A DNA stretch of 12,499 bases from Candidatus Micrarchaeota archaeon (lineage in GTDB: Archaea > Micrarchaeota > Micrarchaeia > Anstonellales > Anstonellaceae), in assembly GCA_043810635.1 (NCBI GenBank), contig JBDRNY010000055.1, forward strand, positions 1 to 12,499. The letters run 5' to 3'. The notes beneath the pieces were generated by a model, which was not told the origin of the DNA, searched no databases, and worked only from the letters and a program-made list of their open reading frames with translations. Shown here piece after piece: positions 1 through 12,499 of this stretch. Position numbers and translations under genes: made by a program. How positions within the stretch are numbered: position 1 is the first letter of the stretch; each line of letters opens with the position of its first letter.

Positions 1-1097
1 TGTTTAAGACCATAAACTTCTTGTGGATTCACACTTAGCCTAAATTTTGGGACCTTAACCTCAGTATCGGACTTTCCCGTAGTGCCCCGCTGGCTTACCC
101 AACGGAACCCGACTCCCTCCTTCTACGACGGTTATAGATTCGAGGTTTGACAATCAGGTGAACCCTTTCGGATCCGCTCCCAATGATCAGTGCCCTACCC
201 CATAACCAATCTCCGGAGAGGCTATACTAAGATATAACTCGAAGGGAACCCGCTATTGCGACGTTCGACTGGACTATCACCCCTATACATAGGTCACCCA
301 AGCAGAATATACTAGCACTGGTTGCGGTCCTCCATCCGCCGTCAGGCGGACTTCGACCTGCCCATGTATAGATCACTATCGCTTCGGGTCTGTAAAGAGT
401 GACTGCTCGCCTTTTCAGACGACGGGCATTAACGCCCACTTGCTTTCGCTTCGGCTTTCGCCTTGCCACGCTAGACAACTCCCTGGCCCTTGCTTCAAGA
501 AGGAGGATATAACGCCGGCAACTTTTTTTCGCGCATACCCCTGCGGGTAATTGCTTCAAAAAAGCTATCCTTTCACGCTATATCAAACTGTGGCCATTTA
601 GTTTCAGGTTCTTTTTACCCCCCTTCCGGGGAACTTTTCAGCTTTCACTCACGTTACTCATTCGCTATCGGTCTCTGATTATATTTAGTGTTGGAAGTTG
701 ATACTCCCATATTCATGCCCTATATTCAAAGGACACTACTCTTTTGGCTTCTCACCACACATAATTTGCACACGAGGCTTTCACTCTCTATGGCGCAACT
801 TTCCAATTGCTTGTGCTGGTATATATGGTTGATATGCCCCACATCTCCCTTCTGTTGCCAGAATAGGATTCGGAATGCACTAATTGGCTTTCAGTCACCC
901 TTACTAACCAAATCTCATTGATTTCTTTTCCTGCCGGTACTAGAATGTTTTAATTTCCGGCGTATTAGCCCAACTTCAGGGCACTGTGCAATCTCAGGAT
1001 CAAAGGCTGCCTGCGCCTACCCTGAGCATTTCGCTGCTTGCCGCGGCACTATGCTCTATCAGAGCCGAGCCATCCACTAAATGGCGCTAACAACATA
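1..1097 (-). rRNA. rrl: 23S rRNA gene, 5' portion (runs off window left edge at roughly E. coli position 1050)
   Basis: The reverse complement reads GCC..TAGTGGATGGCTCGGCTC (archaeal 23S 5' end), then CTAGTACC..AGGAAAAGAAA, GAGACCGATAGCGAA..AGTAACGTGAG.GAAAGCTGAAAAG, CGTCTGAAAAGGCG and GGTTAAGGTCCCAAAA. The 5' end is approximate (+/-10 nt). No intron is seen in this part. Confidence 0.96.
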
Positions 1098-1465
1098 CCA
1101 CATCCGTGAACTCTCTATATTGTTATAAATAAATACAACAATTCCTGCTGTGTTACCCTATATTTGAGGATGCACAGCAGTCTCCCCAAGCCTTGTGGCT
1201 TGAGGATCGGCTGCCTTCATACACATTACCGCTATCATTGCGTCATAAAGCCGGGGAAACTAGTTGGCTCTCTTCAACGGGCGGATGAGAATAAATTATT
1301 CTCCATTGCTCCTGCCAGAGGGCAGAATACAAACCCAAATTACAATTTTCCCTTGCCTGTTAATCCGCAAGAGGCGGGGAGTAGGCTAGGGGTTGTAATT
1401 TATGCATCGCACCAGAAACTAAGTTCGGTGCTAATGTCAGGAAGCATCACACTGCCTGAAAGGTG
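1098..1465 (-). other. Highly structured 5' leader (external transcribed spacer) of the 23S transcript
   Basis: Lies between a minus-strand TATA box (1488-1495) and the 23S 5' end. It has a series of hairpins: ctgctgtg/cacagcag, ccccaagcc/ggcttgagg, gagaataa/ttattctc, ctgcc/ggcag, aaattacaa/ttgtaattt, gcacc/ggtgc. Confidence 0.6.
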
Positions 1466-1487
1466 GAAATAGATAGAGCATTCCAAG

Positions 1488-1502
1488 TATTTAAAGCTAT
1501 CG
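1488..1502 (-). promoter_or_regulatory. Putative BRE/TATA promoter of the 23S transcript
   Basis: The minus strand reads CGATAGC-TTTAAATA, matching the archaeal TATA consensus, just upstream of the structured leader. Confidence 0.55.
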
Positions 1503-1535
1503 AGTAAAAAGTGGTGAATTGTAAACAAACACTAA

Positions 1536-1543
1536 TTTAAATA
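1536..1543 (+). promoter_or_regulatory. Putative TATA box for the CAP-domain gene (leaderless transcript)
   Basis: TTTAAATA ends 21 nt before ATG 1565. A second AT-rich box (TTTATATA, 1548-1555) could serve ATG 1580. Confidence 0.45.
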
Positions 1544-1564
1544 TGTGTTTATATAAATACAAAT

Positions 1565-2434
1565 ATGGAAAAGAATTTGATGAACAGGCGGAGCTTTATA
1601 AGAAAATGCGTTTTGCTTGCGCCTGCTTTAGTTTTTGGGCCAAAGCTGATTGAGAACCGCGCTTATGCAAGAAGTTATACAAGAAAGGAAGTTGAAAAAA
1701 TTCAGCCAAAAATTAAGGGGGAGATTGCGCTTTTGCTTGCCCAAGGGGAGAGAGTTAGGCTGAAAATGAAAAAAGAGGGGGGAAGTTCAAGGGCCTGGAA
1801 TTTTTTTGATAATCTGGATTCATATATTAAAGATACTTTTGAGGATGTTCTGATAAGCCTGAAGCATTTTGAGGAAAATGAAAAGCATGAGATATTTGAT
1901 ATTGAAAATGCTGAGGGGGTGAGGGTTGTTGGCCAAAAAACCATGCAAATTGAGAGCCTTATTTTTGAATTTGTAAATAATGAGAGGGCAAAAAGAGGGG
2001 TGCGTAAACTTGTATATGATGAGAAATTATCAGAAATTTCAAGAGGGCATGCTGAAGATATGGCAAAAAACTTTTTTTACTCCCATATAAATTTGAAAAG
2101 GCAGGATGTGACTGATAGGGCGCGGGCCGCGGGATATGATACAAAAAGAACTGTCAACGGGCTTGTATTTTATGGTGTTGGGGAAAATATTGCAAATGCC
2201 AAAACAGGCAAAGTTTTTGGGAGAGGTTATGTTGAAGATACCCAAGCAAATGTTTCGTGGGAATTTACAAGAACATGGATGGAGAGCCGCGGACATAGGG
2301 AAAATCTGCTAAATTCAATATATTCAAAAACAGGGATAGGGGTTGCAAAGGAGTATTCTTTATATTATGAGGTTTTTGACGGGCTTTTTATTGAAAATGG
2401 CTCAAACTACAAAGGAGTGCAGAATTTCTGGTAA
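1565..2434 (+). CDS. Secreted CAP (SCP/PR-1/YkwD-like) domain protein with twin-arginine signal peptide
   Basis: The N-terminus NRRSFIRK-hydrophobic-AYA is Tat-like. CAP motifs: VNNERAKRG, HAEDMA..FYSH, GENIA, WMESRGHRENLL, GIGVA, VQNF. Confidence 0.88.
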   Translation: MEKNLMNRRSFIRKCVLLAPALVFGPKLIENRAYARSYTRKEVEKIQPKIKGEIALLLAQGERVRLKMKKEGGSSRAWNFFDNLDSYIKDTFEDVLISLKHFEENEKHEIFDIENAEGVRVVGQKTMQIESLIFEFVNNERAKRGVRKLVYDEKLSEISRGHAEDMAKNFFYSHINLKRQDVTDRARAAGYDTKRTVNGLVFYGVGENIANAKTGKVFGRGYVEDTQANVSWEFTRTWMESRGHRENLLNSIYSKTGIGVAKEYSLYYEVFDGLFIENGSNYKGVQNFW

Positions 2435-2569
2435 GTTTATTATTTTGCTTATTTTTTCAATTCGCCCTTTTTTGCAGGTATTGTGTTTCGTCTTTTGCTT
2501 TTTTTCTTTTCCTTATTTTTCAATTTATTCTGCTTTTGCCGGTGTTATGTTTTTCATTTTGCGTTTGCC

Positions 2570-3814
2570 TTATTTTTTTCCTTTCTTCTTTTTTCCTTTT
2601 TCCGCTTTTTTAGGTTCTTTTTTAATTTCAGTTTTTCCAATTTTTGTTTTTTTGTGCCCAAGCATCAAATAGCCGAGGGCAATTACAATTCCTACAAGCA
2701 CTATCAATACCGCAGTTGCCATCTGCAAATTAAATTCCTCCCCTTCTTTTATCGGAGAGATTGGGGCGGGGGGTGCTGGAGGGTTGGAGGAAGGCGTTGG
2801 GAAATATTCTGGGTATAACTCTTTCAAGGGCTTTTGTTGTTTTGAAAAGCTTGCTGTAATATTAAATGTTATTTCCTTGGATTGCAGTATTGCCCTGTCA
2901 GTGTCTGTTGTATAGCATTCAATAAACCAGTAATACTGCCTTTCTTCATCTGCTTCCCAAGTATCTATTGAAGCCAATTTTCCATTATTTGTAATTGTAG
3001 AATGGTTTTGTATTAATGAATTTATTATAAGCTTGCAATTGGCTTCTTCAGGAGCCCAATCCCCGTTTTGGTATATAAAAACAAATCTTGGATTGGAATA
3101 GTTGATTGTTTCATTTTCTTTTGGGGAGAGGATGGTTATGTTGTTGAATTTGTCAGGCTCAACGGCAATTATCCAAGTATCAGATTGAAATCCGTCGCAT
3201 GTAACATACCAGGGATAAAATACCCCTTTTGGAATATTTATTATTTCTATTATGCCGGTTTCGCCATCAGGAAGCTGGAGAGGGCCCCGCTCATTCCCCC
3301 TTACATTTATATAGCATTCTGAAACATTTCTTCCAAAATCTGTTTTATGGTAAATAAATTGAAATTCGATTGTAGTGTTTTTTGTTTTTAGTTCATGTGC
3401 GGGTGAAACAAGCTCTACTGTCGGCACGTTTCCTGAAAAAATTGTCTGCATATGAGAAGTTATGTTGTGCTCATCTTTTGTGCATTGAATATTCCACGGG
3501 TGAAAGCCTTTTTCATCAATCAATTCCCTTGGTATGGAAAGTGAAAGCTCGCCGCCTTCCAATTCTTCAAACTCTTTTGCCGTTCCCTCCACCTGAATAT
3601 CATCAACAAACAAAACACAATTCCACTCGTCAATGCTGGCATTTATTTTGAATACTGCGGTTATTTCAGTCCAATTTTCACCTGAAATATTATTCAGCAT
3701 ATAGCCGTCAGGGGGGGAGAGAATTTCAATTTCCAATGCTTCCGGAAAATAATCCCCTGCAAACAAGGAAAGGGAGAGAATTGCTATTGTGAGAATGAAA
3801 ATATTTTTTTGCAT
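2570..3814 (-). CDS. Membrane-anchored surface protein with three Ig-like repeats, Pro-rich linker, C-terminal TM helix and Lys-rich tail
   Basis: Signal peptide, then three repeats (I/V)x(I/L)(L/V)SP...C-x-(L/I)...W-x-(I/V)-x-C, then PTPSSNPPAPPAP, TM segment AVLIVLVGIVIALGYLML and a poly-K tail. Start placed at ATG 3814 (GGGTG SD-like motif upstream); GTG 3823 is the alternative. Confidence 0.82.
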   Translation of the reverse strand: MQKNIFILTIAILSLSLFAGDYFPEALEIEILSPPDGYMLNNISGENWTEITAVFKINASIDEWNCVLFVDDIQVEGTAKEFEELEGGELSLSIPRELIDEKGFHPWNIQCTKDEHNITSHMQTIFSGNVPTVELVSPAHELKTKNTTIEFQFIYHKTDFGRNVSECYINVRGNERGPLQLPDGETGIIEIINIPKGVFYPWYVTCDGFQSDTWIIAVEPDKFNNITILSPKENETINYSNPRFVFIYQNGDWAPEEANCKLIINSLIQNHSTITNNGKLASIDTWEADEERQYYWFIECYTTDTDRAILQSKEITFNITASFSKQQKPLKELYPEYFPTPSSNPPAPPAPISPIKEGEEFNLQMATAVLIVLVGIVIALGYLMLGHKKTKIGKTEIKKEPKKAEKGKKKKGKK

Positions 3815-4020
3815 AATAAACACACCCAGAATGTTAATTGGATTAAATGAAAAAGGGGCGGGGGGAATAAAAGAGTTTTGTTTTTGTTTGGAATTTTTTG
3901 AAAAATACGAGGGGCTTCGAGGATGATAGATTTATATATTAGAAAAGCACTATAAATTGCTGTCGTTTGTGCGTTTTTGCACAACGTTTGTTTTTTCGGG
4001 GTGAGAATAGTTCTTGCCTT

Positions 4021-4035
4021 ATGAAAATTTTTATG
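4021..4035 (+). promoter_or_regulatory. Putative BRE/TATA promoter of the 16S transcript
   Basis: ATGAAAA-TTTTTATG lies ~26 nt before the start of the processing stem (4062). An alternative TATA box is TTTATATA at 3931-3938. Confidence 0.4.
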
Positions 4036-4061
4036 GAAGCAGGGCACCTGCTCTGCTTGAC

Positions 4062-4095
4062 GTACGTGCATAAGAGGAACTAGACGAAGATTAGA
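4062..4095 (+). other. 5' strand of the 16S processing stem with BHB motif
   Basis: gtacgtgcataagagg (4062-4077) pairs with 8551-8567. Helix aact/ggtt, bulges aga (4082-4084) and taa (8548-8550). cgaagattaga (4085-4095) pairs with 8533-8543. Confidence 0.85.
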
Positions 4096-4413
4096 TAGTG
4101 GTGAATTTCCGCTAAAATTTTCTTCCTTAAGAATTTGCGATAAAGTACTCGACTCCAGTCGATCCTGCTGGAGGGTACTGCTATCGGAGTACGATTAAGC
4201 CATGCAAGTTAGCTGACAAACTTTTGTCGGCGGCGAACGGCTGAGTAACGCGTAGTCAATCTGCCCTTAGGACGGGAATACCCTCGGGAAACTGAGGATA
4301 ATCCCCGATATGCCATCTATGCTGGAATGCTTGATGGTTCAAACCAATAGTGAATTGGAGCTATTTGGCCTGAGGATGAGACTGCGTCTGATTAGGTTGT
4401 TGGTGAGGTAACG

Positions 4414-5336
4414 ATGGATGTGATAGCTCACAAAAACTTAATAAATCTTCAAGCACCTAACTAGTTAGGTGGTTGGATGGTAAGGAGGGTAAATCTAAGT
4501 CTTCAACAAATGAAAAGGCTTTTCAGAACTTTACAGGCAAAAACAAATCGGTTCCAAAAGCTAGAACCCAAGGTTCTTGCAGAGAATTCTCAATACATAG
4601 CTGCTTTTAGGCTTGTTCTTGACATAACATCAGAAAAATTTGCTGTTCTGTGTGATAGAACAAGAGGCGCTATAAACAGCTTGGAGAGAGAACAAAAAAG
4701 AATTGATTTGAAAACAGCAACGCATTATGCAAACGTCATTAATAAAGAACTGGAAACAGCAAACAAAGAGCTGAATTTAAATGACATAGAACAACGATAC
4801 CAGAAATTTTATGGAAGAGCCTTAAAAGGAATTTCCCTTCTCTCAAAAGAAGCTCAGGTCAACTTTGCAAGAAATGGTGCAAAGCACGCCTTGAAAAAAA
4901 GAAAAGAGAATGGGAGGTATTATGAAGCATCAAGAAAAGGGATTGAGCAACAACGACTGACAGAACAGGAGAAAAGGGTTGCCAAAATCCTAAAAAAAGA
5001 AAAGATTCCTTTTGAAACACATAAATTCATTTGTGGAGAAAATGCAGATATCTACATAAAAAAGGAGCCGCCTTTTGTTGTAGGCTGCAAATGTGCAAAA
5101 AACGTTAGAAATATAACGGAACATGCACGAAGACTGATGTACCAAGCTTACCGTATTAAATCCAACCAAAATGCGAGATATGTTGCAGTAATAAGCAACT
5201 CCGAAGGGACACTTAAGAAAAAAGATGTCCCGATGGGAGCGATCAGATTGCTCGATGAAATCTGTGATGGTTATTTTTTTGATGAAAACCTTGAAGATAT
5301 TATTAAGATGGTGAAAAGCTAGCACATTCAGTATAA
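4414..5336 (+). mobile_element. 16S intron 1 (923 nt, BHB type, after ~E. coli 265, helix 11 loop), ORF-containing
   Basis: Terminal stem 4415-4428/5317-5330 (13 of 14 paired), relaxed central helix gtaa/gtat, bulges cga and aag. The splice gives GGTGAGGTAACG|GCTCACC. Confidence 0.92.
4477..5322 (+). CDS. Intron-encoded XRE-type HTH + PD-(D/E)xK (Vsr/DUF559-like) putative homing endonuclease
   Basis: HTH-like segment YIAAFRLVLDITSEKFAVLCDRTRGAINSLE. Nuclease-like segment LTEQEKRVAKIL...ADIYI...VVGCK. Clearly similar to the 7324-8070 ORF. Confidence 0.75.
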   Translation: MVRRVNLSLQQMKRLFRTLQAKTNRFQKLEPKVLAENSQYIAAFRLVLDITSEKFAVLCDRTRGAINSLEREQKRIDLKTATHYANVINKELETANKELNLNDIEQRYQKFYGRALKGISLLSKEAQVNFARNGAKHALKKRKENGRYYEASRKGIEQQRLTEQEKRVAKILKKEKIPFETHKFICGENADIYIKKEPPFVVGCKCAKNVRNITEHARRLMYQAYRIKSNQNARYVAVISNSEGTLKKKDVPMGAIRLLDEICDGYFFDENLEDIIKMVKS

Positions 5337-5558
5337 GCTCACCAAGCCGATAATCAGTAGGGGCAATGGGAGTTGGAGCCCCCAGAAGGGCACTGAGACA
5401 AGGGCCCTAGTCCTACGGGATGCAGCAGGCGCGAAACCTTTGCAATGCGCGAAAGCGTGACAGGGGAACTCCGAGTGATAGAGGCATCATGTTTCTATCT
5501 TTTTGTCAATCCAAAAAGTTGGCAGAATAAGATCTGGGTAAGACTAGTGCCAGCCGCC

Positions 5559-5592
5559 ATGCGCGTGAGTTTTCGCACGCACGGCACGGTAC
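5559..5592 (+). other. 16S intron 2 (34 nt hairpin, BHB type, after ~E. coli 526, 530 loop)
   Basis: Interrupts GTGCCAGCCGCC|GCGGTAA. Helix gccg/cggt, bulges cca and acg, internal hairpin 5560-5581. Confidence 0.9.
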
Positions 5593-5848
5593 GCGGTAAT
5601 ACTAGCAGAGCGAGTGGTATCCACGAATATTGGGTCTAAAGAGTCCGTAGCGGGCCGGTTAAGTCCACTGTGAAATCCAACAGCTCAACTGTTGGGCGTG
5701 CAGTAGATACTGACTGGCTTGGGAGTGGGGGAGGTCAGGAGTACTTGCGGGGTAGTGGTAAAATACTGTAATCCTGCAAGGACTACCAGTGGCGAAGGCG
5801 CCTGACCAAAACACGTCCGACCGTGAGGGACGAAGGCTAGGAGAACGA

Positions 5849-5983
5849 ACTAGAATGGAGGACAATTTTTTATAGTGCGCAAAATTTGATGAGGATGCAA
5901 GTATCTAACAATCTGTTTATACGGGTTGCGAATGCTACATTGCATTCTGAAAATAATGCAAACAACTTCCATTTTTGGTTCAA
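5849..5983 (+). other. 16S intron 3 (135 nt, BHB type, after ~E. coli 781), no ORF, contains box C/D-like motifs
   Basis: Helix gaac/gttc, bulges gaa and aaa, stem 5850-5861/5966-5977. The splice gives GAACGA|ATCGGATTAG. Confidence 0.92.
5886..5950 (+). ncRNA. Candidate intron-encoded box C/D (kink-turn) small RNA
   Basis: tTGATGA (5886-5892) and CTGA (5947-5950) are 65 nt apart end to end. The internal gtatctaa is antisense to 16S ttagatac. C'/D' boxes are not clearly defined. Confidence 0.45.
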
Positions 5984-5995
5984 ATCGGATTAGAT

Positions 5996-6025
5996 ATGCC
6001 ATCAAAAGTTTCGATGGCACTAAAA
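5996..6025 (+). other. 16S intron 4 (30 nt hairpin, BHB type, after ~E. coli 793)
   Basis: Helix ttag/ctaa, bulges ata and aaa, stem tgccatc/gatggca. The splice gives GGATTAGAT|ACCCGAG. Confidence 0.94.
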
Positions 6026-6156
6026 ACCCGAGTAGCCCTAGCAGTAAATTATGCAGACTGTGGTGTTGCCTGAACTTCGGGTTCAGGCAGTGCTGTAGCG
6101 TAGGTGTTAAGTCTGCCACCTGGGGAGTACGGCCGCAAGGTTGAAACTTAAAGGAA

Positions 6157-6836
6157 AAAGCGGAAGCAACATTTTTTCAATAATTCTCAATAAATAACGA
6201 CTGGAAAGTTACCCTTTGACTTCATTTATAAATGAAGTTTGAGATAGCTTTTCATGAATGAAAAACTGTGTTATTTATTGGGGGCCTTAAGAGACGGAAA
6301 TTTCGATGTGAGAAAAGGAAAAAACTACGAGCTAAGGATTTACCAGAATGAAGTTCAGTGGTTAACAGAAATTGCAGAAATTCTTTTTGATTTGTTTAAA
6401 ATTAAAGCAAAAATCAGAGGGAATCTTCTTCGCTTAAACAACAAAAAAGTTGTGAGCAAGATACTCTCAATTTCTGAATACATAAAACCGCAGGAACACT
6501 GGCAAACGCCGACTATAATCAGAATCTCCTCAGATGAGGAGAAGTGGTGGTATGTCGGAGGTTTTTGGGATACAGAAGGCGGCTTGCCTTTAAATCCTGA
6601 AATTGCAACTCAAAAATATATTTCCTTTGATCAGAAAAACAAGGAAACCTTGATTTTCATTCGAAACTTCCTTTGCGAATTTGGAATAAAGCCGACTAAC
6701 TTGACCTATACGGGAAAAGTTTGGCAGTTTCGGATAACACGCAAGAAGTGTATGATAAATTTCGCAAAAAATATACATTCTATTCATAGAACAAAATTAG
6801 ATAGGCTCAAAAGGCTCGTTGCTTCTGTTTCCTGAA
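6157..6836 (+). mobile_element. 16S intron 5 (680 nt, BHB type, after ~E. coli 919), LAGLIDADG-containing
   Basis: 13-bp stem 6158-6170/6818-6830, helix aagg/cctg, bulges aaa and aat. The splice gives AAAGGAA|TTGGCGG. Confidence 0.93.
6254..6835 (+). CDS. Intron-encoded two-motif LAGLIDADG homing endonuclease
   Basis: Motifs YLLGALRDG and YVGGFWDTEGG, with downstream ISFDQKNKETLIFIRNFL and WQFRI. TATA box TTTATAAA at 6225-6232. Confidence 0.92.
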   Translation: MNEKLCYLLGALRDGNFDVRKGKNYELRIYQNEVQWLTEIAEILFDLFKIKAKIRGNLLRLNNKKVVSKILSISEYIKPQEHWQTPTIIRISSDEEKWWYVGGFWDTEGGLPLNPEIATQKYISFDQKNKETLIFIRNFLCEFGIKPTNLTYTGKVWQFRITRKKCMINFAKNIHSIHRTKLDRLKRLVASVS

Positions 6837-6896
6837 TTGGCGGGGGAGCACCACAAGGCGTGGATGCTGCGGTTCAATTGGATACAACGCCGGGAA

Positions 6897-7053
6897 ATAT
6901 TCCAAACAAACTAAAAATGAAATTAAAAAAATCGCTTTCAAAATTTGCGTATCCGTCCCCAAGCCGGGGACCTCCGGAAAATTTTGAAGGTTAGCGACTC
7001 GTTTCGGCAACGGGTTGTTATTTTATGTTAATTTGTTTGTTGGAATACCCGAC
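6897..7053 (+). other. 16S intron 6 (157 nt, BHB type, after ~E. coli 978), structured, no ORF
   Basis: Helix cggg/cccg, bulges aaa and acc, stem tattccaa/ttggaata. The splice gives CGGGAA|CCTTACC. Confidence 0.93.
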
Positions 7054-7272
7054 CCTTACCGGGGGAGACGGCACTATGACGGCCAGACTAAAGATCTTGC
7101 CAGAGGAGCCGAGAGGTGCTGCATGGCCATCGTCAGCTCGTGGTGCGAACTGTCAGGTTAAGTCCTGGAACGAGCGAGACCCTCGTGCACTGTTGCTAAT
7201 TTCATCTCCGGATGAGATGCACACTGTGCGGACTGCCCGCGTTAAGCGGGAGGAAGGAGGGGGCGACGATAG

Positions 7273-8075
7273 ATATGCAGCTTGATCCGTAAAATTATAA
7301 ATGTTGGTCAGTATATATAGACCATGCCTAAATGCCATCTTGATAAAAAATCTCTGAAAACTCTTTACGAGGATTTCAAAAGAGAAAAAGATTGGCTGGA
7401 AGCCTTAATGAAAAAACCGCAATACATAGCAGTGTTGCGGATTTCGATGGGTTTGAGCCAGACTTCTTTTGAAAACCTTCTCAAAATGAGCAAAAACATC
7501 TACAAATACGAGAGTGGGAAGATAAAGCCGACTGAAAAAACGGCTAAAAAATTTCTTTCCCGCTTCAAGGCGCTTGCGCCTTGGGATGTTGTATTGCGAA
7601 ATTTTGAAAAGCTCTCATCTGAATCAAAGGGCTGGTTTGCTGCTAACAGCACCAGCATAAAAGCAATGCGTGCAAGGCAAAAAGGCGCGCAAACTCATAT
7701 GAGGAAAAGAGTTTTAACAACACAGGAAAGTGAAGTCGCAAAATGGCTCACTGAAAGAAGAATCAGCTATAAAGCAAACTGTGAAGTTGGAAAGGTTTTT
7801 GTTGACTTTTTCATTCCAAAAATGAATATTGTTTTGGAGTGCAAGAGGCTTAGCACAAGAAACCGAAGAGAGCATATGAAAAAAGTCAAGGAGGCAGCGT
7901 TTCAGGGCTACAAAGCCAAATTCTATAAAAAGAATGTAAAATTGGCAGTAGTCTTTGAAAGTCCGTTAAGACTTAATGAAACAGAAAGGCAAGAGCTAAC
8001 TGGACCATACGACTTTGTTTTTGAAAAAGTCGATGGTTTGAAGTATATTACAAAGGATCAGGCTGTGTAGTCGAA
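7273..8075 (+). mobile_element. 16S intron 7 (803 nt, BHB type, after ~E. coli 1197, helix 34), ORF-containing
   Basis: 15-bp stem 7274-7288/8055-8069, helix cgat/gtcg, bulges aga and aag. The splice gives GACGATAG|GTCAGTATG. Confidence 0.93.
7324..8070 (+). CDS. Intron-encoded XRE-type HTH + PD-(D/E)xK (Vsr/DUF559-like) putative homing endonuclease
   Basis: HTH segment YIAVLRISMGLSQTSFENLL..IYKYESGKIKP. Nuclease segment LTTQESEVAKWL...VDFFIP...IVLECK. TATA-like ATTATAAA at 7294-7301. Confidence 0.8.
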   Translation: MPKCHLDKKSLKTLYEDFKREKDWLEALMKKPQYIAVLRISMGLSQTSFENLLKMSKNIYKYESGKIKPTEKTAKKFLSRFKALAPWDVVLRNFEKLSSESKGWFAANSTSIKAMRARQKGAQTHMRKRVLTTQESEVAKWLTERRISYKANCEVGKVFVDFFIPKMNIVLECKRLSTRNRREHMKKVKEAAFQGYKAKFYKKNVKLAVVFESPLRLNETERQELTGPYDFVFEKVDGLKYITKDQAV

Positions 8076-8242
8076 GTCAGTATGGCCTGAATCTCTCCGG
8101 GCTACACGTGGCATACAATGCTCATGACAATGGGCTGCGACTCCGAAAGGGGAAGCTAATCTCACAAACATGAGCTAAGTTCGGATCGAGGGCTGAAACT
8201 CGCCCTCGTGAAGCTGGAATGCCTAGTAATCGCGTGTCATCA

Positions 8243-8281
8243 ATCTTCGATATTTCTCAAATGATTTATCGTAGAGTGAAC
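8243..8281 (+). other. 16S intron 8 (39 nt hairpin, BHB type, after ~E. coli 1363, helix 43 loop)
   Basis: Helix tcat/gtga, bulges caa and act, stem tct-cgata/tatcg-aga. The splice gives CGCGTGTCATCA|TCGCGCGGTGAATAC. Confidence 0.92.
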
Positions 8282-8532
8282 TCGCGCGGTGAATACGTCC
8301 CCGCTCCTTGCACACACCGCCCGTCAAGTCACCCAAACAGGGTTTTGGTGAGGCAATCTCTTCTTGGGATTTTCGAACCAGAATTTTGTGAGGGGGGCTA
8401 AGTCGTAACAAGGTATCCGTAGGGGAACCTGCGGATAGATCACCTCCAAAGAATACTTTTCTTTGAATTAAGAGAAGGATTTACTTTGAGTTGAGTAATA
8501 CACTTATGTGTAACGCAAGGAAAGGAAAAACT

Positions 8533-8567
8533 TCTAGTCTTCGGGTTTAACCTCTTTATGCACGTAC
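8533..8567 (+). other. 3' strand of the 16S processing stem with BHB motif
   Basis: Complementary to 4062-4095 (see that feature). Confidence 0.85.
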
Positions 8568-8665
8568 AAAATATTTTTGAAAGTTAGCGCAAGCCCGGGA
8601 AATGCAAAGCGAAAAGAATTAAAGCACACAATGAGTGGAAATGCCAGGCTGAGTGGGGTGTGTGG

Positions 8666-8974
8666 ATGGCAGAGAGAACTGTTGTTTTGAAGGAGAGAGG
8701 GCAGGTGCCGGGCATTATTGCCAGCCGGCAGAAAGGAGGCAGGGTGACTATTTCCGCCAAAAAATATATTGATGCACTTGCAATAATCGGAAACAGCCAT
8801 GAAATGGCAGGGTTTGTTTTTGAAGGCATAATACTCCCTGTTGAAGATATTCTTGGCGCTAGCAAAGGAAACCAGGAAATAGAAAATGAAATGAAGGAAT
8901 ATTTGCGGCTTGAAATTGAATCTTATAGAAAAAACGGGAGATTTATGTTTATTGAAGAAATGGAAGAGAAATAA
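8666..8974 (+). CDS. Hypothetical protein (~102 aa)
   Basis: Open frame with host-like composition and an SD-like GGGGTG upstream of ATG 8666. No recognisable family. Confidence 0.6.
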   Translation: MAERTVVLKERGQVPGIIASRQKGGRVTISAKKYIDALAIIGNSHEMAGFVFEGIILPVEDILGASKGNQEIENEMKEYLRLEIESYRKNGRFMFIEEMEEK

Positions 8975-9032
8975 AATGGTTACTGGAGCTGGAAAGGATA
9001 AATATTTATATTCGGCAGAGTACAGAGTTGTT

Positions 9033-9962
9033 ATGGGTTCCATAACTCAAAGTTGGGGACAGCTTTCTTTATTCAACAAGATAATTGCTGCAATTACAAT
9101 AATTGGATTTTTTATTGCAATTTTGTTTGGAATTTACTCTGCGATTCAGAATTACATATCGCATGGAGAAACGATAGAAAAAATAGGTGAGGAGCACAAA
9201 CAGACTAGAACAAGCATTGAGAATGAAACTGAGAAGATTGATACTACCATTAAAGAGGAGCATGACAAAACGAATGCTAGGATAGGGAAAGTGTATGATG
9301 AGTGTGTCTTGAGAAATTCAGAGCTCTCTAACCAGCTTAAGGAATGTGAACATGTCCCAGTAGCTTCAGGTGTTGAGTGCCGGAATAGAACAATTGTCAT
9401 GAAATATGGTATGGGCATGTCAATAGATAATTGCAACTCCCCAGCATTTACGGATGGGTTTGTGGGATTAAGTAATGAAGCAACAATGGATGTTTGGTTT
9501 ATACTTTATCCTGAGGGAGGAACACAGAGATTTTTATTTGATTTTGGAAACGATCTTGAGAGTTCAGATCGATTATCGGCATTTGTCGAGAATGGGATTT
9601 TGAAATTTAGAGCCAAAAAACCTTACAGTTTTGGAGAAGGAGTGATGACTACAAAGCAAGTAAAACTGGAGCCAGAAGTGGAATATGGCGCAACATTGAT
9701 GGTTAACGGTAGCTATGCTTCTTTATACATCTTCCACCCAGACAAAGGACTAATATTCGAAGATACGAAAGAGGTTTCTGAGACTATAGACCTTAGTAGC
9801 ACTAGATTTGTCCTGGGAGCAGACTTGGAGTTAGATAATGTTTTATATGGGGCATTTGATGAGCTGAGAATATCTGGAGTCAGTAGGAGTAAAGATTGGA
9901 TTATTGCGACGCATACACTGTCTTTTACAGTTGGACCAGAGCAGAAGATAGAGAGGAGATAA
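9033..9962 (+). CDS. Membrane-anchored protein with coiled-coil stalk and C-terminal LamG/concanavalin A-like domain
   Basis: TM segment IIAAITIIGFFIAILFGIY, repeated EEH(K/D)xT units, and the LamG-type C-terminal motif FVLGAD...YGAFDELRISGVSRSKDWI. Start moved to ATG 9033 because TTTATA lies at 9005-9010 and the longer frame overlaps the upstream gene. Confidence 0.78.
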   Translation: MGSITQSWGQLSLFNKIIAAITIIGFFIAILFGIYSAIQNYISHGETIEKIGEEHKQTRTSIENETEKIDTTIKEEHDKTNARIGKVYDECVLRNSELSNQLKECEHVPVASGVECRNRTIVMKYGMGMSIDNCNSPAFTDGFVGLSNEATMDVWFILYPEGGTQRFLFDFGNDLESSDRLSAFVENGILKFRAKKPYSFGEGVMTTKQVKLEPEVEYGATLMVNGSYASLYIFHPDKGLIFEDTKEVSETIDLSSTRFVLGADLELDNVLYGAFDELRISGVSRSKDWIIATHTLSFTVGPEQKIERR

Positions 9963-10000
9963 ATGCTCGAACGGATTCTTGTTTCATTGCACCTGTAATT

Positions 10001-11248
10001 TTACTTTTCTCTCCTTATCTCCGCCGCCTTCTTGTGTGCATCCAATCCTTCAATTTCTGCAAGTTTTGAAGCGACATCAATCAGCCTGCCGGCTCCTTCT
10101 TTGCTTATTTTCTGGTATGTGAGAATTTTTACAAAATCTTTTGCAGAAAGCCCGCCGGTGTATTTGGCAGCCCCGCTGGTAGGCAGGGTGTGGTTTGTGC
10201 CAGAGCAATAGTCTCCAAATACTTCAGCACAATATTTTCCAATAAACAATGAGCCATAATTTTTCAATTTGCCAATTATGGAATCAGGCGCACTAACCTG
10301 CAATTCCAAGTGCTCTGGAGCACGAAGATTTGATATTTCCACTGCTTTTTCCAGTGAATCAACCAAAACTAATCTTCCGTTTCCTAAAGAGGAGAGTGCA
10401 ATTTCCTTTGTTTTTAGTTTTGGCAACTGCAGCTCAAGCTGTTTGTTAACTTCTTGTGCCATCTTTTTTGAAGTGGTTATCAAATCAGCCCTTGCATTCG
10501 GGTCGTGCTCTGCCTGTGCAAGCAAATCTGCTGCAATAAATGCAGGATTTGCACTGTCATCTGCAATAACCAGCACCTCGCTTGGCCCTGCCAGAAAATC
10601 AATGCCAACTTCGCCATAAACCTCTTTTTTTGCAGCTGTTACATATTTGTTGCCCGGCCCGACTATTTTATCCACTTTTGGAACAGTCTGGGTTCCAAAT
10701 GCCATTGCGGCTATTGCCTGAATTCCGCCAATATTGAAAATCCGGCTTGCGCCTGCAATATCTGCAGCAACAATTGTAGCTGGTTTAATCTTGGGGGAAC
10801 ATACAATTATTTCATCTACCCCGGCTATTTTTGCAGGAATTACACACATTAAGGCAGTGGATGGCAGAGGGTACCTTCCTCCGGGAACATAGCAGCCTGC
10901 TTTTTGCAAAGGAATTATCTTTTGCCCCACAATATTTCCGTCAATTTTTTCCTCAAAATCCTTGAGCTGGCTTAGTTGCATCCTTGCAAATGAGGAAATG
11001 TTTTTTGCCGCATACTTTAGCGCGTCAAGTGTTTTTTTATCCACTTTTTTATATGCCTCTTTTATCTGCTCTTTTGAAATTTCAAAATTCTCTAATTCCA
11101 GGCTGTCAAACTTTTTGGAATATTTTCTCACCGCCTCGTCCCCATTAGCCCTGACTTCTGCAAGTATCTGCTTTACAGTATTGATTTCTTTGAATTCAGT
11201 GTATTCAAAAAAACTTTTATCCAAATCAGAAAAATTTACAATTTTCAT
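10001..11248 (-). CDS. hisD: Histidinol dehydrogenase
   Basis: Motifs YVPGG, KIVGPGNKYV, AGPSE, DLLAQAEHD, APEHLEL, GDYCSGTNHTLPT. Start at ATG 11248 (ATGA overlap with the upstream stop, GGAGG SD); 11263 is the alternative. Confidence 0.97.
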   Translation of the reverse strand: MKIVNFSDLDKSFFEYTEFKEINTVKQILAEVRANGDEAVRKYSKKFDSLELENFEISKEQIKEAYKKVDKKTLDALKYAAKNISSFARMQLSQLKDFEEKIDGNIVGQKIIPLQKAGCYVPGGRYPLPSTALMCVIPAKIAGVDEIIVCSPKIKPATIVAADIAGASRIFNIGGIQAIAAMAFGTQTVPKVDKIVGPGNKYVTAAKKEVYGEVGIDFLAGPSEVLVIADDSANPAFIAADLLAQAEHDPNARADLITTSKKMAQEVNKQLELQLPKLKTKEIALSSLGNGRLVLVDSLEKAVEISNLRAPEHLELQVSAPDSIIGKLKNYGSLFIGKYCAEVFGDYCSGTNHTLPTSGAAKYTGGLSAKDFVKILTYQKISKEGAGRLIDVASKLAEIEGLDAHKKAAEIRREK

Positions 11249-12468
11249 TTTCTTCGCCTCCATAATTCATTTTTTATATCGGAGATGGAAATTCCTTTCT
11301 TGGCCATAAGAATTAAGATGAAATAAGTTAAGTCTGAAATTTCCCATATTAAATTAGAGTCGGAGGTGTAATTGGTTATTTCTTCCGCCTCTTCCAGTAT
11401 TTTTTTCTTAATAACATTTTCATCTTCTGCAATTTTTGAAGTATATGAATTTTTTTCTGGGTTTTTTATCCTTGAACAGATTACTGAAGATAGTTCATCA
11501 AGTGCAAATTCATTATCCCCAAAGCAGGAATAGCTCCCGAGGTGGCATGCTGCATTTTTTTGCTTAACAGTAAAAAGGAGGGCATCTTTGTCGCAGTCAT
11601 ATCTTGCCTTGATAAATTCCTGAAAATTTCCAGAAGTTTCGCCTTTAGTCCAGAGGGATGCCCTTGAACGGCTGTAATAGGTTGCTTTGCTTGTTTTAAA
11701 TGTTTTTTCAAGGGATTCTTTTGATGAAAAGCCGAGCATCAGCACCTGCTTATTTTCATCCTGGACGATTGTCGGAATAAGGGAGTTGCATTTTTCAAAA
11801 TTGAGCAGGGAAATAAAAGCGTCTGCAAGATTTATTTTCTTGGTATATAATGCCATCCCTATTTGGGAATTAAATCCTAAATTTTCTATGGCTTTGATAT
11901 CATTTATTGTAGTTATTCCCCCTGCAACTGTAATTTTGTTTTTTGTAATTGCTTTCAGCTCTTTGACAGCTTCAAAATCCAACCCGGAAAGCATCCCTTC
12001 TTTGTCAACATTTGTGAAAAGGAATTCAGAGCAATAATTTTCCAGAGATTTGATGAGCTGTTGCGGAGTTTGGCTGGTGCTGTTTGTCCATCCCTTGCTG
12101 ACAACAAATTTGTTTTTTGTATCAATTGCAGCAATTACGCGTGCTTTTGGAAGCTGGGAAAGAAATTCGGGGGTTGCCATTGTGCCGATTATTATTTTCT
12201 TTGCGCCTGCGCCAAGAAGTTCATTTGCTTTCTCTATTGTGCGTATTCCGCCCCCTACCCTACAATCTGCAATTTTGCATATTTTCTTTACCAGCTCGAT
12301 ATTGTTTCCCTTGCCTAATGCGGCATCTAAATCAATTACTGCTATTTCGCCGTATTTGCAAAACTCTTTGGCTAACGCTAACACATCCTCTCTTTCAAGC
12401 ACTTTTTCCTTTCCCTGCTTTAGCTGGACAGCTTTTCCATTTATCAAATCAATGCTTGGAATTAACAT
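11245..12468 (-). CDS. hisAIE: HisA-like isomerase / HisI cyclohydrolase / HisE pyrophosphohydrolase fusion
   Basis: HisA: IPSIDL..GKAVQL, VIDLDAA, VGGGIR, TNVDKEG..G, VAGGI. HisI: YYSRSR..LWTKGETSG, DCDKD, ACHLG..SCF. HisE: SYT, KKILEEAEE, EISDL.Y. SD GAGGT upstream. Confidence 0.92.
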   Translation of the reverse strand: MLIPSIDLINGKAVQLKQGKEKVLEREDVLALAKEFCKYGEIAVIDLDAALGKGNNIELVKKICKIADCRVGGGIRTIEKANELLGAGAKKIIIGTMATPEFLSQLPKARVIAAIDTKNKFVVSKGWTNSTSQTPQQLIKSLENYCSEFLFTNVDKEGMLSGLDFEAVKELKAITKNKITVAGGITTINDIKAIENLGFNSQIGMALYTKKINLADAFISLLNFEKCNSLIPTIVQDENKQVLMLGFSSKESLEKTFKTSKATYYSRSRASLWTKGETSGNFQEFIKARYDCDKDALLFTVKQKNAACHLGSYSCFGDNEFALDELSSVICSRIKNPEKNSYTSKIAEDENVIKKKILEEAEEITNYTSDSNLIWEISDLTYFILILMAKKGISISDIKNELWRRRK

Positions 12469-12499
12469 ATTCTTACCTCAACATTATTTTTTTTCAAAT

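Follow-up and report, generated by a model that had tools for sequence, protein, structure and literature searches.

The 16S rRNA gene of a Candidatus Micrarchaeota archaeon raises the question of what is encoded by ORF1 and ORF7, two reading frames lying within its introns, and whether the products belong to the homing enzymes, which are selfish and copy introns into intron-free genes. We analyzed the whole 12,499-nucleotide stretch carrying this gene (assembly GCA_043810635.1, contig JBDRNY010000055.1; hereafter the window), for which the initial annotation had proposed a homing endonuclease family new to archaeal introns. The nuclease type has not previously been reported in such introns, and no earlier description of an HTH plus PD-(D/E)xK family there was found in the literature searched. 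Our analysis makes it probable that the intron-encoded ORF1 and ORF7 belong to a hitherto undescribed HTH plus PD-(D/E)xK family and are most likely homing endonucleases. The features concerned are as follows.

4152..8448, + strand: single-copy archaeal 16S rRNA gene (Rfam RF01959, 875.8 bits, model positions 1-1478)
4414..5336, + strand: intron 1, a BHB intron of 923 nt after E. coli position 265, in an rRNA hairpin loop (from alignment to intron-free alleles)
4477..5322, + strand: ORF1, 281 aa (from the ORF list)
7273..8075, + strand: intron 7, a BHB intron of 803 nt after E. coli position 1197 (from alignment to intron-free alleles)
7324..8070, + strand: ORF7, 248 aa (from the ORF list)
8243..8281, + strand: ORF-less mini-intron of 39 nt after E. 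coli position 1364 (from BHB fit and shared termini)

The gene is the sole 16S rRNA gene found in the assembly, which is 82% complete. Blastn against intron-free 16S genes of the same genus placed exons at 4152-4413, 5337-5849, 6026-6156, 6834-6896, 7051-7272, and 8076-8448, and the gene also has a micro-exon (5985-5995) and two mini-inserts. Together these give eight introns, with insertions totaling about 2.8 kb, which confirms the earlier numbering of introns 1 and 7. ORF1 and ORF7, both present as originally described, thus lie inside introns 4414-5336 and 7273-8075, respectively. Aligning the window to an E. coli rrs gene reproduced insertion sites 265 and 1197, which may be off by 1 because the annotated rrs gene is 1543 nt long. 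The window also holds one LAGLIDADG intron ORF (6254-6835; Pfam LAGLIDADG_3, E=2.7e-10).

Introns 1 and 7 had been taken for BHB introns, and their structures bear this out. In intron 1, flank helices A (TTGGTGAG/CTCACCAA) and B are 8 bp each, the central helix GTAA/GTAT has 3/4 pairs, and the bulges are CG^A and AA^G. Intron 7 has a fully paired central helix (CGAT/GTCG, 4/4 pairs), bulges AG^A and AA^G, a helix B of 15 bp, and a helix A of 2 bp; its central helix and helix B show compensatory changes across eight relatives. For both introns the BHB fit coincides exactly with the splice junctions defined by homology, while random site pairs gave a BHB under the criteria used at a rate of at most 2e-4 in 200,000 trials. 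Relatives' introns showed a BHB exactly at the junctions in 12 of 14 cases, the remaining two needing a shift of 1-2 nt. Models for introns of groups I and II returned no match to introns 1 and 7 at E<=5. The host genome encodes the tRNA-splicing endonuclease (EndA) and the RtcB ligase, which would excise such BHB introns from pre-rRNA. The ORF takes up nearly the whole intron, its ends overlapping the stem that presents both splice sites, and the family's introns are placed within a hairpin loop of the rRNA or adjacent to one. A Shine-Dalgarno-like AGGTG lies 5-6 nt upstream of the ORF1 ATG.

Sequence comparison supports the assignment of ORF1 and ORF7 to one family: BLASTP aligned 214 residues at 23% identity (E=6e-6), and all motif pairs on which their homology had been proposed fall within this alignment. 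As had also been noted, both lack the familiar homing endonuclease motifs, with no Pfam match to LAGLIDADG, GIY-YIG, or HNH families at E<=1. AlphaFold2 models of both proteins (pLDDT 94.3 for ORF1 and 95.0 for ORF7) contain an XRE-type HTH region and a PD-(D/E)xK-fold domain. ORF1 is predicted to consist of an N-terminal HTH/helical region (about residues 1-158) and a C-terminal nuclease-fold domain (about 160-281), and ORF7 of an HTH region (about 30-80), a helical linker, and a nuclease domain (130-248). The best structural matches of both C-terminal domains are the PD-(D/E)xK nucleases Cdn1, PspGI, Can2, BstEII, and BsoBI (Z 9-11.4). The ORF1 search returned PspGI (Z 11.4, rmsd 1.9, 108 aligned), Cdn1 (Z 11.0), and I-Bth0305I (Z 9.0); the ORF7 search returned Cdn1 (Z 11.3), PspGI (Z 10.4), I-Bth0305I (Z 8.3), and Vsr (Z 8.3). 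CheY-like receiver domains also matched, with Z near 8, which leaves discriminating power to the top matches alone. At the sequence level, the family profile hit I-Bth0305I (3r3p, E=9.7e-4), T7 endonuclease I (1.4e-3), and XRE/MBF1 HTH proteins (about 1e-4), all links to named nuclease families falling under curated thresholds. Pfam HTH_3 matched 24 of 61 family members, and ORF7 at E=7.7e-4, under the family cut-off; neither ORF reaches any Pfam or NCBIfam cut-off.

The predicted catalytic site follows the classical E...D...ExK pattern rather than the EDxHD motif of I-Bth0305I. Of 114 members, 113 carry the helix-1 Glu, 113 the strand-2 Asp, and 95 the strand-3 Glu; only 56 have the ExK lysine, and 26 have Thr. 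Invariant-residue analysis located the set in ORF7 at E135, D161, and E172-C-K174. This set is complete in ORF7 and in the site-1364 proteins, and ORF7 is probably active. ORF1 has E165 and D191, with G203-C204-K205 replacing ExK. In the clade at site 265, which numbers 13 proteins (ORF1 plus 12 homologs of 39-47% identity), the strand-3 Glu is always replaced, by G, N, S, or A. This leaves the activity of ORF1 uncertain: its clade may either use alternative residues, with the clade-invariant E188, N189, and H216 as candidates, or have lost cleavage activity, and ORF1 is not secure as an active endonuclease.

A search of 400 further genomes of the phylum placed full-length homologs within 16S BHB introns in 14 of 14 cases, eight at site 1197 and six at site 1364. 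The family has diversified into clades, each bound to one 16S site (E. coli 265, 1197, or 1364): in a quick tree, the proteins cluster by insertion site (SH-aLRT 100, 98, and 97). The earlier claim of two 16S sites (265 and 1197) is extended, as the family occupies at least three. Intron association stands for the full-length single-module homologs of these genomes but does not extend to larger multi-HTH relatives (about 670 aa), which are free-standing genes in ordinary chromosomal neighborhoods beside ribosomal-protein genes, so that homing cannot be read from family membership alone. Eleven of the 13 ORF7 homologs share 64-72% identity with it; the frame of two homologs (P0014 and P0017) enters from the exon preceding site 1197, and that of at least 8 of the 12 site-265 homologs runs on into the exon directly after site 265. 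In the site-1197 clade, the nearest relatives of the window come from the same host family, so vertical inheritance fits as well as transfer.

The doubt over ORF1 gives weight to a different, though unlikely, explanation: that the ORFs, ORF1 above all, are relics or domesticated endonuclease derivatives, either persisting as DNA- or RNA-binding factors (e.g., maturase-like helpers of intron folding or splicing) or not yet decayed. It would account for the loss of the strand-3 Glu throughout the site-265 clade and of the ExK lysine, which ORF1 keeps, from most of its homologs, as well as for the absence of this clade from the 400 other phylum genomes and from a scan of species-representative genomes. 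There is also precedent, in the accessible text of one report, for LAGLIDADG enzymes that act as maturases as well (PMC11270868). However, the 13 site-265 proteins are full-length and share 38 invariant columns, including the helix-1 Glu, the strand-2 Asp, and the clade-specific E188, N189, and H216, a pattern indicative of a nuclease-like site under purifying selection. To our knowledge, BHB splicing by a protein endonuclease requires no maturase, and the complete catalytic set of ORF7 and the site-1364 proteins also speaks against a relic.

We consider it improbable that the nuclease-like domain targets RNA rather than DNA, processing or protecting the intron-rich pre-rRNA in the manner of Vsr-like RAP/FASTK domains from organellar ribosome-associated proteins. 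Toxoplasma gondii mitoribosomal proteins are among the structural matches (Z 9.0-9.1), and FASTKD4 is described in the accessible part of its report as a Vsr-like RNA-binding protein (PMC11879112); weak hits to the ribosomal protein uS8 sequence point the same way, but their E-values, 7e-4 to 0.2, are marginal. Against an RNA target, the N-terminal domain belongs to the XRE-type HTHs, classic binders of dsDNA, the clades follow DNA insertion sites, and presence/absence polymorphism with ORF-less remnants is the signature of DNA-level mobility. Slightly less credible still is that the proteins come from a family of cellular HTH nucleases with restriction-like, repair, or defense functions that reached introns by chance and has no role in their mobility. 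The free-standing multi-HTH relatives and weak matches of some members to the restriction-enzyme families DpnII-MboI, MTES_1575, and HSDR_N_2 would suit such an origin, but a defense-system search (PADLOC) yielded HTH-level or marginal matches only. All 14 full-length single-module homologs of other genomes sit in introns at just two 16S sites and form site-specific clades, and chance insertion would not fill BHB introns at one and the same nucleotide time after time in different host families.

For homing endonucleases, the reading that we favor, the intron RNA would be translated into the ORF protein, whose HTH region would recognize about 15-30 bp of intron-free 16S DNA across the insertion site, and the nuclease domain would then cut this DNA. 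Recombinational repair off the intron-containing allele would copy intron and ORF into the cut gene. In a saturated population, decay and then deletion of the ORF would leave hairpin mini-introns behind. Signs of such a cycle are intron-free alleles in three same-genus genomes, an in-frame stop in 2 of the 14 copies from other genomes, and the ORF-less intron at site 1364 of the window. The BHB of this mini-intron has a helix A of 8 bp and a central helix TCAT/GTGA with 4/4 pairs, and its ends (5' ATCTTCGATATTTC, 3' ..GTGAAC) equal the termini of 823-nt ORF-bearing introns in two relatives (L021 and L023). As six relatives carry a full-length family ORF at site 1364, it is a probable deletion remnant.

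Among known systems, I-Bth0305I is the top sequence-level PDB match to the nuclease domain. It and other EDxHD (Vsr-like) homing endonucleases come from phage group I introns and inteins and, as far as the accessible text of that report goes, share with ORF1 and ORF7 N-terminal HTH-like modules, a C-terminal PD-(D/E)xK-superfamily nuclease, and an intron-encoded origin (PMC3239194). Its helix-1 Glu and strand-2 Asp align with those of the family. By contrast, the loop with its catalytic His213 is absent from the family, the Asp222 position is unconserved, and E-V-N stands where the family has E-C-K. The family's DNA-binding region is an XRE-type HTH_3 rather than a NUMOD, for which Pfam gave no match in ORF1, ORF7, or the family members searched, and the family is housed in protein-spliced BHB introns of an archaeal rRNA gene rather than a self-splicing group I intron or intein. 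The description Vsr/DUF559-like therefore stands as a weak sequence affinity only (DUF559 in 6/61 and 4/16 members, best E about 3e-4). Vsr itself matched structurally at Z 8.0-8.3, and one homolog (P0021) is annotated at source as a very-short-patch-repair endonuclease; the Vsr His and second Asp are absent, and the family has the ExK lysine in place of the Vsr histidines, plus an HTH region.

I-Ssp6803I is a small, single-domain PD-(D/E)xK homing endonuclease, without an HTH, of a cyanobacterial tRNA group I intron. It resembles the family as a homing enzyme whose catalytic core is of the classical PD-(D/E)xK type, is set apart by its single domain, lack of HTH, and group I intron, and was not among the 50 matches listed in either wide fold search (ORF1 or ORF7). 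Its family is one of six homing endonuclease families in the accessible text of a review (PMC6083498). The nearest structures, those of the type II restriction enzymes PspGI, Ecl18kI, and BstEII and the CARF-associated nucleases Can2 and Cdn1, superpose on the modeled nuclease core with an rmsd of 1.9-3.1 across 108-116 residues (Z 9.4-11.4), but with identity of only 10-17%, no common accessory domain, and different biology; these matches show a common fold only.

The accessible parts of a Thermoproteales survey (PMC4496867) and a Micrarchaeota group I intron paper (PMC6125680) give LAGLIDADG for all Pfam-matching intron ORFs. The Thermoproteales loci listed there number 13 (374, 548, 722, 781, 803, 901, 908, 919, 978, 1093, 1205, 1213, and 1391), and sites 265, 1197, and 1364 lie outside them (PMC4496867). 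As far as these sources describe them, the LAGLIDADG enzymes of archaeal rRNA BHB introns share the niche and presumed life cycle of the new family, i.e., ORF-filled BHB introns in 16S hairpin loops, site-specific lineages, and hairpin-only remnants at the same loci (PMC4496867, PMC6125680), whereas the fold and catalytic mechanism of the HTH plus PD-(D/E)xK proteins are unrelated to theirs.

An archaeal SSU rRNA gene occupies 4152-8448 on the plus strand (Rfam RF01959, 875.8 bits, full model), a span of 4297 nt for a model of 1478 positions. BLASTN against approximately 1.5-kb intron-free 16S genes (three from the same genus and three from same-family relatives) delimited six exon blocks, and these blocks, together with a micro-exon and two mini-inserts placed by covariance-model alignment, define eight introns. 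The coordinates, intron numbers and E. coli positions 265 and 1197 of the initial annotation were all reproduced by exon mapping and alignment to E. coli.

Introns of the 16S rRNA gene. E. coli positions, after which the introns sit, were obtained by MAFFT alignment of an intron-free reference with the E. coli rrs gene and are possibly off by one.
4414-5336, plus strand: intron 1, 923 nt, E. coli 265, containing ORF1 (4477-5322, plus strand, 281 aa)
about 5559-5592, plus strand: intron 2, about 34 nt, no ORF
5850-5984, plus strand: intron 3, 135 nt, E. coli 782, no ORF
5996-6025, plus strand: intron 4, 30-nt hairpin intron, E. coli 793, no ORF
6158-6835, plus strand: intron 5, 678 nt, E. coli about 919, containing a LAGLIDADG_3 ORF
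about 6897-7053, plus strand: intron 6, about 157 nt, E. coli about 978, no ORF
7273-8075, plus strand: intron 7, 803 nt, E. coli 1197, containing ORF7 (7324-8070, plus strand, 248 aa)
8243-8281, plus strand: intron 8, 39 nt, E. coli 1364, no ORF

Apparently the sole 16S gene of the assembly, this gene bears all eight introns. The micro-exon (5985-5995, 11 nt) is flanked by introns 3 and 4. The intron 2 insert lies within the conserved GTGCCAGCCGC/GCGGTAATAC region, is shared with two same-genus loci (L006 and L009) and is missing in a relative's locus (L008); its fit to the bulge-helix-bulge (BHB) motif is moderate, with 4/4 pairs in the central helix and flank helices of 0 and 3 bp. Intron 5 is a BHB intron with 4/4 central-helix pairs and flank helices measuring 4 and 12 bp. 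Positions 1-1101 on the minus strand hold the initial 1.1 kb of a 23S gene, divergent from and unlinked to the 16S gene, and the intervening region of about 3 kb holds ORFs of 289 aa (1565-2434, plus strand) and 417 aa (2570-3823, minus strand).

In the BHB of archaeal tRNA introns, each strand consists of a flank helix, a 4-nt central helix, a 3-nt bulge and a second flank helix, and is cut after the second bulge nucleotide. Using this geometry, we found an exact BHB fit at the homology-defined junctions of the intron at 265, where the 8-bp flank helix A is the rRNA's own hairpin stem (TTGGTGAG/CTCACCAA), the central helix GTAA/GTAT forms 3 of 4 pairs, the bulges are CG^A and AA^G, and helix B has 8 bp. 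The intron at 1197 has a fully paired central helix (CGAT/GTCG, 4/4), bulges AG^A and AA^G, a helix B of 15 bp and a helix A of 2 bp. Comparable criteria were satisfied by no more than 2e-4 of 200,000 random site pairs from the window, and the BHB type claimed for introns 1 and 7 is thus borne out. A BHB was likewise present at the predicted junction in 12 of 14 introns of relatives, and in the other two after a shift of 1-2 nt. At site 1197, the same central-helix pair is A:T, G:C or C:G depending on the host, and the long flank helix stays complementary although its sequence varies considerably between hosts; these compensatory changes support the BHB structure. Group I introns have been reported in Micrarchaeota rRNA by Nawrocki et al. 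(PMC6125680), and for this reason it matters that the group I and II intron models of Rfam had no match over 4100-8500 at E<=5, nor did any other meaningful Rfam family. This negative result and the BHB fits together rule out a group I intron explanation.

The genome encodes both a homolog of the tRNA-intron endonuclease (PF01974, 70.3 bits) and the ligase RtcB (468 bits). The endonuclease homolog (L052, G000:C75:1529-2017) has two PF01974 matches in a single open frame of 425 aa and is therefore apparently a two-unit enzyme. The RtcB match (L053, G000:C78:3032-4337) is split over two frames (model positions 1-340 and 336-426), which points to either a frameshift, a programmed event or misassembly. 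Within the introns, the ORFs fill most of the available space: the 5' leaders are 63 nt (ORF1) and 51 nt (ORF7), and the stop codons lie 14 nt and 5 nt, respectively, before the 3' splice site, so that the ORF ends overlap the BHB stem. Four metatranscriptome runs yielded short mixed-community contigs covering exons only (14% of sampled words in the best run), with intron interiors uncovered and neither joint 4413/5337 nor 7272/8076 among the joints listed, a coverage too sparse to inform on splicing. The RNA joints at 5849/6026, 6153/6834 and about 8240/8283 may stem from either spliced RNA or intron-free relatives.

The proteins encoded in introns 1 and 7 are homologous, as had been proposed: BLASTP aligned 214 residues at 23% identity (E=6e-6). 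Neither reached a Pfam or NCBIfam cut-off, and neither matched the Pfam models for LAGLIDADG, GIY-YIG or HNH at E<=1, in agreement with the absence of these motifs in the initial annotation. The 193-aa product of the intron 5 ORF (6254-6835), which served as the positive control for the LAGLIDADG search, matched LAGLIDADG_3 at E=2.7e-10; two unrelated endonuclease families thus occur together in one gene. ORF7 scored 19.9 bits against HTH_3, below the cut-off of 23, and ORF1 had no HTH_3 match. Among 61 family members, HTH_3 matched 24 (best E=1.2e-10), HTH_19 and HTH_31 also matched, and DUF559 matched six (E about 3e-4 to 5e-4), ORF1 and ORF7 not being among these six. When 16 nuclease domains were searched alone, matches were to DpnII-MboI (6/16), DUF559 (4/16) and MTES_1575 (2/16). 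In a word-indexed protein search, ORF1 had nine relatives, with identities of 43-47%, and ORF7 had 13, of which 11 showed 64-72%. A 24-sequence profile searched against 1.84 billion representatives recovered 452 proteins with E<=1e-3, of which 157 reached 1e-10 or lower and 38 reached 1e-30 or lower, indicating that the family is real and sizeable though it lacks annotation in the libraries searched. The N-terminal part of the profile matched HTH structures of the XRE/MBF1/HipB/434-repressor type (E 1e-4 to 1e-3), and its C-terminal part matched 3r3p, the catalytic domain of I-Bth0305I (E=9.7e-4), and T7 endonuclease I (1.4e-3). Searches of PHROGs and PADLOC returned only HTH-level matches and, separately, one marginal match (PDC-S69, 1.1e-4), and do not support assignment to a phage or defence family.

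AlphaFold2 modeled both proteins with high mean pLDDT (95.0 for ORF7 and 94.3 for ORF1, from 61- and 64-row alignments), each combining a wholly helical N-terminal half with a C-terminal alpha/beta domain (residues 130-248 of ORF7 and 160-281 of ORF1). In structural searches, the C-terminal domain of ORF7 matched Cdn1 (Z 11.3, rmsd 2.5, 112 aligned), PspGI (10.4), Can2 (10.0) and BstEII (9.4), and that of ORF1 matched PspGI (Z 11.4, rmsd 1.9, 108 aligned), Cdn1 (11.0), Can2 (10.7) and BsoBI (10.4). Matches at Z>=9, among those listed, were solely to nucleases or Vsr-like domains. I-Bth0305I was matched at Z 8.3 by ORF7 (91/98 residues) and 9.0 by ORF1, and Vsr at 8.3 and 8.0, values to be read against CheY-like receiver domains at Z about 7.5-8.2, since matches above that level alone are discriminating. 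Foldseek with the whole two-domain ORF7 model returned nothing at E<=0.001, and its weak rows were nearly all PD-(D/E)xK enzymes. The homodimer prediction for ORF7 scored 0.28 against a mark of 0.42, a result with no bearing either way on dimerization. The models thus predict, for ORF1 and ORF7 alike, the alpha-beta-beta-beta-alpha-beta restriction-endonuclease-like core of the PD-(D/E)xK superfamily, the fold that had been anticipated for them (Z 9-11.4).

We compared the active site across 114 family members whose nuclease domain is near-complete. The helix-1 Glu of a T-x-Q-E motif and the strand-2 Asp of a V-D-F strand are each present in 113 of the 114, and a Glu on strand 3, the strand after V-D-F, in 95; the residue two positions after this Glu is Lys in 56 members and Thr in 26. 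In ORF7 the catalytic set is E135, D161 and E172-C-K174. ORF1 carries G203-C-K205 at strand 3 and there departs from the PD-(D/E)xK residue pattern, as does the site-265 clade to which it belongs, with G, N, S or A replacing the strand-3 Glu in 13/13 members. This clade retains the helix-1 Glu and strand-2 Asp and has 38 invariant columns, including the clade-specific E188, N189 and H216. Judging from these residues, its members may either cleave DNA through a relocated site or have lost activity. A conserved yet non-canonical active site makes the clade a natural test case for the migration of PD-(D/E)xK catalytic residues.

To locate homologs, we performed six-frame HMM searches in 401 genomes of the phylum, including the window's own, taking E<1e-50 as full-length. 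Some match at E<=1e-5 occurred in 56 genomes, mostly HTH-only or partial. Full-length matches, besides ORF1 and ORF7, were found at 14 places in 14 other genomes, and BLASTN mapping against the intron-free reference put all 14 inside 16S introns; Rfam identified SSU rRNA around all eight loci scanned. The suggestion that homologs in archaeal genomes sit inside rRNA introns is therefore upheld for full-length members of this phylum. Eight of the 14 share the insertion point of ORF7 (reference 1195/1196, E. coli 1197), and the other six occupy a third one (reference 1362/1363, E. coli 1364). One of the loci with a site-1364 intron (L023, G228:C10) has an extra 16S intron of ~680 nt at about 1312-1992, near reference 1226/1227. 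No further site-265 example turned up in these phylum genomes or when species representatives were scanned with an alignment of site-265 proteins, and P0026, another homologous protein, found no relatives when used as the query in a genome-collection scan. In metagenomes, at least 8 of the 12 site-265 homologs continue past the 3' splice site into the exon downstream of site 265, in all three frames (e.g., ...AHQANDQ, ...TSKPITP... and the exact ...SVGAMGVGAPRRALRQGP), and two other homologs (P0014 and P0017) start within the exon upstream of site 1197.

A quick maximum-likelihood tree of 44 proteins (16 genomic proteins, nine site-265 homologs and 19 of ~100 other single-module representatives) grouped the intron-borne sequences by site, with SH-aLRT values of 100 for the site-265 clade and 97 for the site-1364 clade, and all nine site-1197 proteins within one clade at 98. 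The proposed diversification to two unrelated 16S sites therefore stands in so far as 265 and 1197 have site-specific clades, and is extended by the third site at 1364. Hosts of full-length members of the 1197 and 1364 clades span about ten families of the class, yet the window's nearest site-1197 relatives in the tree come from its own host family, a pattern that does not discriminate between transfer and descent accompanied by loss. Intron-free 16S genes occur in three same-genus genomes; they are identical to the window's spliced junction around site 265 and differ from it by one base near 1197. In-frame stops interrupt 2 of 14 homolog copies. The window's 39-nt intron at site 1364 starts with ATCTTCGATATTTC and ends with ...GTGAAC. 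Two same-family relatives have 823-nt ORF-bearing introns with these termini, and the short intron is best read as a probable deletion product, in which the BHB core was retained while the ORF disappeared. By sequence comparison, the ORF1 and ORF7 family shows the intron encoding, same-site orthologous clades, presence/absence polymorphism and decay products of homing endonucleases.

Not all of the family resides in introns. Many representatives of 395-675 aa, including P0039-P0058, have two to five tandem N-terminal HTH modules followed by one nuclease domain. One such protein (P0042 and its relatives) was located at seven metagenomic loci, all free of rRNA; one of these, on a 307-kb contig, is flanked by TrkH, a PP-loop ATPase and the ribosomal proteins S11, S4 and S13. 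The multi-HTH gene that we checked (3992-6013 of locus L048) is free-standing and chromosomal, near S11, S4, S13 and endonuclease V. The rRNA-free multi-HTH loci establish that the family includes free-standing genes, and the intron-borne single-module clades are a subset of it. The tandem arrangement may point to a naturally modular, re-targetable architecture for DNA recognition. The nearest ESM Atlas cluster (score 0.91) has 113 members, all archaeal, with Nanobdellota the commonest phylum, providing a lead that the family may extend across DPANN.

In two earlier surveys of archaeal rRNA introns, the intron-encoded proteins with a family assignment are all LAGLIDADG: a Thermoproteales survey reported 13 rRNA intron loci with LAGLIDADG enzymes only (PMC4496867), and in Nawrocki et al. 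21 of 39 archaeal group I introns had Pfam-matching ORFs, all LAGLIDADG (PMC6125680). A study of CPR rRNA insertions reported LAGLIDADG and GIY-YIG (PMC11270868), and DUF559, HTH_3, Vsr and HTH_19 are absent from one of its supplementary files. Two genome papers on Micrarchaeota refer to 16S introns or cite work on introns and describe no intron protein. Within the open full-text literature, as distinct from subscription-only papers, we found no account of a protein in archaeal introns that joins an HTH to PD-(D/E)xK, consistent with its standing as a candidate new family for these introns.

Our analyses confirm the initial observation, the interpretation of which was largely right and needs three corrections: the active site is of the ExK type, the ORF1 clade is non-canonical, and part of the family is free-standing. 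Of the explanations considered, homing endonuclease function has the best support, drawn from the fold, the conservation of residues and the natural history seen in the genomes, and is in our judgment probable. We also favor, with somewhat more reserve, the fuller proposal of a new homing endonuclease family that combines an XRE-type HTH with an E-D-ExK PD-(D/E)xK nuclease, is the first non-LAGLIDADG family in archaeal BHB introns, occupies at least three 16S sites in DPANN-type archaea, and is derived from or ancestral to the free-standing nucleases in which two to five HTH modules stand in tandem. The all-LAGLIDADG picture of the surveys (PMC4496867, PMC6125680) has shaped both the annotation of archaeal rRNA introns and the view that BHB introns derive from group I introns bearing LAGLIDADG. 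If the proposal is true, BHB introns would be an open niche independently colonized by different selfish nucleases, and the family would account for many "hypothetical" ORFs and for the oversized 16S genes that make universal primers and 16S-based binning fail in DPANN genomes. The compact HTH plus PD-(D/E)xK scaffold, with its multi-HTH relatives, would then join the few natural long-target nucleases for genome engineering.

Among characterized homing endonucleases, I-Bth0305I is the natural comparison, given its matches to both the profile and the models. According to its structural report (PMC3239194), D196 was mutated in the crystal, His213 is catalytic, and the EDxHD motif is shared with Vsr. 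In the profile alignment, the Glu and Asp of our family align with the Glu and D196 of I-Bth0305I, but the family's E-C-K falls on its E-V-N, the short insertion bearing His213 is absent from the family, and the column of Asp222 is unconserved. In contrast to EDxHD enzymes, neither ORF1, ORF7 nor any of the 61 members searched with Pfam had a NUMOD match, HTH_3, HTH_19 and HTH_31 being found instead. With the composite motif incomplete and NUMOD modules absent, membership in the EDxHD group is ruled out. The description of the nucleases as Vsr/DUF559-like thus holds for the sub-cut-off DUF559 similarity of some members, but not for the active site: an ExK placed on E-V-N, a missing His213 segment and an unconserved Asp222 column point to a classical PD-(D/E)xK arrangement rather than that of Vsr and the EDxHD enzymes.

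Follow-up and report, generated by a model that had tools for sequence, protein, structure and literature searches.

The 16S rRNA gene and intron 1

The window analysed here, a stretch of 12,499 nt from a Candidatus Micrarchaeota archaeon, contains a DPANN-type 16S rRNA gene with seven insertions, whose exon blocks were compared by blastn with congeners that have either six or all seven of these insertions missing. Intron 1 sits in the loop of helix 11 and holds an open reading frame (ORF) for a putative nuclease. The features involved are the following:

4152..8448, plus strand: 16S rRNA gene with seven insertions (Rfam SSU_rRNA_archaea, 875.8 bits, model positions 1-1478)
4392..4403, plus strand: 5'-exon 12-mer TTAGGTTGTTGG, part of helix 11 (lower stem, 5' strand), positions -22..-11 relative to the insertion point
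4400..4422, plus strand: 5' side of the bulge-helix-bulge (BHB), with outer helix 4400-4407, central helix 4408-4411, bulge 4412-4414 and inner helix 4415-4422
4414..5336, plus strand: intron 1, 923 nt, of BHB type (from cmscan, BHB scoring and congeners)
4477..5322, plus strand: ORF of 281 aa, with a predicted Cro/C1-type HTH (about residues 30-95) and a predicted Vsr-like nuclease of PD-(D/E)xK fold (residues 160-281)
5323..5345, plus strand: 3' side of the BHB, with inner helix 5323-5330, central helix 5331-5334, bulge 5335-5337 and outer helix 5338-5345
6254-6835: LAGLIDADG endonuclease ORF in the fourth insertion of the window

According to cmscan, an insert of 924 nt directly follows GGUAACG. 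BHB motifs are cleaved after the second bulge base, and with this geometry rule the top BHB solution is 4413|5337 (score 23), that is, a cut after 4413 on the 5' side and before 5337 on the 3' side; the same solution is present in the cofold MFE structure. The hBHBh' motif extends over both splice sites with 8 consecutive outer and 8 consecutive inner pairs, its central helix forms 3 of 4 pairs (A.G at 4411/5331), and the bulges read CG|A and AA|G. Intron 1 is cleanly missing from all three congeners with the region assembled, in which the exons meet as GGTGAGGTAACG|GCTCACCAAGCC, i.e., GGTAACG|GCTCACC; the contig of a fourth congener stops before the site and lies outside this count. No group I or group II intron family reaches the Rfam gathering score in the window. 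Intron 1 is an archaeal BHB intron without a self-splicing ribozyme core, and consists, apart from its ORF, of 63 nt before the reading frame and 14 nt after it. A search of RNA runs listed none that contains the stretch, the only run returned sharing 0.05 of its words.

The encoded protein

By sequence and modelled fold, the N-terminal domain of the intron-1 protein is a five-helix HTH of the Cro/C1 (XRE) type. Its family profile matches MBF1, the 434 repressor, PbsX-type proteins and R-M controller proteins (E 1e-5 to 1e-2), and the superfamily profile A3 retrieves 2mez (9.8e-6), the 434 repressor (1.2e-4) and C.BclI (2.3e-3) from the PDB. In Foldseek searches with this domain, R-M controller proteins come out on top, with a probability of up to 0.97. 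Pfam HTH_31 is found in 2 of 10 members, at a best E of 0.015 that is weak when taken alone.

The C-terminal domain is, on the same kind of evidence, a Vsr-like nuclease fold related to I-Bth0305I. It shows a profile match to the catalytic domain of that enzyme (3r3p, E 6.3e-7), and its modelled fold aligns (VIA-align) with PspGI at Z 10.6, with 3r3p at 8.1 and with Vsr at 7.4. Five residues are invariant in 10/10 sequences (E188, N189, D191, C204, and H216), and no mapping of the EDxHD residues onto E188, N189, D191 and H216 was obtained; the solved I-Bth0305I chain bears D196A/H213A (PMC3239194). The intron-1 protein alone matches 0 Pfam families at E<=0.1, and its full-length model has no Foldseek match at E<=0.001. 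Prediction of a homodimer gave a score of 0.36 against a mark of 0.42, which is evidence neither way.

Hairpin, palindrome and promoter-like element in the leader

The leader before the ORF holds several overlapping elements:

4426..4434, plus strand: GCTCACAAA, 8/9 to the 3' exon, a noise-level likeness inside the long closing stem of the intron
4437..4444, plus strand: TATA-like TTAATAAA, starting 40 nt before the ATG and pairing in RNA with 5300-5307
4445..4481, plus strand: hairpin burying the SD and AUG, -15.3 kcal/mol, z -3.29, with 0/200 shuffles as stable
4454..4471, unstranded: perfect 18-bp palindrome CACCTAA-CTAG-TTAGGTG, i.e., a Watson-Crick stem of 7 bp with a 4-nt loop
4465..4476, plus strand: exon-like 12-mer TTAGGTGGTTGG, in the 3' arm of the hairpin, directly before ATG 4477

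The first-pass annotation had described a hairpin CACCTAA/TTAGGTG (4454-4460 / 4465-4471) that hides the SD-like AGGTG (4467-4471), and this structure holds. In its full extent (4445-4481), the hairpin pairs AGGTG together with the A and G of the AUG, so that a stable stem covers both the SD and the start codon, as for an RBS-sequestering hairpin. A stem as long as the 7 bp of the palindrome appears in 11/500 shuffles, and in the MFE structure of the cofold the hairpin coexists with an intact helix 11 and BHB. The genome does use SD sequences, since SD-like 4-mers precede 271/942 long ORFs as compared to 75/942 in a control window. The hairpin probably limits the amount of nuclease made.

The palindrome lies between the TATA-like box and the ATG, and the exon-like 12-mer makes up one half of it. 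From the A/T 8-mer, as its only sign, we infer a putative promoter inside the intron. The centre of the box is located ~26 nt before A4467, and an internal start inside the hairpin would free the RBS; the start of the box at -40 fits a weak rise in A/T content at -47..-38 before SD-bearing genes, visible in the genome-wide profile of A/T 8-mers.

The exon-like 12-mer and chance

The 12-mer at 4465-4476, adjoining ATG 4477, is identical to the 5' exon at 4392-4403 in 11/12 positions on the same strand, as originally reported. The sole difference, G4471, is the base that creates AGGTG and also closes the seventh pair of the stem, and the exon base opposite to it is unpaired in helix 11. The likelihood of such a match was assessed as the best local score between the leader plus 14 nt (4414-4490) and the 60-nt intronless site, for which the observed value is 9.5. 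Of the dinucleotide-shuffled leaders, 29/2000 attain this score, as do 29/2000 shuffled sites and 24/5000 random genomic 77-mers. When the whole 923-nt intron is taken as the target, it is reached by 36/500 shuffles and by 75/1000 genomic 923-mers. The match is therefore uncommon for a target of leader size and not unusual over the whole intron.

In a control for SD composition, 9.5 is reached by 1/245 genomic AGGTG-N4-8-ATG contexts of 77 nt; over the 23 nt up to the ATG, 0/246 contexts score as high. In the intronless 16S sequence of a congener (1506 nt), the top match of the leader is its own insertion site, equalled by 0/272 distant windows. The unrelated leader L012 scores 10.5 on the same helix-11 exon by chance, better than the leader of intron 1, and is the only one among 152 cross-group comparisons of leaders and sites to reach at least 9.5.

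The additional similarities that had been noted around the 12-mer add little. The GGTAA that follows it as in the exon is present, but it aligns only across a 1-nt gap (AT vs TGA), with no gain in score; the ATGGTA within this extension encodes Met-Val, the start of 7/10 family members. Likewise, GCTCACAAA does resemble GCTCACCAA of the 3' exon at 8/9, but its score of 6.5 against a shuffle mean of 6.4 is noise. A copy of helix 11 in several permuted segments was also considered for the leader and rejected: shared 5-mers cover 28 positions against a mean of 16.1, and 77/1000 shuffles do at least as well.

Orthologous and paralogous introns

Metagenome contigs yielded two orthologs only, L006 and L007, while viral contigs held no ortholog and genome contigs a single unrelated bacterial match. 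A search at order level found 4/176 genomes, all of them with paralogs except G000; at phylum level 15/401 genomes were found (G000 included), with hits in 16S rRNA genes at no fewer than 3 insertion sites; and at class level, with E<=1e-25, 1/401, which is G000 itself. The comparison of orthologous leaders covered L006 and L007, with two of the nine homologues P0001-P0009 represented by DNA, and conservation of the exon mimic, suggested earlier as a check, was not borne out, as 0/2 leaders carry the mimic or the hairpin. The protein of L006 is 45% identical; its leader reaches a score of 4.0 on its own site, less than the 5.6 that it averages in cross-group comparisons, and its best stem has 5 bp (294/500 shuffles as good). 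L007 is a decayed copy, likewise without the mimic sequence. The N-terminus MVxKVN is kept among the orthologs.

A paralogous group of introns, group B, comprises 8 loci, one of which lies in the window:

7273..8075, plus strand: paralogous intron of group B with ORF 7324-8070 and two junction-like repeats in its leader
7282-7292: leader repeat 1, TTGATCCGTAA
7295-7302: TATA-like TTATAAAT of the leader
7306-7314: leader repeat 2, GGTCAGTAT, identical to the spliced junction at 9/9

In 8/8 group-B leaders a TTGGTCCGTAA-like motif appears twice, with starts at 39-43 and at 16-19 nt ahead of the ATG (16/16 copies), and an A/T-rich, TATA-like stretch separates the copies. The motif matches the spliced junction at 11/12 in L017 and at 9/9 in the window, and is the best match of the leader in the whole 16S for 3/8. 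In group C, inserted at the helix-43 site, the leaders had seemed to be miniature copies of the homing hairpin (12/14 in L018 by eye); this likeness is not claimed, because their own site is not the best one in the 16S (28/272 to 261/272 distant windows are as good).

Possible two-level control of the nuclease gene

The reading tentatively favoured here, which is possible rather than established, is that the leader element controls its own endonuclease gene in the manner of I-TevI, combining an RBS hairpin with an operator. At the RNA level, the hairpin at 4445-4481 would bury AGGUG and AUG in read-through transcripts started at the rRNA promoter (pre-rRNA, excised intron), and the nuclease is therefore proposed to be poorly translated from them. 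At the DNA level, the palindrome between the TATA-like box and the start codon would offer a place for an archaeal repressor, and the predicted Cro/C1-type HTH belongs to the kind that may bind such palindromes as a dimer. We infer here binding, repression and a functional role for the exon likeness: the proposal is that the 3' arm and the 5'-exon strand of helix 11 look alike as half-sites recognized by the HTH. The protein would accordingly bind and cut its homing site, and bind and repress its own promoter region, the latter presumably without cutting because no cleavable centre adjoins.

Of the two interpretations first offered, an autoregulatory operator or a fossil of invasion, the operator is made plausible by the HTH, the palindrome and the repeats of group B, and is weakened by the absence of the mimic from 2/2 orthologous leaders. 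Against an operator it also counts that the half-sites of the palindrome diverge from its centre and their counterparts in the homing site converge, ~15 bp apart, so that a single dimer geometry does not obviously fit both sites. The same holds for the whole-intron controls, for the chance match of L012 to this exon, which is the better one, and for the leaders of group C, whose likeness to their site is not significant. In addition, a repressor bound within an rRNA gene could hinder rRNA transcription.

Several alternatives compete with this reading. Somewhat unlikely in our estimation, the hairpin and palindrome may be a real control element, through RBS occlusion, as an HTH site or both, with an exon likeness that is coincidental, given that G/T-rich 12-mers with an SD core can match a G/T-rich rRNA strand by chance. 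The hairpin statistics are indeed independent of the exon likeness, the whole-intron p is about 0.07, L012 matches the same exon at 10.5 by chance, L006 and L007 lack the mimic, and the additional matches are at noise level; what speaks against a coincidence are the leader-level and SD-aware controls (about 0.004-0.015), the fact that, out of 1506 nt of 16S, it is precisely its own insertion site that the leader matches best, and the likeness to their own junction seen in a second, independent group of introns. A still less likely explanation is a neutral scar, in which a piece of the recipient 5' exon was copied during imprecise homing or double-strand-break repair, through microhomology or template switching, and has yet to decay, the hairpin having arisen with the copy or later. 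The mimic is specific to one lineage (0/2 orthologous leaders), the intron is a recent arrival that is absent in 3/3 congeners with the region assembled, and illegitimate repair at microhomologies is on record for intron homing (PMC2988022). A 12-nt copy alone, however, would not give a perfect 18-bp palindrome with an SD core at the start codon, the single change from the exon is precisely the one that perfects the stem, and the 5' arm resembles the 3' exon at 8/11 only.

Two further explanations are far less probable. The model in which endonuclease genes invade introns reportedly goes back to Loizos et al. 1994, and a strict fossil of such an event, with the ORF entering an ORF-less intron at a target-like sequence, would leave both flanks together resembling the site. 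The 5' flank of the ORF does resemble the 5' half, but no such likeness to the 3' half is seen in the 3' tail of the intron, which has a score of 6.0 with the 3' exon (336/2000 shuffles as good). Moreover, the orthologs have no 5' mimic, and the first codons are not target remnants, since the N-terminus MVxKVN is conserved among orthologs; this part of the initial interpretation is accordingly very improbable. Equally remote is a role at the RNA level, in which the 12-mer would stand in for the 5' exon in pairing with the 3' exon, as a decoy or alternative 5' splice site, or in which the hairpin would present an rRNA-binding factor with an imitation of the lower stem of helix 11. The mimic retains all bases of the 5' exon that take part in helix-11 pairing with the 3' exon, the difference falling on an unpaired position, but if the mimic served as 5' exon, the outer helix would be out of register and the inner helix absent, forced pairing of the mimic with the 3' exon costs 32 kcal/mol (-36.0 vs MFE -68.1), and the MFE structure leaves helix 11, the BHB and the hairpin undisturbed.

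Extended from the I-TevI-like control of intron 1 to the family, the proposal would be that HTH and Vsr-like enzymes in BHB introns of DPANN 16S genes repress their own internal promoters through partial copies of the homing site, a generalization that we regard as doubtful. The operator of group A would then be the hairpin and palindrome, and that of group B the two junction-like direct repeats around the TATA box.

Significance and comparison with known systems

Endonuclease genes of archaeal rRNA introns sit in a very heavily transcribed gene, within RNA that is spliced by a protein enzyme, and to our knowledge little is known about how they are controlled and contained. If I-TevI-like control is true for intron 1, this would suggest that archaeal introns have reached the same two-layer control as those of T4, using a type of intron and a nuclease that are both unrelated to those of the phage. 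Were the proposal true for the family, I-TevI autorepression would have its first counterpart in archaea, and each leader motif would reveal the HTH half-site of its enzyme, making target specificity predictable from sequence alone; the leader motifs are, in any case, testable guesses at what the DNA-binding domains recognize. Should the exon likeness be a scar or chance, the finding shrinks to an ordinary RBS hairpin.

The closest parallel is I-TevI, from the td intron of phage T4. A review (PMC2988022) bears out the premise of the first-pass annotation regarding this enzyme: its operator is 15/20 identical to the homing site and overlaps a late promoter, and its translation is held down by a hairpin. 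In that description as in intron 1, a sequence like the homing site lies just upstream of the ORF of an intron endonuclease, with a promoter-like element nearby, the RBS of read-through transcripts is covered by a hairpin, in intron 1 by prediction, and the nuclease has a separate, sequence-specific DNA-binding domain, here a predicted one. Unlike I-TevI, the present case involves an archaeal BHB intron in rRNA rather than a group I intron in a phage gene, and a predicted HTH and Vsr-like nuclease rather than GIY-YIG; the likeness is 11/12 over one half-site instead of 15/20, binding, repression and the promoter are putative, and the element is not conserved in the two orthologous leaders read.

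I-Bth0305I, of the 'EDxHD' or Vsr-like type, is also intron-encoded and shares with the intron-1 protein a C-terminal Vsr-like domain and an N-terminal DNA-binding region of HTH character. It is reported to be a homodimer with a footprint of about 60 bp and a pseudopalindrome at the cleavage site, and by analogy a pseudopalindromic target of this type would suit an rRNA site that encodes a hairpin. It differs in that its host intron belongs to group I and interrupts a phage recA gene, and in bearing NUMOD-type motifs, whereas the proteins described here are predicted to have a Cro/C1-type HTH and come from archaeal BHB introns in rRNA.

In structure, the N-terminal domain of the intron-1 protein comes closest to the small Cro/C1-type HTH proteins that act as R-M controllers (C proteins). 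C proteins bind palindromic operators (the C-box) before their own gene and thereby time the expression of the nuclease. In intron 1, by contrast, the HTH is fused to the nuclease and belongs to a mobile intron, not to an R-M operon.

The HTH and Vsr-like intron endonucleases apparently constitute an undescribed family; in titles and abstract openings of the papers retrieved there is no mention of an enzyme of this kind in archaeal BHB introns. Intron 1 resembles the LAGLIDADG-bearing BHB introns in archaeal rRNA, such as those of Thermoproteales (PMC4496867) and the fourth insertion of the window, in its BHB junctions, its sporadic presence and the location of the ORF in the intron loop, and differs from them in the family to which its endonuclease belongs.

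Intron 1 and the other insertions of the 16S rRNA gene

The window, contig C55 of a genome of 1.11 Mb (82% complete), holds an archaeal 16S rRNA gene that extends over 4297 nt, against a model of 1478 positions. When compared by blastn with the 16S genes of three congeners, this gene contains seven insertions, all of them missing from one congener (L027):

1-1101, minus strand: start of the 23S gene (Rfam)
4152-8448, plus strand: archaeal 16S rRNA gene (Rfam)
4414-5336: insertion 1, encoding a helix-turn-helix (HTH) nuclease
about 5559-5591: insertion 2, about 33 nt in the 530 loop, also in the congeners L028 and L029
about 5850-6025: insertion 3, without an ORF
about 6157-6835: insertion 4, with a LAGLIDADG_3 ORF at 6254-6835 (E 2.7e-10)
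about 6897-7047: insertion 5, without an ORF
7273-8075: insertion 6, encoding an HTH-nuclease paralogue of the intron-1 protein (23% identical, E 6e-6)
8243-8281: insertion 7, a 39-nt mini-intron in the helix-43 loop

The 16S (4152, plus strand) and 23S (1-1101, minus strand) genes are divergent, with about 3 kb and ORFs between them, and are therefore not in one operon. The mini-intron has a good bulge-helix-bulge (BHB; score 25) and shares its opening 14 bases with an 824-nt ORF-bearing intron at locus L014, looking like an ORF-less remnant of an intron of that type (group C below).

The cmscan alignment places the first insertion after ...GGUAACG. Since the three congeners read through ...GGTGAGGTAACG into GCTCACCAAGCC without interruption, intron 1 corresponds to 4414-5336 (923 nt). 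The splicing enzyme cuts inside the bulges of a BHB, and a two-piece fold together with a purpose-written scan found a near-canonical BHB exactly at these ends; no ribozyme family was detected in the window with Rfam.

4400-4407/5338-5345: outer helix
4408-4411/5331-5334: central helix, 3/4 pairs
CG/A and AA/G: bulges
4415-4422/5323-5330: inner helix, with an imperfect extension to 4444/5300

The leader of intron 1

The leader, the intron DNA ahead of the endonuclease start codon, folds at 4445-4481 into a hairpin of -15.3 kcal/mol (z -3.29), with none of 200 shuffles as stable. Its core (4454-4471) is a perfect 18-bp palindrome with 7-bp arms and a CTAG loop, and a stem of that length is found in 11/500 shuffles. 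AGGUG (4467-4471) is paired, together with the A and G of AUG, bearing out the proposal of the first-pass annotation that this hairpin hides a Shine-Dalgarno (SD)-like AGGTG. The genome does use SD sequences, as SD-like 4-mers precede long ORFs in 271/942 cases versus 75/942 in a control window. The hairpin and palindrome are the robust feature of the leader, and from where they lie they are naturally read as controlling the endonuclease gene.

A TATA-like TTAATAAA (4437-4444, plus strand) has its first base 40 nt ahead of the ATG. Genome-wide, 8-mers of A and T alone are most frequent at -32..-29 ahead of non-SD genes (17% versus about 4%) and rise weakly at -47..-38 ahead of SD genes. Transcription starting about 26 nt past the centre of this box would begin near A4467, within the 3' arm of the hairpin, and such a transcript would be unable to form it.

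The same annotation had claimed a copy of the 5' exon directly before the start codon, and this match holds: TTAGGTGGTTGG (4465-4476), adjoining ATG 4477, is identical at 11/12 positions to the exon sequence TTAGGTTGTTGG (4392-4403), which is the 5' strand of the helix 11 lower stem, at -22..-11 from the insertion point. The sole differing base, G4471, completes the SD core and the stem alike in the intron, and its exon counterpart has no pairing partner in helix 11. When no more than one mismatch is allowed, the 12-mer occurs five times on both strands of the 1.11 Mb, the exon and intron copies being two of the five.

Aligned locally with the 60-nt intronless site, 4414-4490 scores at best 9.5, a value reached by 29/2000 dinucleotide-shuffled leaders, 29/2000 shuffled sites, and 24/5000 genomic 77-mers. 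To meet the caveat that SD composition be accounted for, every genomic AGGTG-N4-8-ATG context was used as a control, where 9.5 is reached in 1/245 contexts (77 nt) and 0/246 (last 23 nt). The core match thus holds at roughly p = 0.004-0.015 with the leader as the unit, and at 0.07 with the whole intron (36/500 shuffles, 75/1000 genomic 923-mers). Against a congener's intronless 16S (1506 nt), the own site is the top match of the leader, equalled by 0/272 distant windows. A warning on noise comes from L012, an unrelated group-B intron whose leader matches the helix-11 5' exon (window 4394-4408) at 13/15 positions and beats the intron-1 match with a score of 10.5; this is presumably a chance likeness between G/T-rich sequences, and 1/152 cross-group comparisons reaches at least 9.5.

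Two further likenesses proposed at the outset add nothing to the core match. The GGTAA said to follow as in the exon requires a 1-nt gap, and its bases encode a Met-Val opening conserved in 7/10 family members; the likeness of GCTCACAAA to the 3' exon, with a score of 6.5, is level with the mean for shuffles (6.4).

The intron-1 protein

The ORF at 4477-5322 (plus strand) encodes a bipartite protein of 281 aa, with an N-terminal HTH and a C-terminal nuclease domain. It has no Pfam match at E<=0.1 and nine homologues (P0001-P0009) of 43-47% identity. When these ten sequences are combined into a profile, its C-terminal part matches the catalytic domain of I-Bth0305I (3r3p, E 6.3e-7). Residues 160-281 of the AlphaFold model (pLDDT 85.8) align with restriction-endonuclease-fold nucleases (PspGI Z 10.6, 3r3p Z 8.1, Vsr Z 7.4), and Foldseek supports this fold more weakly. 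A second profile, built from the N-terminal halves of 16 superfamily sequences, matches Cro/C1-type HTH proteins (MBF1-like 9.8e-6, 434 repressor 1.2e-4, controller proteins 2e-3 to 2e-2); when the N-terminal 160 aa are modelled by themselves (pLDDT 82.5), the top Foldseek rows are restriction-modification controller proteins (probability up to 0.97, E at least 0.19).

In proteins of the helix-11 site (group A), E188, N189, D191, and H216 are invariant and (D/E)xK is missing around residues 188-205 (V-G/S/N-C versus L-E-C-K in the window's paralogue), which suggests a Vsr-type active site rather than a classical PD-(D/E)xK one. I-Bth0305I is likewise bipartite, and is homodimeric with a footprint of about 60 bp (PMC3239194). 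Titles and abstract starts in the open-access literature, a limited sample, gave no description of archaeal BHB rRNA introns that encode an HTH-Vsr-like endonuclease; 'helix-turn-helix' and 'bulge-helix-bulge' have 0 occurrences in the CPR paper PMC11270868, and PMC6125680 concerns group I introns in archaea.

Related introns and their leaders

A profile search found relatives in 15/401 sampled genomes of the phylum, that of the window included. The 14 loci retrieved from the other genomes are all within 16S rRNA genes, and BHB scans sort the family into three insertion sites:

Group A, helix-11 loop: window intron 1, L006
Group B, GACGGTAG/GTCAGTATGG: window 7273-8075, L009, L010, L011, L012, L015, L017, L019, degraded L020
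Group C, helix-43 loop: L013, L014, L016, L018, L021, L022

A C-terminal LQAHQ(A/T)-like tail is conserved in 6/9 homologues (P0003-P0007, P0009). At L006:2103-2145 the endonuclease ORF crosses the 3' splice site and its last residues, LQAQQANDQ, are the translated 16S 3' exon, a sign that the six tailed homologues sit at the same helix-11 site, with L006 as the one case checked on DNA.

DNA was available for two orthologous introns. In L006, a metagenome contig whose encoded protein is 45% identical, a canonical BHB occupies the site of intron 1; the leader (47 nt) reaches a score of 4.0 with its own site, under its mean cross-group score of 5.6, and its best stem of 5 bp is equalled in 294/500 shuffles. 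L007:1085-1258 is a decayed intron at the helix-11 site which has lost the first two-thirds of its ORF, including the HTH half and start codon, so that the leader runs straight into a part corresponding to about residues 190-228; this leader is L006-like and lacks the mimic. The exon copy is therefore kept in 0/2 orthologous leaders, which makes the element unconserved by the criterion first proposed for it, in a sample of two, both from one sub-lineage whose exon sequence differs from that of the window.

Group-B proteins share 33-68% identity across their N-terminal 135 aa, and despite this divergence their eight leaders keep one fixed architecture. Each carries two direct copies of a TTGGTCCGTAA-like motif (16/16), 39-43 and 16-19 nt before the ATG, about 23 nt apart and with an A/T-rich TATA-like stretch in between; in the window this is TTATAAAT (7295-7302), starting at -29, where the genome has its peak for leaderless genes. 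The motif is similar to the spliced junction (11/12 in L017, 10/11 in L012, 9/9 at window 7306-7314) and is the leader's top match in the whole 16S for 3/8 leaders; in the remaining five it is equalled by 9/271 to 136/271 distant windows. The first copy also forms the 5' side of the inner BHB helix, where the window shows a compensatory change (TTGATCC/GGATCAG), so protein binding need not account for all of its conservation. The group-B intron of L020 (oriented 1154-1955) has an early in-frame stop past the conserved start and retains the leader repeats. Group C leaders show no significant likeness to their own site. Across the family, own-site scores average 7.34, versus 5.75 against other groups' sites, the loci within one group being related and not independent.

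Origin of the exon likeness

The exon likeness may reflect shared recognition of leader and homing site by the HTH domain, a putative binding to which the leader-level statistics and the junction-like motifs of group B both point. Against it stand the absence of the mimic from L006 and L007, the whole-intron statistic, and the half-sites, whose arrangement in the palindrome is not that of the homing site. The likeness may also be a repair scar; illegitimate repair during homing is noted in PMC2988022. A strict fossil of endonuclease invasion, the other origin initially put forward, is disfavoured because the 3' flank of the ORF is unlike the 3' exon (score 6.0, with 336/2000 shuffles as good). 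Roles as an RNA decoy or as an alternative splice site are likewise disfavoured.

Control of the T4 endonuclease gene by an operator and a hairpin was reportedly first described by Edgell et al. in 2004. The T4 operator is identical to the homing site at 15/20 positions and lies over the late promoter, and a hairpin limits translation of read-through transcripts (PMC2988022). The T4 precedent thus pairs the two devices that the leader of intron 1 would combine, a homing-site-like operator and a translation-limiting hairpin.
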